A stretch of DNA of 64,000 nucleotides, from NCBI GenBank assembly GCA_963761305.1, contig CAVXGK010000002.1, positions 1,280,001 through 1,344,000 of the forward strand. The letters run 5' to 3'. This document shows positions 1 through 64,000 of this stretch, one piece after another; the first letter of the stretch is position 1, and each line of letters begins with the position of its first letter. The position numbers and the translations under genes were made by a program. This DNA comes from an uncultured Gemmatimonadaceae bacterium. Lineage in GTDB: Bacteria > Gemmatimonadota > Gemmatimonadetes > Gemmatimonadales > Gemmatimonadaceae. The notes beneath the pieces are model-generated. The model searched no databases and was not told the DNA's origin. It saw only the letters and a list, made by a program, of their open reading frames with translations.

Positions 1-85
1 GAAGTATCCAAAAGGCGACGGTCTTGGAAAACCGTCCCCAACTGAACTCCTTCTTGGTGTTCTTCGGCTGCATGGGAAGTGGCAT
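1..85 (-). CDS. ftsH: ATP-dependent zinc metalloprotease FtsH, N-terminal fragment (runs off the window)
   Basis: ATG at 85-83 overlaps the hpt stop (TAATG). It reads MPLPMQPKNTKKEFSWGRFSKTVAFWIL, the start of a TM helix. The tilS-hpt-ftsH order is a conserved synteny. Confidence 0.75.
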   Translation of the reverse strand, partial: MPLPMQPKNTKKEFSWGRFSKTVAFWIL

Positions 86-636
86 TACCGCAAGCTCGCT
101 ATGTACGGAAGGTGCCTGAAGTTCTCTGCGTGATCCAAACCATACCCCACGAGGAACTCGTTGGGTGCATCAAACCCGATGAATCGAGTGGGATGCCGAA
201 GTTCCGTGGCGATGTGCTTATGAAGCAACGCGCATATCTCCAAGGTTCGCGGCTTCCGTGCCCACAGCAAATCCATGAGTCGGTTCAGCGTACGGCCCGT
301 ATCTACGATGTCTTCGACGAGGAGAATGTCCTTGCCCTCGAGCTCGGTTTCCGGATCGTACACCAAGCGCACGTTGCCGCTGGAAACCGTCGCGTCTCCA
401 TAACTCGAAGCCACCAGGAAATCGACTTGCAGAGGGCGCCGGATTTGGCGCACCAGGTCACTGAGAAATATAAAGCTGCCCTTCAAGAGACCGAGCACGA
501 GGAGGTCGCCCTCGGGGTATACGTCGGTGATTTCCGCCCCCAATTGGCCGACTCGCGTCGCGATTTCCCCTTCAGAGTAGACGATTCGTCGAACGTCGCG
601 ACCCAGAAGCCGCGGATCAGCCGATATGGCGTTCAC
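85..636 (-). CDS. hpt: Hypoxanthine phosphoribosyltransferase
   Basis: Motifs LKGSFIFLSDL, PRPP-binding LLVEDIVDTGRT and VGYGLD. Confidence 0.97.
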   Translation of the reverse strand: MNAISADPRLLGRDVRRIVYSEGEIATRVGQLGAEITDVYPEGDLLVLGLLKGSFIFLSDLVRQIRRPLQVDFLVASSYGDATVSSGNVRLVYDPETELEGKDILLVEDIVDTGRTLNRLMDLLWARKPRTLEICALLHKHIATELRHPTRFIGFDAPNEFLVGYGLDHAENFRHLPYIASLR

Positions 637-1939
637 AGGAAAAAGTTAAGGTCGGTCTGCCCCCCGCTGACCGCTCGGTTGCCGCGCCGCTGCGGCGAAC
701 ACCTGGAACCCAGACGATCTGATCCCCACACAGTACTACGGGCCAACCGCCTCGTTCGTGACCCGTCACACCAGCATCGTTCAAAAGCCGCTTCACTTTG
801 CGCCCTGGCCTTCCCGAGGCGCCCGCAATCCGGTCCCCAGGGCGCCAGCCCCGAACTCGCAGGGGTTCATCGACCGGAAGCTGTGCGTTCCATCCCGACG
901 GTTCGTCCCGCCAACCTCGGTTCATGCCAGCCGACCAGAACGTCCAGCGCCCCCACGTCGTATACGCTGTCCGATCCAACTCCGCTTCACCCGCGTTCTC
1001 GCTCTGGGACGCGCGAAGCCGAAGTGCATGGCGCGACCGCACGACCTCCCAGCCGCCGGAGAGCTGAATCCGAGAGCCCACGCGCGACGTCTGCGAGAAC
1101 GACGCGAGTCGGCCGATCCCACGGCGATCGAGGGTCGCTCCGACTCTCGCCGCCACCGCGGGCCACAGAACGCCGAGCTGCGCGGCATCCAGCCCATCGA
1201 TCGTTCCCACGCCGACGTCCACCGCTCTCTCTTCTCGGTCCACCGTGGATACGAGTTGCGCGATGGTCTCGGTTTCACGCCGCCAAGTCGCGGCGCGCTC
1301 TCCAATCTCCAGCAACTCACGATCGATGCCCGGACTCACCGAGCGCAGCGCCGGCAGGATATCGTGACGAATACGGTTTCGTAAGAAACGACGCGCCACG
1401 TTCGTTGGATCCTCGACCCATTCGAGCCTGCGCTTCGTCGCATAGTCCAGCAATGCGGCGCGCCGCAGCGCGAGCAACGGGCGCAGCACGTCGCTCGGCG
1501 CCAGCAATCCGGCGAGACCGCGTGCCCCCGCCTCGCGAAGCGTGCGCATGAGCACCGTCTCGATTTGATCGTCGGCGGTGTGCGCCGTCGCGATCGACGC
1601 GCTTCGCGACCGACCCACGTCGCGCAGGAACGTCCATCGGGCTTCGCGCCACGCGGCTTCCGTGGCGGCGGTCGACGCATGCGGCGCGCGCCCGGCGACG
1701 CAGTCGATGCCGCGATCGCGAGCCGCTCGCTGCACGAGCGCGCACGCCTCCGTCGCCGCGGCGCCGGTGCCATGGTCGAACGTCGCGACGACGAGACGGC
1801 TCGCGCCGAGCGCCGAGGCGGCCGCGTCGAGCAGGACCATGGAGTCGAGCCCGCCGGAGACCGCGAGCACGACGCGCTCGTGGCGCGCGAGCGACACGCC
1901 GACGGCGCGGCGAATCGAGACAGCGGACGCGGAGGGCAC
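617..1939 (-). CDS. tilS: tRNA(Ile)-lysidine synthetase
   Basis: PP-loop AVSGGLDS, HTADDQIET, RNRIRH and a C-terminal TilS domain. Start placed at GTG 1939, 6 nt after a TATCTT -10 box; the ORF track extends it to 1999. Confidence 0.93.
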   Translation of the reverse strand: MPSASAVSIRRAVGVSLARHERVVLAVSGGLDSMVLLDAAASALGASRLVVATFDHGTGAAATEACALVQRAARDRGIDCVAGRAPHASTAATEAAWREARWTFLRDVGRSRSASIATAHTADDQIETVLMRTLREAGARGLAGLLAPSDVLRPLLALRRAALLDYATKRRLEWVEDPTNVARRFLRNRIRHDILPALRSVSPGIDRELLEIGERAATWRRETETIAQLVSTVDREERAVDVGVGTIDGLDAAQLGVLWPAVAARVGATLDRRGIGRLASFSQTSRVGSRIQLSGGWEVVRSRHALRLRASQSENAGEAELDRTAYTTWGRWTFWSAGMNRGWRDEPSGWNAQLPVDEPLRVRGWRPGDRIAGASGRPGRKVKRLLNDAGVTGHERGGWPVVLCGDQIVWVPGVRRSGAATERSAGGRPTLTFSCERHIG

Positions 1940-2001
1940 GTGCGCAAGATAGCCCGGATGGCTATACTTCTCGCGCTGGCTCACCCGTCTGGAGGGCACA
2001 C

Positions 2002-2172
2002 TTGGAGACGCACGGTCCTTTCGGAACTCTCTGGGTCGGTCTTGGACTCGGCTGCTTCTATATCGCGTTGATCTGGCTGAACACGCTGCTGGGCTTCTTC
2101 CTCACGCCGCTGTTCATCATTCCAGCCACGTGGCTGCAGGACCGTTTCGCGCCGGCGCGAAGCAAGGAATAG
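2002..2172 (+). CDS. Small hydrophobic membrane protein (56 aa), absent from the ORF track
   Basis: GGAGG SD at 1991-1995 and TTG at 2002. It reads METHGPFGTLWVGLGLGCFYIALIWLNTLLGFFLTPLFIIPATWLQDRFAPARSKE, with TAG at 2170-2172. A TATACT -10 box lies at 1963-1968. Confidence 0.7.
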   Translation: METHGPFGTLWVGLGLGCFYIALIWLNTLLGFFLTPLFIIPATWLQDRFAPARSKE

Positions 2173-5087
2173 GAGCGCGCACGAAAGCGCGCGCCGTCGC
2201 GCTTCTGCTCGCCGCGGCACTCCCGGCTCACGCGCAGTTCGTCGTCCGATCGTGGCTGCCGTGGCGCACCATCGAAACGCGCCACTTCGAGTTTCATTAC
2301 CCGCTCCCGCTCGAGGAGTGGACGCGCCACATCGCCGCGCGCGCCGACGCGATCGATTCCGCCGTTACGCGCATCGTCGGCTACACGCCGTCGGCCAAGA
2401 CGCAGGTAGTCGTCGACAATCCATACTCGTTCGCCAACGGGTCGGCATGGCCGTTCTTGAACCAGCCGGCCATCAACCTGTGGGCCGTCCCGCCCGATCC
2501 GCGCGACGACATCGGCGAGTTTCGCGATTGGGGCGAGATGCTCGTGTCGCACGAGTTCGGCCACATCGCGCACCTCACGCGGCCGTCTCGCAGCGCGTCG
2601 TACACGGAACTGTGGCGGGCGTTGCCGGTGCAGATCGGACCGATCGCCGAACGCGCGCCGCGCTGGGTGATCGAGGGCTACGCCACCTTCATCGAAGGAC
2701 GCGTCACCGGATCCGGGCGGCCGCACGGCGTCTGGCGACCGGCGCTGCTTCGCGAGCTCGCGCTCGAGGGACAGCTTCCGCGATATGAGAATCTGAATTC
2801 GTCCGGCGCGTTCGAGGGCGGGTCGTTCGCCTACCTCGCGGGCTCGGCGTTTCTCGAATGGCTCGCCGATCAGCACGGGGACTCGAGCCTCATCCTGGTG
2901 TGGCGACGTTTGAGCGCGCGGCAGAACCGTTCGTTCGACGAAGCCTTCCGAGGCGTGTTTGGCGAAAGTCCGGCGACGCTCTATGGACGATTCACCGTCG
3001 ACGTCACCGAACGGGCGCTCGCCGCACGCCGCACGATGGGCGTCCGCGCCGACACCGGCAGCATTGTGCAGCGTCTCTCGTGGTACACCGGCGATCCGGC
3101 CATCTCGCCCAACGGGAAGCGCGCGGCCATCGTGCTGCGCTCGCCGACGATGCCGGCGCGCGTCGTCGTGTGGAACACCGCCGCCGAGCCCGACACCGGA
3201 CGTGCGAAACGCGACTCGATTCTCCGCGCGCGCGACTCGGCCGACGTGCCGGCGAAGGCGATCTACCCGCCGCCGAAGCACGTCATCGCCACCCTGAAAG
3301 TGATTGCCGGCTCGGCGTACGAGTCGCCGCGTTTTCTGCGTGACGGCCGCATCCTCGTCTCGAGAAACACGGCGCGCGGCGATGGCTCGCTCGTCCCCGA
3401 CCTCTACATATGGAATGTCGAGCGCTCCTCGGTCCATCGCGTCACGCACGGCGCGGCGCTGACGAACGCCGACCCGCTCCCCAACGGACACGGCGCGATC
3501 GCGACCCGCTGTCGCTCGGGTTGGTGCGAGCTGGTCGCGGTGAGTCTCGACGACGGGTCGGTCCGCGTGATCGATCGCGGCGGGCCGGAAGAGTCGTACT
3601 ATCGGCCACGCGTGTCCCCCGACGGCGCGAAGGCCGTCGTGTCGGTGCACACGCGCGACGGCTGGCGACTTCGCGTGGTGGACCTGGCACGCGGAATGTC
3701 GAATCCCGTCGCGAACCTCGAGAACGTCGACGCGTACGACGCCGCGTGGCTCGACTCGACGTCCGTCGTCGCGACCACGAACGCGAGCGGCGTACCGCAG
3801 ATCGAGCGCGTGAATCTCTCGAGCAATCAACGAGAGCAAATCACCAACGTCCTCGGCGCCGCCGTGGCCGCGGAACCAAACCGCTCCGACGGCGGCGTGT
3901 GGTTCCTCTCGCTCTATTCCCGCGGCTACGACCTGCGTCGCGTGGAATCCAAGGCAGTCGTCGCGCTCGCCGGTCCGGCGGATGCCGCGCTGACCCCGGC
4001 TGCGACGGTCACTCCGACGATCGCCGCGCCGTTCGCCATCAACGCCGTGACGGCGCCGCGACCCTACGCGCTCGAGCCGCGTTTCTTCCGTTGGCTGCCG
4101 GTGCCGCGCGCCGACGCCGACGGCGTAGGAGCGGAGCTCGCGCTCTCGAGCCGCGATCTCATCGGTCGCAGCGCGTTGATGCTGCGCGGTGCGCTCGGTT
4201 CGCCGGCCGAGTGGAGCGGCGGCGCGGCAAGTGCCGAATGGTTCGGGACGAGGCCCGGCTTTCGACTCGACCTCTTTGGCGCGACGCAACGCACGTCGTC
4301 GCTCGCGAACGACGTCGCCACGCCACGATTCGATTCACGTCTCGCCGGCGGCTCGCTGATGCTCGACGGCTCCCTACTCTACGACGCGTGGACGCTGCGC
4401 TATCGCGCTGGAGGCAGCGTGGCCGACTTGAGTCTCGCAAATCCGGACGCCGAGCAGGTGCCGCGCGCCACGACGAGACGCGCCGTCGCCTTCGCCGCCG
4501 CGAGCCTCGGCGCCGTGCAACGCAGCGACGCGGCGACGCTCACCGAATCGCTGAGCGCGCGCGGCACCGCCGGCAGCGAGTTCAACGCGCCCGTCCGCCG
4601 CATCGTGGCGACTGCGGCGCTGTCGCTCTCGGGCAGCGGGACCATTCCGCTTTCAGTCGCCTCGACCTATGCCCGAGTGAACGCCGACGCGCCGGTGTTC
4701 GAGCAGCCCGCCATCGGCGGCGGTCCGGTGACCATCCTCCCGTCCGACGTGCTGTCGCAGCGGCTGGAGATGCCGGCGCTTCCGTCGGCGATCAGCGTGG
4801 GACCATCAGCGTTTGTGTATCGCGTTGCGCTGGACACTCGACCCCTCGCGCTCTACTGGTGGGGCGGCAGCACGGCTTCGCTGGTCTGCTCGCCGATCTG
4901 TCCTGCCTTGGAGTCGAAGTTCTCGCGGTGGAACCGCGTGGCCGGTGCGGAATGGACGGCGTCGGTTGCGTCGATTCCCATGGCCGGAACGCCGGCGGTT
5001 CGCACCAGAGTCGGCATCGGCGAGTCGATCGACGCCCCACTCCGCCATCGCCTCGTCGCATACGTCGGAGTCGTCCTCGACCCCTAG
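2130..5087 (+). CDS. Exported protein with an N-terminal HExxH metallopeptidase-like domain, TolB/PD40-like propeller and probable C-terminal beta-barrel
   Basis: Signal peptide ALLLAAALPAHA|Q, HEFGH followed by WVIEGYA, repeated P(A/R)(I/V)SP(N/D)G propeller motifs, and beta-rich C-terminus. Confidence 0.8.
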   Translation: MAAGPFRAGAKQGIGARTKARAVALLLAAALPAHAQFVVRSWLPWRTIETRHFEFHYPLPLEEWTRHIAARADAIDSAVTRIVGYTPSAKTQVVVDNPYSFANGSAWPFLNQPAINLWAVPPDPRDDIGEFRDWGEMLVSHEFGHIAHLTRPSRSASYTELWRALPVQIGPIAERAPRWVIEGYATFIEGRVTGSGRPHGVWRPALLRELALEGQLPRYENLNSSGAFEGGSFAYLAGSAFLEWLADQHGDSSLILVWRRLSARQNRSFDEAFRGVFGESPATLYGRFTVDVTERALAARRTMGVRADTGSIVQRLSWYTGDPAISPNGKRAAIVLRSPTMPARVVVWNTAAEPDTGRAKRDSILRARDSADVPAKAIYPPPKHVIATLKVIAGSAYESPRFLRDGRILVSRNTARGDGSLVPDLYIWNVERSSVHRVTHGAALTNADPLPNGHGAIATRCRSGWCELVAVSLDDGSVRVIDRGGPEESYYRPRVSPDGAKAVVSVHTRDGWRLRVVDLARGMSNPVANLENVDAYDAAWLDSTSVVATTNASGVPQIERVNLSSNQREQITNVLGAAVAAEPNRSDGGVWFLSLYSRGYDLRRVESKAVVALAGPADAALTPAATVTPTIAAPFAINAVTAPRPYALEPRFFRWLPVPRADADGVGAELALSSRDLIGRSALMLRGALGSPAEWSGGAASAEWFGTRPGFRLDLFGATQRTSSLANDVATPRFDSRLAGGSLMLDGSLLYDAWTLRYRAGGSVADLSLANPDAEQVPRATTRRAVAFAAASLGAVQRSDAATLTESLSARGTAGSEFNAPVRRIVATAALSLSGSGTIPLSVASTYARVNADAPVFEQPAIGGGPVTILPSDVLSQRLEMPALPSAISVGPSAFVYRVALDTRPLALYWWGGSTASLVCSPICPALESKFSRWNRVAGAEWTASVASIPMAGTPAVRTRVGIGESIDAPLRHRLVAYVGVVLDP

Positions 5088-5150
5088 TCGCGTGCGAACG
5101 CGCAAGGGGACTGCGACGCCTCGGGTGTTCGACTACGACATCTGACGTAC

Positions 5151-5178
5151 TTGTTATTCCCCGGCTGTCTTTTATGAT
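5151..5178 (+). promoter_or_regulatory. Putative sigma70 promoter of the TonB-dependent receptor
   Basis: TTGTTA-N16-TATGAT in an AT-richer intergenic patch. Confidence 0.4.
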
Positions 5179-5275
5179 CGAGGGCGCTCTCCGGCGTGCC
5201 CTTCTCCGGAAGCGCCGGGCGGTTGTCCCACCCACCTGACCCGTTCCGGGTTCTTCCCCCCTCACGGAGGCCTGC

Positions 5276-8170
5276 ATGTCTTTGCAGACCGTACGACCCG
5301 TCGCGCGCCCGATCCTCGCCCCGCCGAGTCGTGCTGTTCGGCACGGTGCCTGGTTCGGCCTGCTCGCCCTCGTCGTTGCCGCTACACCCGCTCGCGCGCA
5401 GAATGGCACGATCTCGGGTCGCGTGACCGAAGCACTGTCGAATCAACCGGTCAGCGGCGCCACGATCACCGCCCTCCGCGCTGCCGGTGGCGGAAGCGCC
5501 ACCGCGCGCTCGACCCCCGACGGGAAGTACACGCTGACCGATCTTCCCGCCGGCACGTACACAGTGACGGTCACGGCGCGCATCGGTCTCGCGCAGAAGC
5601 ACGTCGACGGATTCCTCGTGCAGGCCGGGCAGACCGCTACGCTCGACTTTGCGATGGCGCCGATCGCCGCGCAGCTCGAGCAGGTCGTGACCACGGCCAC
5701 TGGCGGCGCCGAACCGGAGCGAATTCAGGATTCTCCAAATCCGATCTCGGTCGTCACGGCGTCGCAGATCGCCGAGCGGCCGTCGGCCACGATCACCGAT
5801 CACCTGAAGGCGCTGCCTGGCCTGTCGATTTCGGCCGGCGGCATCGCACAGGCGAACATCGTGTCGCGCGGATTCAACAACGCGTTCTCGACGCAGATGT
5901 TGATGCTTCAGGACTATCGCTACGCGGGCGTGCCGTCGCTCCGCGTCAACGTGCCGCTGCTGTTCACGGGCACGAACGAGGACATTGATAGGATCGAGGT
6001 GCTTCAAGGTCCTGCCGCCGCGCTCTACGGACCAAACTCGGGCAATGGCGTGCTGCACGTCATCACCAAATCGCCGTTCCAGTCGGCCGGTACGACGCTC
6101 ACCCTCGACGGCGGCGACCGGTCGATGGTGCGCGGGAGCCTGCGACACGCGGGCATCATCGCCGAGGACAAGCTCGCGTACAAGATCTCCGGCGAGTTCC
6201 TGAACGCGAACGACTTCCAGTACGTCGACCCCAACGAGCCGACGACCTACTCGGCCACCGATCCGCGGATTCCACCGTCGCGCCGCGGCCAGGGCGTCAC
6301 GCACGACTTCGACGTTCGCCGCTACGCGGGCGAAGCGCGCCTCGACTACAAGCTCGACGAGGACACGCAGTTGATCTCGAGCGCCGGGTATTCGCTCATC
6401 GGCAGCGACCGCGAAATCACGACGACGTTCGGCGCCGCGCAGGTGAAGGATTGGAGCTACCTCAATCTCCAGGAGCGCCTGCACCACAAGAACTTCTTTG
6501 CGCAGGTCTTCTATACGAAATCGAACTCCGGCAACTCCGACAGCCTCGACGCGAACGGAACGTACTATCTGCGGTCCGGCATTCCCGTCGTCGACAAGTC
6601 GAGCATCCTCGCGACGCAGGTCCAGCAAGGGTTGCAGTGGAGCCGCACCAAGTTCGTCGTCGGAGCCGAGTATCTCGCCACGCGCCCGCAGACCGAAGGC
6701 ACGATCGACGGCCGCAACGAGAACGACGACAACATCAATGAGTACGGCGGGTACGTTCAGACCACGACCGCGATCACGTCGAAGGTCGACTTCCTCGCCG
6801 CGGCACGGGTCGACGCCAACTCCCGCATCGACGGCTACCAGTTCTCGCCGCGCGCCGCGTTGATCTTCAAGCCGGATTCGAACAACAACTTCCGCGTCAC
6901 GTTCAACCGCGCGTACGCGTCGCCGACGTCGTTCTCGTTCTTCCTCGATCAGTATTCGGGACAGACGCCGGCGCCGGGCATGCCGGTGCAGATCCTCGGC
7001 AACCCGCCGAAAGAAGGCTGGCAGTTCGCGAACAACTGCACGGGCGCCCTCGGTGGACTGTGCATGCGGTCGCCGTATATCCCAGGCGTCGTCGGCGCGT
7101 CCGCGGCCTCGGCGTACGCGGGCTTCGTCACGCCGAACGCAGCGTTCGGTGGCGTCAGCCCACTCCAGGCGATCATTCAGTCGCAGCCGTCGAGCGTTTT
7201 CGGCGGCGATGCGAACAAGGCGCTGTTGCTCTCCGCGCTGCCGCTGGTCCAGGGCCTGCGCCCGACGGACGCCAACGTCGGAAGCGTACTGGTGGACCTC
7301 AACAGCAATACGCCGTTGACGTCGGCGCCCACGAACTACGCTCCACTCGGCGCGAACTTCGCCAACACGTGGGAGGTCGGTTATAAGGGCCTCGTCTCGC
7401 CGCGGGTGAGCGTCGAGCTCGACGCCTGGTTCCAGCGCCGGCCGTCCGACCCCACGACGCAGATTCTCAATCCGGGGATTCTGTTTAACCCCACACAACT
7501 CGGCGGATTCCTCGGAACCAGCATCGCCGGCGAGCTGATCGCGCAGGGCGTTCCGCAGGCACAGGCGCAGGCTCAAGCACAGGCGCTCGCCACGGCGCTG
7601 ACGCAAGTCATGGCGAAGGTGCCCGTCGGCGCGGCCGCGTTCAACAGCCCCCTCTACACGCAGCCCTACCTGGTCTTCTCGTACCAGAACTCGCCGGGTT
7701 ACATCAACGTGCACGGCTTCGATGCCTCGGCAGATTTCCTGCTGCCGCAGGGGTGGTCGCTGGCTACGACGTACTCGAACCTCAACAGGAACGTTTTCAC
7801 CGACGCGCCGGGCGCGACGGTCGCCAATCCACTTGCCGCCAACACGCCGAAGCACCGCGCCACCGCCACCCTGCGCTACGACAGCCAGGAGCACGGGTAT
7901 GGCGTGGAGATTCGTGGGCGCTACGCCGACGCGTTCCCGGTCAACTCGGGCGTCTTCAACTCGTACGGGTTGCCGGCCGGCTCGGTGCCGTATCCCGGCG
8001 TACCGGTCAACGCCTTCCTCGACGCTGGATTCTCGTGGCTTCTTCCGGTCAGTGGGGCGCCGAGATGGTCGTTGAACGCGACGAACCTGCTGAACAATCC
8101 GGTGGCCAGCTTCGTCGGCGTGCCGAAGATCGGCCGCATGATCATGACGCGCGTCTCGTACACGTACTGA
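5276..8170 (+). CDS. TonB-dependent receptor with carboxypeptidase-regulatory-like N-terminal domain
   Basis: Signal peptide, LEQVVTTAT TonB-box region, plug motif IDRIEVLQGPAAALYG, and C-terminal NLLN...RVSYTY. Confidence 0.95.
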   Translation: MSLQTVRPVARPILAPPSRAVRHGAWFGLLALVVAATPARAQNGTISGRVTEALSNQPVSGATITALRAAGGGSATARSTPDGKYTLTDLPAGTYTVTVTARIGLAQKHVDGFLVQAGQTATLDFAMAPIAAQLEQVVTTATGGAEPERIQDSPNPISVVTASQIAERPSATITDHLKALPGLSISAGGIAQANIVSRGFNNAFSTQMLMLQDYRYAGVPSLRVNVPLLFTGTNEDIDRIEVLQGPAAALYGPNSGNGVLHVITKSPFQSAGTTLTLDGGDRSMVRGSLRHAGIIAEDKLAYKISGEFLNANDFQYVDPNEPTTYSATDPRIPPSRRGQGVTHDFDVRRYAGEARLDYKLDEDTQLISSAGYSLIGSDREITTTFGAAQVKDWSYLNLQERLHHKNFFAQVFYTKSNSGNSDSLDANGTYYLRSGIPVVDKSSILATQVQQGLQWSRTKFVVGAEYLATRPQTEGTIDGRNENDDNINEYGGYVQTTTAITSKVDFLAAARVDANSRIDGYQFSPRAALIFKPDSNNNFRVTFNRAYASPTSFSFFLDQYSGQTPAPGMPVQILGNPPKEGWQFANNCTGALGGLCMRSPYIPGVVGASAASAYAGFVTPNAAFGGVSPLQAIIQSQPSSVFGGDANKALLLSALPLVQGLRPTDANVGSVLVDLNSNTPLTSAPTNYAPLGANFANTWEVGYKGLVSPRVSVELDAWFQRRPSDPTTQILNPGILFNPTQLGGFLGTSIAGELIAQGVPQAQAQAQAQALATALTQVMAKVPVGAAAFNSPLYTQPYLVFSYQNSPGYINVHGFDASADFLLPQGWSLATTYSNLNRNVFTDAPGATVANPLAANTPKHRATATLRYDSQEHGYGVEIRGRYADAFPVNSGVFNSYGLPAGSVPYPGVPVNAFLDAGFSWLLPVSGAPRWSLNATNLLNNPVASFVGVPKIGRMIMTRVSYTY

Positions 8171-8218
8171 CGCCCCTCGCGGGCGCCGGCGAATGAGCGC
8201 CGGGGTCGGAGGCGGGGA

Positions 8219-9010
8219 ATGAACGTCCTCACCGCATTCGATCCCGACGCTCGTCTTGTCATCGGGCACCGCGGCGCGGCCGCCCGCTTTCCCGAGAACA
8301 CCTTTGCCGCGTTCGACTACGCGGTCGGGTTAGGGGTCGACGCGATCGAGTTCGACCTCCGCCTCACGCGGGACGGCGTTCTGGTCGTCATCCACGACCC
8401 GACGCTGGACCGCACGACGAGCGGATCGGGACCGGTCGCCGACCAGACGGCCGGCCAGTTGGCGGCGTTCGACGCGGGCGCGCGATTCAGCCCCGACGGG
8501 CGCAATTTCCCATTCGCCGGGACGGGAATCCGCATCCCGACCCTCGAGGAGCTTCTCGAGCGGTACCCGACCATCCCCCTTCTCATCGAGCTGAAGGTCC
8601 CGGAGACGGCCCCTGAGGCGCTTCGCGTCTTTCGGCGGCATGGCTGCGAGGACCGGGTAGTGGTCGACTCGTTCGATTCGCGCGCCCTGCGGCTCTTCAA
8701 AGGAAGCGGCATAGCCACCGGCGCCGCGAAATGGGACGTCGTCTCCCTCGTGTGGCGGAGTGCCGTGCACCTCCTGCCGAGGTCGCTGCCGTACGCGGCG
8801 CTGTGCATCCCGGAGAGGTACGGGGTCGACGTGCCCGTGCCGCGACTCGTGCGCGCGGCGGCGTCGCTCGCCATTCCCACGCACGTGTGGACGGTGAACG
8901 ACCCCGCCGACGCTCGCCGCCTCTGGTCGGAGGGGGTCGTCGGCATCATCAGCGACGATCCGGAAACGATGCTCGGCCTGCGCTCCCAGATCGCGCAGGC
9001 CGCCAAATAG
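8219..9010 (+). CDS. Glycerophosphodiester phosphodiesterase
   Basis: Motifs IGHRG, PENT, EFDLRLTRDG, HD, HVWTVND and GIISDDP. Confidence 0.95.
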   Translation: MNVLTAFDPDARLVIGHRGAAARFPENTFAAFDYAVGLGVDAIEFDLRLTRDGVLVVIHDPTLDRTTSGSGPVADQTAGQLAAFDAGARFSPDGRNFPFAGTGIRIPTLEELLERYPTIPLLIELKVPETAPEALRVFRRHGCEDRVVVDSFDSRALRLFKGSGIATGAAKWDVVSLVWRSAVHLLPRSLPYAALCIPERYGVDVPVPRLVRAAASLAIPTHVWTVNDPADARRLWSEGVVGIISDDPETMLGLRSQIAQAAK

Positions 9011-9416
9011 GCAGCAGAACAAAGCTCGCAGGATCCGCGACTCGGTCGCGCCATCGTGAGCGGACTGGATGCGGCGATCACCAGGCGCCAGCGCGGCGGC
9101 AAGTCCACAGCTACGCTGCGATCGCCTCTCCCGCCGGGTCGCGCCCGCGCGTCAGCACGCTCACGGCGAGACCGCGACGCCTGGCGGCCTCGAGGCAGCG
9201 GCGTTCGTTTTCGCGCCGCCCCGGCGCTGATCCCACGAAGGGAGTCCGCCCGAAAACTGGGCGAAAACGGCGACGTACACGCTCCGATCAGATTTGTGAT
9301 GCTCGCGTAACCGATTAATTTGACTACGCGCTCATGAGAGAATGTGAAGTACTTCAGCACATCTCTTTCAACACGCCGTTTTCTCCCGGAAACCAGCCGT
9401 TCTGACCGCCACGCTG

Positions 9417-10397
9417 ATGCCCGATCTCCTCCACACCCGCCTCACAACCGACGCCGGCATCAGCGTTCCCATCATCTGCGGCGCCATGTATCCGTGCAGC
9501 AATCCGGAGCTCGTCGCCGCCGCGTCAGCCGCCGGCGCGATTGGAATCGTCCAGCCGGTCTCGATGACGTTCGTCTTCGGCCACGACTTTCGCGAAGGGC
9601 TCCGCTTCATCAAGAAGACGACTGACCGCCCTTTTGGCATGAACGCGCTGATCGAAAAATCCTCGCGATCGTACCACGAACGACTCGCGCGATGGGTGGA
9701 CGTCGCGCTCGAAGAAGGCGTCCGATTCTTCATCACCTCGCTCGGCAACCCGCGCTGGGTCGTGGACCGCGCGGCCCAGGTCGGGGGCATCGTCTACCAC
9801 GACGTCACCAACCGCAAATGGGCCGACAAGGCGGCCGACAACGGCGTGAGGGGTCTGATCGCGGTGAACAGCCAGGCGGGCGGACACCCCGGGAACCTCG
9901 ACCCACGCGCGCTGCTGGACGACGTGGCGCCGATCGGCCTTCCGGTCGTCTGCGCTGGCGGCGTCGGCGATGCCCGGACCTTCCGGGCGATGATGGACCT
10001 GGGCTACGCCGGCGCCCAGCTCGGGACCCGTTTCATTGCCTCGGCGGAATGCCTGGCCCACCAGGACTACAAGGACGCGATCGTGGGCGCGGAACCCGAG
10101 GACATCGTGCTCACCGAGCGACTGACGGGCATTCCGGTCGCTGTCCTGGACAACGAGTACATCCGCCACCTGGGCCTTCGCGCCGGCCCGATCGCGCGCG
10201 CGATGCTCAAGCATCGCAAGCTCAAATACTGGATGCGGTCGATCTACGCTGCCACGTCGCTTCGCCGGCTGAAGAGGTCGTCGCTCACCTCGTCGGGGGC
10301 GCGGGAGTACTGGCAGGCCGGGAAGAGTGTGGCCGGGATTCGGGACATCCGGAGCGCCCGCGAGATCGTGGAGGAGTTTGCGGCGGCCCTGTCGTGA
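9417..10397 (+). CDS. Nitronate monooxygenase / FabK-like flavin oxidoreductase
   Basis: Motifs PIICGAM, AGGH, AGGVGD, GAQLGTRF and WQAGKSV. Confidence 0.9.
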   Translation: MPDLLHTRLTTDAGISVPIICGAMYPCSNPELVAAASAAGAIGIVQPVSMTFVFGHDFREGLRFIKKTTDRPFGMNALIEKSSRSYHERLARWVDVALEEGVRFFITSLGNPRWVVDRAAQVGGIVYHDVTNRKWADKAADNGVRGLIAVNSQAGGHPGNLDPRALLDDVAPIGLPVVCAGGVGDARTFRAMMDLGYAGAQLGTRFIASAECLAHQDYKDAIVGAEPEDIVLTERLTGIPVAVLDNEYIRHLGLRAGPIARAMLKHRKLKYWMRSIYAATSLRRLKRSSLTSSGAREYWQAGKSVAGIRDIRSAREIVEEFAAALS

Positions 10398-10409
10398 AAC
10401 GCGCCAACC

Positions 10410-10435
10410 CAACCTTCTCCACCGCATCTGTGTCT
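10410..10435 (+). promoter_or_regulatory. Putative ECF sigma (autoregulatory) promoter
   Basis: CAACC-N17-GTCT just upstream of the ECF sigma gene resembles the AAC...GTC promoter consensus of ECF sigmas. Confidence 0.4.
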
Positions 10436-10457
10436 ATCGCCTGACTTTGAGACACTC

Positions 10458-11048
10458 GTGAGCTCCCCCCTGCCTCAGGTTGTCGCTTCTAATCCGCGTG
10501 CCGTGGATCGTCAGCTCGTCGCTCGTTGTCTCGGCGGTGATGGTGCCGCCGAGCGGGAGCTGTACGACGCCCACGTGGACCGGATCTACCGGCTGATGCA
10601 TCGGATAGCCGGCGACGGCGACCTTGCGGCTGATTTCACCCAGGAGGCGTTCATCCGTGCGTTCCAACGGCTCGAGCAGTTCCGCGGAGATGCATCCCTC
10701 GCCACCTGGCTGCACACGATCGCCGTTTCCGTGGCGCTCAACGGGATGCGCAAGGTGAAACGCCTCAGGGTTCGCACCGACACCATGGACACCATCGCCG
10801 AGCTTCCCGCCGCCGGGTCGCCGGCCGGTCTCACGTCCGACCTCCGCACCCGACTCCACGCGGCGATCGACGCGCTGTCGGAGAAGCTTCGCCCCGTGTT
10901 CGTGATGCACGACGTCGAGGGTTACACGCACGACGAAATCGCCGGCGCGCTCGGCATACCGGTCGGAACGTCGAAGGCGCGCTTGTTCGACGCTCGCGCC
11001 CGGTTACGCCTCGCGCTGGCGGCGTTTGCTGGAGACCACATCGCATGA
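10458..11048 (+). CDS. ECF RNA polymerase sigma-70 factor
   Basis: Region 2 DFTQEAFIRAF...FRGDASLATWLHTI and region 4 VEGYTHDEIAGALGIPVGTSKARL. Confidence 0.96.
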   Translation: MSSPLPQVVASNPRAVDRQLVARCLGGDGAAERELYDAHVDRIYRLMHRIAGDGDLAADFTQEAFIRAFQRLEQFRGDASLATWLHTIAVSVALNGMRKVKRLRVRTDTMDTIAELPAAGSPAGLTSDLRTRLHAAIDALSEKLRPVFVMHDVEGYTHDEIAGALGIPVGTSKARLFDARARLRLALAAFAGDHIA

Positions 11049-11821
11049 ACAACGACCATTCGAACCGTGCCGACGAGCTGATCGCGCGAGCTGCACGCGA
11101 CTACAACGAGCCGGGCATCGTTCCGCGCGAGGAAATCTGGAATCGCATCGCCGACGCACGTCGTGTGGCGAGCGTAGCGCCGATCGCGTCCCGATCGCGC
11201 CGGATGCCCGGTTGGGCGTGGCCCGCGCTGGGCGTGGCGGCCGCCGGGTTGGTCGCAGTGGGCGTGGCGATCGGACGTAGCGTGGAGCGCTCGCAGTCTC
11301 GAAGCCCGCAGAAACCGTCGATCGAAACGGCGCGGCACGATTCGAACGCCACGACCCGCCAACCGAACGCCGCTATCGTGGAGCAGCCGCGCAACAGCGC
11401 CCCCAGCCTGCGCGCGCCGGTGCCCGACAGCCAGCGCGCCGCGCCCGTCGGCGAGGAGGCCAACCCCTCGCCGGTCGCGTACCAACTCGCCCTGATCCAG
11501 CATATCGCCGGCAGCGAGGCGATGATCACCGCCTTCCGTGCCTCGGCTCGGCGCGGCGACGTCGACGCGCAGCTCGCGACGTGGTCGCGCGATCTCCTGG
11601 GCGAAACGCGGATGCTCGAGAGCTCGGCGCCGCCCGGCGACGCCACGATGAAACGCCTGCTTCAGGATCTGGAGCTCGTGCTCGCCCAGATCGTTCAGTA
11701 CACGAACCACGACACGCACGCGCCGGACGACCTCGATCTGATCGAACGGTCGATCAAGCATCGCGCGGTGATGTCCAACCTTCGCACCATGTCCACCGGC
11801 CGTCTGCCGAGCGGGACGTGA
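11045..11821 (+). CDS. Putative single-TM anti-sigma factor
   Basis: ATGA overlap with the sigma gene, short cytoplasmic N-terminus, and TM helix WAWPALGVAAAGLVAVGVAIG. Confidence 0.75.
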   Translation: MNNDHSNRADELIARAARDYNEPGIVPREEIWNRIADARRVASVAPIASRSRRMPGWAWPALGVAAAGLVAVGVAIGRSVERSQSRSPQKPSIETARHDSNATTRQPNAAIVEQPRNSAPSLRAPVPDSQRAAPVGEEANPSPVAYQLALIQHIAGSEAMITAFRASARRGDVDAQLATWSRDLLGETRMLESSAPPGDATMKRLLQDLELVLAQIVQYTNHDTHAPDDLDLIERSIKHRAVMSNLRTMSTGRLPSGT

Positions 11822-11842
11822 ACGATTCGATGAGGAATCAAT

Positions 11843-13192
11843 ATGCGTAAGACTCTCATGATGGCGTTCGGCGTAGCGGCGATTACCGCGTTCGCGGCGG
11901 CGGGAGGCGCGCAAGCCCGCCCGGCCGCCGGCGATACCGCCGCCAGCGATTCCCTGTTCCGGGCGGCTCGGGCGATGCTCGACGGCCGCGAGTACCGGCG
12001 TGCCGTTGGCGCATTTGCGTCGCTGGCCGAGCGGTATCCGTCCACGTCGCGAGCCGGCGACGCCCTCTACTGGCAAGCCTGGGCGCTCTACCAGCTCGGC
12101 AAAGACAACGGAAGCAAGACCGACCTCGCCAAGGCACAGGACGTTCTGACGCAGTTCAATCAGAACGTCGGTAAGAACACGCAGATGGCGAACGACGCGA
12201 CGGATCTCTACTCGCAGATCCGCGCCGCGCAGGCCAAGCTCGGCGATGCCAACGCGGCGAGCGATATCGCCGAGCGTGCGGGAACGTTGCGGCAGCAGGC
12301 TGCGTGCACCGGGTCGCGCGCCGACGACGAGATGCGCATGGCGGCGCTCGACGGTTTGCTCAGCATGAATTCCGAGGACGCCGTGCCGATTCTCGAGTCG
12401 GTTCTCAAGCAGCGCGACCCGTGCAAGGCCGAGCTGCGAAAGCGCGCGGTGTTCATGATCGCGCAGAAGCGCGGGGCGTCCGTCGTGCCCACGCTGCTCG
12501 ACGTTGCGCGCAGCGATCCGAGCACCGACGTCCGCATCCAGGCAATCTTCTGGCTCGGATCGTCGCGCAACGAACAGGCCGTGCCGGCGCTCGATTCGGT
12601 GATCTTTCAGTCCAAGGACGACGACGTTCGGAAACAGGCCATCTTCGCGATGTCCCAGCAGCGGCGCGATCTCGCGCGCCCGACTCTGGAACGCGTCGCG
12701 CAGGACGAGAAGATGCCCGAGGACATCCGCGGCGACGCGATCTTCTGGCTCGGCCAGAACGGGATCGCCGACCTCGACTTCTTCAAGACGCTGTTCAAGA
12801 CGACGCACAGCCAGGAGCTGCGCAGCAAGATCCTCAACGGCGTGGCCACGGGTCGCGATCCCGGCGCGTCGGCGTGGCTGCTCGACATCGCGCGCGACAA
12901 GAGCTTCGACATCGAGACGCGCAAGAACGCGATCTTCTGGGCCTCGCAGCGGCACGAGATGGATCTCACGGTGCTCAACACGCTGTACGATCAGTCGCGC
13001 GGTGAAGACGAGCTCCAGGAGCACATCCTCTTCATCTACTCGCAGCGGCGCGAGCCGGCGGCGGTCGACAAGCTGATGTCGATCGCGCGAAGCGATCCGA
13101 ACACGGAGATGAAGAAGAAGGCGCTGTTCTGGCTCGGTCAGAAGAACGATCCGCGCGTCAAAGCGTTCATCCTGGAACTCATCAACAAATGA
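11843..13192 (+). CDS. Exported TPR + HEAT-repeat protein
   Basis: Signal peptide, BamD/YbgF-like TPR (ERYPSTSRAGDALYW), and repeated A(I/L)FWLGQ HEAT motifs. Confidence 0.9.
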   Translation: MRKTLMMAFGVAAITAFAAAGGAQARPAAGDTAASDSLFRAARAMLDGREYRRAVGAFASLAERYPSTSRAGDALYWQAWALYQLGKDNGSKTDLAKAQDVLTQFNQNVGKNTQMANDATDLYSQIRAAQAKLGDANAASDIAERAGTLRQQAACTGSRADDEMRMAALDGLLSMNSEDAVPILESVLKQRDPCKAELRKRAVFMIAQKRGASVVPTLLDVARSDPSTDVRIQAIFWLGSSRNEQAVPALDSVIFQSKDDDVRKQAIFAMSQQRRDLARPTLERVAQDEKMPEDIRGDAIFWLGQNGIADLDFFKTLFKTTHSQELRSKILNGVATGRDPGASAWLLDIARDKSFDIETRKNAIFWASQRHEMDLTVLNTLYDQSRGEDELQEHILFIYSQRREPAAVDKLMSIARSDPNTEMKKKALFWLGQKNDPRVKAFILELINK

Positions 13193-13959
13193 CGCCGCGC
13201 GCCGTCGCACTTCTCTGCCTCGCCGCCGCACCACTGGCACCGCTGGCACCATTGGCGGCGCAGTCGGTCGCCCAGCGCGCCGACGCGGTGCGCGACGGCA
13301 CGGTCCGGCTCACCTATGCGGCGCGCCCGGGTGTCTGCGGCAACGGTGACGAAGGGGGGGGCGTCTCGATCATGAGTCACCGCGGCGACAACGCGTACTG
13401 GGGATCGCGAGCGTGCGAGACCGGCCCGGTGCGCGTGTCGATCGGGCGGGCGGACAAGCAGACGGTCAGCGTGCGCAAATACGTCGGCGGCCGGTGGCCC
13501 GCGTCCTCGGACGCGACGGACCTCGGTGTCGTCGACGCTGGCGAAGCGGCGCGCTACTTGTTGTCCATCGCCCCGTCGCTCGGCGGCCGAAACGCGAGCG
13601 ACGCGGTCGTCGCCGCGGCGATCGCCGACGTTCCGACGATCGCGCCCGAGCTCACGCGGCTGCTGCAGAACGGCGACGCGCCAATCGAAGTCCGCAAGGA
13701 CGCGCTGTTCTGGCTGGGCCAGAGCGACATCGCGCCCGCGGAGCTGGCGAAGCTCTACGATCGGGGGCAGCCGTTCGCCCTGCGAGAACACTGGACGTTC
13801 GTGCTCTCGCAGCGGCACGAGGACGCGGCGCTCGACAAGCTGATCGACATCGCGCGCTCGGATTCGGACACCGAGATTCGCAAGCGCGCGATGTTCTGGC
13901 TCGGCCAAAGCCGCGACCCGAAGGCGATTCAGTTCCTCCACGACATTCTTCTTCGCTGA
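13189..13959 (+). CDS. Exported HEAT-repeat protein
   Basis: Signal peptide, YAARPGVCG N-domain, and ALFWLGQ / AMFWLGQSRDP motifs. Confidence 0.9.
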   Translation: MTPRAVALLCLAAAPLAPLAPLAAQSVAQRADAVRDGTVRLTYAARPGVCGNGDEGGGVSIMSHRGDNAYWGSRACETGPVRVSIGRADKQTVSVRKYVGGRWPASSDATDLGVVDAGEAARYLLSIAPSLGGRNASDAVVAAAIADVPTIAPELTRLLQNGDAPIEVRKDALFWLGQSDIAPAELAKLYDRGQPFALREHWTFVLSQRHEDAALDKLIDIARSDSDTEIRKRAMFWLGQSRDPKAIQFLHDILLR

Positions 13960-13966
13960 GGCACGC

Positions 13967-14740
13967 ATGCGTCGAGCGCTCGCGATCCGGCTCTCACTCT
14001 CGCTCGCGTCCATCCCTGCGCCGGCGATTGGCGCGCAGTCGATCGCGCAGCGCCTCGCGGCCGCGGAACGTCCGGTGCAGGTCGTCTATCCCAGCCGTCC
14101 ATCGGCGTGCGGCGACGGACGCACGTACATCAACCACGTGCTCGATGATCGCAGCTCCTACACCAGCGACGGCAGCGAGGGACGGTCGCGCGGACCCTGT
14201 GTGCACGGACCGGCGCGCGTCGTCGCGACGGTCATGGGCGGTGAAGTCACGCGGCTACGCGCCTACGTCGGGCCCGTGCCGCCGTCGACCGACATGGAAA
14301 CGATAACCGCCAGCGCGGCCGATGCGGCGGCGTGGCTCGGCTCGTTGATCACGCGTGAGAACTCGCGCGTCGCGTCGAGCGCGATCTTTCCCCTCATCCT
14401 CGCCGACGCGCCCGATCCGTGGCCGCTCTTGCTGCGCACCGCGCGCGACAACGAGCGCAGCCAGAACGTTCGGCGCGAGTCGCTCTTCTGGCTTGGGAAC
14501 GGCGCCATCGCGCACCTCGGCCTCGAGGGCTCGCGCGACGACTCGCCGGACGACGAGATGCGGACGCAGGCGGTCTTCGTGTTGTCGCAGCGTCCGCGGA
14601 CTGAGAGCGTTCCGGCGCTGATCGACGTCGCGCGAACCGCCACGCACGCAGCGGCCAAGCGGTCGGCGATCTTCTGGCTCGGTCAGACGGGTGACCCGCG
14701 GGCCGCGGACGTCTTTGCCGAGCTGCTCGGACTACGCTAG
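13967..14740 (+). CDS. Exported HEAT-repeat protein
   Basis: Signal peptide, YPSRPSACGDG N-domain paralogous to the previous gene, and SLFWLG / AIFWLGQTGDP motifs. Confidence 0.9.
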   Translation: MRRALAIRLSLSLASIPAPAIGAQSIAQRLAAAERPVQVVYPSRPSACGDGRTYINHVLDDRSSYTSDGSEGRSRGPCVHGPARVVATVMGGEVTRLRAYVGPVPPSTDMETITASAADAAAWLGSLITRENSRVASSAIFPLILADAPDPWPLLLRTARDNERSQNVRRESLFWLGNGAIAHLGLEGSRDDSPDDEMRTQAVFVLSQRPRTESVPALIDVARTATHAAAKRSAIFWLGQTGDPRAADVFAELLGLR

Positions 14741-15520
14741 CTACGCTAGCAGCAGGAACGCGTCGTAGAGCGCGTGCGTCCACGCGGTAATGCCGAACCC
14801 GCGCAGCAGATAGAGGCCGCTGAAGGCGAGGCCGCTCAACGCGCGGAACACGAACGACTGCAGCTCGAGCTTGTCGCCGTACGGGCCGATGTAGTGGAAC
14901 GCCGAGAAGATCAGCGCGCCCGAGACGGCCGCGATGACGCCCGACGCACGCGCGCCGAGGCCGAGGAGAATGCGCGCGCCGGCGGCGATGCCGGTCACGA
15001 GCAGCACACGGAAGAAGAGCTCCTCGTAGAGACCCGCGCCGAGCGAGAGCATCAGGCGCGTCGGCCAGGTCGTTTGATCGATCGGGCCGAGGCTGAGCGC
15101 GTGGAGCGAACCAAGCAGCTTCGCCGTGGTGACGCCGACGACAATGCCGAACACGCTGGCGAGGAGGATCGATTCGCCGAGCATGCCGGCGAACACGCTC
15201 GGCCGGAGCGGGTCGCGATTGCGTCGCATGTCGCGCAGCACGAGGGCGATGCCGATCAGGACGATCACGGCGATGAACACCAGCGACCCGCGGCGTCCGG
15301 CGATGGCGGTGAACGCCGCGCGCAATAGCGCGTCAGCCCCGTTGCGCAGCTCGGGCTTGCCCGGCCGCGACAGGGCGGCGGCGAGCACCTCGTACCCGAG
15401 GAGCAGCGGGAGCGCGAAGAGGATGCTGTACCGATGCGCCCGGCTGACCTTGAAGTACGACCATCGGCGCGTGGAGGCGCGCCCGGCAGGCTTCGAGCGC
15501 GCGAGAGTCGCGGTGTTCAT
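14741..15520 (-). CDS. CPBP (Rce1/Abi) family intramembrane metalloprotease
   Basis: Motifs EELFFR, FSAFH and HALYD, with multiple TM helices. Confidence 0.92.
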   Translation of the reverse strand: MNTATLARSKPAGRASTRRWSYFKVSRAHRYSILFALPLLLGYEVLAAALSRPGKPELRNGADALLRAAFTAIAGRRGSLVFIAVIVLIGIALVLRDMRRNRDPLRPSVFAGMLGESILLASVFGIVVGVTTAKLLGSLHALSLGPIDQTTWPTRLMLSLGAGLYEELFFRVLLVTGIAAGARILLGLGARASGVIAAVSGALIFSAFHYIGPYGDKLELQSFVFRALSGLAFSGLYLLRGFGITAWTHALYDAFLLLA

Positions 15521-15552
15521 GCGGTCATTCTACGCGCGAAGGGGTGGCGAAG

Positions 15553-15581
15553 TTGCGGAACGGCGATCCATTCACTAGGGT
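15553..15581 (+). promoter_or_regulatory. Putative sigma70 promoter for a small RNA/sORF unit
   Basis: TTGCGG-N17-TAGGGT, with a second TACGAT/GATAAT just downstream. Confidence 0.45.
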
Positions 15582-15589
15582 ACGATAAT

Positions 15590-15785
15590 CGTCGCGCTTC
15601 GGCGACGCACGCGACACGTTCACCCGAAATCCGAGGAGGTGATCCATTGTCTAGCGGAACTCGTAACGGCAGGATCGCCGGAAATCGCTGAGCGATTGAG
15701 TCAGCTCGGCCGCCGGAAGCCTGCTAGTTCCGGTGAATTGAGAAATAGCGGGGCCACCGTGGAGACACGGTGGCCCTTGCTTTTC
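15590..15785 (+). ncRNA. Candidate structured small RNA or sORF transcript with a 13-nt complement of the 16S anti-SD
   Basis: AGGAGGTGATCCA at 15634-15646, a TTG-initiated 14-aa ORF at 15647-15691, nested stems, and an intrinsic terminator. Confidence 0.5.
15751..15785 (+). terminator. Rho-independent terminator
   Basis: GGGCCACCGTG-GAGA-CACGGTGGCCC followed by TTGCTTTT. Confidence 0.8.
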
Positions 15786-15874
15786 TGGTGACGCGACAAG
15801 TGGGTTGGCCGGCCACTCCGGGTTCGATGTCGCGAGCCACGTACGGCCCGCGCTCGACGACGGTGGCTGCCATC

Positions 15875-16030
15875 CGACGCCAGACGTCAGACCTGGCATT
15901 TTCGCGGCGAGGACCTGTCTTGGCGTGGTGAATCACACCGCGTCACGCCGAAACGGATGTCTGAGGTCAGCTGTCGGCTCCCGATTTCGAGCACGCAGCC
16001 GTACCACGCCCGCCAAGACAGACCTCAGAG
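15875..16030. repeat. REP-like imperfect inverted-repeat element
   Basis: CTGTCTTGGCG (~15914) pairs with CGCCAAGACAG (~16011), and TCTGAGGTC pairs with GACCTCAGA. Confidence 0.5.
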
Positions 16031-16058
16031 TGGCCGCGATCCAAACGCCGTCAGCTGT

Positions 16059-16568
16059 TCAAGCGCCCGTACTTCCAAATCCTCCGACGCGATCGGTCGT
16101 CACGCTCACGCTCCCGGCTTCGATTGCCAGCACCTCGAACCTCGCCAGCACCATCTGTGCAATCCGCTCTCCGTGATCGATCCGAACCGGCGCCGTCGTC
16201 GGATTCTTCACCAGCACCATCCACTCGTCGGGGAAATCGGAGTCGATCGTGCCCGGCGCATTGGGAATCGCCAGCCCTTTCTTGAACGTCGTCCCGCTGC
16301 GCGGGCGGATCTGCGCCTCGACACCCATCGGCAGGCGCGCCTTGAAGCCGAGTGGCACGAGCGCGGTCACACCGGGGGCAAGCGTGAACGATTCGACGGC
16401 GTGCACCGCGTCTTCCGTCCACGTGCGCTGCCCGTCGGAGCACTTGATCGACCGTGTGCGCACGTAGGCGCAGAGGTCGTAGCCGGCGGAGCCCTCCGTC
16501 GCGCGGCGCGGCGCGCGGGCGTCGTCGTGCAACAGTTCGACGGTGAGCGATTCCACGATGATCGTCAT
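16059..16568 (-). CDS. dut: dUTP diphosphatase
   Basis: Motifs SAGYDL, RPRSG, PGTIDSDF, ERIAQ and GGFGSTG. True start is ATG 16568, inside a longer spurious ORF. Confidence 0.95.
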   Translation of the reverse strand: MTIIVESLTVELLHDDARAPRRATEGSAGYDLCAYVRTRSIKCSDGQRTWTEDAVHAVESFTLAPGVTALVPLGFKARLPMGVEAQIRPRSGTTFKKGLAIPNAPGTIDSDFPDEWMVLVKNPTTAPVRIDHGERIAQMVLARFEVLAIEAGSVSVTTDRVGGFGSTGA

Positions 16569-16628
16569 GCGCGGAATGTAGCTCGCGCGCCCTTGCCGCG
16601 CGGCTGTCTGTCGCGATAGCGTCCCCGC

Positions 16629-19226
16629 ATGCCGACACGCCGACATCTGTACGCCGCGGCGCTCGCGGGCCTCGCCGCCGCGGCGCTCGACCGGGCGAAC
16701 CCGCCCGACTCTCTCATGGGCCCCGGCGTGTCGCGCGAGCTGGCGACCGAGCGCGCGGCGAATCTCGGCGGCGTGCGATATCACATGGAGCTTTCGCTCC
16801 TCTCGCGCGACACGGCGCACGGCTCGATCGCGATCGCGTTCACCGCCAAGCGCGCGAGCGACGTGATCGTCGACTTTCGAGGACCGCGGCTCGCGGGCGT
16901 GCGCGTCAACGGCGGCGCGGCGCAGACGACGTTCAACGGCGCGCATCTTCGGATTCCCGCACGCGCGATTCACGCGGGCCACAACGAAATCACGGCGTCG
17001 TTCGCGGCGCTCATCGCACCCGCCGGGGCCAGCATCATTCGCTTCCACGACGATCGCGCCGACGCCGACTACCTCTACACGTTGTTCGTGCCGTCGGATG
17101 CCAACGCGCTCTTCCCGTGCTTTGATCAGCCTGATCTCAAGGCGAGACTCTCGCTCTCGCTGACCGTGCCGGCCGGTTGGAACGCGTTGGCCAACGGCAT
17201 CACGGAGCACGTGGACTCGACCGGTGGATCGCGGACGTACCGTTTCCGCGAGACCGATCCCCTGCCGACGTACCTGTTCGCCTTCGCGGCCGGGCCCTGG
17301 CACGAGTTCACGGGCGGCCCGCACGACACGCATCTCTGGGTCCGCGCGTCGCGCGCCAAAGAAGTCGAAGTCGACTCGCTTCAGGCGCAGGTCGCGTCCG
17401 CGATCACGTCGCTGCAGACGTATTTCGGCGTGCCGTATCCGTTCCAGCAGTTCCAGTACATGCTCTCACCCGCGTTTCCGTTCGGCGGCATGGAGCACCC
17501 CGGCGTCACGATGTTCAACGAGGAGTCGTTCATCTACCGCGAGCCGCCGACGCTCAACCAGCGCCTCGGCCGCCGCGCGACGATCTACCACGAGGTGGCG
17601 CACCATTGGTTCGGCGACGACGTCACGATGCGCTGGTTCGACGACCTGTGGCTCAAGGAAGGCTTCGCGACGTACATGGCGGCCAAGATGCAGGACATCG
17701 AAGGGCTGCCCAATCCGTGGATGTCGTTCTACCTGCGCAACAAGCCGGCGGCGTACGACGTCGACCAGACGAGCGGCACCACACCGGTGTGGCAGCAACT
17801 CGCCAACCTCGACCAGGCCAAGAGCAACTACGGCGCGATCGTCTACAACAAGGCGCCGGGAATCCTCAAGCAGCTCAACTACCTCGTCGGCGACTCGGCG
17901 TTTCGGATCGGCCTTCACGCTTTTCTCATCACGCACGCGTACGGCAACGCGACGTGGCAGGATCTGCTGGCGTCGATCGGCAAAGCGGCCCACCGGCCAC
18001 TTACGGAGTGGGGACGCCAGTACATCCTCCGCCCGGGGATGCCGGTCACCGAACAAGTGCTCGACACGGAGAATGGAACGATCAAGCGTCTCGCGCTGGT
18101 TCAGCACGCGGCGCAGTCGCTGTCGGGACGCGGCGTGTGGCCCATGCGCACTGAAGTCGTGCTCTGGTCGGCCGGCGCCGAGCCGACGTCGATCCCTGTC
18201 GAGGTCACGGCCGAGACGACCGTCGTCGCGGCGGCGAAGGGCAAGCGCGCTGATTTCGTCTTCGCGAACGCGAACGACCAGGCCTACGGGCTGGTGATGC
18301 TCGACGCGCACAGCTCGCGGTGGCTCCTCGGCCACCTGGGCGAGGTGCGCGATCCGTTTCTGCGCGCGATGCTCTGGGGCGCGCTGTGGGACCTCGTGCG
18401 CGACGCCCGCATCGCGCCGGCGGAGTTCGTCGCGTCGGCGACGCGCGAGCTGCCGAACGAATCCGATGAACAGATCGCCGCCGGCGTGCTCGGACGGCTG
18501 AGCCGCGCGACGTCGGCGTACCTGTCGGACGCGCAAGGCGCATCGAGCACGGCGGCCGTCGAGACCATGCTGCTCGGCGTGGCGTCCGATGGGAAGCGCA
18601 GCTACGGCATCCGCAAGAGTTTCCTCGACACGTACATCTCGGTGGCGACGTCCGCGCCGGCGCTCGCGCGACTGCGCGCGTGGCTCGACAGCGCGTCGAT
18701 CGCCGGCACACCGCTCCGCCAGCCGACGCGCTGGTCGATCGTCACTCATCTCGTCGAGCGTGGAGCATCCGACGGCGACGCGTTGATCAGCGCGGAATCA
18801 CACCGCGACACGACGGTGAACGGCCGCCGCAGCGCGTTCGTCGCCGGCGCCGCGCGACCTAGTGCTGCGATAAAGGCCGACTACTTCCGCCGGTTCTTCC
18901 ACGACTCGACGCTCAACGAGGACTGGGTGACGGCAAGCCTGCGCGCGTTCAACGCGCCCGACCAGGCAGCGAAGACCCTTCCCTACCTCGTGCCCGCGCT
19001 CGACTCGCTCGCCTGGATCCAGAAGAACCGGCGCATCTTTTTCCTCGGCTCGTGGCTCGGCGGCTTCATCGGCGGCCAGCAGTCACCCGAGGCGCTGCAC
19101 AACATCGACGACTTCCTGGCCGGGCACCCGGCGCTGCCCGCAGATCTGCGCCAGAAAATCCTCCAGACGCGCGACGACCTCGAGAGGACCGTGAGGATCC
19201 GAGGGCGGTTCGCCGGTGTGGTGTGA
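16629..19226 (+). CDS. pepN: M1 family aminopeptidase N (probably exported)
   Basis: FPCFDQPDLKA, GGMEH, HEVAH-x18-E, YNKA and an ERAP1-C-like tail. Confidence 0.93.
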   Translation: MPTRRHLYAAALAGLAAAALDRANPPDSLMGPGVSRELATERAANLGGVRYHMELSLLSRDTAHGSIAIAFTAKRASDVIVDFRGPRLAGVRVNGGAAQTTFNGAHLRIPARAIHAGHNEITASFAALIAPAGASIIRFHDDRADADYLYTLFVPSDANALFPCFDQPDLKARLSLSLTVPAGWNALANGITEHVDSTGGSRTYRFRETDPLPTYLFAFAAGPWHEFTGGPHDTHLWVRASRAKEVEVDSLQAQVASAITSLQTYFGVPYPFQQFQYMLSPAFPFGGMEHPGVTMFNEESFIYREPPTLNQRLGRRATIYHEVAHHWFGDDVTMRWFDDLWLKEGFATYMAAKMQDIEGLPNPWMSFYLRNKPAAYDVDQTSGTTPVWQQLANLDQAKSNYGAIVYNKAPGILKQLNYLVGDSAFRIGLHAFLITHAYGNATWQDLLASIGKAAHRPLTEWGRQYILRPGMPVTEQVLDTENGTIKRLALVQHAAQSLSGRGVWPMRTEVVLWSAGAEPTSIPVEVTAETTVVAAAKGKRADFVFANANDQAYGLVMLDAHSSRWLLGHLGEVRDPFLRAMLWGALWDLVRDARIAPAEFVASATRELPNESDEQIAAGVLGRLSRATSAYLSDAQGASSTAAVETMLLGVASDGKRSYGIRKSFLDTYISVATSAPALARLRAWLDSASIAGTPLRQPTRWSIVTHLVERGASDGDALISAESHRDTTVNGRRSAFVAGAARPSAAIKADYFRRFFHDSTLNEDWVTASLRAFNAPDQAAKTLPYLVPALDSLAWIQKNRRIFFLGSWLGGFIGGQQSPEALHNIDDFLAGHPALPADLRQKILQTRDDLERTVRIRGRFAGVV

Positions 19227-19267
19227 GAATGGCCAGCGGGCCTGATTTGGATCGCTGCGGAGGAAGG

Positions 19268-19342
19268 ACTCTAGCATCAGCGACAGCATCAGCATCAGAG
19301 TCAGCACTTACTGATGCTGCCGGCTGTCGCTGATGCTAGAGT
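19268..19342. repeat. 20-bp perfect inverted repeat between convergent genes (REP-like / bidirectional hairpin)
   Basis: ACTCTAGCATCAGCGACAGC at 19268-19287 has its exact reverse complement at 19323-19342; internal CAGCAT hexamers. Confidence 0.8.
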
Positions 19343-19410
19343 GGTCGATCGCGCAGGGATCGCGATCAGACCACGTATCTGACGTCAGATATCTGATTTC
19401 TGATATCCGA

Positions 19411-20976
19411 CTACTGTAACCCGCCCGGCCTCACCAGCCTCTCGACGCCCGCCAGCAGCGCGTCAACGACGAGCGCCAGGAGTGCCGCGGGGATCGCGCC
19501 GGAGAGGATCATTCGTGTGTCCGACAGCGCGAGGCCGGCGACGATCGGCTCGCCCAGTCCGCCGGCGCCGATGAACGCGGCGAGCGTCGCTGTGCCGACG
19601 TCGATCACGGCGGCCGTGCGAATTCCCGCCATGATGGTCGGTGCGGCGAGCGGGAGTCGGACGTCGCGCAGGATCTGCGTGTCCGTCATCCCGAGCGCGT
19701 GCGCCGACGCAACGGCGGCGGGATCCGCATCTCGCACGCCGGTGAACGTGTTGCGCATGATCGGGTAGAGCGAGTAGAGCACGAGCGCGGCCAGCGCCGG
19801 CACGACGCCGATGCCGAGCAGCGGAATCATGAACGCGATCAGCGCGATGCCCGGCAGCGTTTGCAGTACGCCGACTCCGCGGATCACCGCCTCGGCGTGC
19901 GACGGAAGTCGCTCCAACGCGAGGCCCAGCGGCATGGCGATGAGAATGGCGACGAGCAACGAGAGGGCGACGAGCTCGACATGACGCAGCGCGAGGCGCG
20001 CGATCGTGCCGCGCTGCTCGGCCATGTACGCGAAGAACGACGAACGTCCGCCATCCAATGACTTGGTCGTCGTACTCGTCGGCGCGCCGACGAGTCCCAT
20101 CTGCCCGAGCGCATCCCGCGCGACCGACGCCACCGGCTCCTGAGCGACCTCCACGCGTTCGTTGAGTGCTCGCATCCGCGCGGCGTCGAGCTGACCGCCA
20201 AGCTCCTCGAGCGCCGCGATGGCGCGCGGGTTGGTCGTCGCGAGCCGAGCGCTGACGAGCGGCGCGGCGTCGTACGGCGGGAAGAAATGCCGATCGTCGC
20301 CGAGCACGGTGAGGTTGTATTTCGCGATCAGACCGTCAGTAGAGTAGCCGTCGATCACGTCGACTTGGCCCGCGGCGAGCGCTTGATACTTGATGGCCGG
20401 CCCGAGCGGACGAACGTCGGCAAAATGGAAATCGTACGCATGCTGAAGGCCGACGAGTCCATCGGCGCGGCCGATGAAGTCCGCGGTGAGTCCCGCTCGC
20501 AGCGTTCCCGCGTGGCGAGCGAGATCGCTGAGCGATGTGAGGTGCAGCGAGTCCGCCGTCGCCCGACGGACGGAGATCGCGTAGCCGTTCTCGAATCCGA
20601 GCGGCGCCAGCCACCGAATTCCGAAGCGCCGGCGAAACTCCAACGAGACGCGCCGATACGCGTCACCGGCGTCGCCACTCGGCGCTTCGTGCAGAATCGC
20701 GAGCAGGCCGGTGCCCGTGTACTCCGGATAGACGTCGATCGCGCCCGACTGCAAGGCACCAAACGCGACGTCGGTCGCGCCGAGCCCAGGCCGCCGGTCG
20801 ACGCGCAGTCCGCGTGCCTCGAGAAGCTGTGCGAACATCTCGGCAAGCAGGTACGACTCGCCGAACGGCTTCGACGCCACGACCACCGGCCGATCGGGAG
20901 AACCAGGGCTCGCCGGGCCGCCCTGCGAACCGTGCACGCCGAGCGAGAATATCGCCACGACGAACGCCGCTATCAT
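19411..20976 (-). CDS. Osmoprotectant (OpuC/ProX-type) ABC transporter, substrate-binding + permease fusion
   Basis: VASKPFGES, YPEYTGT and FFPPY in the binding domain; C-terminal permease with QTLPGIAL and IGAGGLG. Confidence 0.92.
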   Translation of the reverse strand: MIAAFVVAIFSLGVHGSQGGPASPGSPDRPVVVASKPFGESYLLAEMFAQLLEARGLRVDRRPGLGATDVAFGALQSGAIDVYPEYTGTGLLAILHEAPSGDAGDAYRRVSLEFRRRFGIRWLAPLGFENGYAISVRRATADSLHLTSLSDLARHAGTLRAGLTADFIGRADGLVGLQHAYDFHFADVRPLGPAIKYQALAAGQVDVIDGYSTDGLIAKYNLTVLGDDRHFFPPYDAAPLVSARLATTNPRAIAALEELGGQLDAARMRALNERVEVAQEPVASVARDALGQMGLVGAPTSTTTKSLDGGRSSFFAYMAEQRGTIARLALRHVELVALSLLVAILIAMPLGLALERLPSHAEAVIRGVGVLQTLPGIALIAFMIPLLGIGVVPALAALVLYSLYPIMRNTFTGVRDADPAAVASAHALGMTDTQILRDVRLPLAAPTIMAGIRTAAVIDVGTATLAAFIGAGGLGEPIVAGLALSDTRMILSGAIPAALLALVVDALLAGVERLVRPGGLQ

Positions 20977-21731
20977 TTCCCGCGCGCCACCGATGCTTCT
21001 TCGGTCACGCGCGACCGCTGCAACAACAGGCGGACGTAGTCGCTCGCGGGATGTGCGATCAGCTCGGCCGGCGGCGCGACCTGCTCGATGCGGCCAGCGC
21101 GTACGACGACGACGATCGTGCCGAGGCGGATCGCCTCGTGGAGATCGTGCGTCACGAAAACCGTGGTCACACCGAGGCGTTCGCGCAGCGCGCCGAACGC
21201 ATCCTGCAGCTCGGCGCGCGTGATCGCGTCGAGCGCGCCGAAGGGCTCGTCGAGGAGCAGTACCGTCGGTTCCGCGGCCAGTGCGCGCGCGATCGCGACA
21301 CGCTGGCGTTGTCCGCCCGAGAGCTCGCGCGGCCACCGCTCGGCGAATCGCGCCGGATCGAGTCCCACCAGCGCGAGGGCGTCGCGGGCGCGCGACGCCA
21401 CGTTCGTCTCACCGCGCAGACGCAGCACGAGCTCGACGTTCCGCTGCACGCGCCAGTGCGGAAGCAATCCGCCGTCCTGCGGGACGTAGCCGATGCGCCG
21501 CCGAAGCACGATGGGGTCGATGCTCGAAGCATCGACCCCATTTATCTGAACGAGCCCTGAGTCGGGCTCCGTCAATCGATTGAAGCAGCGAAGGAGCGTC
21601 GTCTTTCCCGAACCACTCTCGCCGACCAGCGCCACCGCCGCGCCTTGTGGTACGTCGAGCGATACGTCGACGAGCGCGGTGACGTTACCGAATGCCTTGC
21701 TCAGGTGCTCCGCGGCGAGCGCGGAACTCAC
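20973..21731 (-). CDS. Osmoprotectant ABC transporter ATP-binding protein
   Basis: Motifs GESGSGKT, LSGGQRQR, LLDEPFGALD and VTHD. The GTG start overlaps the upstream stop. Confidence 0.95.
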   Translation of the reverse strand: MSSALAAEHLSKAFGNVTALVDVSLDVPQGAAVALVGESGSGKTTLLRCFNRLTEPDSGLVQINGVDASSIDPIVLRRRIGYVPQDGGLLPHWRVQRNVELVLRLRGETNVASRARDALALVGLDPARFAERWPRELSGGQRQRVAIARALAAEPTVLLLDEPFGALDAITRAELQDAFGALRERLGVTTVFVTHDLHEAIRLGTIVVVVRAGRIEQVAPPAELIAHPASDYVRLLLQRSRVTEEASVARGK

Positions 21732-22597
21732 TTCGTCTGTGCCGCCGCGTCGTCGCCGTCCTTGCGAGACGCCCACATCGGTTGGGCGACGCACTGGTTG
21801 AAACTCTGTCCGCCGCACGTCGACTTCGCCGATTCCACCACGTGCTGACGCACGATGTCCGGATACCGGTGACACGTCGGCGTGTTGCTCCCGGTGACGC
21901 AGCCGTTGTAACGCAGCAGCGCGTGCCGCCAGGCGTCGTCGGCATCGACGACGATCCTGCTCGTCTTCTCGGTGAGCCAGCCGAGGATCCAGATCCCGTA
22001 TTTCAGGTTCGTCGAATCGGCGCGCAGGTTCGTGCCGAACTTGGACCCGAGGACGGACGTCCAGATCCGCGGCATGATCTGCATGAGACCGACGGCCCCG
22101 ACGTTGGACCGCGCGGTCGACTTGAACTCGTCGTTCTCGGTCATCATCACGCCCAGCACGAGCGCGGGCGGAATCTTCCGCGTGTACGCTTCGCGCACCG
22201 CGACGTCGGCCAGCGACCGCGCGCGATCCGGGTCGACACGACCGGTGCGCACGAGATCCATGGCGAACGAATCGCGATCGTGGAAGAACGCGGGGGAGCT
22301 GAGCGCGGTATTCGTGGGCGAGTCCGCCCACGGAGTACGGGACGCCGGCGTGGCCGCTTTCGTGGAGTCGGCCTGCTTGGTCGAATCCGCGCTGGTGGAA
22401 TCAGAGGATTCCGCAGCGGCCAACAGCGCGCGCGCGACAATTGACCCAGCACTCGTATCGATGTAACGGTGCTCGGCGACCTGCGTGACCAACGGCTCCT
22501 GCGTCGCGGACAGCGGACGGCTGAGCTTGATGCCGATTGCGATCGAAGCGACCAGCCCGCCGGCAATCGCGAGCTGCGGCAAGATGTATTTCTTCAT
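21728..22597 (-). CDS. Lytic transglycosylase (SLT domain) with N-terminal anchor
   Basis: Catalytic E in MTEN, AVGLMQI, NLKYG and ALLRYNG. Confidence 0.9.
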   Translation of the reverse strand: MKKYILPQLAIAGGLVASIAIGIKLSRPLSATQEPLVTQVAEHRYIDTSAGSIVARALLAAAESSDSTSADSTKQADSTKAATPASRTPWADSPTNTALSSPAFFHDRDSFAMDLVRTGRVDPDRARSLADVAVREAYTRKIPPALVLGVMMTENDEFKSTARSNVGAVGLMQIMPRIWTSVLGSKFGTNLRADSTNLKYGIWILGWLTEKTSRIVVDADDAWRHALLRYNGCVTGSNTPTCHRYPDIVRQHVVESAKSTCGGQSFNQCVAQPMWASRKDGDDAAAQTK

Positions 22598-22829
22598 CGG
22601 GCGGATACTGGGCCTCCGAGATCGAGAGGTCGAGGTGGGATACGTGCCGTGGGGGCGAACGCCCGCACCACGCCACGCGCACTTAGTAGTACCACCTAGA
22701 CCGTTCAGGGGTCCCGATTTGCACTACTGCCGCGACCGCTTCAACAACAGCGTGTTCAGCTTTGCTAGCTTAGCGCGAGAACACGGGAAAGGCAACTAAC
22801 TTGCGACTCCGGAAAAGTCCGGTTTCCGC

Positions 22830-23606
22830 ATGCAACATCATCCCATCGATCGGCGGCCACGCACGACGGGTTCGCACCGTCGTCCGTCGCGTCGTGCCCG
22901 CTACACGACGCGCGCGCTGATCCTCGCGACCTTTCTCGCGATCATCGGGCTGATGGTGCGCGCGGCACGCTCCAATCCTCGCGACGCGAGCGTGATCGCC
23001 GAGCGCGAGCTGCGCGTCAACACGCTGCAGCCGGGAGAGCAGGTGCACCGCGTGGTGGCGGTATTCAAGCGGCCCGCGCTCTCCTACTTTCGCGCGACGC
23101 GCGGCCTCCTGGCGCTCACCGACCGTCGCTTGATCTACCTCGGCGTGGAACCACGCGACGTTCTCGCCGCGCCCGATCTGCCGCCCACGTTCGAGCAGCG
23201 CGAGTACCCGCTCGACGCGACGACGCGCGTGTCGTCGGGTCGCACGATGCTCGGCCTCGTGAAGGCGGTCGTGATCACGACGCCGAGCGAGACGATCCAC
23301 CTCGGTGTGCCGTCGGGTGCGGAACGCTCGGCCGACCTGCTGGTGACGGCGATGTCGTCGCGGCATGACCGCGCCGTCGCGCAGGCCGCGGCCCGCGGGA
23401 GCGAGATGCAGGACATCCAGAAGGCGCGGCAGGCCCTCGAGGCACAGCGGCGAAAGGCGAAGTACTACGTCGTTCGCCGAGGCGACGCGCTCGGCGGCAT
23501 CGCGACGATGTGGAACACGACGACGGCGAAGCTGATCGCCTGGAATCGTCTGCCGGGCCCGCGGATCCGCGTCGGCCAGTCGCTGGTGGTCCGTCCGGCG
23601 TTCTGA
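22830..23606 (+). CDS. Membrane-anchored PH-like + LysM peptidoglycan-binding protein
   Basis: TM helix, GLLALTDRRLIY, and C-terminal LysM YVVRRGDALGGIA...N...IRVGQSL. Confidence 0.88.
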   Translation: MQHHPIDRRPRTTGSHRRPSRRARYTTRALILATFLAIIGLMVRAARSNPRDASVIAERELRVNTLQPGEQVHRVVAVFKRPALSYFRATRGLLALTDRRLIYLGVEPRDVLAAPDLPPTFEQREYPLDATTRVSSGRTMLGLVKAVVITTPSETIHLGVPSGAERSADLLVTAMSSRHDRAVAQAAARGSEMQDIQKARQALEAQRRKAKYYVVRRGDALGGIATMWNTTTAKLIAWNRLPGPRIRVGQSLVVRPAF

Positions 23607-23643
23607 CCGTGCCCGCACCGCGGACGTCGGCTCGCGGACGATG

Positions 23644-23691
23644 CCTTGACAGTCTAAGTATCGGTCCGTATCAATGCTCAGACAGTCTAGG
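23644..23691 (+). promoter_or_regulatory. Two PadR-type operator palindromes overlapping a TTGACA promoter
   Basis: CCTTGACAGTCTAAG (23644-23658) and CTCAGACAGTCTAGG (23677-23691); TTGACA at 23646 with TATCAAT about 17 nt downstream. Confidence 0.7.
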
Positions 23692-23700
23692 TAGAGGCTC

Positions 23701-24045
23701 ATGCCGACAGAATCAACCAAGGACCGCCTGCACGGCACGCTCGACGCGCTCGTGCTCAAGACGCTGAGCTGGGGCCCGCGCCACGGCTACGCCATCGCGC
23801 GCTGGCTCGAGGACACGAGCCGCAACGCGCTCCAGATCGAAGAAGGCTCGCTCTATCCGGCGCTGTACCGCATGGAGCGCAAAGGATGGATCGAAGCCGA
23901 GTGGGGCACGTCGGAGCTGGGACGCAAGGCGCGGTTCTACAAGCTCACGGCGCGCGGACGCCGCCAACTCCGCTCCGAAGCGAGCGAGTGGACGGCGTTC
24001 GCGCGCGTCGTGGCCACCGTGCTCGCCGCGCCGTCGGACGGCTGA
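23701..24045 (+). CDS. PadR family transcriptional regulator (acidobacterial type)
   Basis: Motifs GTLDALVLK, HGYAI, GSLYPALYRME and RFYKLTARGR. Confidence 0.96.
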   Translation: MPTESTKDRLHGTLDALVLKTLSWGPRHGYAIARWLEDTSRNALQIEEGSLYPALYRMERKGWIEAEWGTSELGRKARFYKLTARGRRQLRSEASEWTAFARVVATVLAAPSDG

Positions 24046-24048
24046 GCG

Positions 24049-26730
24049 ATGGCGAGCTTGGGCCGTGGACCGCGCGAGTTGGGCTCGCCGTTCTGGCGTG
24101 CGAGTGTGGGCGACGAGGTCGACGCCGAGCTCGCGTTTCACGTCGAGATGCGAACGCGCGAGCTCGTGGCCGGGGGCATGGACCCCGCCGCCGCGCGCGC
24201 GGCGGCGATCGCGCGATTCGGCAACCTGCCGCACGTGAACGCCGAATGCCGGCACATCGGCAATTCCAGGGAGCGAGGCATGCGACGCACTGAATATCTC
24301 GCCGAGCTCGCGCACGACGCGCGCTTCGCCATCCGACAACTGGTCAGAACGCCGCTCTTCACCGCCGTCGCGATCGCGACGCTGGCACTCGGCGTGGGCG
24401 CGACGACCGCCATCTTCAGCGCGGTGAATGCCGTCGTGCTGCGGCCGTTTCCGTTCCTGCGCCCCAACGAGCTGACGTTTCTGTTCACGTCGTGGCACGG
24501 CACGGACGGCAGCGTGTCGGTCGGTGATTTCGCCGACTGGCGCAAACGCTCGACGAGCTTCGCCAACATGGCGGCGGTCCAATTCGTCGGCATGACGCTG
24601 TCGACCGGCGATTCGCCGGAGCGCGTGACCGGTGCCCAGGTCACGGCGAGTCTGTTTCCCACGTACGGCGTCGCGCCCGAGCTCGGACGCGTGTTCGCGG
24701 AAGCAGAAGACGGGCCCGGACAGCCGGCGGTCGTCGTGCTCAGCGATGGACTGTGGCGCCGCGCGTACGGCGCCGATCCGGCCATCGTCGGACGCACGAT
24801 CACGGTCAACGGCGCGCCGGCGACGGTGGTCGGCGTCATGCCGCGGACCTTCGACCCCACCGACTCGCGCGAGGAGCTGTGGATGCCGGCGGCCTACACG
24901 CCGGAGCGCCTCGCCTTTCACGATGAGCATTTTCTGACGGTCGTCGGCCGCCTCAAGCCGGGCGTCACGGCCGCGGCGGCGCAGAAGGAGATGGCCGCCA
25001 TCTCCCGCCACATGTCCGACGAATACCCGACGACCAACGCCGACAACTCCTCGCACGTCGTTCCGCTGGGCGGCGCGGTGATCGGCGCGTACCGGTCGCG
25101 GCTCTTCGTGCTCCTCGGCGCCGTGGGTTGCGTGTTGCTCATCGCCTGCGCCAACGTCGCCAACCTGCTGTTGGCGCGCGGCGCGACGCGGGCCACCGAG
25201 CTGGCAATTCGGTCGGCGATCGGTGCCGGGCGATCGCGCATCGTGCGACAACTGCTGACCGAGAGCTTCGTGCTGGCGCTGGTGTCCGCCGTCGCGGGCG
25301 TGGGCCTGGCCTGGGGCGGCGTGCGCGTTCTCGTCGCCGCGGCGCCGCCGAACATTCCGCGCCTCGCCGACACGCGCATCGACCTGTGGGTGCTGCTGTT
25401 CGCGCTCGCCATCGCCGTCGTGAGCAGCGTGCTGTTCGGTCTGGTGCCGGCACTCAAGGCGTCGCGCGGGAATCTCGAGGCGACGCTGCGCGAAGGTGGA
25501 CGGCAGGCCACCGCCGGGCCGCGCGACCGTGTGCGCTCGATGCTGGTTGCTGGAGAGGTCGCGATCGCACTGACGCTGCTCGTCGCCGCGGGGCTGCTGA
25601 TTCGCAGCGCGATCTACCTCAATCACGTGACCCCCGGGTTCGATCCCGCCGGCGTTCTCTCGGCGCGCGTCGCGCTGCGCCCGACGGGGTACAAGCAAGG
25701 CGCGGAGGAGGCCGAGCAAACCTTCACGCGCATTCTCGACGCGGTTCGTGCCGCGCCGGGCGTGCAAACGGCGTCGCTCACGTCGCAGGCGCCGATGGGA
25801 CCGGGCGGCGGGTCGAACGGCGTCGTGCCGGAAGGAAAGACGCCCAACATCAAGAACGCGGTGGACGCGCGTCTTCGCATGATCACCGCGGGCTATCTCT
25901 CGACGATGCGCATTCCGCTCGTCGCCGGGCGCGAAATCGACCAGAGCGACGTGCGCGGCGGCCTGCGCGTCGCGGTGGTGAGCGCGGCGCTCGCCAAGGC
26001 GCTGTGGCGCGGCGAGAACGCCGTCGGAAAACGATTCGCATGCTGCGAGGGAGATCCGGGCGACCCGCGATGGAAAACGGTCGTCGGCGTAGCGGCCGAC
26101 GTGCGCTCCGGCGGACCGACGCGCGACGTGCGCCCAGAGTTCTACCTCCCGATGATGCAGGCGCCGGCAGAAGCGTGGAGCTGGGTCGGCCGCACGATGA
26201 CGATCGTCGCGCGGTCCGCCAGCGGCAACGGCGCGTCGATCACGCCGGCGATTCGCACCGCCGTCAAATCGGTGGACGCATCCCTGCCGGTCTATTCGGT
26301 CTACACGATGGACCAGAGCATCGCGCAATCGCTCGCCGAACAGCGTTTCCACTTGATGCTACTGGTCACGCTCGGCGCGGTGGCGTTGCTGCTCGCGGCG
26401 GCGGGGATCTACAGCGTGATCTCGTTCATCGTCGCGCTGCGGACGCACGAGATCGGCGTACGTCTCGCGCTGGGCGCGACGGGAAGCGACGTCGTCCGGC
26501 TGCTCACGCGACAGGGGCTGCGTCCGGTCGTCGGCGGCACCGCGCTCGGCACGCTGCTCGCGCTGTGGGCGACGCGCCTGCTGCGCGGCTCGGTGTACGG
26601 CGTGCAGACCTCGGACCCAGCAACGATCGGCGTTGGCGTCGCAGTGCTGCTCGGCGTGGCGACGCTCGCCATCGTGCTTCCCGCGCGCCGCGCGACACGC
26701 GTCGATCCGACGACGGCGCTACACGGCTGA
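24049..26730 (+). CDS. ADOP-type duplicated ABC permease (MacB/FtsX domains)
   Basis: N-terminal ELAFHVEM...FG permease prefix, LLIACANVANLLLAR, RTHEIGVRLALGA and PARRATRVDP. Confidence 0.95.
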   Translation: MASLGRGPRELGSPFWRASVGDEVDAELAFHVEMRTRELVAGGMDPAAARAAAIARFGNLPHVNAECRHIGNSRERGMRRTEYLAELAHDARFAIRQLVRTPLFTAVAIATLALGVGATTAIFSAVNAVVLRPFPFLRPNELTFLFTSWHGTDGSVSVGDFADWRKRSTSFANMAAVQFVGMTLSTGDSPERVTGAQVTASLFPTYGVAPELGRVFAEAEDGPGQPAVVVLSDGLWRRAYGADPAIVGRTITVNGAPATVVGVMPRTFDPTDSREELWMPAAYTPERLAFHDEHFLTVVGRLKPGVTAAAAQKEMAAISRHMSDEYPTTNADNSSHVVPLGGAVIGAYRSRLFVLLGAVGCVLLIACANVANLLLARGATRATELAIRSAIGAGRSRIVRQLLTESFVLALVSAVAGVGLAWGGVRVLVAAAPPNIPRLADTRIDLWVLLFALAIAVVSSVLFGLVPALKASRGNLEATLREGGRQATAGPRDRVRSMLVAGEVAIALTLLVAAGLLIRSAIYLNHVTPGFDPAGVLSARVALRPTGYKQGAEEAEQTFTRILDAVRAAPGVQTASLTSQAPMGPGGGSNGVVPEGKTPNIKNAVDARLRMITAGYLSTMRIPLVAGREIDQSDVRGGLRVAVVSAALAKALWRGENAVGKRFACCEGDPGDPRWKTVVGVAADVRSGGPTRDVRPEFYLPMMQAPAEAWSWVGRTMTIVARSASGNGASITPAIRTAVKSVDASLPVYSVYTMDQSIAQSLAEQRFHLMLLVTLGAVALLLAAAGIYSVISFIVALRTHEIGVRLALGATGSDVVRLLTRQGLRPVVGGTALGTLLALWATRLLRGSVYGVQTSDPATIGVGVAVLLGVATLAIVLPARRATRVDPTTALHG

Positions 26731-28056
26731 GGCGACCGCCGGCAGCACGCGTCCGCGGCACTCGCCGAATCCGATTCGGCGCGCGCCCGGACGCTCGCAA
26801 TGGCCGCGCAGAATTACTTCGTCGCCGTCCTGCAGGAAGGTGCGCGTCTCGCCATTCGGCAGCGCGATCGGTTCCGTGCCGCGCCACGCGCGCTCCAGCA
26901 AGCAGCCGCGCGACTCTTTCGTCGCGCCGGACACCGTTCCGCTGCCGAGGAGATCGCCGGGGCGCAGGTTGCAGCCGTTGCTCGCGTGATGGGTGATGAG
27001 CTGGGCGACGGTCCAGTACATGTCGGCGAACGATCCGCGGCTGAGCAGCGCGGGGCTCGTCTTGGCGTCGCGCATCATCTGCGTCGTGAGATAGACCTCG
27101 AGCGTGATCGCGAATCCACCCGCCTCCGCGTCGGCCGAATTCTGGAGATAGGCGAGCGGCTCGGGATCGCCTTCAGCGCGCGGACGCGCCGGCGCGCGAA
27201 AGGGCGCGAGCGCGTCGAGCGTGACGACCCACGGCGAGATCGACGTCGCGAAGCTCTTGGCCAGGAAGGGACCGAGCGGTTGGTATTCCCACGTCTGGAT
27301 GTCGCGCGCCGACCAGTCGTTCAGCAGACAGAGACCGAAGAGGTGCTCCTCCGCCGCGCGGATTGGAATTCTCTCACCGAGCGGATTCCCGCCGCCGATG
27401 AAGGCGCCCACCTCGAGCTCGTAGTCGAGTCGCCGGCTCGGACCGAACGTTGGCGAAATGGCGTCGCCGTCGCGCGTTTGCCCCACCGGACGCACGACCT
27501 TGGTGCCGCTGACCACCACCGACGATGCCCGTCCGTGATAGCCGATCGGTATCCACTTGTAGTTCGGGAGCAGCGGATTGTCGGGGCGCAGCATTGTGCC
27601 GACGTTCGTCGCGTGCTCGATCGACGCGTAGAAGTCCGAATAGTCGCCGACCGCCACGGGCACCAGCAGCTCCGCCTCGCTCATCGGAACGAGGTACGGC
27701 TCGACCTGCGGCGCGGTCGACGCGTTGGCCTCGCCATCGCTCAGTAGTTCGCTCACGGCGGCGCGCAGTACTCGTGCACCGTCGCGCCCGCGCGCCATCA
27801 CGGCGTTCAGCGTCACCTCGCCGAGGCGACCGACGAGATCGTCGTCGAGCGACGGCAGGTTGCCGTGTCTCGCGCACCCGATGAGATCGAGAATCTGGTC
27901 GCCGATCGCGACGCCGATGCGCCCTGCGTCCACCGTTCCGCGCCGGCGAAAGACGCCGAGCGGAAGATTTTGAATGGGAAAATCGCTCTCGCGCGCGTTC
28001 GCGACGGCCACCCACGACGTGAGCGTGGGGTCGTGGGTGCGGTCGAGCTCGATCAC
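26719..28056 (-). CDS. fahA: Fumarylacetoacetase
   Basis: Motifs DFPIQNLP, DFYASIEHATNVG, YHGRASS, LDYELE, NDWSARDIQ and PLGPFLAKSF. Confidence 0.96.
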   Translation of the reverse strand: MIELDRTHDPTLTSWVAVANARESDFPIQNLPLGVFRRRGTVDAGRIGVAIGDQILDLIGCARHGNLPSLDDDLVGRLGEVTLNAVMARGRDGARVLRAAVSELLSDGEANASTAPQVEPYLVPMSEAELLVPVAVGDYSDFYASIEHATNVGTMLRPDNPLLPNYKWIPIGYHGRASSVVVSGTKVVRPVGQTRDGDAISPTFGPSRRLDYELEVGAFIGGGNPLGERIPIRAAEEHLFGLCLLNDWSARDIQTWEYQPLGPFLAKSFATSISPWVVTLDALAPFRAPARPRAEGDPEPLAYLQNSADAEAGGFAITLEVYLTTQMMRDAKTSPALLSRGSFADMYWTVAQLITHHASNGCNLRPGDLLGSGTVSGATKESRGCLLERAWRGTEPIALPNGETRTFLQDGDEVILRGHCERPGARRIGFGECRGRVLPAVASAV

Positions 28057-28988
28057 GGGAGGAGCGCCATGGAGCGGAGCTCGTCCACCGGCTCTCGAAA
28101 CGAGCACGAACCGAACGAGCCGAACATGCGGCCGTGGGTCGCGGCGAGTTGCGCCGATTCCAAATGGTGTCCTCGCCAGTCGACGCCGCGATCGCTGAAC
28201 GAGAACGACGACGCGTCGCGCTCCTCGAGCAGCCGCACGGCGTCGTCGTCAGGCATTCCCGCGGCGAGAAACGCGGCGGCGAGGAACACGTTGAGAAATC
28301 CGAACATCGACCCGCGCGGTGCGTTCGGCGCGTAGGTGAGCGCGTAGGATCCGGTGAGCGGATGATGCAGCCCCGCCGTCGCCTTGAACGGCACGCCGGC
28401 GTCGAGACAGACGCGCATGAAGCGCGCGACCGCACGCGCCGGCGGAAACGCGTCGGCGGTGACGCCGCCCGTTCGAATCTTCGCGCGAACACCCGCCGCG
28501 CGCGCGGCGTCGACGAGCAGATCCAGCGTCACACCTCCGTCGAGCGGCAGCTCGGCGAACACCTCGAATCCGGACGCGGCTCGCGAGGCGAGCTGGTAGA
28601 TCACGTCGGGGCGATCGGCTTTCGCCTCGATCGCGTCGACGACGCCGGCGCTTCGAGCAATCCGCGCGTTGAAATCGGCGACCGCGTCGAGATCCGCGGT
28701 GATGTTCACGCCGAGCACGGCACTGACCCGCACATCAGACGCGTCGGCGGCGCGGAGCGAATCGGCAAGCTCGTTCAACCGCGCCGCCGGTACGACGAAT
28801 CTGCCGAGCATCGGCGCGTCGTCGCTCGCGCGATACGACGCGTAGTTGCGAACCGCGGTGTCCATGTCGAGCGCAGCGGGCGGAAACAATCCGGCGTAGT
28901 CGATCGCGCCCGTCAGTAGCTGGCGCAGCAAAGCGGACGCGGCGTGCGCTCTCGTCGAGGCCGTTGGAGTGCCGGGGCCGCCGCTCAT
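28053..28988 (-). CDS. Conserved hypothetical protein coupled to fahA
   Basis: Motifs IDYAGLFPPA, KIRTGG, PFKATAGLHHP, GFLN and SFGSCSFREP. GTGA overlap with fahA. Confidence 0.85.
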   Translation of the reverse strand: MSGGPGTPTASTRAHAASALLRQLLTGAIDYAGLFPPAALDMDTAVRNYASYRASDDAPMLGRFVVPAARLNELADSLRAADASDVRVSAVLGVNITADLDAVADFNARIARSAGVVDAIEAKADRPDVIYQLASRAASGFEVFAELPLDGGVTLDLLVDAARAAGVRAKIRTGGVTADAFPPARAVARFMRVCLDAGVPFKATAGLHHPLTGSYALTYAPNAPRGSMFGFLNVFLAAAFLAAGMPDDDAVRLLEERDASSFSFSDRGVDWRGHHLESAQLAATHGRMFGSFGSCSFREPVDELRSMALLP

Positions 28989-29031
28989 CCGACGAAAATA
29001 GCGGCCCCTACCCGCTCGGAAAAAGAGGTTT

Positions 29032-29126
29032 AACGCAGATGCCGCAGATTCGAAAAGCAATGCCGCAGATGACCCGTCTTTTGGTCATCTGCGGCATTGC
29101 TGTTGAGGATCTGCGGTATCTGTGTT
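29032..29126. repeat. Nested long inverted repeat (REP-like, GCCGCAGAT units)
   Basis: 19-bp perfect inner IR (29056-29074 / 29083-29101) and 18-bp outer IR with two G-T substitutions. Confidence 0.85.
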
Positions 29127-29166
29127 TCCTGTCCGGACGCCGTGGTGCCGATTGCCCTCGAACGGG

Positions 29167-29793
29167 CTAGAAGTCGAACTTCAATCCCGCCGTCAGCGCG
29201 AAGTTGTTCGCCGTCTGCCCGGTGAGTCCGAGTCCGGTCACGTCCTGAAAGTTGAACTGCCCGATGTAGTCCTTCGCCATCACGCGCAGCGCGATGCCGC
29301 GGCCGACCGCGAAGTCGGCGCCCGCTCCGACGTTACCGGCCAGATTCGTCGCCGTGGTCGTGAGGAAGTCCGCGTCGATGTTGTAGTGCATTGCGCCGAC
29401 GCCGGCCTGGATGAACGGCGAGAACGCGAGCGAGCTGGTCTTCGTCGCGCCGAAGTTGTACTGGAGATCCGCGTCGTAGATGTACATCTGGCTGTGCCCC
29501 ACATCGATGCCGCTGAGGAACGGCACACCGATCTGGAAGTCCGACGACGTGTAGCCAAGGTTGCCGACCAACGACACGTTCTTCGACATCGGCAGATCCA
29601 GCTGCGTGCCGTACATGAGTCCGGGTGAATTCGTGAGACTCGTCCCGAATGGACCCTTCAGATAGTCGCCGAACATCATGTAGCCGACGTACGGTGTGAT
29701 GTGCACCTGCGGCGCAGACTCCGGGGTCTGTGCGCCGACTGACGCGGCAACGAGGGTTGAGACCCCGATGGCGATGTTGCGAAGGCTGCGCAT
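29167..29793 (-). CDS. Outer membrane beta-barrel protein (OmpA-like TM domain)
   Basis: Signal peptide, alternating aromatic beta-strands, PFIQAGVG, and terminal Phe (GLKFDF). Confidence 0.88.
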   Translation of the reverse strand: MRSLRNIAIGVSTLVAASVGAQTPESAPQVHITPYVGYMMFGDYLKGPFGTSLTNSPGLMYGTQLDLPMSKNVSLVGNLGYTSSDFQIGVPFLSGIDVGHSQMYIYDADLQYNFGATKTSSLAFSPFIQAGVGAMHYNIDADFLTTTATNLAGNVGAGADFAVGRGIALRVMAKDYIGQFNFQDVTGLGLTGQTANNFALTAGLKFDF

Positions 29794-30003
29794 ATGAATT
29801 CGAGGTTGATGTGAGGTTTCGCGAGGTTCGCTGCGACTCCTTGGGAAGGCATGCCAAGGACCAACTGTTTCGCAGATGGCCAAGCACGTCGAACTCGTTC
29901 GCGGTGCGCGAGTTACGTCAGATTGCGGAATCTTTGTGGCGGTCGTCGGCGTCCGCGAACGGGGACGAAACAGCGTCCCCGCGAAGCGTCGCCCGGCGAC
30001 AAA

Positions 30004-30339
30004 TCACTTGGCTCGCGACAATCGCCAGCCGAAGCGCGCGAGCGACACGCGGCCGCCCGCGTTGACGGTGACCCCTTCGCGCGCGAGGCGAATGCGCTGC
30101 GTCGTCCCGGAGCTCGAACTCACACGCTCCAGGCTCAGCCGTCCCTGCGCGTTGATGACGCGGTGCCACGGGACGCTGGTGCCGTCTGGCAGCGCGGCCA
30201 ACGCGTAGCCGACCTGCCGAGCGTGACCCGGCAGACCCGCGATGCGCGCGACGTTTCCATAGGTCGTGACTTTGCCGCTCGGAATGCGGCGAACGACCGC
30301 GTAGATGCGCGCGTAGGTACCGCGCGCCCCCCCCGTCAC
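30004..30339 (-). CDS. Alkyltransferase-like (ATL/YbaZ-type, MGMT family) DNA-binding protein
   Basis: IPSGKVTTYG, ARQVG and PWHRV (Trp in place of the catalytic Cys). GTG start at 30339. Confidence 0.9.
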   Translation of the reverse strand: MTGGARGTYARIYAVVRRIPSGKVTTYGNVARIAGLPGHARQVGYALAALPDGTSVPWHRVINAQGRLSLERVSSSSGTTQRIRLAREGVTVNAGGRVSLARFGWRLSRAK

Positions 30340-31287
30340 ACCGCGCCGCTGAAGGCGAGCGTGTTGCTCGTCGTCGAGCTCGTCGCGTCGAGCTTGGGCC
30401 GGCACGCCAGCCGTTCCCGGATGAGAGACGTCACGTCGGCGAGTTCTTTGCCGACGAGCTCGAGCCGGGGCGGACGCACGGCGGCGTTGCCCTGCCCGAC
30501 TTCCGTCTGCACGAGCTTGATGAGCTGGACGAACTTCGGAACCGTGTCGAGGCGAAGCAGCGGCAGGAACCACTCGTACAGCGCCCGCGCTTCGTCCAGC
30601 CGGCCGTCGCGCGCCAACTCGAACACGCGCACCGACTCGAGCGGCAGCGCATTCACCAAGCCCGCGACCCAACCCGTCGCGCCCATCGGGATGGACTCGA
30701 GAATGGCGTCGTCCATGCCCGCGAAAATGGCGAGGCGGTCGCCCAGCGTTTCGTGAATCGCCGTGATTCGACGCACGTCGCCGCTCGATTCCTTCACGGC
30801 GTGGAGATTCGCGTGCGCCGTGAGCTCGACAAGCTGCGGCGGTGACACGTCGGTGCCGTACGCGATCGGATTGTTGTACAGCATGCACGACAGACTCGTC
30901 GCGCCGATGACCGCGTCGTAGTGGGCCTTGGTCTCGCGCCAGTCGCCGCGATAGACGTACGGCGGCAGCACCATGAGTCCGTCGCATCCCGCGGCCTGGG
31001 CGCGGTGCGCCAGCGCGACGCATTCCGCGGTCGCCAATCCGGCGATGCCGGCGACGGCCGGCACGTCACTGCCGAGCGCGCGGCGGCACGTCTCGAGAAT
31101 ACTCACCTTCTCGTCGAACTGGAGCGTGGCCGCCTCGCCCAAGCGACCCGAGCGCCACCACGCCGCGACAGCCGGAATCGGTCAGCCACCGAACGTGTTT
31201 CTCGAGTCGCGGATGGTCGACCGCGAGCCCCGCGCCGAACGGGGTGGTGATGGCGGGAAATACGCCTTGCCAGTCGCGCTGCTGCAT
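30336..31287 (-). pseudogene. DapA/DHDPS-family protein, probable 1-pyrroline-4-hydroxy-2-carboxylate deaminase, split by a +1 frameshift
   Basis: N-terminus WQGVFPAITTPF...GSLG is in one frame and GEAATL...YNNP...AVKES in another. One extra G in CTTGGGCGAG at ~31138-31140 accounts for the split. It may be a sequencing error. Confidence 0.8.
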
Positions 31288-31325
31288 CGTTGGCGAGCTC
31301 CTTCAGGGTTCGATGTTCGTCCGAC

Positions 31326-32594
31326 TCACACATTTCTCTCGAGCAGTGCGCCGACGGCCGTCGGTTGAACCGGCACGTGCGGTGCCTCGCGCGGCCAGCC
31401 CCACATGTATTCCAGCGCGACGCCGCACACGCGCCCTTGGCAGGGACCCATTCCCACGCGCGTGTACAGCTTGGCCTGTCGAGGCGTCCAGGTTTGGTCC
31501 AGCTCCCCGAGCCGGACGTCCTCGCAGCGACAGACAATCGTGTCGCCAGTCGCGAGCCCGCGCAACTCGGCCCGCAGGGCGAATCCTTCGGCGAGCCAAT
31601 CGGCCTCTCGGCGCAAGCGCGCCCGCGAGCGGCGGAGTCCGGTCGAGGGCTCGCGGCCTGCCGCCACCAGCCCGGCGATCTCGCCCTCCACGAGCGACAG
31701 GTCGACGCCACCAATTCCTGTCGGTTCGCCGGCGCAAAACACGCCGGGCACGTTGGTCGCCTGCCGGTCGTCCACTTCTACGCCATTCTCTCCCACGGCG
31801 CATCCGACAAAGCTCGGAAGCTCGACGTTGGGTACGAGCCCGAACGCCGTGGCCACGATGTCGCACTCGATCGTGCGCGAGGACGCGCCATCGGTGAGTG
31901 TCACCGACTCGACACGCCCGTTCCCATTGGCGCTCGCGATCCACCTTCCCGTCGAGTAGGTCGTACCGGCGATCCGCGCTCGGAGCACCGCAGCCTGGAG
32001 CGCGCGCCGCGGTGTGCGCCACAAACGCGCCGCGAATCGCGCTACGCGCGCGAACGGCGCCTGCTCCGCCACCATGACCACACGAGCGCCGTGCGACGCC
32101 AGCGACGCCGCCACGGCGAGCACGAGCGGACCCGTGCCGGCGACGACGACGCGTTTTTCTCGCACCGGCATTCCCGATTTCATCAACGCTTGCGCGCCCC
32201 CGACACCAAACACGTTGGGCAGCGTCCATCCCGGGAACGGGAGAAACAGCTCGCGAGCTCCGGTCGCGAGCACGATCGCCGACGTCTCGATCGTGACGAG
32301 TCCCCCGTCCCCGTGCCCTTCGGCGAATACTCGAAAACCGGCGCGCGTCTTTTCGACGTCGACAACGCTCGTCGCGCTTCGAATCGCCGCGCCGCTGCGC
32401 GCGAGACGGTCGACCCATCGCCGCGACGCGAACGCGCGGTGACCGTCGCGCGTGGCGCGCCAGATCTGGCCGCCGGGCGCGAGTCCCTCGTCCACGAGCA
32501 GTGCGCGCGCTCCGATTTCCGCGGCACGCGACGCCGCGGCCATGCCCGCCGGTCCGCCGCCGACGACGAGGACGTCGCACGAGGCACGCGTCAT
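31326..32594 (-). CDS. FAD/NAD oxidoreductase, D-hydroxyproline dehydrogenase alpha-type subunit (HcnB-like)
   Basis: Motifs GGGPAG, LATGARE, PGWTLP, VCRCEDV and GMGPCQGRVCG. Confidence 0.88.
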   Translation of the reverse strand: MTRASCDVLVVGGGPAGMAAASRAAEIGARALLVDEGLAPGGQIWRATRDGHRAFASRRWVDRLARSGAAIRSATSVVDVEKTRAGFRVFAEGHGDGGLVTIETSAIVLATGARELFLPFPGWTLPNVFGVGGAQALMKSGMPVREKRVVVAGTGPLVLAVAASLASHGARVVMVAEQAPFARVARFAARLWRTPRRALQAAVLRARIAGTTYSTGRWIASANGNGRVESVTLTDGASSRTIECDIVATAFGLVPNVELPSFVGCAVGENGVEVDDRQATNVPGVFCAGEPTGIGGVDLSLVEGEIAGLVAAGREPSTGLRRSRARLRREADWLAEGFALRAELRGLATGDTIVCRCEDVRLGELDQTWTPRQAKLYTRVGMGPCQGRVCGVALEYMWGWPREAPHVPVQPTAVGALLERNV

Positions 32595-32848
32595 CGCTGC
32601 ACCTTGCCGGCGAGCACGCTCATTCCCGGACGCACGCGCGTGAGGCACGACCGGCGCTGCTCCACGCCGTCGATCGTCACGCGACACTCGTAGCACGTGC
32701 CCATGCTGCAGAGCGGGGCGCGCGGTTCGCCGCGCTCCGAGATGCGAAACACCGTCTCGCCCAACGCAAGCAGCGCCGCGGCCACGGTCGATCCGTGATC
32801 GACCTGCACCACACGGCCGTTCACGCTGATCGCGATCTTGTCGGTCAC
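32591..32848 (-). CDS. 2Fe-2S subunit (HcnA-like) of the hydroxyproline dehydrogenase
   Basis: CSMGTCYEC...RSC cysteine motif. GTG start at 32848. Confidence 0.88.
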   Translation of the reverse strand: MTDKIAISVNGRVVQVDHGSTVAAALLALGETVFRISERGEPRAPLCSMGTCYECRVTIDGVEQRRSCLTRVRPGMSVLAGKVQR

Positions 32849-33996
32849 GCGGGCACCTGCGCGTGCTGCCCGTGTCGCGCGTCGTGCGGCATCGCGCGCG
32901 TCGCCGCGAACGGCGCCGCGTCGATGGCCGGCTTCCGTCCGGCAACGAGATCGGCGAGCACTCTCGCCGTGGCGAGCGACGTCGTGATGCCAAGTCCCTC
33001 GTGCCCGGCGGCGATCCACACGCCGGGAATCGGATCCCAGGGGCCGATCAGCGGCAGCTTGTCGTCAGTGGCCGGACGAAATCCGGTCCAGCATCTGATC
33101 ACCGACAGATCTACGAGCGCCGGCACGAACTCCACCGCACGCTCGAGCATTCGCGCCAACACGGCGCGGTTGATCGACGCGTCCCATCCGACGAGCTCGC
33201 GCGACGAGCCGATCATCACTTGGCCGGTTCGACGCGGCTGAAGATTGAACGCGACCGATTCGGTGGTCATCGAGTGCGCGCTGGCGAGATATCCGAGCTC
33301 GACGAGTTGGTGACGACACACGAACGACGCGCGGTCGGTGATCGCGAGGTGGCCCTTGCGCGGCACGATCGGAAGGTCGGGCACGAGTTGCGCGGCGCGC
33401 GCCCCGGCGGCGTTCACGACGACGTCGGCGTGCAGCGTCTCACCGTTCGTCAGCCGCACGAGTCGCGCACCCAGCGAGGCGACGGACGTCGCTTCACGCA
33501 ACTTCGCGCCGGCCGCCGTCGCGCGACGAAGCAACTCGATCGCCGCGCCGGGCGGATACACGACCGAATCCCCCGGCACGCGAAGCGCGCCGGCGAGACC
33601 GGCACGCAGCTCGGGCTCGGCGTCGGCGAGTTGTTTTTCGTCGAGCACTTCGGTGGCGACGCCGACGCCGGCGTACGCGGCGCGTTTTTCGTCGAGCGCC
33701 GCGAGTTGCGACCCGTCCTCGGCGATCCAGAGCGTGCCGCAGCGATCGACTTCAGATCGCCGGTCTTGATCGAGCCCGATCTCGCGCCACAGCCGGTCTG
33801 AGTATGCGGTGAGCGCGAGCTGCGCCGGCGAATCGTCCATGACGACGATGTGCCCCATACCCGCGGCGGTCGTGCCCGATGCGGCGAACGACGCTTCGAG
33901 AATCGTGACGCGCCATCCGTCTCGAGCGAGCGCTTCCGCGCACGCCGCACCGACGATGCCCGCCCCGACGACGATCGCGTCGGACGTCGCCGGCAT
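32845..33996 (-). CDS. DAO-family FAD oxidoreductase, D-hydroxyproline dehydrogenase catalytic subunit (HcnC-like)
   Basis: Motifs GAGIVG, TAAGMGH, PRKGHL, GFRPAT and GHEGLGIT. Confidence 0.9.
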   Translation of the reverse strand: MPATSDAIVVGAGIVGAACAEALARDGWRVTILEASFAASGTTAAGMGHIVVMDDSPAQLALTAYSDRLWREIGLDQDRRSEVDRCGTLWIAEDGSQLAALDEKRAAYAGVGVATEVLDEKQLADAEPELRAGLAGALRVPGDSVVYPPGAAIELLRRATAAGAKLREATSVASLGARLVRLTNGETLHADVVVNAAGARAAQLVPDLPIVPRKGHLAITDRASFVCRHQLVELGYLASAHSMTTESVAFNLQPRRTGQVMIGSSRELVGWDASINRAVLARMLERAVEFVPALVDLSVIRCWTGFRPATDDKLPLIGPWDPIPGVWIAAGHEGLGITTSLATARVLADLVAGRKPAIDAAPFAATRAMPHDARHGQHAQVPA

Positions 33997-33997
33997 G

Positions 33998-34954
33998 TCA
34001 GCCGCCGATGCCGAAGCGGAACGGATCGGCGGGGTCGAACCGCAGCGTCGAGTCGCCGGTGATGAAGGCGCGGCCGCGGATGTGCGGAATCAGCTCGCCG
34101 CCGCCGCCGCGCGTGAGCCAGCCGGTGAACCGCCCGCCGGTGATGCTCTCCTGCCGCCAGGGCTGCTCGAACGCCAGCGAGCCGCGCTCGTGCAGCGCGG
34201 CCATCGCCGCCGACGTGCCGGTGCCGCACGGCGAGCGATCGTATTCACCGCCCGAGCAGAGCACAAAATTCCGCGCGTCCGACTCGCGGTCGTGCGGCAT
34301 CCCCGACAGCTCGATGTGGTCGATCGGCACACCGCCCGCCGGACGCCGCTCGTCGATCGCCGATTGAATCGATCGCGTGAGATGCATCAGCTCGTCCACG
34401 TTCGACATGTCGAGCGCCGACTCGACATGTGTGATGAAGAACCAGTTGCCGCCGTACGCGACGTCGCCGACGACGCGGCCGCATCCCGGCACGTCGATCG
34501 ACACGTCCAGCGCGTGGGCTTTCGCAGCGACGTTCTCGATCGTCACCGATCCGTCGTCGTTCAACTCGGCAGACACGGGACCGACCGGCGTGTCGAAGCG
34601 CGCGACTCCGGGCGTCAGACGTCCGAGGTGTTCCAGCGTGCGCACGACGCCGATCAGCCCGTGGCCGCACATGCCGAGGTACGTCTCGTTGTTGAAGAAG
34701 ACGATGCCGGCTTGCGAATCGGGCGACACGGGAGGCGTGAGCAGCGCGCCGACGATCGCGGCGTGCCCCCGCGGTTCGCAGACAACGCCGCGCCGCAGAT
34801 GGTCCGCATTCCGACGGAGGTCGTCGCGCCGCTCGGACATCGTCGCGCCGGCCGGTTGCGGCCAGCCGTCGACGATCACGCGAGTCGGCTCTCCTTCCGT
34901 GTGGGAATCGACGACGCGCAGGAGAAGCGCGTCGCCGCTCGTTCGGTCAGGCAT
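33998..34954 (-). CDS. 4-hydroxyproline 2-epimerase (proline racemase family)
   Basis: DSHTEGEPTR, catalytic MCGH and DRSPCGTGT. IVGA and NFVLC are epimerase-type rather than racemase-type residues. Confidence 0.9.
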   Translation of the reverse strand: MPDRTSGDALLLRVVDSHTEGEPTRVIVDGWPQPAGATMSERRDDLRRNADHLRRGVVCEPRGHAAIVGALLTPPVSPDSQAGIVFFNNETYLGMCGHGLIGVVRTLEHLGRLTPGVARFDTPVGPVSAELNDDGSVTIENVAAKAHALDVSIDVPGCGRVVGDVAYGGNWFFITHVESALDMSNVDELMHLTRSIQSAIDERRPAGGVPIDHIELSGMPHDRESDARNFVLCSGGEYDRSPCGTGTSAAMAALHERGSLAFEQPWRQESITGGRFTGWLTRGGGGELIPHIRGRAFITGDSTLRFDPADPFRFGIGG

Positions 34955-36395
34955 TGAGCTGGACGGTCTTGATCTCGGTGTAAAATTCGCGCGCCGCCGG
35001 ACCCTGCTCGCGACTGCCCGAGCTCGAGCCCTTCATGCCGCCGAACGGCGCGTGCGGATCGACGCCGGTCGTGTCGCCGTTCACGCGAACCATGCCGACC
35101 TCGATCTGGTCGATGTAGCGGAGCGCGCTCCGCACGTCGCGCGTGAAGAGCGCCGCGCTCAATCCGTAAACCGTGTCGTTGGCGAGCGTGACCGCGTGCT
35201 CGAGATCGTCGGCGGCAAAGCTCGTAAGCACGGGGCCGAACAGCTCGCGTCGCGCCAGGTCGGAATCGGTCGGCGCGTTTCGCAGAACAGTCGGCGCGAC
35301 GAAGTAGCCCTTGGCGAATTCGCTCGACGACGGGACGTCGCCGACGTACACGCGCTCGGCAGTCGATTCGTCGAGCACGCGGCGGATCGAGTCGCGCGAC
35401 AACGCGCTGATGACCGGGCCGATCGCCGACGCGGGATCCGTCACGGGGCCGAGCGGGAGCGCCGCGATGCGAGTCCGAAGGCGGTCGAGGAAATCGGCTT
35501 CGACTTCTCGCGCGACGACGACGCGACTCGTCGCTGTGCACTTCTGCCCCGCGTAGCGCATGGCGCCGGCGGCGGTGAGGTTGGCGGCGAGATCGAGGTC
35601 CGCGTCGCGCAGGACGATCGCGACGTTCTTGCCGCCCATCTCCGTCTGATAGCGGATGTTTCGCGCGGCCGCGGCGGCAGCCACCGTCGCGCCGATGCGG
35701 CCGGACCCGGTGAAGCTCACGGCGCGCACTTCGTCGGCGTCGACGAGTCGCGAGCCCACGACGTCGCCAGCGCCCAGCAGGACGTTGAACACGCCTTTTG
35801 GAATTCCCGCCGACGCGGCACACTCGGCGAGGATCGTCGCCGACTGCGACGACGACTCGGCCGGCTTGAGCACGACGGTGTTGCCGAACGCCAGTGCCGG
35901 CGCCGCTTTCCAGAGTGGAATCGCGACCGGGAAATTCCACGGCGTGATGAGCGCGACCACGCCGAGTGGGCGTCGCAGCGTGAACTGAAGCGAGCCGGCG
36001 GTTTGCGCGGGGATGACTTCGCCGACGGCACGCACCGCGTCGCCGGCGTAGTAGCGGAGGATCGTGACACAGCGGCCGACTTCACCGCGCGCTTCGCCGA
36101 TCGGCTTTCCGACTTCGCGCGTGACGAGCTGCGCCAATTCGTCGGCGCGCGTTCCGATCGCGTCGGCCCATTTGTAGAGCAGCTCGGCGCGCGCCGGGCC
36201 GGACAAGGCACGCCACGCGGTGAGCGCCGACGCCGCCGATTGCACGGCGACGTCGACGTCGTCACTAGTACCCGCTGGAACGTGCGCGACGACGTCTTCG
36301 GCGTTCGAAGGATTGACGTCGGCGATCCAGCGGTCAGACTGGCTCGAGCGCCACTCCCCGCCGATGAAGTGGCGGAGCTGCGCCGGCGCGGTCAC
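34947..36395 (-). CDS. Aldehyde dehydrogenase (probable alpha-ketoglutaric semialdehyde dehydrogenase)
   Basis: Motifs ITPWNFP, FTGS, EMGGKN, GQKCTA, ELFGP and PFGG; position in the cluster suggests the substrate. Confidence 0.92.
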   Translation of the reverse strand: MTAPAQLRHFIGGEWRSSQSDRWIADVNPSNAEDVVAHVPAGTSDDVDVAVQSAASALTAWRALSGPARAELLYKWADAIGTRADELAQLVTREVGKPIGEARGEVGRCVTILRYYAGDAVRAVGEVIPAQTAGSLQFTLRRPLGVVALITPWNFPVAIPLWKAAPALAFGNTVVLKPAESSSQSATILAECAASAGIPKGVFNVLLGAGDVVGSRLVDADEVRAVSFTGSGRIGATVAAAAAARNIRYQTEMGGKNVAIVLRDADLDLAANLTAAGAMRYAGQKCTATSRVVVAREVEADFLDRLRTRIAALPLGPVTDPASAIGPVISALSRDSIRRVLDESTAERVYVGDVPSSSEFAKGYFVAPTVLRNAPTDSDLARRELFGPVLTSFAADDLEHAVTLANDTVYGLSAALFTRDVRSALRYIDQIEVGMVRVNGDTTGVDPHAPFGGMKGSSSGSREQGPAAREFYTEIKTVQLNA

Positions 36396-37189
36396 CGGTC
36401 CGCGTTTGCGACGACCGCGGTCGCGGTCACGAGCGGCGCGGTGGCAGTCGTCGCCGGGTTTGATCCGTTGCGCTGTTGAGACAACAGCCCGAGCAACGAC
36501 TGGCCGGCGCCCAGGATGTGCGCGCGCATGAGTTGCGTGGCGGTCTTCACGTCGCGCTTGCGCACCGCCCCGGCGATCGCGCGGTGCTCCTGGCTTGCCG
36601 AGTGGGCGCCACCGGCGAGCAGCACTTGCATGCGGAAGTAGCGATCGCTGTGTTGGTGGAGCTTCTGCAACACGCCCATCGTGAAGTTGCGGTTGGCCGG
36701 CGCGTACAGAGCGGCGTGGAAGTGCCAGTTGAGCGGACCCCAACGGCTCGCTTCACCCGCGGCCAGCGCGTCCTCGAACGCGTCGAGGACTTCGGTCGCG
36801 CGGTCGAACTGCTCGTCGCTCATGCGCGGAATGGATCGGCGCAGCAGGTCGCTCTCGATGTCGGCGCGCAGCTCGAACAGTTCGTCGATCTCGTCGAGCG
36901 AGAGCGTGGAGACGACGGCACCGCGGTGGGGGCTGAAACTGACCAGCCCTTCGGCCTCGAGTTGTCGCAGCGCTTCACGAACGGGAATGCGGCTCACGCC
37001 CAACTCGTCGGCGAGGGCATCCTGGCGAAGGGGCTCGCCGTCGGGGAGGTCTCCGCGGAGAATACGCTCGCGTAGGGCTTCGACGGTCATGCTGGCGACG
37101 GTCTGCCGGCGAATCGGTATGGAGACCCGCGCGCCAGATGGCGGATAGCGGTGCGCAGGATTAACGTCAGGTACAGTCCGAAGGGTCAT
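36392..37189 (-). CDS. GntR family regulator with FCD domain
   Basis: HTH LADELGVSRIPVREAL, NWHFH and EHRAI. Confidence 0.95.
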   Translation of the reverse strand: MTLRTVPDVNPAHRYPPSGARVSIPIRRQTVASMTVEALRERILRGDLPDGEPLRQDALADELGVSRIPVREALRQLEAEGLVSFSPHRGAVVSTLSLDEIDELFELRADIESDLLRRSIPRMSDEQFDRATEVLDAFEDALAAGEASRWGPLNWHFHAALYAPANRNFTMGVLQKLHQHSDRYFRMQVLLAGGAHSASQEHRAIAGAVRKRDVKTATQLMRAHILGAGQSLLGLLSQQRNGSNPATTATAPLVTATAVVANADR

Positions 37190-37277
37190 TCAAACTCCAA
37201 AGCAGCATCGAACTCGGTTCGACGGCGGTGGGGGGGCGTGATCCGGGCTCGCGGTGTGCAACTTTTCGCAGGAGCGT

Positions 37278-37290
37278 GGATAGAGTATCC
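37278..37290. promoter_or_regulatory. Candidate GntR operator in the divergent promoter
   Basis: Palindrome GGATA-GAG-TATCC between gntR and the TSUP gene. Confidence 0.35.
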
Positions 37291-37455
37291 TGCAGGTTGC
37301 CACCTCGCAAGAAAGTTAGGCGCGGGGCCGCACGCCGGCGAGGTGGGGACTCGGGTCTACCGCACGAGCGGTTCCGGTAACATCGTCTAGGCTGACCGCC
37401 GTTCCCGCGACATCCGCCCCACCTGCCGCGGCTCTCACTCTGAATCCGGCCGTTC

Positions 37456-38421
37456 ATGAACTTCGTCACACGTGTTCTCAGCGCCGACCCGATCGCACTG
37501 CTGATCGCCGTGCTCGGGGTTTTCACGCTCGCGTATCTGGTGATGTTCATTCGAGCGATGGTGCGCGATGCACGCTCCGGACAGTCAGTGAGCTCGCCAC
37601 TGCTGGTCTGGCCGGTGAGCTTCGTGGCGAACTTCCTCGACACGCTCGGTGTCGGCTCGTATGCCACCACCACCTCGATGGTGCGCTTCTTCAAGTTGAT
37701 TCCCGACGAGAAGATCCCGGGCTCTCTGAACGTCGGTTACGTTCTGCCTACCGTCACCGAAGCATTCCTGTTCATCTATGGATTCAGCGGTCTGATCACG
37801 GTCGAGCCCGTACACGTCGATCCGCGAACCCTGATCTCACTTATCGCGGCGTCGATTCTCGGCGCGTGGCTCGGCGCCGGCGTCGTTTCCTCGTGGCCGC
37901 GCCGCAAGATCCAGGTCGGCATGGGCCTCTGCCTGCTCGCGGCGGCAATCATCATGGTCGTGCGGATGACCGTGTTTCATTCGCTGACGGTCGGCACGAC
38001 GAGCCTGACCGGCGCGCGGTGGGTGCTCGGAATGGGCGGCCTGTTCGTGCTGGGCGCGCTGATGACGCTCGGCATCGGCCTCTATGCGCCGTGTTTGATT
38101 CTGGTCACGGCGCTCGGCATGACGGAGAAATCGGCGTTTCCGATTATGATGGGCGCGTGCGCATTCCTGATGCCCGTCGCCGTCGCCCGATTCGTTCGCG
38201 CACGCTCGTACCATACACCCGCCATGCTGGGCATGGCCATCGCCGGCATCCCAGCTGTGCTGCTCGCCGTCAAATGGTTCCAGGATTTGCCGATGACCTA
38301 CGTCAAGGTACTGGTCATCTGCGTCGTGACGTACACCGGGATCAGCATGCTGCGCGCTGCGCAGCGGGAGCGCGATCTGGCAAGCGATGCCACGGCCGCC
38401 GAAGCGCAACCTGCCCTTTAG
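37456..38421 (+). CDS. TSUP (TauE/SafE) family transporter
   Basis: About 9 TM helices with NFLDTLGVGSYA, IPGSLNVG, GIGLYAP and AFPIMM. Confidence 0.9.
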   Translation: MNFVTRVLSADPIALLIAVLGVFTLAYLVMFIRAMVRDARSGQSVSSPLLVWPVSFVANFLDTLGVGSYATTTSMVRFFKLIPDEKIPGSLNVGYVLPTVTEAFLFIYGFSGLITVEPVHVDPRTLISLIAASILGAWLGAGVVSSWPRRKIQVGMGLCLLAAAIIMVVRMTVFHSLTVGTTSLTGARWVLGMGGLFVLGALMTLGIGLYAPCLILVTALGMTEKSAFPIMMGACAFLMPVAVARFVRARSYHTPAMLGMAIAGIPAVLLAVKWFQDLPMTYVKVLVICVVTYTGISMLRAAQRERDLASDATAAEAQPAL

Positions 38422-38474
38422 CTCCACGCCCGCGGCGTCGTTCGTCCTGATAGCCGGCGTCGCAAGCGCGCCGG

Positions 38475-40289
38475 CTATTTCTTTTGCGGCGTGTCGGTGC
38501 CCGCGTGAGCCGCGGCGCAAAATGTCTTGAGCTCGTCGGCTACATACGGTCGCAGCTTCGCCACGTAGTCGAGATACTGTTTCGCCGCGTCAGGTGCGGC
38601 GGCGCCACCGGCGACCAGATTGATCTCCGCTTCGGTGAGCGACGAATCGGCGAGCTTCGACAGCTCGCAGCTCTTGGCCGGCGCCGCCTCGGTTGCGGCG
38701 GATTGTCCGATCGACAGCGCCGACGCGCCGACGAGGAACTTTGCCTCGGGCGACGGCGTGATGCGGACGGCGAGCGAGAGGAACTTCATCGCGCGCTGAA
38801 AGTCTTCGCGTTTTTGCGTCGTGCCCGCGGCCTTGAACAGCGCGTTGCCGCGCGCCAGCGCGAACTGCGCGACGGTGGTCGAGTCCTCGCCCATCCGCGA
38901 CGCCTGCTCCATCGCCGCGAACGCGCTGTCGGGCTCCCCCGCTTCGATCTCGAGCTGCGCGAGCTGCAGGTAGCCGTGCGGAAGCTTCGGGTTCACGGCG
39001 AGGGCGCGCTTCGTCTCCGCCACCGCCGCGGCGGCGTTGCCCGAGCTCTTGAGCGTCTGCGCAGCGAAGACGTGCAGCTCGGCGTTGTCGGGAAACGCGG
39101 CGAGGCCGCGCTGGAGCGCCGAGTCGGATTCCACGTGCAGCAGCTGGAGGTACATGACGTAGAGCGGCGCCGACTCGGGAAATCGCGCCACGGCGTTGGC
39201 CGCCACGCCGAGCGCACGTTCCGATTTGCCGTCCGAGCGCAGCGCCGTGGCGAGCCGCAGATAGAAATCCGCGTCGGACTGCGCCGCCTGGTCGCGCACG
39301 AGCATCTGTTCGCCCGCCTGAATGGCGCCCTTCCAATCGTTCTCGGCCAGATGCACCAGCCAGCGGAGCTTGAGCAGCGGAAGGTTGTCGGGGTGTGCGT
39401 CGGTGCCGTGGTCGATGATCGGCGCCGCGAGGTTCGGCAGTCCTTCCCGCGCCAGCGCGTTGACGACACGCTCGATCATCGCCTCGTTGGTGGAATCCGT
39501 AGCGAGGAGCTTCGTCCACACCGGAGCCGCGTCGCGCGCCTGGCCCTTCGAGTCGAGCGCCTGTGCGAGATCCTCGAGCGCGACCGGGTTTCCTGGCGCG
39601 ACGGCCAAGGTCGCCCTCGACACGGCGATCACGCTGTCGGCGCTGACCTCGAGGTGCGCGAAGGCGTTGAGGAGGCAGACGCGAGCCGGCACGGCCCGCG
39701 GATAGAGCGCGATGGCGGTCGTCGCCGCGGCCGCCGCGGCGCGCGCGTTTCCGGCGCGATCAGAGTTCTCGCATTGGCGAAGCGGTGCGAGCTGCCGCCG
39801 GGCGGCGATGGCCTCCGCGGCGACGGCCTCGGCCGCCAGAGGCGCGGACGCCGCGTGCACCACCATCGGCTGGGCGAGGCGCAGGTCTCGTACGAGTGAG
39901 AGTCGCGCTTCGATGCGGTAGGATCCGTCCGGATCCTTGGTCAGGGTGCCGGTGATCTGCTCGTCGGCGCGAAACTTCTTCGCCATCTCCTTGAGCTCGC
40001 CGTCGCTCAGCGCCGGGTTCTCGTCGAACCCGGATCGGCGGAACCAGTCGTCCATGTCGCCGCCGGAGATGACGCGCAGCTCGGTCTTCGGAAATGCCCC
40101 GGCGACGCGCGACCGCACGATGTCCGCGCCACGCCCGGCGGCGCCGCGCTCCGTGCCAAGAAAGGCCGGAACGATCAGAACCTGCGTGGTGAATGTCGGC
40201 TGACCCGCTCCATCCGCGCTGGTCTGCGCCCCGCCTATGGCCGCAACGACCGTCAACAACGCGGCGGCGAGTGCGAGTCGATTGGGCAT
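38475..40289 (-). CDS. Exported tetratricopeptide repeat protein
   Basis: Signal peptide, TolB-N/CsgG-like start, and multiple TPR-like helical repeats. Confidence 0.85.
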   Translation of the reverse strand: MPNRLALAAALLTVVAAIGGAQTSADGAGQPTFTTQVLIVPAFLGTERGAAGRGADIVRSRVAGAFPKTELRVISGGDMDDWFRRSGFDENPALSDGELKEMAKKFRADEQITGTLTKDPDGSYRIEARLSLVRDLRLAQPMVVHAASAPLAAEAVAAEAIAARRQLAPLRQCENSDRAGNARAAAAAATTAIALYPRAVPARVCLLNAFAHLEVSADSVIAVSRATLAVAPGNPVALEDLAQALDSKGQARDAAPVWTKLLATDSTNEAMIERVVNALAREGLPNLAAPIIDHGTDAHPDNLPLLKLRWLVHLAENDWKGAIQAGEQMLVRDQAAQSDADFYLRLATALRSDGKSERALGVAANAVARFPESAPLYVMYLQLLHVESDSALQRGLAAFPDNAELHVFAAQTLKSSGNAAAAVAETKRALAVNPKLPHGYLQLAQLEIEAGEPDSAFAAMEQASRMGEDSTTVAQFALARGNALFKAAGTTQKREDFQRAMKFLSLAVRITPSPEAKFLVGASALSIGQSAATEAAPAKSCELSKLADSSLTEAEINLVAGGAAAPDAAKQYLDYVAKLRPYVADELKTFCAAAHAGTDTPQKK

Positions 40290-40433
40290 TCGAGGCGGGT
40301 GGGGTCGAGGGCGGGGTCGGGGGCGGCCTGGTCGGCGAGTCGCGGGCGGCGAGGAGGCGATCGCAAAGGCTTCTTAACGTAAACGCAGGACCGGCGCCGA
40401 CGTTGACCGTAACGATTGCCATCGCCCACGATA

Positions 40434-40474
40434 TAACAAAACGAAATGCCCGCCCTCTCGCGAGGGCGGGCATT
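40434..40474 (-). terminator. Rho-independent terminator after the cupredoxin gene
   Basis: AATGCCCGCCCTC-loop-GAGGGCGGGCATT, followed on the minus strand by TCGTTTTGTT. Confidence 0.8.
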
Positions 40475-40522
40475 CGTCCACACTAAGCCAGTTGCAAGCC
40501 GGCCCGGCGCGGGGACGAGCTT

Positions 40523-40948
40523 CTACTGAACGACGATCTGTCCGGACATGTAGCTGCCGTGAACCGCGCAGTGATACTTGAACGTGCCGGCCACGGTAAA
40601 GGTGCGATTGAAGCTGCCCTGATTCTGCAGCGGCGACGTCGTCCCGCTGCCGTCGTCGAATGAGACCTGGTGGTTGATGCACGCCCCGTTGCCGTAGCCG
40701 TAGCCGCCGCTCGTATCCGTGCAGGCGGACCACTGCCACGTGACGGTTTGGCCCGCCTTGATGGTCAGGCTCGTCGGATTGAAGCTCGAGTCGACCAGCG
40801 CCACGGTGTTCGGGTTGGCCGGGCCGGTGCCGGGTCCGGTCGGCGTGGTGCCTGGGCCGGTGGTCGTCGAGCTGTCGCCGCTTGCACCGCCGCATGCGGC
40901 CACGATCACGATGGCGATCGCCGCGAGCGAGAGTCCCCACATTCGCAT
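40523..40948 (-). CDS. Plastocyanin/azurin-family type 1 copper lipoprotein
   Basis: Lipobox VAAC, FNPTSLTIKAGQTVTW, and NH...YHCAVHGSYM (H, C, H, M ligands). Confidence 0.92.
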   Translation of the reverse strand: MRMWGLSLAAIAIVIVAACGGASGDSSTTTGPGTTPTGPGTGPANPNTVALVDSSFNPTSLTIKAGQTVTWQWSACTDTSGGYGYGNGACINHQVSFDDGSGTTSPLQNQGSFNRTFTVAGTFKYHCAVHGSYMSGQIVVQ

Positions 40949-41096
40949 GCTCTTATCTCCTCCGAATGGCGGGCCGTCTCGCGGGCCGGAGGAGCCGGTG
41001 CGCGGAGGTCGGGCCGCAAAGTCGTCACGGCGCCTGCTGATTCAGGCGCCGCGCGATCAATCCAGAGGGCTCGCGGAAGGTTCCTGGCCCCTCCCG

Positions 41097-42290
41097 CTAC
41101 GGCATCGGAATGTTGGACCGCGGGACCGAGTTCGACATGATGATGACGCGCCGCAGGTCCGACGCCTTGGCGCCGGCCATCATGTCGGTGATCTCGCTGA
41201 GCCGCACGGCGGTGTGATAGATAGTCCACGACGGTCCGGCGAGAGCCGACGGCCAGATGTCGAGCAGATCGGTCTGCGGGTCATAGCGCAGCGTCCCGCG
41301 ATACCACGTCGAGACGGCCCGCTGCTTCGCGGCGGCCATGCTGCGCCAGAAGATCGGCATGGGGAGCACATGCCAGGAGAACCCATCGTCGCTGCGGGCG
41401 AGGAAGAGATCGCTCTGACCGCAGCTGTTGCCGCGCGGGAACGCCGCGACCAGCGCCACGTATCCGCCGAACGGCAGCTCGGCGACGTCGAGATGCCACG
41501 GGACGTAGCCGGGAATCGAGAAGTCGAGCGGCGTCGGATCGCTCCACTCTACCGACTCGAACGATTGCGTGAGGTCGGGGTGGGCGCTGCGAACCTCGAG
41601 CGTCGTCGACAGCGCGTTGCAGCCCGCCACGCCCGAGCGGATGGACCACACCCGCGCCGTCCGGTCGTTCTCGATCACCATCGTCGGCGACACGATGTCG
41701 TGACTGTGGGCGGCAAAGGCGACGACCGGGGTCGTCCATTGCTTGCCGGTCGCGGTCGACATGAGCATGATCCGGTTCATGGTGTCGGCAACGACACGAT
41801 AGATCTGGATCAAGCGCCGCGTCGCCGGATCGAACGCGTGGTCGGGGTCGGAGTTGTAGCTGCCGGCACCGGGATAGGCGATGATCGGATTGCGAATCGC
41901 CGACGGCGTCACCCACACCGTATCGTTCGCCGCGACCAGGAAGCCGGGGTTCTCCCACGCCGGATCCGAATTCTTGTACGGCGTGTACATCAGCCAACAG
42001 GCGCCGCCGTTCCAGCCGTTGGGCGGACAAACCATGTCGGGATGTACGGCGTCGGCTGACTGCGAGAACGCATCCGGCGGCAGCGTGACGCGCGCGAACT
42101 TCGCGGTCATCATCGCTTCGATACGATCTGTTAGTGAAACCGGATCAAACTTCTCTGGTGGCGCGCCCGGTTCTGTCGGAACGCCGAGCGGCATCGTGCG
42201 TGTGAGTGGTGAAGCGGGAACTGTCGGACTGTGGGAGTCCGAACAGGCGACGAGTGCGGCGGCGCACAGCGTCAGAGACACGAATCGCAT
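41097..42290 (-). CDS. Lipoprotein, probable beta-propeller glycoside-hydrolase-like fold
   Basis: Lipobox LVAC with HPD, YTPY, ENP, NSDP, WHLDV and SDDGFSW (Asp-box-like) motifs. Confidence 0.7.
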   Translation of the reverse strand: MRFVSLTLCAAALVACSDSHSPTVPASPLTRTMPLGVPTEPGAPPEKFDPVSLTDRIEAMMTAKFARVTLPPDAFSQSADAVHPDMVCPPNGWNGGACWLMYTPYKNSDPAWENPGFLVAANDTVWVTPSAIRNPIIAYPGAGSYNSDPDHAFDPATRRLIQIYRVVADTMNRIMLMSTATGKQWTTPVVAFAAHSHDIVSPTMVIENDRTARVWSIRSGVAGCNALSTTLEVRSAHPDLTQSFESVEWSDPTPLDFSIPGYVPWHLDVAELPFGGYVALVAAFPRGNSCGQSDLFLARSDDGFSWHVLPMPIFWRSMAAAKQRAVSTWYRGTLRYDPQTDLLDIWPSALAGPSWTIYHTAVRLSEITDMMAGAKASDLRRVIIMSNSVPRSNIPMP

Positions 42291-42540
42291 GGAACCCTTC
42301 TGCGGTGGTGGTCCGGCCTAGGGTCACGTGTATGGGGCAGCACGAATTGGTCCGACTCGGCGCACGACCGACCTCGGCGCGCTCACCTATCGGGCGCGCG
42401 AATGTAGCTCTCGCGCGCACACTCCGCTTGTTTTGTATACTGGTGTTTGCGTGGGACTCCATCGACGAAGCAAGCTGTAACGCTACGTGCCGAATCACGC
42501 CGCCGCAGATACTATCCGTCCGTCTCGAGAGGGGGCAGCG

Positions 42541-43608
42541 ATGTTTGGTTTGATCGCGACAGGAATCGTCGTCGTCTTCGTCGGCTCGCTGATCGTGCGA
42601 TGCGTGAAAGTGATCGGCCAGGCCGAAGTGATGGTGATCGAGCGTTGGGGTCGCTTCGATCGCGTCGCCCGCTCCGGCCTCAACATCCTCGTGCCCGGCA
42701 TGGAAAGGCCGCGAACAATCGACGTGTCGTTCGTCGAGACCGACCCGAGCGGCAACAAGCGGATCATGGCGGGATCGACAGCGCGCATCGACCTGCGCGA
42801 ACAGGTGCTCAGTTTCCCCAGCCAGCCCGTCATCACGAAGGACAACGTCACGATCGACATCGACGCCGTGCTCTACTATCGCATCGCCGATCCGCAGAAG
42901 GCGGCGTACGCGATTCAGAACCTGCCGTTCGCGCTCGAGACGCTCACGCGCACCACGCTTCGCAACATCGTCGGCGACATCGAGCTCGATCAGACGCTCG
43001 CCAGCCGCGACATGATCAACAAGCGGATGCGCGAGGTGATCGAGGAAGCGTCGATCGGCTGGGGCGTCGACGTCACGCGCGTCGAACTCCAGGCGATCGA
43101 GCCGCCGCGCGACATCCAACAATCCATGGAACTGCAGATGCGTGCCGAGCGCGAGCGTCGCGCCGCGGTGACCAACGCCGAAGCCTCGAAGCGCGCCGCC
43201 ATTCTCGAGGCCGAGGGTGTGCAGCAGTCGCAGGTCAGTCGAGCCCAGGGCGAAATGGAAGCCGCGGTGCTGCGCGCCAAGGGCTTGGCCGAAGCGCGCC
43301 TGGCGATGGCCGCCGCCGAAGCCGAGGCCATTTCGCGCATCGCCGCGGCGTTGCCCGAGGGACAGGCCGCGATGTATCTGCTCGGCATGAAGTACCTCGA
43401 AGCGCTGCCGTTGGTCACGGCCGGCAAGGGCACGACGATCTTCCTCCCGGCCGAAGCCGCCGGCGTGATGGGCGCCCTCGGCGGCATTCGTGAACTCGTG
43501 ATGCGACAGGCGGGCGCGGCCGCCGACGCGGCGTCCGCGCCGCCTGCGCGTCCATCCGGCGCACTCGGCAGCCCGCCCGCGCTCCCACCCCGAACCGGGG
43601 GGCGTTGA
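42541..43608 (+). CDS. SPFH/band 7 (QmcA/stomatin-like) protein
   Basis: N-terminal TM, QPVITKDNV, TTLRNIVG and QMRAERERRA. Confidence 0.95.
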   Translation: MFGLIATGIVVVFVGSLIVRCVKVIGQAEVMVIERWGRFDRVARSGLNILVPGMERPRTIDVSFVETDPSGNKRIMAGSTARIDLREQVLSFPSQPVITKDNVTIDIDAVLYYRIADPQKAAYAIQNLPFALETLTRTTLRNIVGDIELDQTLASRDMINKRMREVIEEASIGWGVDVTRVELQAIEPPRDIQQSMELQMRAERERRAAVTNAEASKRAAILEAEGVQQSQVSRAQGEMEAAVLRAKGLAEARLAMAAAEAEAISRIAAALPEGQAAMYLLGMKYLEALPLVTAGKGTTIFLPAEAAGVMGALGGIRELVMRQAGAAADAASAPPARPSGALGSPPALPPRTGGR

Positions 43609-43611
43609 GCG

Positions 43612-43833
43612 TTGCTTCGTATCACGCAGGAACGCGCCGAGCGCATCGCGAAGAGCCACGCGTGCGAGAACTGTGGCGAGTACAGTTATAAGAAGCTCAA
43701 GGTGAAACCGGCGCCGCCGACCACCGGTGAGCTCGCGTCGGTCAGGTGGATCGCCAACAAGGTGTGCGGCGTCTGCGGCATGGAGGTCGAGATGGGCATC
43801 GACGCCGAGGGCGAGATTATTTACGTGTCGTAG
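43612..43833 (+). CDS. Small zinc-ribbon-like protein
   Basis: CENC...CGVC pairs; follows the SPFH gene directly. Confidence 0.75.
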   Translation: MLRITQERAERIAKSHACENCGEYSYKKLKVKPAPPTTGELASVRWIANKVCGVCGMEVEMGIDAEGEIIYVS

Positions 43834-43868
43834 GACGGGTGGACGAGTGGACGGGTGGCGGTGGACCG
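43834..43868 (+). repeat. GGTGGACS octamer tandem repeat
   Basis: ggacgggtggacgagtggacgggtggcggtggaccg immediately after a stop codon. Confidence 0.6.
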
Positions 43869-43896
43869 TGTGACGCGCGACCGCCTACGTTTCGAC

Positions 43897-44163
43897 ATGC
43901 GGTTTGCCTTTGAGCCTTCTCCAGAATCCGACGACTTCGATCTCGACAGAGACTTTCCGCTCGGCGACGGCACGGCCGACGTGGAAGGCGACGTCGCCTG
44001 TCCGTATTGCGGCGAAGCAGTCGTGATCGCGCTCGATCCGGGCAGCGGCGATCATCAGGACTACGTCGAGGACTGTCAGGTCTGCTGCCAACCGTGGCTC
44101 GTGCACGTCGAGTACGGACCGGACGGCCACGCGACTATAACGGCGAGTCCGGCGGACGACTGA
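43897..44163 (+). CDS. CPXCG motif cysteine-rich protein
   Basis: CPYCGE...DPGSG..QDYVEDCQVCCQPW. Confidence 0.9.
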   Translation: MRFAFEPSPESDDFDLDRDFPLGDGTADVEGDVACPYCGEAVVIALDPGSGDHQDYVEDCQVCCQPWLVHVEYGPDGHATITASPADD

Positions 44164-44182
44164 TCGTCCGCCGGCTCGCCTT

Positions 44183-44220
44183 CCACCGTCTACCGGTCCA
44201 GCGGTCCAGCGGTCCACCCG
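44183..44220 (-). repeat. GGTGGACC octamer tandem repeat (reverse orientation)
   Basis: ccaccgtctaccggtccagcggtccagcggtccacccg. Confidence 0.6.
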
Positions 44221-44224
44221 CCTC

Positions 44225-45616
44225 TTAGAAGCCGACCGTCCCGGTGATCATGAAGCCTTTGAACTGACCGCCGTACCGGATGTCCGTCGTCGGGAAGTCC
44301 AGGTACTTCTGGTTCACCCACTCCAGCTTCCCGAGCACGTTCGGCGTCACGAACCACCCGCCGCCAATCTCGTAGCGGTCGACCTTCTGATCCGTGTAGG
44401 TGTTCGAGATCATCTCGCCGGTCAGCGTGTTGTACCGGCCGCCGAGATAGAAGCGATCGCCCGCCAACCGATAGAGCGCCTCGTACACGTTCTGGTGCAC
44501 CGTGCGCATCCGTAGCTCGGTGAACGCTCCACCAGTGGCCGTCTCGAAGTTTCCGAAGAACTCGGCGCCGCCGATCTTGAGGAACGGATTCAGGACTTCG
44601 GCGTTGACCTTGTTCGAGAAGCCCGGGTGCACTTCGCCCGACCACGCGTTGGCCGTTTCCGTCGAGGCCGTGTTCTCGAGCACGTCGTAGAACGGCGAGC
44701 CGCCGCGGTCACCCGTGTACAGCGTGTTGCTCGCCGACTTGTTGTTCGCGTAGAACGAGCCGGTCAGGCGGAACCGAAGCTCATCGCCCAGCCTCTCGTC
44801 GAAGCCGAGCTTGCCGATGGTGCTCAGCGAGCGGGACTGCGGCGCGGTCACCTGGCCGTGCACCTCGCCGCCCGTCGCGCCGAGCATCGCGATCAGCCCT
44901 TCGGAGCGCGCATAGACCTCGGCGCCGATCTCGGTCGTGAACGCATCGAGGATGTAATTGCCGACGAACGGATTGAACATCGCGTTGCCGTTGTCGCTGC
45001 GGCGGAAGTGCGCGTCGCCGTAGTTGATCTCGTAGTCCCCGACTCGCATCGTGACGTATTTCATCACGCTCTTGAGGAGCGCGTTGTCGATCGGTGACTC
45101 GTCCATCAGGATGTAGCCGTCCTTGACCCACGACTCCTGGTGGTGCCGCGCCGAGAGATAGGACGTCATTGCCACGCGGATGCCCGGGGCGAGCTGGGCG
45201 TTCAGGTTGAGGTTGGCGACCGCGTTGTTGAAGCCGTGGCCGATCGTGATCAACTGATTCGAGTTTACGCCGTTGACGAGGACAGGTGCGGCGCCGTTCG
45301 CGTGCGCGAGGCCTTGGAACTCCTGTGTGAACGCGCCGCCGATCGAGAGGGCGAAGCCCGTGAACGGAACTTCGTCGTCCTTCGGCGACTCGAACACGTT
45401 CAATCCGCGCATGTCGGCTGGACGAATGTGGTTGATCTCCTTCAGTCGAAAGAGACTGACCGGCTGTGCCGTCGCTTTCTTGGCGGAGTCGTTCGCTTTT
45501 GCGGTGCTCGCGGTCGAATCCTTGGTACTGCCGTTTGCCGGTTGCTGCGCGGCGCCATTTCCAGCGATCGCCGCGAGCACGAGGGCCGCGAGGCCCAGCA
45601 TCGTCTTGGATTTCAT
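44225..45616 (-). CDS. Outer membrane porin-like beta-barrel protein
   Basis: Signal peptide MKSKTML...AAQ, beta-strand pattern, and terminal GTVGF. SD GAGGAAGG upstream. Confidence 0.82.
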   Translation of the reverse strand: MKSKTMLGLAALVLAAIAGNGAAQQPANGSTKDSTASTAKANDSAKKATAQPVSLFRLKEINHIRPADMRGLNVFESPKDDEVPFTGFALSIGGAFTQEFQGLAHANGAAPVLVNGVNSNQLITIGHGFNNAVANLNLNAQLAPGIRVAMTSYLSARHHQESWVKDGYILMDESPIDNALLKSVMKYVTMRVGDYEINYGDAHFRRSDNGNAMFNPFVGNYILDAFTTEIGAEVYARSEGLIAMLGATGGEVHGQVTAPQSRSLSTIGKLGFDERLGDELRFRLTGSFYANNKSASNTLYTGDRGGSPFYDVLENTASTETANAWSGEVHPGFSNKVNAEVLNPFLKIGGAEFFGNFETATGGAFTELRMRTVHQNVYEALYRLAGDRFYLGGRYNTLTGEMISNTYTDQKVDRYEIGGGWFVTPNVLGKLEWVNQKYLDFPTTDIRYGGQFKGFMITGTVGF

Positions 45617-45767
45617 AGAGCCTTCCTCGGGTCGGGGTAGCAGGTCGAGCGCGCGAATCAGAGAACGCGAATCGTTGTCGTTCGAACCTGGATCGAATCT
45701 GTCACTCAGGGTTCCCCGCATCCGTCCGGGAACAAGGCATCTCGCGTAGTGAGTTGGTTGTTTCTTT

Positions 45768-45784
45768 GTGGGGGATTCCCCGAC
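45768..45784. promoter_or_regulatory. Palindromic box (GTCGGGG-N3-CCCCGAC type)
   Basis: GTGGGGGATTCCCCGAC upstream of the porin gene; related boxes at 47268, 47290, 51435 and 52315. Confidence 0.6.
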
Positions 45785-45814
45785 GGACGGACTGTGCCTT
45801 CCCATCTCATCCCA

Positions 45815-45846
45815 TCCACGGTCCACCGGTCCACCGGTCCACCGGC
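45815..45846 (-). repeat. GGTGGACC octamer tandem repeat
   Basis: tccacggtccaccggtccaccggtccaccgg. Confidence 0.65.
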
Positions 45847-45914
45847 CGATTCGGGAGCATGCGACGGCCGCGCCGACCGTCGCGAACCGCCGCACGTCCC
45901 GAAACCGGGCCGCC

Positions 45915-47183
45915 CTAGGCGGCGAACGTCAACAGCGTTTGGCCGGCGCCGTGGGCGATCCGAATCGCCAGGTCCCTTCCCCGCTCGTCTTGCAGAATCT
46001 CCACGTCGGTGACGCCGCCGATGCCGCGCGTCAGGTGTGGCGCTCCCCAGCCGACCTCGCCGAACATCAGCGCGATGCGCTGGTCATGGGCGTCGTACGT
46101 GGCGCCCCGGAGCGGATAGTCGAACTCCTGCGCCTGCGCGCCGATCTCCGGGTCATCCACCTCGAGCGTCCCGCGGCGGCCGCCGTTCCGGCGCGTGAAT
46201 GCGTCCAACTGCGCCGTCCAATCCGCGTGCGGCAGCGTTCGGACGACCGGCGGCTCGACCTGGGTTCGGACTTTCGTCATCGCCGCCGCACGCGGAACGG
46301 TCAACACGCTACATGTCGAGCAGCGCACGAGACGCGTCGCGACGCTGCCAATCAGCATTCGGGCCACGAACCCGTGCCCGTGACTGCCGGTCGCGATCAA
46401 GTCGGCGTTGACACTCGCCGCGAAGGCCAGCAGCTCGGTCGTCGGGTCGCCCTGCAACAGGACGTTCTGAACCGTCATTCCCTCCGGAACGCGCAACTGA
46501 TCCCGCGTCTTCTGGAGCGCGTCCCCAACGCCGTGCTTGTACGTCGCCCCCCACCCTCCCCAGTCGTAGAACGAGCTGTCGCGCGGAGCGACGTGGGCCA
46601 GGTAGATGGTCGCGCCACTGGCCGCGAGTTCGAGCGCGAGTCGTGCCGCACGGAGGCTCGTCTCGCTGAAATCGACCGCCACGACGATTCGCCTCGGCGC
46701 CTGCATCAGCCCGGGCGCCGTGGCGAGCACCGGCACGTCGGCTGCGCGAACGAGCCGCAGCGCGGTTTCGTCGCCGAAGACGCGATCGGTCACGCGGTGG
46801 CGTCCCAGCCCCGCGACGATCATGGTCGCTCCCGCGTCGTGCGCGATTCGCGCCACCACCGTCGCCGGATCGCCGTCGTACAGCTCGACGTCGCACGCTT
46901 CATCCCACATCCGGCATGCCTGATTCGCCGCGTCCCGTTTGGCCTCGTCGTGCCGCGCATTCTCGATGTCGATCGGCACCGGGAACGTCACGTCGGGCAC
47001 GATCGGTACGGGCTGGAGCACCGACACAAGCCGCATCGCGTCTGACCCACCGGCCAACAGCCGGCCGACCATCAACGCGGCATCCGATTGCCGCCGGCCG
47101 TCGGTTGCAATGATCACCGGTGCCGTCGCGCTGGCGCGCACACCGACCTGCGGCACCATCGCTGGAATCTTGAGCGAATCCAT
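45915..47183 (-). CDS. Universal stress protein (two USP domains + DUF5335-like C-terminal domain)
   Basis: IIATDG, VFGDETA, IVVAVDFSE, ADLIATGSHG, IGSVA, plus an extra ~110-aa C-terminal domain. Confidence 0.92.
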   Translation of the reverse strand: MDSLKIPAMVPQVGVRASATAPVIIATDGRRQSDAALMVGRLLAGGSDAMRLVSVLQPVPIVPDVTFPVPIDIENARHDEAKRDAANQACRMWDEACDVELYDGDPATVVARIAHDAGATMIVAGLGRHRVTDRVFGDETALRLVRAADVPVLATAPGLMQAPRRIVVAVDFSETSLRAARLALELAASGATIYLAHVAPRDSSFYDWGGWGATYKHGVGDALQKTRDQLRVPEGMTVQNVLLQGDPTTELLAFAASVNADLIATGSHGHGFVARMLIGSVATRLVRCSTCSVLTVPRAAAMTKVRTQVEPPVVRTLPHADWTAQLDAFTRRNGGRRGTLEVDDPEIGAQAQEFDYPLRGATYDAHDQRIALMFGEVGWGAPHLTRGIGGVTDVEILQDERGRDLAIRIAHGAGQTLLTFAA

Positions 47184-47267
47184 ATTCCCTCCTCGATCGT
47201 CCCGCCCGACGGGCGTTCGCCGTCGCGGCTCGTGGAGGAATGGTGGCGCATCGCCCGCCGGCCAACC

Positions 47268-47306
47268 GTCGGCGAAACCCCAGAATCTGGTCGGGGATTC
47301 TACGGA
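47268..47306. promoter_or_regulatory. Two tandem palindromic boxes, 22 bp apart
   Basis: GTCGGCGAAACCCCAGA (47268-47284) and GTCGGGGATTCTACGGA (47290-47306) upstream of the USP gene. Confidence 0.55.
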
Positions 47307-47339
47307 AACTGGTGAGGCCGTGCTCGCCGAACCGTGATT

Positions 47340-47786
47340 CTATGGCGCCGCCGCCCGTCCGCTGATCTCGTCGGCGTAAATGCGGAACACCACCCGGCGC
47401 TGCGGCGTCTTGTCGCCGGACGTCAGCATGTCCGCCTGGGCGCTGCGAAGGATCTGAACCGCGGCCTCGTAGTCGGCGCGGTCCGCGTCTCGATCCGCGT
47501 CGAGGAAATAGATCGTGCCGTGCACCACGACGCTCCGCCACTCGAACCGGCTGCGCACTTCGTCGACCTCGAACGCCACCCACGGATGATGCTGGACCGT
47601 GGCGAGCTTGTGTCCCGGCGACGTCCGCGCGTAGAGCCACCCGTCGGCGAACACGTATGAAATGGGCTCGATATCCACCCGGTCGTGGAAGGTGAATGCG
47701 AGACGGCCGACGTGATTTCGCTTCAGCAGATCGAGGGCCTCGGCGGGCGAGAGGTCGAAGAACGTCGGCGGTTTGTGCGTCGTCAT
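47340..47786 (-). CDS. Pyridoxamine 5'-phosphate oxidase-like FMN-binding protein
   Basis: VGRLAF, PISY, RTSPGHKL, VAFEVD and WRSVVVHG. ATG at 47786. Confidence 0.92.
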   Translation of the reverse strand: MTTHKPPTFFDLSPAEALDLLKRNHVGRLAFTFHDRVDIEPISYVFADGWLYARTSPGHKLATVQHHPWVAFEVDEVRSRFEWRSVVVHGTIYFLDADRDADRADYEAAVQILRSAQADMLTSGDKTPQRRVVFRIYADEISGRAAAP

Positions 47787-49474
47787 GGTTGCTCCCGCCG
47801 GCTGCCCCGCCGCTCGGCTTGCGGTATGGTGAATGTGAACTCGCTTCCTTCGCCGGGAACGCTGTGGACGCGGATCCGTCCGCCGTGGGCTTCGACGATT
47901 CCCTTGGCAATCGACAGGCCGAGTCCAGCGCCGCGCTCGCGTGCGCCAACGGACGACTGCCAATAGCGCTCGAACACTCGCGCCTGCTGCTCGGCCGGAA
48001 TGCCCCTGCCGGTGTCCGCGACGGAGAATTGCACGTCTCGCTCGCGTCGTTCCACGCCGATCACGATGCGCCCGCCGCGCGGCGTGAACTTCATTGCGTT
48101 GCGCAGAAGGTTGCTCAACACCTGGACGACGCGCGCTCGATCCGCGCCGACGAGCGGGATGTCGGTCGGGAGCCGCGTTTCGAGCGCGATGCCCTGCTCC
48201 TTGGCCTCGACCTCGAACATGTGCAGCGTCTGCAACACGAGCTGCGACGGTTCCTCGGAACGCAGATCCAGCGAGAGCTTTCCACGCTCGATGGTCGACA
48301 CGTCGAGCAAGTCCTCGATCAACCGGTTCATCCACTGCGTGGACTGTTGGATCGTCTCGAGCAGCTCGCGCTTGGCGCCCTCGTCCCCCGGCGGGTCTTC
48401 GTCGAGGACGCGCGCGCACATCGCGATCGCGCTGAGCGGATTGCGGAGGTCGTGCGCGACGACGCCCAGCATCTCGTCGCGCGCACGATTGGCCTGGCGC
48501 GCCGCGTCGTACAACTGCGCCTTTTGTAGCGCCGCCGCCGCGATCGCGGCGAATTTCTCGCCCAGCGCGCGCTGCTGCGCATCGAACGGGCCGGCGTCTC
48601 CCGCGCGAATGAGCGTCAGAGCGCCACGCGTATCGCCGGCGTTGACCGGGAGAACCAGAATCGATCGTGCGCCGATCGCCTGCCAGTCCGGAGCGGTTTC
48701 GGGGTCGGCGCTGCTTTCGAGCCACTCGTCGTCGATCACCTCGACCAGTTCGGGGCGTCCGCGGCGGATCACGTCAACGATCGGCGATGGCGAGTCGGGC
48801 GTCAGGCGGTGTTGCGCCAGCGCCTCGACCGCGGGCGACAGCTCGGTTCGCTGGCGAGTGCTCGCAACCCGTCGAAATGCGCCCGGCGAGCCGGCGAGGT
48901 CGAGCAGAGCCGCGTCCGCCAGGCGCGGAATCGGCAGGTCGACGATGGCGTGCTCGGTCGCGTCGACGGCCACAGTGTTCGACAATTCCGCCGCAGCGCC
49001 GCTGAGAAATCGTTCGTCCTCGTCGGCACGCCGCTGGACGGTCGTATCGCGCATCACGACGGTGAACAAGAGTCCGTCCGGCGTGACGAGCTTGGAGATC
49101 GACGCTTCGGCGGGAAACTCGGTGCCGTCGGCGCGGAGCCCAAAGATTTCGCGACGCTCTCCCATGCGCCGGGCGGTGACCGACGAACGCGCGAACGCTT
49201 CGATATGCGAGTCGTGAATCGCTCGAAACCGCGGCGGAAGCAGGATCGCGAGATGCCGTCCGACGGCGTCGCTCGCCTTGTACCCGAACATCCCTTCCGC
49301 GCCGTCGTTGAAATGAACGATGCGCTGGCCCTGGTCGATCGTGATGATCGCGTCGGCGGCGATGGCGAGAATGCCGGAGAACTTGGCTTCGGAGGCACGA
49401 AGCTCGGCCTCGATTTTCCCGTGCTCGCGCAGTCGCGACCTGACGAATACTTGCTGTGCAACGAGAAGCGCCAC
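47783..49474 (-). CDS. PAS + GAF sensor histidine kinase (HisKA)
   Basis: FixL-like PAS (HDSHIEAF...GLRADGTEFP), AHDLRNPL, NLLRNAMKF, DTGRGI and GAGLGL. The N-terminal TM probably starts ~33 nt further upstream. Confidence 0.93.
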   Translation of the reverse strand: MALLVAQQVFVRSRLREHGKIEAELRASEAKFSGILAIAADAIITIDQGQRIVHFNDGAEGMFGYKASDAVGRHLAILLPPRFRAIHDSHIEAFARSSVTARRMGERREIFGLRADGTEFPAEASISKLVTPDGLLFTVVMRDTTVQRRADEDERFLSGAAAELSNTVAVDATEHAIVDLPIPRLADAALLDLAGSPGAFRRVASTRQRTELSPAVEALAQHRLTPDSPSPIVDVIRRGRPELVEVIDDEWLESSADPETAPDWQAIGARSILVLPVNAGDTRGALTLIRAGDAGPFDAQQRALGEKFAAIAAAALQKAQLYDAARQANRARDEMLGVVAHDLRNPLSAIAMCARVLDEDPPGDEGAKRELLETIQQSTQWMNRLIEDLLDVSTIERGKLSLDLRSEEPSQLVLQTLHMFEVEAKEQGIALETRLPTDIPLVGADRARVVQVLSNLLRNAMKFTPRGGRIVIGVERRERDVQFSVADTGRGIPAEQQARVFERYWQSSVGARERGAGLGLSIAKGIVEAHGGRIRVHSVPGEGSEFTFTIPQAERRGSRREQP

Positions 49475-49510
49475 CGCAACGCCGGCGGCCAGCCAGGGAA
49501 TCAGCAGATC

Positions 49511-50173
49511 TCAAGTCTCCGAAAGGAGCCCCAACCGGAGTGCGAGCTGGACATAGTCGGAGCGATGCGCCAGTCCGAGCTTTTCCTGAATCCGTTGCTT
49601 GTACGTGTCGACGGTCTTGGGACTGATGAACAGCTTCTCACCGATTTCCGGCGCCGAGTAGCCTTGCGCGATGTATCGTAACACGGACTGCTCGCGGTCG
49701 GTGAGCTTTTCGAAACGGTCACGCTCCGCGGCGGCGGGATCCTTCTTCGTCAGGTTCTTCGCCAGGACGCGCGCCGCACCGGGCCCAACGTACACGTCGC
49801 CGTGGGCCACCGCACGCACTGCATCAACCAGCTCGCGGTCGGCCGCGCTCTTCACCAGGTACCCGGCGGCGCCCGCTTCCATCAACGGCACGAGGTAGTC
49901 CTCCTCGGCGTGCATCGTGAGCACGAGAACCCGTGCGACGAGACCCTTCGACACGATCTCCTTCGTCGCCGCGACGCCGTCGGTGTCCGGCATGTCGAGA
50001 TCCATCACGACGACGTCCGGCTTGAAGCGCTCAACCATCGTGATGGCTTCACGGCCGTTCTTCGCCTCGCCGATCACCTCGATGTCTTTTGCTGCCCCGA
50101 GGACGGCACGCAAGCCCGCGCGCACCACCACGTGATCGTCGGCGAGAACTACCCGAATGAGATCGCCCGTCAT
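49511..50173 (-). CDS. NarL/LuxR family response regulator
   Basis: LADDH, VVMDLDMP, GYLVK and LTDRE...ISPKTVDTYK HTH. Confidence 0.96.
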   Translation of the reverse strand: MTGDLIRVVLADDHVVVRAGLRAVLGAAKDIEVIGEAKNGREAITMVERFKPDVVVMDLDMPDTDGVAATKEIVSKGLVARVLVLTMHAEEDYLVPLMEAGAAGYLVKSAADRELVDAVRAVAHGDVYVGPGAARVLAKNLTKKDPAAAERDRFEKLTDREQSVLRYIAQGYSAPEIGEKLFISPKTVDTYKQRIQEKLGLAHRSDYVQLALRLGLLSET

Positions 50174-50180
50174 TGCTCCT

Positions 50181-51203
50181 CTACAATTGAACGAGTTGGG
50201 AAGCCAGGTCCAGGGGCACGGTCGCCGAGATGGTGGTGCCGCTCCCTTTCGCGGTGTTCACGTCGAGTCGCCCGTCCAGCAGATCGACCCGTTCGCGCAT
50301 CGATGTAAGGCCGATGCCCGAACGCTGTTGATCGGCCTCGACCAGGTCAAAGCCGATTCCATCATCGTGCACGCGGAGCGTCGCCTCGCCGTCATCCTGA
50401 CGCACGATGACACGGACGTGCCTCGCCGATGCGTGCGTGGTCGCGTTGCGGACGGCTTCCTGGGCTACACGGTACAGGGTGCCCTCGACGTCGCGTGGAA
50501 GGCGCTCCGGGCCGCCGGTGAAATGTACGTCGACATCGACGCCGTTCCCGGTGGACGAATCGCGGGCGAGCTTGCGAAGCGCCGCCTCGAGTCCGAGGTC
50601 GTCGAGCACGCCCGGATGCAGCGCGTGCGACAGCGCGCGCGCCTCGTGCAGCGTCTCCTCCACGGCATCCCGCGCGTCGCGCAGTCGTTCGGCAATGAAC
50701 GGATCGGTGGTGTCTCTTGCCGCCACGGACAGCTGCAGGAGCACGGCCGCGAGATGCTGCGCCACGGAATCGTGGAGCTCCCGCGCCAACGCCGCCCGCT
50801 CGCGATCGCCGGCGGCGATGACCTGCGCGGCGAGCACGCGCATCCTGGCGCGATCCGCCGCGAGTCCGTCCAGCAGGAGGTTGAACATCGATCCCACGCG
50901 CAGCACTTCTCGGTCGGCGATGCTCGAGCGCTCGACGCGGGCGCCGTAGTCGCCGTCCCACAGCCGCGCGGCAGCGGTCTCCAAGTCGCGGATCGGCCGC
51001 AGCGCGATGAACACCAGCGCCAAGTGGACGCCAATCACTGCGGCCAGGGCCAGAATCACCGCGGCGTTGATCGGCCCGCCGGCGACGAGCCACATCATCG
51101 TCAATACCGCGACGACGAGGAGGTTGGCTCCGACGAGTTTTGCGGCGAGCGGCGCTCTCAGCGCGGCGAGACGGATACCTCGCCGCGCGTCGAGCGATTT
51201 CAC
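50181..51203 (-). CDS. Membrane HAMP sensor histidine kinase (HisKA_3)
   Basis: Two TM helices, HAMP, ARELHDSVAQ, QEAVRNA and DDGIGF. Probable GTG start at 51203; the frame stays open to ATG 51350. Confidence 0.92.
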   Translation of the reverse strand: MKSLDARRGIRLAALRAPLAAKLVGANLLVVAVLTMMWLVAGGPINAAVILALAAVIGVHLALVFIALRPIRDLETAAARLWDGDYGARVERSSIADREVLRVGSMFNLLLDGLAADRARMRVLAAQVIAAGDRERAALARELHDSVAQHLAAVLLQLSVAARDTTDPFIAERLRDARDAVEETLHEARALSHALHPGVLDDLGLEAALRKLARDSSTGNGVDVDVHFTGGPERLPRDVEGTLYRVAQEAVRNATTHASARHVRVIVRQDDGEATLRVHDDGIGFDLVEADQQRSGIGLTSMRERVDLLDGRLDVNTAKGSGTTISATVPLDLASQLVQL

Positions 51204-51434
51204 GCTTGAACCACCAGCGCCGTCACCATGTCGAACATTCCGTGTTCCGGCCGCGACCCTGGCCACAAGAGCCGCGATTCCTCCCTGGCGCAGGAACCCC
51301 CGGCGAGGAGTGTGGTGGTCGATCAGCTCGAGGAAACCTTTGTCGGGCATTGGGTCGACTCGTCGGACGGTAGAGGTGCACGCGAATGTCGCGTGTCGAG
51401 CGCGTGGGCTCTGTCAGCGAGAACTGGAATTTCT

Positions 51435-51451
51435 GAGAGGGAATCCCCTAC
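51435..51451. promoter_or_regulatory. Palindromic box upstream of the kinase/regulator operon
   Basis: GAGAGGGAATCCCCTAC (reverse complement GTAGGGGATTCCCTCTC). Confidence 0.55.
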
Positions 51452-51514
51452 ACGAAAAGGAGGGACGCATTCGTCGAGCTGCGTCCCTCTCTGTTCGCGG
51501 GTGCGACTGGCGAC

Positions 51515-52171
51515 TTACGGCCGCTCGTCCTTCGCGGCCTTGTCGGCCATGTCATTGATCGCGGCTGCGATCGCTCCGGGACCGATCGTCAGCGCGAAGT
51601 TGACTTTCACTTCGTCGCCTGTTTTCAGCGTGCCGAATATCGCCGTCGGTGGCTTGATGCCGTAGTCGGTCATCTTGATCGGGACCATGCCGGTCGCCTT
51701 GATGGTGCCGTCGGGCAGCCGCGTCGCTACGATGTCCATCGTCAGATCGTTCTCCTTGCCGGCGATTTCCAGCTTTCCGACGGTTTTCAGCGCCAAGGCG
51801 TTGGCTTCGCCCGGAGTCGCGTCGAAGGTCGCCATGATGTAGCTGATCTCCGGCGAGGCGTCGGCCTTGAGCGCTTTGTACAGATTGCCGTCCATCCCGC
51901 CGTGGTCGCACTTGAGCTCCTTGACGGGAACCTTCACCACGACGCGCTTGAGCGCCTTGGGCGCCGCGGTTGCCAGTTGCTCGACAGCGGACGCGTCGAT
52001 CTCGATCGCGGCATCGAATTTCTGGGCCGTACAGCTCCAGCCATGGAGATTCGACGTGCCCTCGATCCACAGCTTGCTCTCGGGCGACACTGAAACGTGC
52101 GCCGTGGTTTGTGCTGCACCGGTCGCGGCCAGCGCGCCAAGCAGGGCGGCTGCGATATAGGTTCTGGTCAT
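51515..52171 (-). CDS. YceI family exported lipid/polyisoprenoid-binding protein
   Basis: Signal peptide, SKLWIEGTSNLHGW, GKLEIAG and MTDYGIKPP. Confidence 0.92.
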   Translation of the reverse strand: MTRTYIAAALLGALAATGAAQTTAHVSVSPESKLWIEGTSNLHGWSCTAQKFDAAIEIDASAVEQLATAAPKALKRVVVKVPVKELKCDHGGMDGNLYKALKADASPEISYIMATFDATPGEANALALKTVGKLEIAGKENDLTMDIVATRLPDGTIKATGMVPIKMTDYGIKPPTAIFGTLKTGDEVKVNFALTIGPGAIAAAINDMADKAAKDERP

Positions 52172-52314
52172 CGTTCCTCCGTCGGCCTGTCGACTGGAGA
52201 CTGCGCCGGTCGGCGTGTGGTCCCGTCATCGATCCTTGGCTGAAGATCGGGTTGACCGACCCGTCCTTCAGTCGGGTGAAAGAGGAACCTCGGTGCGGAT
52301 TCTCCGCCTCGCGT

Positions 52315-52331
52315 GTCGTGAAAACCCCGAC
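52315..52331. promoter_or_regulatory. Palindromic box upstream of the yceI-like gene
   Basis: GTCGTGAAAACCCCGAC, with weaker copies at ~52292 and ~52271. Confidence 0.55.
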
Positions 52332-52405
52332 GGCGCGCGGAGACGGCCCGCGACAGTCGACAGCGATACCGGTCGGCGAGAGTCGGTGGGTAGTTTTGTT
52401 CGGAC

Positions 52406-53509
52406 ATGAGCAGCCGAACGCGCAGGTCGTCGCGGGTCTTTCCGGGCGTCGCCATCACGGTGGTGGCACGCGTTGCCGCACTGGCGTTCCTGGCGAGCGG
52501 CCGCGCCTTCGGGCAACGCGCCGAGCCCGCGATCGAAGACTACCTGCGCGATTCGATCGGGATCACGGCGCGTGAGCTGAGCGACGTGAAGCGCGGAACC
52601 GTGCTCGCCAAGATTCTGCCGACGCAGAATCCGCGGGACGTCACCGTGTTCGGCATGGTGCAGATCGCGACGACGCGCTCGGCGTTCATGCCGCGGATGA
52701 TGGACGCGCGCCGACTCGTCACGCTGCGTTCGCCCACGTCCGAGATCTTCGACGACCCGCCGAGCGCGGCGAACGTGCGACGCGTGTCGGTGGATCCGTC
52801 CGAGTACAAGAATCTTCGGAACTGCCGCCTCGAGCACTGCGACTTCAAGCTGCCCGCGGCGACGATGCGCGAGTTCGCGACGCAAGTGGATTGGACGAGC
52901 GACAGCGCGAAAACGCAGGTCGATTCGCTGGCGCGCGCCGACGTGCTGCGATTCGTCAGCGACTACGCGGTCGCCGGCAATGCGGCGATGATCGAGTACG
53001 ACGACAACCACGCGGTGAAGTCGAGCGACGCGTTCATCGCCCTGCTCGACCAATCAGCGTATCTACGCGACTTCGTCCCCGATCTGCGCGACTACCTGGA
53101 ATTCTTCCCCACGCATCGACCCGAGGGCGTGCACGACGTGCTGTTCTGGGAGGAGGACCGCCTGCCGCACCTTCGGCCGACGCTGACCCTGTCGCACATC
53201 GTGATGTACACGACGCCGTCGGGCACGCCACTCGTCGCCGTGAAACAGATCTATGCAGACCATTACTTCGAGGGGGCGCTCGAGCTGCTCGCCGCGTTCG
53301 ACGCGCCGCCGACGTCGTCGGGGCCGGCGATGTATCTGGTCACTCTGCGCCGCTACCGCTTCGACGCGCTCCCAACCGGCGGATTCCTAAATCTGCGGGG
53401 CCGAGTGCGGGGGAAGCTGGCCGACGCCGTTCGGGCCGATCTCCAGCGGGAACGGCAGGATGTCGAGGAGGGCGGCGCGGCGCGGAAGGGCGATTCGGCC
53501 TCCATGTAA
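52406..53509 (+). CDS. Exported hypothetical protein
   Basis: Long ORF with typical codon use, signal peptide, and motifs NCRLEHCDFKLP and KQIYADHYF. Confidence 0.8.
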   Translation: MSSRTRRSSRVFPGVAITVVARVAALAFLASGRAFGQRAEPAIEDYLRDSIGITARELSDVKRGTVLAKILPTQNPRDVTVFGMVQIATTRSAFMPRMMDARRLVTLRSPTSEIFDDPPSAANVRRVSVDPSEYKNLRNCRLEHCDFKLPAATMREFATQVDWTSDSAKTQVDSLARADVLRFVSDYAVAGNAAMIEYDDNHAVKSSDAFIALLDQSAYLRDFVPDLRDYLEFFPTHRPEGVHDVLFWEEDRLPHLRPTLTLSHIVMYTTPSGTPLVAVKQIYADHYFEGALELLAAFDAPPTSSGPAMYLVTLRRYRFDALPTGGFLNLRGRVRGKLADAVRADLQRERQDVEEGGAARKGDSASM

Positions 53510-53620
53510 CACTCCGGCGCCTTGCGAGGTGAACTCGCCGAGAGCATCCTTGCAGGCCTCGCCCCGGAACACGCACTCGCTTTCCGGTTCACCGGTCCAC
53601 CGGTCCACCCGTTGGTGCCA

Positions 53621-55408
53621 ATGAGATTTGGTTTCCGCCTTCCCCTCATCCTGGCTCTCGCCGGCGCCGCGACCGGCCTCGCGTGCTCGAGCGACGAGGA
53701 CGCGACCGATCCATCCGCGCCGATGAATCTCGAGATCTTTCTGACGCCGCCCGCAGTCCAGCTCGCGGTCGCCGACACGATCACGACGGCGAACAGTGTC
53801 AAGCTGATTCTGTCAGCGACGTCGCTCGGGTTTCCGGTCGTCACGCCGCACGCCGAATGGACCAGCTCGGATCGGACCGTCGTCATCGTCGACAGTACGG
53901 GATTGGTGCAGGCCGTGGGCTTGGGGCTCGCCACGGTCACGGCGCGTGTGAACGGTGAGAAGGCGCAAACGACGGTGAGCGTGGTACGGCGGGTCGTTTC
54001 CGTGACGCTCACGCCGCAGACGTTCCAAGGTCTCGTTGGCGACACAACGACAGTCGCGGCGAGCGCGGTCGATGCGCAGGGCTTGGCGGTGGGTGGAACG
54101 ACGTTCGCGTTCACGTCGACCGACCCGACCGCGGTGAGCGTGGTTCGAACCGGCAACCAGACGGCCAAGATCACGCTGCTCAAGCCGGGATCGGCTGGGG
54201 TGACCGTGGCTGCCGGCGGCCAGTCGGCGGCGACGTCGGTGACGTCGTTCTCGACGGATTTCACCAGCGCCGTCGCGACGAACGCGCCGACAGGGGCTTT
54301 GGTCCTCGCCGCCGGTCAAGATGCGACCTGCGGCATCATCGCGCTGGGTCGAAGCTTTTGTTTCGGCATACAACCCCCCGTTGGAATCGCGAAGGACTCG
54401 AGCTGCTTCAACGACCACCAGCCGGCAGGCCCGTTTCCCTGCACGCTCGTTCCGCTGCGCATCGCCGGCGCGCTGAGCTTTGCGTCGGTGAGCGTCGGGG
54501 ATTCAGTCGCCTGCGGTGTTACGACCGGGAATCAAGCCTATTGCTGGGGACTGCAGACGTATGGACAGCTCGGCAATGGCATCGCTACGACCGGAACGTC
54601 AGCGGCGCCGAATCTCGTGATCGGAGCGTCGTCGCGTTCCGCCGTGTTGTTGAGCCGCGTCTCGGCGGGACGAAATCACGCCTGCGGCCTAACGCCAAGC
54701 GGCGCCGCCCTCTGTTGGGGTCAAGACTCGACCTTCCAGCTCGGCACCGGCGATTCGCTCCTGGTGAACTCGAGCACGCCGATCCCGATCAAGAGCGGCG
54801 TGTCCTTCACGCAGATCTCCGCCGGTGGGAACCACACCTGCGCTTTGTCGAGTGGTGGCACGGCGGTGTGCTGGGGCGACAACACGCAGGGGCAGATTGG
54901 CATCGGAACCGACGGCAACGTCGTTGACACGCCCACGGCCGTCGCAGGCGTCTTCGCTCAAGTCTCGGCCGGCGGGTCACACACGTGCGCGCTTACGCCG
55001 GCCGGCGCAGCCTTCTGCTGGGGCTCGAACGACTCGGGGCAGGTCGGCAACGGAACGCAGACCGCGGCCACGACGCCCGTGGCCGTAACCGGCGGGTTCA
55101 CGTTCAAGGCGATTAGCGCGAGTCGATACGGCACGTGTGGCATCACGATCAACGGCGCCGCCGTCTGCTGGGGAAGCAACCAATACGCTCAGACGGGTTC
55201 CGGCTCGGTCAGCACGCCGAGACTCGTGCCAACTCCGGTGATTGGCGGGCACACTGATTTCGTTGCGATCGCGTCCGGAGTTCGGCACAATTGCGCGCTC
55301 GCAGCCAGTGGCGCGTTCTGTTGGGGCTCGAACGTCTTCGGCGCACTCGGGAATGAGTTACAGGCGATGATTCAGTTCACTCCCACCAAGACCGCGACCC
55401 CGCAGTAG
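53621..55408 (+). CDS. Lipoprotein with Ig-like (Big_2) domains and RCC1/BLIP-II repeats
   Basis: Lipobox GLAC, WTSSDRTVVIVDSTGLV, and repeated SAGxxHTCAL...CWGxNxxGQ. Confidence 0.92.
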   Translation: MRFGFRLPLILALAGAATGLACSSDEDATDPSAPMNLEIFLTPPAVQLAVADTITTANSVKLILSATSLGFPVVTPHAEWTSSDRTVVIVDSTGLVQAVGLGLATVTARVNGEKAQTTVSVVRRVVSVTLTPQTFQGLVGDTTTVAASAVDAQGLAVGGTTFAFTSTDPTAVSVVRTGNQTAKITLLKPGSAGVTVAAGGQSAATSVTSFSTDFTSAVATNAPTGALVLAAGQDATCGIIALGRSFCFGIQPPVGIAKDSSCFNDHQPAGPFPCTLVPLRIAGALSFASVSVGDSVACGVTTGNQAYCWGLQTYGQLGNGIATTGTSAAPNLVIGASSRSAVLLSRVSAGRNHACGLTPSGAALCWGQDSTFQLGTGDSLLVNSSTPIPIKSGVSFTQISAGGNHTCALSSGGTAVCWGDNTQGQIGIGTDGNVVDTPTAVAGVFAQVSAGGSHTCALTPAGAAFCWGSNDSGQVGNGTQTAATTPVAVTGGFTFKAISASRYGTCGITINGAAVCWGSNQYAQTGSGSVSTPRLVPTPVIGGHTDFVAIASGVRHNCALAASGAFCWGSNVFGALGNELQAMIQFTPTKTATPQ

Positions 55409-55591
55409 TAACGCCCGCTGGCGATTGGGCTCGAACTATTCGGCCCGACCATCCGTCAGTGAAAGCCGTGCAACGCCATCGCTCGGCGAGACGCCAGGCC
55501 GAAGTAAAGGTTGACTCTCGTGCCGATGCGGTCCGATGGAGTCGTCCAACGCGACTGAGTTCGGTCCGCCGACGATGGAGTTCGCTCCCTC

Positions 55592-55639
55592 GCTCCGTGA
55601 CTTCGGTCGTTAGCTCCGTGACTTCGGTCGTTAGCTCCG
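55592..55639. repeat. Exact 21-bp tandem repeat (2.3 copies) within a degenerate 21-bp array
   Basis: GCTCCGTGACTTCGGTCGTTA x2 + GCTCCG. The GA.TTCG core also occurs at 55556 and 55577. Confidence 0.85.
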
Positions 55640-56218
55640 ATTTTCGGCAGTCCGCAGCGAGCGATCGACGTGGGCTCGAGGCCGAGCGCATCGGCACGGG
55701 CCGAAACCACGGAGAGCATCGCTCGTCGGATCCGCGGGTCGTCGCGCGTTCCGGTGTTCAAATGTGGATTGTGGCCGGGAGGTGAGCGCGGTTCCACCGT
55801 CGGCGGCGAACGAAGCGTAGTCCGTCGTGCATCGACGCCGAGAGGACGCGAACTGAGGGCGGTCGTGCGTCGAGTGAACGCGGGCTGTCGACGACTGCTT
55901 CGAGCAGATGACGACGGAAACGTCGGGCGTTGACGACTAAGTTCGAGCGGCGTGGCGCGCACGCCACAGCGGTGCGAAGTGAATTCGCGTCGTGGTGAGT
56001 ACCCTTCGAGCGACGCCGGACTCACGGCGAGGACTCACGAGTTGAAATCGGGGATCGACGAGTTGGTCTCGCGATCGACGCGAGTTTTCGCCGACACATG
56101 GAACGTGAAGTCCGGCCGTGAAAGAGTGGCGTCAGTCATGCGACGCGTACGTTCGGGAATTTTCCACACGCATGCGCAGCGCGGTGGAGTGAATCGGCGG
56201 AGGCGGCGCGGGAATATC

Positions 56219-56285
56219 TGGACGTACGTGCGTCGATAGTGGATGTGCGTACGTGAACGATGGATGTGCGTGCGCACAGTCTGGT
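56219..56285. repeat. Degenerate 21-bp tandem repeat
   Basis: TGGA(C/T)GT(A/G)CGT units at 56219, 56240 and 56261, and TGGT at 56282. Confidence 0.7.
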
Positions 56286-56715
56286 CGGCCAGCGGACCGG
56301 GCGTGCATCCGCAGTGCGCGGCGAAGGCGGTTCCGCAACGCCCGCTATCACCGAGCTGCCGGTGAGATGCAGGGAAGCACGGCTGTCGAGCACTTCGGTG
56401 GTGCCGGCAAGCACTCGGCCGCAGGAGCCAGAATGCGTGCGAACTCCAGGTGACGGTGCGGTTCGGATCGAAGGGAGCGAGCGATCGGTCAATCGGCGCG
56501 GGGGCGCGGGCAACGCGCGGTTCAGCCGACCCGCGTGCACTGCCGCCGTCGGGCAAGACCAGCGTGTGCCGGGGCATTCGTCTTGGCGTCGACGGATGTG
56601 GCCCCGTCGCGCACATACATCAATGTCGCGGCAGCACCGTTTGCAGCGTGTGATCGAAGCTTGCGACCCGAGCGCGGCGCGATGACGACGCAGGTTAGTC
56701 GATGCTCGCGAGGGA

Positions 56716-57182
56716 AAGTCGGACGCCGGACATGATAAGTCCGGCGTCCGCACGAGAAAGTCGAACGCTCGATGATGCAAGTCTGTCGCCCGGACATCCC
56801 AGTCGTGCGGAACCGACGGAAAATGGCTTGGGAGGCTGGCGAAGTCTGGCGCGGGCAATGCGAAATGACTCACTGCCCGAACGAAATCGCGTGACCACCG
56901 GGAGAAGTCGGAGGCCGGGCGAGGCAAGTGATTCGCGCACGGCCGCTTGTCGTCGTCGCGGTGCGGGATATCGAGCAATCGCCGAGGCAGGTCGTTCGAT
57001 GTTCGGTGGAAATCGGCCGCCCGGAGCGTAAAGGCGTCCGCGCGTTCGGGAATCCTCGCCGACCCGGAGTTCAAGTGAAGCGCCGGAGCGGACAAGCCGG
57101 GCGAGCGCGCAACAATGTCCCGCCGCGAACCCATCCAGTCGACCGACGTTCAAGGCAGGTCGTCCGTCGGGCGACGCAACTC
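56716..57182. repeat. 23-unit array with exact 21-bp period: AAGTC-like core + variable 16-nt spacer
   Basis: Cores at 56716+21n: AAGTC x4, CAGTC, AAATG, AAGTC, AAATG, AAATC, AAGTC, AAGTG ... CAGTC, AGGTC, AACTC. Confidence 0.8.
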
Positions 57183-57313
57183 AAACGAGCGGCCGTCGCG
57201 GATCACTGGCATCGTCAACGAGCAGCGACATCGCTGAGTCGGGAAAAGCAAAGTCGGCGGACGCAGGAACCTTGCACGCCGCTGGTGTATCCAGCGCGTC
57301 CACCATCCCAACG

Positions 57314-58141
57314 ATGACCGCCGGAGGGTATGTGCGCTACCGCGGTTCGATCCTCGTCGCCGTCGTCGTTCCCTCGCTTCTCGCGGCGCAAGCGACGCCC
57401 GCCAGCGGGCCGCGGAGCGACGTCATCCTATCGTTCGAGAACTTCGCGGACCTCTTCGGCAGCCGCCTCGTCGCGGCCTTCGATTCGATTCCGGCAGCGC
57501 GCTACGACTATCGACCGACAACCGCACAGCAGACGATCGGCTACATCGCGCAGCACCTCGAGAACGCGAACTACAGTCTCTGCGAGAGCTTCGCCGACAT
57601 AAAGCATCGGCGAACGCGAAAGGACTCGCTGCCGGACACCGTGAAAGCGCGTTGGCCGAAGGACACGCTCGTCGCTCGGCTAGCGGCATCGCTCCGCTTC
57701 TGCGACACGACCCTCGAGCGTGTGAGCCAACTGCAGTCCGGGGCGCTCGCGAGCTCGCTGCTCGCGTTCGAGACCGACTTGGCCGAGCACTACAGCCAGT
57801 TATCGGCGTACATGAGACTGCTCGGCATCGTTCCGCCATCGGCGCTCCCGCCTGTGCCGCGCCAGACAATCGAGCTGCGGGCCTCCGCCCTCGCGCCGCT
57901 GGTCGGCGTCTATCAGATCGTCGCCGGGCGGCGACTCGACGTGACGATGCATGACGGAATGCTCTTCGTGAAATCCTCAGGTGGCGGCGCGACGGTGCGA
58001 CTCTGGCCCGTGGGCCCGAACGATTTCTTCGTGAACGAGGTGGACGCACAGATCGCCTTCACCCGCGATTCGCGCGGCGCGGTCGCTGGGCTCGTCGTGC
58101 ACCAATACGGTCGTGACCGGCTGGCGGCGCGGGTGAGATGA
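57314..58141 (+). CDS. Exported DinB-family protein with C-terminal DUF3471-like domain
   Basis: YDYRPT, IAQHL and EHYSQLSAYMRLLGIVPPS, followed by LVGVY...F.RD..G.V.GL. Confidence 0.85.
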   Translation: MTAGGYVRYRGSILVAVVVPSLLAAQATPASGPRSDVILSFENFADLFGSRLVAAFDSIPAARYDYRPTTAQQTIGYIAQHLENANYSLCESFADIKHRRTRKDSLPDTVKARWPKDTLVARLAASLRFCDTTLERVSQLQSGALASSLLAFETDLAEHYSQLSAYMRLLGIVPPSALPPVPRQTIELRASALAPLVGVYQIVAGRRLDVTMHDGMLFVKSSGGGATVRLWPVGPNDFFVNEVDAQIAFTRDSRGAVAGLVVHQYGRDRLAARVR

Positions 58142-58197
58142 GGACGGTGGACGGCGCTTACGTTCCGGGACCGCGTTCAAGCGCACAGGAGGGCGGC

Positions 58198-59190
58198 ATG
58201 CACGGCCTGGCTCGATGGAGACTCTTCGCGCGTGTGATCGGCATCGCACTGCTCGCAATCCCGACGTACGCCGTCGTGGCGCAGCAGCCACGCGCCGCCG
58301 CGGACACGGTCGCGATCGCGGCACTCGCTCGCGATCTCTCGTCCGACGCCAATCGCGGACGCGGCCCGTGGACGCCCGAGAACGCCCGCGTCGCCCGTCA
58401 GCTCTCACGGATGCTCGACCAGCTCGGCGCGCGTCCGGTGTTCGGCAACTCGACGCTCGTGCCGTTCACCACGGAGCCGCGCCCAAAGGACACGGTCTAC
58501 AACGTCGTCGGCGTGTTCCCGGCTCGCGGCGGCGTCACGTCGGGTGAGCTGGTGGGCATGACGGCGCATCTCGATCACCTCGGCGTCGGTCCGCCGGACG
58601 CGACCGGCGACTCGATCTACAACGGCTTTCTCGACGACGCCGTGTCGATCGCGATGATCACCGATGTCGCGCGTCGCTACGTGCAGTCGCCCGGCGACCG
58701 TCCGCTGGTCGTAATGTTCTTCAATCTCGAGGAGCAGCAACTGCTCGGCGCGAAGGCGCTCGCGGCGCGGCCGGACGCCGCGCCGTTCATCGATCGTCTC
58801 AAGCTGCTGATCGGGGTCGATGCCGGCTCGCCGGCCGGCGAAGCGTTGACCTGGCAGATCATGGGCGGCGAGCCGCCGAACGCCGGAGCGCGCATCGCCG
58901 ACTCGCTCGCGCGGGCGCACGGATGGACGACGACGCCGTCGGTGGCGCGGCCGATCAACGACGTCTTCGTGTTCTCGCAACGCGGCGTGCCGATCGTGTT
59001 TCCGATTCCGGGCGCGACCTGGCGCGGCTACACCAAAGAGCAGCACGACGACGCCATGCGCAAATTCGATCACTATCATCAGCCCGCGGATCAGTGGCGG
59101 CCGGACTTTCCGTGGACCGGCACCGCGGCATACGCAGAGTGGCTGTGGCAGATCGTTCAGCGGGCGACGGACAGGCGAGAACGGCTCTGA
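58198..59190 (+). CDS. M28 family metallopeptidase
   Basis: AHLDHLG, DSIYNGFLDD, EEQQLLG and YHQPAD. AGGAGG SD before ATG 58198. Confidence 0.9.
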   Translation: MHGLARWRLFARVIGIALLAIPTYAVVAQQPRAAADTVAIAALARDLSSDANRGRGPWTPENARVARQLSRMLDQLGARPVFGNSTLVPFTTEPRPKDTVYNVVGVFPARGGVTSGELVGMTAHLDHLGVGPPDATGDSIYNGFLDDAVSIAMITDVARRYVQSPGDRPLVVMFFNLEEQQLLGAKALAARPDAAPFIDRLKLLIGVDAGSPAGEALTWQIMGGEPPNAGARIADSLARAHGWTTTPSVARPINDVFVFSQRGVPIVFPIPGATWRGYTKEQHDDAMRKFDHYHQPADQWRPDFPWTGTAAYAEWLWQIVQRATDRRERL

Positions 59191-59281
59191 CGGCTTGACG
59201 GCCTGACGGCTTGACCCGGCACGGCGTGCCCGAACGTGCTCGCGGGTCGTCGTATATCAGATCCCTTATCGGACCTGCTGA

Positions 59282-61684
59282 CTGCCGACGCCGAACCTGC
59301 GCTACGCGCTTCGCTCGCTCGCCAAGAGCCCCGTCTTCACAGCCGTGGCGGCACTCTCGCTCGCCCTCGCGCTGGCGGTGAACACGACGATGTTCGCGCT
59401 CGTCGACGCGGTGCTCTTTCCCACCGTGCCGTACCACGATGGGGGACGCGCGTACTCGGTTGGCTACACGCCGGCCGGCAGGAACACGTCGACGTACGAA
59501 GAGCGATTCGACGCGATGAGGCGCGGACTTCGGTCGGTGGACGCTGTGGTGCCGTACTACCTCACGCCCGCAAGCATCGAGCGCGACAACACGATCGAGG
59601 ACGCCCTCGTCGCCAACGCATCGTCGGAGTTGTTCGACGTGCTCGGCGTGCGACCGGAAGTCGGGCGGGCGTTCAACGAGAGCGACACGCGTCCCGGCGC
59701 GCTTCCCGTGGTGATGATCAGCTACGAGCTCTGGCTCCGGCTCTTCCACGAGCAACCGCTCGCGAAGCATCTCTCGCTCGGCGTGGGACGCGGAAACTAT
59801 GAAGTCATCGGCGTGATGCCGCGCGGAATGCACTTCCCCGCGAACGACGTCTGGCTCCCGCCGGGCAAGCTGGTGGGCGACAGTCTCGTGAAGCCGATGG
59901 GTCCGTTCGCCGTGGTGAAAACGAAAGCCGGCGTCACGCGGGACGCGATGCAACGTGAGATGGACGTCGTGTTCGCCGGACTGAACGCCGCCGTCGTTCC
60001 ACGATCCCCCGTCGCCGTCCGACTCGTGGCGTTCACCGGCGGCAATAGCGGCCGCAATCTCTCCGGCGGCCCGTACGTGATGTTTCTCGTCGTCGGCACC
60101 GTGCTCCTCATCGCCTGCGCCAACCTCGGCACGATGCTCCTCGCGCGCGGCATGGCGCGCCGGCGCGAGATCGCGATCCGCATCGCGCTCGGCGCGACGC
60201 GGCGGGCAATCGCGACGCAGGTGCTCACCGAGTGCGCCGTCATCGTTGGCGTTGGCGTCGGCGTGGGGATGCTGCTCACGTCGTGGGCTGTGTATCTCCT
60301 GCCGCACTACGCGACGCCGTATGCGCCGAACATCGGCGACATGCAGCCGACACCGAGTTGGCGCGTGTTCGGGTTCGCTCTCGCGATCGCCAGCGTCACG
60401 CTGTTCCTGGCGAGTGCCTTACCAGCCTGGCGCGCCGCGCGCACCGATCCGGCCGAGCCGATCAAGGAAGGCGCCGGCTCGACGGGACGCATTCGCGATC
60501 GATACAACCCGCTCATCGTCGTCGAGGTGGCGCTGTCGACGGCGCTCCTGATGACCGCCGCGCTGTTCATTCTCGCGGTCGCACGCCTCACCGCCTTCGA
60601 TTTCAGCTACGCGGCGAAACAGCTTCAGACGGTGGATCTCTTCATCCGAAAGCGCGACATGCCCGCCGACTTCGCCGCGGAACGCTTCTATGACGATCTC
60701 GTCGTACGGATCAAGGGTCTACCGGGCGTGCGCGACGCCGCGACGTTGCACATCGAGAAGCCAAAAGGTGGAATCGTCTTCGCCGAGGAAGGAAAGAGCG
60801 GCGACCACTGGATGAACCTGAACGAGTACAGCGCCGTGAGTCCGTCGTATCTCGACGCGCTGGGCATTCCTATGGTCGACGGGCGTGACTTTGAGGCGGG
60901 CGATCGCGTCAGCGGAACTGGCGTCGTGATCGTCGACGACAGCGCGGCTCGTCGCCTCTGGCCCGGACTCGCGTCGCCGGTGGGACGCATGATCAAGCTC
61001 GGCACGCGCGAATCGCCGCTGCCGTGGCTTCGCGTCGTCGGCGTGGCGAGATCGGTGGAGTTTCAACCTCGATCAGACGTCGATCTGCCGCCCGAGCCGA
61101 AGCTCTACGTGCTGTACGGCCACGACGTCGAACGCGATCGACAGCTCGTGGTGCGCGGCGACGGGGTCGGCGGCTCCGGAGGTCAGGCGCGGCTGGGCGT
61201 GGCCATTCGGCACGAGCTCTTGAGCATTGCGCCCTGGATGTACGTGCGGGTACGCCGCTGGCTCGAGGGATACGACGGGAAGCGCCAAGGCAGCGCGTTC
61301 CTCGCGTCGATGTTCACCGCGTTCGGCGTGTTCGGGTTGGTGTTGTGCGCCGTGGGTCTGTACGGCGTCGTCGCTTACACGGTGAGCCGCCGCCTGCGCG
61401 AATTGGCGACGCGCATCGCGCTCGGCGCACAATCGCGCGACATCGTGCGCGCGGTGCTCCATGACTGCGCGGTCACGGTGCTGGCGGGGATAGGCGTCGG
61501 CGCGTTCCTGGCGTTGGGCGTGACGCGTCCCTTCGCCGACAGCATGTTCAACCTGAAGTACGAGTTGGCTGTGGCGCTGATTGCGTCCGAGACATTGCTG
61601 TTCGGCGCGGCGGTACTGGCCTGCGTGGGGCCAATCCGGCGAGCGGTTCGCGCGAATCCGGTGGAGATTCTGCGCGCCGGCTGA
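59282..61684 (+). CDS. ADOP-type duplicated ABC permease
   Basis: LRYALRSLAKSPVFT N-terminus (needs a CTG start at 59282), LLIACANL, RRLRELATRIALGA and RANPVEILR. Confidence 0.9.
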   Translation: MPTPNLRYALRSLAKSPVFTAVAALSLALALAVNTTMFALVDAVLFPTVPYHDGGRAYSVGYTPAGRNTSTYEERFDAMRRGLRSVDAVVPYYLTPASIERDNTIEDALVANASSELFDVLGVRPEVGRAFNESDTRPGALPVVMISYELWLRLFHEQPLAKHLSLGVGRGNYEVIGVMPRGMHFPANDVWLPPGKLVGDSLVKPMGPFAVVKTKAGVTRDAMQREMDVVFAGLNAAVVPRSPVAVRLVAFTGGNSGRNLSGGPYVMFLVVGTVLLIACANLGTMLLARGMARRREIAIRIALGATRRAIATQVLTECAVIVGVGVGVGMLLTSWAVYLLPHYATPYAPNIGDMQPTPSWRVFGFALAIASVTLFLASALPAWRAARTDPAEPIKEGAGSTGRIRDRYNPLIVVEVALSTALLMTAALFILAVARLTAFDFSYAAKQLQTVDLFIRKRDMPADFAAERFYDDLVVRIKGLPGVRDAATLHIEKPKGGIVFAEEGKSGDHWMNLNEYSAVSPSYLDALGIPMVDGRDFEAGDRVSGTGVVIVDDSAARRLWPGLASPVGRMIKLGTRESPLPWLRVVGVARSVEFQPRSDVDLPPEPKLYVLYGHDVERDRQLVVRGDGVGGSGGQARLGVAIRHELLSIAPWMYVRVRRWLEGYDGKRQGSAFLASMFTAFGVFGLVLCAVGLYGVVAYTVSRRLRELATRIALGAQSRDIVRAVLHDCAVTVLAGIGVGAFLALGVTRPFADSMFNLKYELAVALIASETLLFGAAVLACVGPIRRAVRANPVEILRAG

Positions 61685-61760
61685 GGTGGCGGGTGGACGG
61701 GTGGACCGGGTGGACCGGGACGGTGGACCGGTGGACCGGTGGACCGGTGGACCGGTGGAC
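61685..61760 (+). repeat. GGTGGACC octamer microsatellite (~9 copies)
   Basis: ggtggacgggtggaccgggtggaccgggacggtggaccggtggacc... right after the permease stop codon. Confidence 0.85.
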
Positions 61761-61820
61761 AGGTTAGAATAGCGCGCGATCATTCAACGAACCGCTATCC
61801 GCGCTGAGACCAGTCGACAC

Positions 61821-62216
61821 ATGGACGACCTCATCACCGCCGCCGAGGCTGCGCGACTCCTGCATCTGCACGTCAAACGGGTGCAGCACCTCGCTCGCAC
61901 GGGGCAACTCCCCGCGACGCGCTTCGGACACAAGTGGCTGTTCTCGCGTTCGCGGCTCCTGGCCACGTCGCCGACGCCGTCCACTCCTCAACCGGCGTCG
62001 GAGGCGCTCGAGATCAGCGCGAGAAATCGGCTTCGCGGAACGATCACGTCGATCCTCGCCGACGGCGTGATGGCGGAGATCCGGGTTCAGGTGGGCGATC
62101 AGGAAATCGTCTCGATCATCACCCGCTCGTCGGCCGAGCGCCTTCGGCTCGCGGTCGGAGACCAGGTATTCGCCGTCGTGAAGTCGACGGAGGTCATGAT
62201 CGCCAAGTCTGGGTAG
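61821..62216 (+). CDS. Excisionase-type HTH + TOBE molybdate-responsive regulator (ModE-like)
   Basis: LITAAEAARLL...GQLPATRFGHKW, ISARNRL, SIITRSS and VKSTEV. Confidence 0.92.
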   Translation: MDDLITAAEAARLLHLHVKRVQHLARTGQLPATRFGHKWLFSRSRLLATSPTPSTPQPASEALEISARNRLRGTITSILADGVMAEIRVQVGDQEIVSIITRSSAERLRLAVGDQVFAVVKSTEVMIAKSG

Positions 62217-62355
62217 AACGATCTTGATACGACCGGATATTCCCTAAATATCCCTCGGTGGCTACGATAAGCCATCAAAATGTGCCGTGACGGGGTGTGC
62301 GGGGAGGCCGCCGAACCCTGACGGCCCCCCACCGAGAGACCGACACGTGCCCTGT

Positions 62356-63207
62356 ATGACCCGTGTTCGAAGCATCGCATTTCCCCTCGTCGTTTTCGCT
62401 GCGCTAGCTCCACGCGCTCACGCGCAGTCCACGCCACCGAACGAAGGCGGATTTTGGGACCGCTGGTTCGAGCGTTCAGATAAGTCGAAGGCTGAGCAGC
62501 CGCACTGGCTCACGCCGCTCGCGATGACGACCCCGCGACTCGAGCAGGAATTCCGCTACGACGTGAACTGGTCGCAGGCGCGTCCCGGCGCGCCGTACAC
62601 CGAGAACTTCGGCAACACCAAGGGCCTCGAGCTGATTCCGTTCGAGAACGTGGAGATCATCGCCGGCATCCCGGGCTACGTCGTGCACAACAATCCGGCG
62701 ACGCCGAACGGGTGGGGCGACTTTCAGCTGCTCGTGAAATACCGGATTCTTTCCTCGAACGAGCAGCACGACAACTACATCCTCACCGCCTTCCTCAGCG
62801 AGACGTTTCCCACGGCGACGAACAAGAATGGCCAGCTCAAGTCCGTCGTCACGCCGACGATCGCCTACGGCAAGGGATGGGGCGATTTCGACATGCAGGG
62901 AACGGTTGGCGCGGCCGAGCCGCTCGCGCTGACGTCGACGATCGGCCGAACCTACACATGGAACCACAGCTTCCAGGTGCACGTGTTGTCAAAGGCGTGG
63001 CCGGAGGTGGAGATCAACCAGACGTGGTTCTCGGGCGGCAAGAATGACGGAAAGGAACAGACGTTCATCACGCCCGGAGTCGTCGTGGGCCGGATGCGCC
63101 TCACCGATCGGGTCGGGTTGACGATGGGAGCCGGCGTGCAGATCGCCGTGTCGCAGTTTCATACCAACAATCACAACATCATTCTCTCGGCGCGATTCCC
63201 ATTCTAA
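62356..63207 (+). CDS. Putative outer membrane beta-barrel / transporter
   Basis: Signal peptide ...RAHAQ, TTPRLEQEFRYD, GWGD...KYR, and terminal ARFPF. Confidence 0.8.
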   Translation: MTRVRSIAFPLVVFAALAPRAHAQSTPPNEGGFWDRWFERSDKSKAEQPHWLTPLAMTTPRLEQEFRYDVNWSQARPGAPYTENFGNTKGLELIPFENVEIIAGIPGYVVHNNPATPNGWGDFQLLVKYRILSSNEQHDNYILTAFLSETFPTATNKNGQLKSVVTPTIAYGKGWGDFDMQGTVGAAEPLALTSTIGRTYTWNHSFQVHVLSKAWPEVEINQTWFSGGKNDGKEQTFITPGVVVGRMRLTDRVGLTMGAGVQIAVSQFHTNNHNIILSARFPF

Positions 63208-63215
63208 GACGCATC

Positions 63216-64000
63216 ATGCGCACACCTCGCGGAAATCGTGCTCGCCGTGTCACCGCGGCCGCGGCGCTCGTCGCCGCGGCCGCTGCGCTGGCCTCGTCGA
63301 ATGAGACCACGCGTCGCGCCGCCGCCGGTCCGCCGACGCGCGCGACGAACCTTCTCGTCATGAACGCGGCGTCCATCACGAAACCGGTGCGCGCCCTCCT
63401 CGACAGCTTCGCGGCGCACACCGGCGAGAAATACGACCTCGAGCCGGGCGCGAGCCTCGAGGTCGCGCGGCGACTCACCGAGCTGCATCGTACGCCCGAC
63501 GTGCTGCTGCTCGCCGACCCCGAAGTCTTCCCGCAGCTCCTGATGCCGAAGTACGTCCACTGGTACGCGCTCTTCGCCCGCAATCGGATCGTGCTCGCCT
63601 ACACGCCGAAATCGCGCGGCGCTGCCACGATCAACGGCGACAACTGGCGCACCGTCATCATGCAACCGGGGGTGGAGGTCGGCCGCGCCGATCCGAACAC
63701 CGATCCGTCGGGCTACCGCACACTGCTCACGATGAAGCTCGCCGAGGAGCACTACCGAGAGCCGGGGTTGTACGACCGGTTGTTGGCCGCCGCACCGACG
63801 CGCAACGTTCGTCCGCGCGAGGCCGACCAGGTCGCGCTCCTGCAAACGGGTGAGCTCGACTACATCTGGACCTATCAGAATCTCGCCGAGAACGACGGGT
63901 TGAAGTTCATGAGGCTGCCGGACGCGATCGACCTCGGGAATCCCGCCGACAGCGCGACATATGCACACGCCACGACGCGCGTGATCGGTAAACAGCCCGG
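63216..64000 (+). CDS. WtpA-type tungstate/molybdate ABC substrate-binding protein (partial, not in ORF track)
   Basis: Hand translation gives NAASIT, GASLEVARRLTEL, FARNRIVLAYT, DPNTDPSGYR, RPRE and GELDY. It lies next to the TOBE regulator. Confidence 0.85.
   Translation, partial: MRTPRGNRARRVTAAAALVAAAAALASSNETTRRAAAGPPTRATNLLVMNAASITKPVRALLDSFAAHTGEKYDLEPGASLEVARRLTELHRTPDVLLLADPEVFPQLLMPKYVHWYALFARNRIVLAYTPKSRGAATINGDNWRTVIMQPGVEVGRADPNTDPSGYRTLLTMKLAEEHYREPGLYDRLLAAAPTRNVRPREADQVALLQTGELDYIWTYQNLAENDGLKFMRLPDAIDLGNPADSATYAHATTRVIGKQP

Follow-up and report, generated by a model that had tools for sequence, protein, structure and literature searches.

A Gemmatimonadota variant of the rre small mRNAs with a predicted in-frame mimic of the 16S rRNA tail

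Our analyses of a 64,000-nt stretch of DNA from an uncultured Gemmatimonadaceae bacterium (the window) indicate that the unit at positions 15553 to 15785 is, judged by its sequence, a Gemmatimonadota variant of the rre small mRNAs and not a new family. The new features are an in-frame mimic of the 16S rRNA tail, predicted to be able to cover the element's own Shine–Dalgarno (SD) sequence, and a second predicted partner for this mimic in the 3′ UTR. We propose that the element is a stand-alone rre-type mini-mRNA in which chiefly the RNA does the work, switching between two states and being opened by the 16S tail; we put the probability of this reading at about one half. Promoter, extended SD, weak start codon, TCT second codon, short frame, mimic, 3′ arm and terminator are conserved together. 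The unit and its neighbors comprise the following features.

15553..15582, plus strand: predicted promoter TTGCGGAAC-N14-TAGGGTA, with a sigma-70-like −35 box (TTGCGG), 17 nt and a −10 box (TAGGGT)
15590..15607, plus strand: 5′ leader hairpin of the minimum-energy fold, with cgtcgcg...cgcgac-like arms in genus homologs
15620..15633, plus strand: A/C-rich flank preceding the SD, in which G15633 makes one possible G·U pair with the 16S tail in the co-fold
15634..15646, plus strand: extended SD AGGAGGTGATCCA, directly next to the start codon, with 13 Watson–Crick pairs to the 3′ end of the genome's own 16S rRNA
15647..15691, plus strand: 14-codon frame with TTG start, TCT second codon and TGA stop, its length kept in relatives
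15672..15679, plus strand: internal 16S-tail mimic GGAUCGCC, with predicted partner GGUGAUCC at 15638–15645
15655..15732, plus strand: alternative long hairpin of the frame with the 3′ UTR, taken from the fold, with two-sided changes in related elements; it excludes the SD:mimic helix
15750..15785, plus strand: intrinsic terminator of 11 Watson–Crick pairs, GAGA loop and U tail, terminator-like on the minus strand too
14741..15520, minus strand: gene for a CPBP/Rce1-like membrane protease (PF02517), divergent neighbor outside the unit
16059..16568, minus strand: dUTPase gene (PF00692), convergent neighbor outside the unit

The coordinates that an earlier note on this DNA had given for the SD and the TTG frame were confirmed. 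The promoter it proposed, TTGCGG-N17-TAGGGT, is present (TTGCGG at 15553–15558, TAGGGT at 15576–15581, 17-nt spacer), and the motif TTGCGGAAC-N14-TA[G/T]GGTA, spacing included, recurs in 25 of 25 genus loci, although a strict consensus promoter scan of the region gave 0 promoter-like sites. We infer a transcription start near 15588. Reading the boxes instead as an alternative-sigma promoter, GGAAC-N16-GGGTA, which we take to be SigB/SigF-like, was rejected as unsupported; the genome has four sites at that spacing against zero to four at others, and no stress regulon was evident among its genome sites. The sole second genome site of GCGGAAC-N14-TAGGGTA (G000:C2:896732, minus strand) precedes a 537-aa protein with a signal-peptide-like start. 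At the other end of the unit, the predicted 11-bp terminator hairpin was borne out, with its stem at 15750–15777 and a modest U tail, TTGCTTTTC. A terminator-like hairpin is present in 95 of 104 Gemmatimonadota loci.

The CPBP gene lies upstream of the element and the dUTPase gene downstream, each in 23 of 25 genus loci. Since many sister-family elements also adjoin a CPBP gene, the element could be imagined as a cis-acting leader or attenuator for the protease. We consider this highly improbable. In the genus, the CPBP gene precedes the element in divergent orientation, but in the sister family it follows the element on the same strand, a change that suggests an independent gene. The terminator is here followed by a convergent gene, and neither computed fold alters the terminator stem. 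Between terminator and dUTPase gene, at 15800–16050, lies an imperfect inverted-repeat element of ∼250 nt that may be REP-like or a miniature mobile element; the genome contains about ten copies of 70 to 80% similarity. The repeat element seems absent in many genus loci, where the dUTPase gene is ∼160 nt from the SD. On the far side of the CPBP gene, window positions 10458–14740 hold frames that we take to be an ECF-sigma-like factor, a putative anti-sigma factor and three secreted proteins that resemble one another; a search found HEAT repeats in the last of the three.

The exact 13-nt complement to the 16S 3′ end and the polar 14-codon TTG frame abutting it, both noted earlier, are as described. 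Searching both strands of the 5.2-Mb genome yielded two copies of AGGAGGTGATCCA, one in the element and one at the genome's own 16S 3′ end, against a chance expectation (Markov) of 0.06 to 0.09 per genome. The homolog search that the earlier note had called for, by BLAST and motif, was positive. Specifically, BLAST found the element in 24 of 24 genus genomes, with promoter, 14-codon TTG frame and terminator kept together in all 24, and in 3/8 and 0/8 genomes of two other families; each of the 28 matched genomes had one match. The pattern AGGAGGTGATCCWNTG occurred in 97 of 401 phylum genomes and its reversed control in 1, a tally that includes one unpublished genome dropped from all later counts. 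A covariance model detected the element in 50 of 121 family genomes, and it was absent from the results of this search for the remaining 71. The element is thus common, but not found everywhere.

From ∼100 AGGAGGTGATCCWNTG matches, 70 loci were taken and 69 used. The second codon, which was not part of the query, is TCT in 55, another TCN in 8 and TTT in 1, and 5 loci resemble chance matches; by comparison, of the 175 Ser codons counted in seven genes of the window, one is TCT. The start codon is TTG in 52 loci and GTG in 14. A scan with the 19-nt core gave at least 120 matches, which among the matches listed are mostly from Alphaproteobacteria, with 15 titled Gemmatimonadota and a few from Gammaproteobacteria and others. 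Four elements in Gammaproteobacteria-titled records (Pseudohongiella, Woeseiaceae and others) share the core and have ATG-start frames of 25 to 26 codons; they fall outside the range given in the available text of Hahn et al. In two Azospirillum records, the core opens a frame of 59 to 60 codons with a signal-peptide-like start rather than a tiny frame. Many Gemmatimonadota elements carry a conserved leader motif, CGCCC...TGTTCCACC, 20 to 25 nt before the SD, whose possible pairing partners are GGGC in the frame and the SD itself.

The available text of Hahn et al. (PMC5711450) describes rre genes for Alphaproteobacteria only, as rreB in Bradyrhizobiaceae and rreR in Rhodobacterales. There, rreB is a 165-nt RNA with a 17-nt SD, a GTG start and a 14-aa product; it cosediments with 30S subunits, is weakly translated and has no known function. 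Removal of the start codon extended its half-life from 10 to 37 min. Overproduction by 20-fold left growth unchanged, and ribosomes far outnumber rreB. The RreB and RreR peptides are unstructured, and a 60-nt fragment of the rreB frame accumulates free of ribosomes. Ribosome association required the 5′ extension of the SD, as a 14-nt derivative was mostly soluble. A hairpin over most of the rreB SD and the start codon had already been predicted in that study, and cloning of the full leader without the frame was unsuccessful, an outcome that fits a frame neutralizing the SD but proves nothing.

The element shares with rreB and rreR the plan of a stand-alone transcript, here with predicted promoter and terminator, and an SD extended up to the weak start codon of a small frame, the TTG following the 13-mer directly. 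The core AGGAGGTGATCCA-N-TG-TCT is common to both, as primers in Table S2 of Hahn et al. show CCA-GTG-TCT; rreB likewise has 14 codons, and GGATCGCC occurs in rreB frames too. In the computed hairpin of the element, as in rre genes, the SD extension and the start codon would be hidden, with the 5′ SD bases free. The element differs in phylum, in its TTG start and in its 16S complement, which comprises 13 Watson–Crick pairs plus one G·U, whereas rreB and rreR have 16 to 17 and rre genes are characterized by at least 16 nt. Its leader is ∼46 nt long with a hairpin, compared to ∼11 nt in rreB; its mimic ends 9 nt rather than 3 nt before the stop codon; and its peptide is unrelated to RreB save for a short R/G-I-A stretch. 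The main text of Hahn et al. describes neither a second mimic partner nor two states for rreB. The element is probably a true homolog of rreB and rreR. Convergence is conceivable because the 16S sequence dictates most of the core, though not the TCT. Our search of mostly open-access literature found no paper on the element outside Alphaproteobacteria, and the available part of one preprint (10.1101/2025.09.11.675593) mentions neither rreB nor CC2171.

The earlier note had recognized no family, but the core is that of rreB/rreR and of the 5′ end of Rfam CC2171. The Rfam check it suggested gave a weak match to CC2171 (RF01867; 30.5 bits, E = 7e-4), which lies below the gathering score of 75. Nine of 10 other Gemmatimonadota loci scored 20.8 to 35.6 bits and one had no match. 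Two rreB loci scored 41.7 and 28.3 bits, also below the cutoff; the Rfam family thus represents one branch of a wider class. CC2171 is a Caulobacter small RNA validated by Northern blot in Methylorubrum, as stated in the available text of that report (bioRxiv 10.1101/2022.01.24.477521). It has the same 5′ core, a frame closed by long-range pairing with the 3′ UTR and a terminator; its Rfam consensus differs in showing no more than a 2-bp hairpin within the SD, and no SD:frame helix.

The earlier note had offered a ribosome-binding or sequestering small RNA as one interpretation. Stand-alone ribosome binding is consistent with the conservation of the element and with cosedimentation of rreB with 30S subunits, but the 20-fold overproduction of rreB without growth change makes bulk sequestering doubtful. 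A related idea is that, during dormancy for instance, the RNA is a stoichiometric cap or decoy that parks 30S subunits or protects the 16S 3′ end, with the frame letting a ribosome clear it. A complement of 13 to 17 nt would cover the single-stranded tail, and a single match in each of 28 matched genomes fits this idea, as does the 30S association of rreB. We nevertheless judge it unlikely, given the excess of ribosomes over rreB, the unslowed growth on overproduction, the 71 family genomes without a found element and the behavior of the 5′ extension. For the last point, 40 of 80 genomes yielded a 16S tail, and one lone doubtful match was set aside. The complement, counted with G·U pairs, reaches 16 to 17 nt in 10 of the 39 Gemmatimonadota genome pairs, and the six that reach 17 nt belong to a family other than that of the source genome. 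Across the genomes compared, the extension follows the host tail only partly; it ignores it in the genus, and UAA-tail hosts have no matching extension, the complement staying at 14 nt in 13 of 13. The 13 nt upstream of the SD are 70% A+C in 107 Gemmatimonadota loci and 68% in 102 others. Other small RNAs also act on ribosomes, but the element differs from them in retaining a start codon, a reading frame and a stop codon, and it would bind in the manner of an mRNA.

The other interpretation in the earlier note, a highly translated micropeptide, fared badly: 66 of the 69 starts are TTG or GTG, the peptide is not kept across the phylum and rreB is weakly translated. The frame has 14 codons in 25 of 25 genus loci and in all 30 model-search loci shown, whereas lengths across the phylum are 11, 14, 19 to 24 or 25 codons. 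TAA, TGA and TAG all serve as stop at codon 15; three stop codons at one position indicate that start and stop are clearly selected and hence that translation matters, while the peptide sequence seems secondary. In 22 genus loci the peptide, which is polar and has no membrane helix, is almost invariant; it differs in 3 others, and across the phylum the sequences are dissimilar. The RNA, more so than the peptide, is likely the working part of the gene.

We rate as rather unlikely the alternative that the peptide is the product and the folds serve only to limit its level, in the manner of the SD-sequestering hairpins of type I toxin mRNAs. The fixed 14 codons and the selected start and stop would suit it, as would the genus subtype, in which 6 of 10 codon-change types are synonymous, and a second subtype of the 14-codon class, in which ARIA is nearly fixed. 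RreB ends in LAGIAR, and the present class has R-I-A-x-x-R. Within the 14-codon class, changes in the mimic and its surroundings are mostly synonymous, which leaves selection on the peptide some probability. Against it stand the varied lengths (11 to 25 codons) and sequences within one phylum, conserved nucleotides that are read in two frames, the unstructured RreB and RreR peptides and the absence of a growth effect on overproduction. In the available text on aapA3-like type I toxin mRNAs (PMC6733600), a metastable hairpin with an in-frame partner likewise hides the SD during transcription; those mRNAs encode a hydrophobic toxin and have an antisense antitoxin, whereas the peptide here is polar and the SD extreme. 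A minus-strand promoter scan, a weak test for an antisense partner, gave no promoter-like site.

Viral sequences also bear on the peptide. Eleven of 32 viral matches place the same exact 19-nt rre-type site, with a TTG start, before an ordinary 65-aa gene (protein start LSTTVFDVL) in which the internal mimic is absent. The site thus presumably starts real proteins there, and an extended SD alone is no marker of a noncoding role; this phage gene family is a natural control. A phage origin of the element was considered and rejected: six other viral matches are rre-type genes of alphaproteobacterial kind, and none belongs to the present class. The viral contigs that carry these six may include host DNA next to prophages; rreB itself adjoins a tRNA gene.

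Conservation inside the frame centers on a recurring motif, G[G/C]-G-[A/G]-U-C-G-C-C, which is a near copy of the 16S sequence GGAUCACC and the complement of the element's own GGUGAUCC. In 84 distinct Gemmatimonadota frames, the best duplex of GGUGAUCC within the frame averages −12.2 kcal/mol, compared to −6.6 kcal/mol for shuffles; a count of 7/8 pairs would by itself be weak, as shuffled longer frames reach it in 30 to 45%. The mimic, located by position or by an upstream anchor (anchors were picked by eye), lies in one reading frame in 40 of the 84 and in another in 44, within frames of 11 to 25 codons whose peptides are largely dissimilar, and it ends 8 to 14 nt upstream of the stop in 79. 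In one locus the frame is shifted and the mimic kept. At mimic positions 2 to 8, 4 of 5 possible pair-keeping changes occur against 2 of 16 pair-breaking ones, but every pair-keeping change is a transition, a type of substitution that is frequent in any case. In the 19- to 24-codon class, the pair at position 1 is lost in 39 of 39 members. SD:mimic pairing is complete in 15 diverse 14-codon elements (120/120 cells), and among 18 loci new from the model search 17 have 8/8 pairs in register and one has a known 1-nt shift, a count biased because the covariance model used to find them contains the helix.

Covariation was examined, as the earlier note had recommended. Pair counts in the 15 elements revealed no two-sided change in the SD:mimic helix, because the SD strand is invariant in Gemmatimonadota. 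Elements from outside the phylum, most of them alphaproteobacterial, show covariation of the final SD base with the base opposite it, which form A:U in 40, U:A in 7 and another combination in 5 (n = 52; 19 of 71 elements lacked a unique anchor and were left out). The U:A change costs a Trp to Arg replacement, and the seven cases are probably about two independent events. Taken together, elements outside Gemmatimonadota (n = 99) have a weak mimic signal, at −8.3 vs. −6.8, and the signal is mostly weak or missing in rreR-type elements of 18 codons. The long hairpin has two-sided changes at 3 of 19 pairs; 2 of 500 shuffles reach its covariation score, which close kin inflate, and newly found loci have further GC-to-AU double changes in it. 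This 3′ arm does not explain conservation of the mimic, as the central U of the mimic pairs with it in only 5 of 14. RNAalifold gave no useful structure on a 35-sequence alignment, because two subtypes are out of register, and pairs were instead counted on the 15-sequence subset with anchors. A mimic kept in two reading frames despite differing peptides, and having a second partner in the 3′ UTR, leads us to predict a two-state switch.

The RNA of 15588–15785 folds with z = −4.3, and 0 of 200 shuffles are as stable. Of the nested pairings in the earlier note, GGAACT/AGTTCC (15656–61/15726–31) and GGCAGG/CCTGCT (15668–73/15720–25) are in the minimum-energy fold. A third, AATCGCT-G-AGCGATT, was discarded: it needs a 1-nt loop, is absent from the fold, which uses GCTGAGC/GCTCGGC in its place, and is not conserved. 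Part of the SD is paired in this minimum-energy fold, but with the leader instead of the mimic. Computed energies for the window RNA are −87.5 kcal/mol for the closed state, −91.1 kcal/mol for the long hairpin and −84.9 kcal/mol with the SD fully free. GGCA at 15668–15671 may lengthen the SD:mimic helix over UGUC. The closed fold is computed to dominate until ∼15721 has been transcribed. Across 97 elements, SD:mimic pairing exceeds P = 0.5 in 91 of the nascent RNAs (mean 0.89, shuffled 0.32) and in 62 of the full-length RNAs. When the SD was constrained to stay open, 10 or more frame bases paired with the 3′ UTR in 88 of 96 elements. Co-folding with the genome's own 16S tail yields the long hairpin, with a gain of 9 to 16 kcal/mol depending on the free-tail length assumed.

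Transcript data were sought in five RNA runs with a word share of 0.04, four of which were examined as assembled contigs. These match relatives only, one contig of 152 nt within 15602–15737 and others that pass the promoter and may be DNA. Contigs of relatives give no start, end, strand or level and were not counted as support.

Under the switch model, the mimic would pair with the 3′ half of the SD during transcription and cover most of the start codon, while AGGA would stay free as a toehold in the closed RNA. The 16S tail of a free 30S subunit could then invade from the toehold, and the 3′ UTR would capture the displaced mimic, forming the long hairpin that starts ∼9 nt into the frame. By analogy with rreB, the 30S may then be held in a tight, slow initiation complex, slowed by pairing that runs up to the start codon, by the TTG and by the hairpin that begins 9 nt downstream in the frame. 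Base-pairing that reaches the UGG at the foot of helix 45 would presumably interfere with placement in the P site. A rare round of translation would unwind the long hairpin, after which the RNA may close again or be cut and decay. As a guess, its job would be sensing idle 30S subunits with a small, single-turnover output rather than soaking up ribosomes in bulk. By analogy, the 30S binding, weak translation and start-codon-dependent decay in the available account of rreB (PMC5711450) would count for the switch, and the lack in the element of the 5′ extension that rreB requires would count against it. The ribosome-free rreB fragment, which would contain the mimic, could instead suggest a trans-acting base-pairing small RNA or fragment, whose mimic or another loop targets mRNAs while ribosome binding sets its level. 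That is improbable, however, as GGTGATC-type targets are scarce in this genome, GGAGGTGAT has 25 genome sites with few at gene starts by eye, and the loops vary across classes.

The switch reading extends to a wider proposal, tentative and somewhat doubtful, that rre and CC2171 RNAs form one old, cross-phylum class of RNA toehold switches, triggered by the 16S tail and reading out the pool of idle 30S subunits. In such a class, the tail mimic would shut the RNA, a free 30S would displace the strand, and one round of translation would reset or destroy it. Since its description in 2016 (Hahn et al.), rreB has been without a known job. Comparison with a copy in a distant phylum shows which features persist (core, TCT, stop codon, mimic and both competing folds) and which do not (the peptide), and this contrast turns the open role of rreB into specific mutations testable in Caulobacter or Bradyrhizobium. 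Should the switch prove real, it would be an RNA device found in nature whose trigger is the rRNA of the ribosome itself.

Follow-up and report, generated by a model that had tools for sequence, protein, structure and literature searches.

Organization of the Locus

The window, i.e., the whole 64,000-nucleotide stretch of DNA analyzed here, belongs to the 5.2-Mb genome (G000) of an uncultured Gemmatimonadaceae bacterium. It contains, between two host genes, a gap occupied by elements with a period of 21 bp, and the array of 23 such units on the minus strand is the target of this analysis (Table 1). No empty-site locus was found in the genus, where the two flanking genes are not neighbors. A match to the RCC1-repeat gene in another genome (G024, locus L126, G024:C24) contains two stops inside the matched stretch.

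Table 1. Features of the target gap and of its flanks (positions in the window).
Feature	Position	Strand	Remarks
Left flank, host gene with Ig-like domain and RCC1 repeats	53621..55408	+	Pfam; orthologue neighborhoods without arrays
Second 21-bp-periodic element	55540..56230	+	GAGTT/GACTT cores; opposite orientation, same gap as the target
332-codon open frame with D/H-F/L heptads	56136..57134	-	Considered a side effect of the repeat rather than a gene
Putative decayed proximal arm	56150..56692	-	Collinear with the sister leader; ends at the sister's ribosome site/start codon; no gene follows
Junction motif between both arms	56693..56719	-	Core CCTCGCGAG; common to C2:1694808 (gene-bearing sister) and to the gene-less copy C2:2696512
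Target array, putative distal arm, 23 units of 21 bp	56716..57198	-	Core (G/C)ACTT on the minus strand, i.e., AAGT(C/G) on the plus strand
Right flank, host gene with DinB_2 and DUF3471	57314..58141	+	Pfam; 14/14 homologue loci in the genus without period-21 array

Within the second element are a GTGGCGCGCACGCCAC palindrome and a GTTGAAATGTGGATT block that is conserved, and gene-less paralogues of the element are located at C2:235018, C2:2440200, C2:655370-655994, C1:639880, and C2:588769. It matched none of 135 leaders linked to the helical-protein gene described below.

The 21-bp Array

The first-pass annotation had reported 23 consecutive units at exact 21-bp spacing, and autocorrelation confirmed this. 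The identity at lags 21, 42, and 63 was 0.426, 0.442, and 0.433, respectively, vs. 0.27-0.28 in shuffled sequences (z 7.0-8.2; 0/2000), the controls being 2000 mononucleotide and 2000 triplet shuffles. The period-21 signal, on which that annotation had made its reading depend, is thus significant, and no rise in identity was observed at lags 7, 10, 11, 14, 20, and 22. The array is the strongest period-21 window within the 64 kb and is not detected by TRF. Its last unit starts at 57178, the exact register is kept throughout, and together with the proximal element it extends approximately 550 bp past the stretch annotated before.

The core columns are occupied by A in 20, A in 17, G in 16, T in 20, and C in 18 of the 23 units, the poor units being those at 57052 and 56947. 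The conserved cores of the earlier description therefore hold, but its "unrelated" spacers do not: their mean identity is 0.36, CG is found at unit columns 9-10 in 19/23 units, and internal duplication is present among them. Its view that this is not an ordinary decayed tandem repeat was right.

A Genome-Wide Array Family and Its Gene

The target is a member of a genome-wide family of arrays tied to a gene for a helical protein. A scan of the genome detected 70 period-21 clusters, which merged into about 54 loci, nearly all located between genes as called in this analysis. A four-unit SAYTT pattern was found at 20 loci with a period of 21, vs. 0-4 with periods of 15, 18, 20, 22, 24, and 27. 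Thirteen intact copies of the helical-protein gene, one truncated copy, and faint remnants are present, and 10 of the 14 BLAST matches lie within 500 bp of an array. Of the array loci, 28/54 are gene-linked (9 with an intact gene, 6 with a remnant, and 13 with a leader homologous to a gene-linked one), and 26/54, the target among them, have no BLAST link to the gene.

As a rule, the array is located upstream of the gene. A period-21 signal was detected there in 39/48 loci, vs. 4/46 downstream (4% at random), and the best period was 21 or 42 in 60/76 upstream vs. 15/70 downstream regions. The unit consensus is unrelated between gene-linked loci, and the commonest phased trimers among the 135 leaders are CAC (26) and GAC (23). 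The gene itself is patchy, being found in 19/31 genomes of the genus (0-27 matches per genome), 8/61 of the family, and 58/301 of the phylum, a tally that includes the unpublished genome G329. The density of the array pattern tracks the number of gene matches (rho 0.49) over 77 genomes, among which kin are not independent and from which G000, G047, and G072 were left out.

Among the 147 nearest neighbors of the gene (88 upstream, 59 downstream), sigma-70-family factors account for 20 of the 88 upstream ones. Neither Cas, transposase, or integrase by Pfam, nor a recurring nuclease partner, nor Rep, ParM/TubZ, or an enhancer-binding ATPase was found among these neighbors. Uma2-family putative endonuclease genes adjoin four cassette loci (L038, L056, L067, and L075). 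No terminal repeats or target duplications were seen by eye at copy boundaries, and one query did not find the helical protein in phage, plasmid, and viral collections. No description of the array-plus-gene module was found in the literature searched, from which subscription journals were mostly absent.

The Linked Helical Protein

The linked protein is composed of approximately 215 amino acids, is basic, and is predicted to be all-helical; 4366 clusters (50% identity) were retrieved at E<=0.001, and a language-model search found look-alikes in Acidobacteriota, Bacteroidota, and Gemmatimonadota. The net charge is positive in 59/60 sequences, with a median of +10, which falls in the top 4% of the genome's proteins, and Arg/Lys residues are conserved. 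The gene is under purifying selection (pN/pS 0.07-0.39 in gene pairs). In the AlphaFold model (pLDDT 92) two long helices comprise residues 33-88 and 137-190; from this predicted, elongated fold, 54-56 residues would span approximately 80 A, compared with approximately 71 A for 21 bp by our own arithmetic.

Foldseek gave no match at E<=0.001, and the best VIA match (Z 9.9, rmsd 3.3, 107 aligned) was to generic helical bundles. No Pfam transposase matched the protein, membership in a known family could not be assigned, and an internal repeat is weak (probability 8%). The nearest named families are PQLLE (NCBIfam NF052641) and DUF6261 (PF19775), which resemble it in length. PQLLE weakly matched 4/60 proteins at E<=0.05 (best E 1.7e-5), the first member scoring 23.6 bits against a cut-off of 80, and no protein in the genome exceeded this cut-off. 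PF19775 matched 0/60 linked proteins and none in the genome; a DUF6261 cluster lay near the linked protein in the language-model search (score 0.87).

A Two-Armed Sister Locus

The upstream region of gene C2:1695303 is two-armed and consists of approximately 21 (G/C)ACTT units, a junction, approximately 480 bp with CACG cores, and a ribosome site. The target very probably belongs to the subfamily of this sister, judging from the following comparisons. With a matrix trained solely on the sister array (C2:1694387, a two-armed array whose gene is intact), 22/23 target units scored (0/500 shuffles). The junction pattern occurs at 3 sites with <=2 mismatches in 401 genomes; it was derived from the target and the sister, whose matches are consequently not independent. 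A collection of genome contigs gave 3 unrelated matches to it, and metagenomes gave none. The distal (G/C)ACTT arm is phased in 7/7 other gene-linked loci, from several genomes, that were assigned to the subfamily in this analysis.

Past the target junction, the next 620 bp can be aligned collinearly with the sister as far as its ribosome site; the score (z=6.8) exceeded those of 100 shuffles. Residual NACG cores in 21-bp register are located at 56650, 56608, 56566, 56272, 56251, and 56230, and [CTG]ACG occurs 6/15 times in one phase (p=0.0008, one of three patterns being significant). With an independent matrix the proximal phase was equalled by 69/500 shuffles. Against the 135 leaders, the two best matches of the proximal part were the sister and L027, which ranks among the two closest relatives of the sister's protein, the score against the sister being only about 2 sd above unrelated leaders. 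BLAST linked the target to no gene-bearing leader, a subfamily profile built without its own copies missed it, and a second profile search returned no matches. No gene remnant was found in the target gap. The target is most likely an orphan distal arm whose proximal arm has decayed and from which the helical-protein gene is absent.

The sister has itself been copied. A 933-bp copy at C2:2696032-2696964 is 88% identical, gap-free, and ends four codons into the gene. The sister protein had no close match in 250 genomes of the family, and a metagenome protein search gave one 64% relative of its gene, with 310 bp of upstream sequence only.

Further two-armed leaders, with up to approximately 22 phased CACG units, were observed at L027, L035, L163, L172, L174, L181, and C2:331621 of G000. 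In L172, L174, and L181, the distal arm ends at or close to an ATTAT(A/G) stretch, which reads as a -10-like hexamer on the opposite strand. Gene-less (G/C)ACTT arrays are also located in G000 at C2:798096-799255, which ends beside an apparent tRNA gene on the other strand (judged by eye), and at C2:2927584-2928905.

Coding Potential of the Array

The array has most likely no protein-coding role. The first-pass annotation reported stops in the frames it named; at least one stop is found in each of the six frames over 56701-57193; the TGA at 57150-57152 is matched without difference by one short-read contig, possibly from the same sample. That annotation had also offered a decayed heptad-repeat gene as an explanation. 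In this form, the array would encode, or once have encoded, a D/H-F/L-x5 heptad peptide that is translated ahead of the helical gene, and a few observations point that way: the core translates into a polar-hydrophobic pattern, two strains keep the 332-codon frame open, and an open frame of some kind occurs in 31/51 arrays, where column shuffles predict 24. Plain in-frame heptads precede the helical domain in two database proteins (P0069 and P0118); in these and in P0153 the upstream sequence was called in frame with this domain, and the calls are probably over-long.

Selection at the codon level is absent. Between the sister pair, 63/441 substitutions are distributed as 21/18/24 by codon position, pN/pS is 0.69 in the heptad frame and 0.69-1.3 over six frames, vs. 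0.07-0.39 in six gene pairs, and both sister copies have several stops. The codon-position check proposed earlier thus gave no sign of purifying selection on the minus frame. The 332-codon frame has a coding score of -0.43, whereas 99% of the 2124 called genes exceed 0.09, and Pfam gave no match to it. No homologues of the 56694-57149 frame were found. The 56139-57134 frame matched itself and one close-relative copy (P0215) only, where homologues under purifying selection had been named as what would make it an ordinary repeat protein. P0215 differs from the target frame at 45 of 370 codons with no gap and one stop difference; by BLOSUM its differences are near random (-0.59 vs. -0.76), with a probability of 0.26 that no new stop would arise. 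A DNA search of 40 relatives gave short, weak matches only. No codon bias was detected when the leaders were pooled (p=0.86), 0/14 small leader indels are divisible by 3, and open frames are divided into 24 sense and 19 antisense. We therefore disfavor the heptad gene and consider an encoded peptide quite improbable.

Guide-Array and RNA-Level Explanations

CRISPR repeats are conserved over about 23-50 bp, their spacers correspond to foreign DNA, and cas genes adjoin them. The conserved core here is 5 bp, and a CRISPR array, already dismissed in the first annotation, was rejected: no cas genes were found nearby, and the spacers gave no match to phage and plasmid sequences, a search of weak power with 16-nt spacers. 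More broadly, an array of guides or templated spacers in the manner of CRISPR or TIGR would agree with the short core and the unique spacers of fixed length, and it is far-fetched, since the spacers are internally duplicated and share CG, no recurring Cas or nuclease partner adjoins the gene, and spacer matches in the genome are at chance level (23 vs. 12-20 shuffled). The templated cassette array proposed at first has, with these matches, no support.

A structured RNA, another of the original proposals, was not supported either. The fold z of the two arms of the target is -1.68 and +1.38, the mean over 49 arrays is -0.3, and Rfam gave no match. A different possibility at the RNA level is a lattice in which the array is a long leader or a stand-alone transcript and the basic protein assembles on it every 21 nt; TRAP and Csr repeats are models of this kind.

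The promoters bear on this question. The consensus of sigma-54 promoters is GG-N10-GC. In array family f2, 22/24 loci have a TGGCAC..GC sigma-54-type site at -95 to -140. In 20/24 (4 weak), the best periodic segment stops before the best such site is reached, so that the array would lie outside the mRNA there. In family f1, to which the target belongs, no sigma-54 site was found near the gene in 111 loci, and none in the target. Many f1 loci have a conserved, promoter-like TAAGTAGAGGG motif 480-810 bp upstream, and the array lies between this motif and the ribosome site, so that it may be transcribed. Neither a sigma-70 promoter nor a terminator was found in the target gap.

An RNA lattice would agree with this f1 arrangement, with the basic linked protein, and with the gene-sense strand, which is richer in C than in G in 40/49 arrays and is unfolded. 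The f2 arrangement, the absence of a fold signal and of an Rfam match, and the equality of 21 bp with two turns of B-DNA speak against it. The sigma-54-type placement in f2, set against the f1 pattern, favors a docking lattice on DNA, and we regard an RNA lattice as unlikely.

TAAGTAGAGGG-like motifs also occur in pairs that face outward and are separated by 140-435 bp. Such pairs often lie where a sigma-70-family gene is followed by an array, between the two, and might represent a promoter or an element end. In G000 such pairs are located at C1:192033/192175, C1:1083414/1083574, C2:601978/602158, and C2:1923627/1924061.

Indels and Possible Selection on Phase

Large indels in the leaders were within 1 nt of a multiple of 21 in 16/18 cases, and none measured 3-18 nt, compared with 3/10 upstream (16 disjoint close pairs; a single pair with poor chaining contributed three of the large events). 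Any tandem repeat with this unit length would be expected to show indels of 21n. Slips of 1-2 nt were not clearly suppressed (leaders, 14 per 415 substitutions; upstream sequence, 9 per 408), and gene-linked arrays contain 0-3 one-base shifts each (8 loci). The close relative differs from the target at 7/200 codons over distal arm plus junction and at 38/170 over the rest, with no frame shift, which suggests either continuing constraint or a recombination mosaic.

A functionless or selfish minisatellite would account for part of this: cassette copying would generate 21-bp duplications, which drift, and the target would be debris. The many orphan arrays and remnants, the patchy gene, the slips at background rate, and the near-saturated spacers are consistent with it. 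The same period is nevertheless kept by unrelated units in 60/76 loci, and this constancy of one period across unrelated unit sequences is the strongest argument that phase is selected. In addition, given its divergence, the target should contain about 6-9 phase breaks and contains none, although the target was chosen for its kept phase, and the distal arm is better conserved than its flank in the close relative. A minisatellite is thus rather improbable, less so than a coding origin.

A Proposed Phased Docking Lattice and Its Relation to Known Systems

The phased protein-binding scaffold was one of four options in the first-pass annotation and is the best supported of them, as a putative assignment. 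We give an even chance to the following reading: the array is non-coding and forms the distal arm of the two-armed, 21-bp-phased upstream region of a cassette, the gene being missing here, and this region is a DNA lattice that offers docking every two helical turns. The cassette protein, or a partner, would bind cooperatively to the phased cores along a single face of the helix, and the bound protein would control the cassette promoter or organize its DNA. Spacing would matter more than sequence, so that cores would drift between subfamilies and units would come and go in blocks of 21. Copies that lack the gene, like the target, may stem from gene decay or partial copying, and protein from the 13 intact genes may still bind them.

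A more far-reaching possibility, which we hold to be doubtful, is an undescribed self-spreading two-part element. The rod-shaped basic protein would be a ruler that polymerizes every 21 bp and reads spacing, the cassette and the gene-less arrays would spread without a transposase, and the orphan arrays would be live lattices.

Phased protein-binding arrays are known from plasmid iterons, the parC/tubC centromeres, and the upstream activator sites of sigma-54 promoters. In iteron and centromere arrays, the repeats are bound in helical phase by a cognate protein, to which the charge of the linked protein and its linkage to the arrays would here be an indirect pointer only. The present arrays resemble these systems in being short, helically phased sites upstream of a gene for a basic protein; a sigma-54-type site downstream of the array was seen in f2 but not in the f1 loci or the target. 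They are unlike these systems in that the core is 4-5 bp and differs by subfamily, 20-45 units are present, and the arrays are chromosomal and multicopy.

The likeness to REPIN-RAYT systems lies, as far as the accessible text on them goes, in the many dispersed, extragenic, non-coding elements, a few of them beside the cognate gene, and in their patchy occurrence in relatives (PMC3116915). In that text REPINs are inverted REP doublets that form hairpins, whereas a direct 21-bp lattice without a fold signal (z -1.68 in one arm of the target; mean -0.3 over 49 arrays) is found here. The same text links them to a tyrosine transposase, and the protein linked here has no transposase match and no specific structural match; no tyrosine transposase of the REPIN-RAYT type was found among the 147 nearest neighbors. 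In Geobacter, direct repeats of intergenic, multicopy families (6-42 nt in G. bemidjiensis) were proposed to be regulator-binding sites (PMC2996986, PMC2700814). As described in the accessible parts of these papers, they show neither a 21-bp lattice nor a link to a helical-protein gene, and the supplementary alignments could hold similar arrays.

Through these arrays, long intergenic gaps that lacked an explanation, dozens in each genome and about 54 here, are tied to a single large protein family, and the arrays allow a direct test of a protein-DNA code, as the period is kept while the sequence turns over. A lattice read by its spacing would be new, as would spread without a recognizable transposase, if true. 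For genome annotation, 21-bp arrays carry a warning, since gene calls on them produce heptad ORFs that look convincing but are false.

Another kind of repeat was observed in the window, namely short 8-bp tandem arrays of the GGTGGACC type at 61692-61764, 45815-45845, 43833-43866, 44194-44216, and 53584-53609, some of which are located at gene ends.
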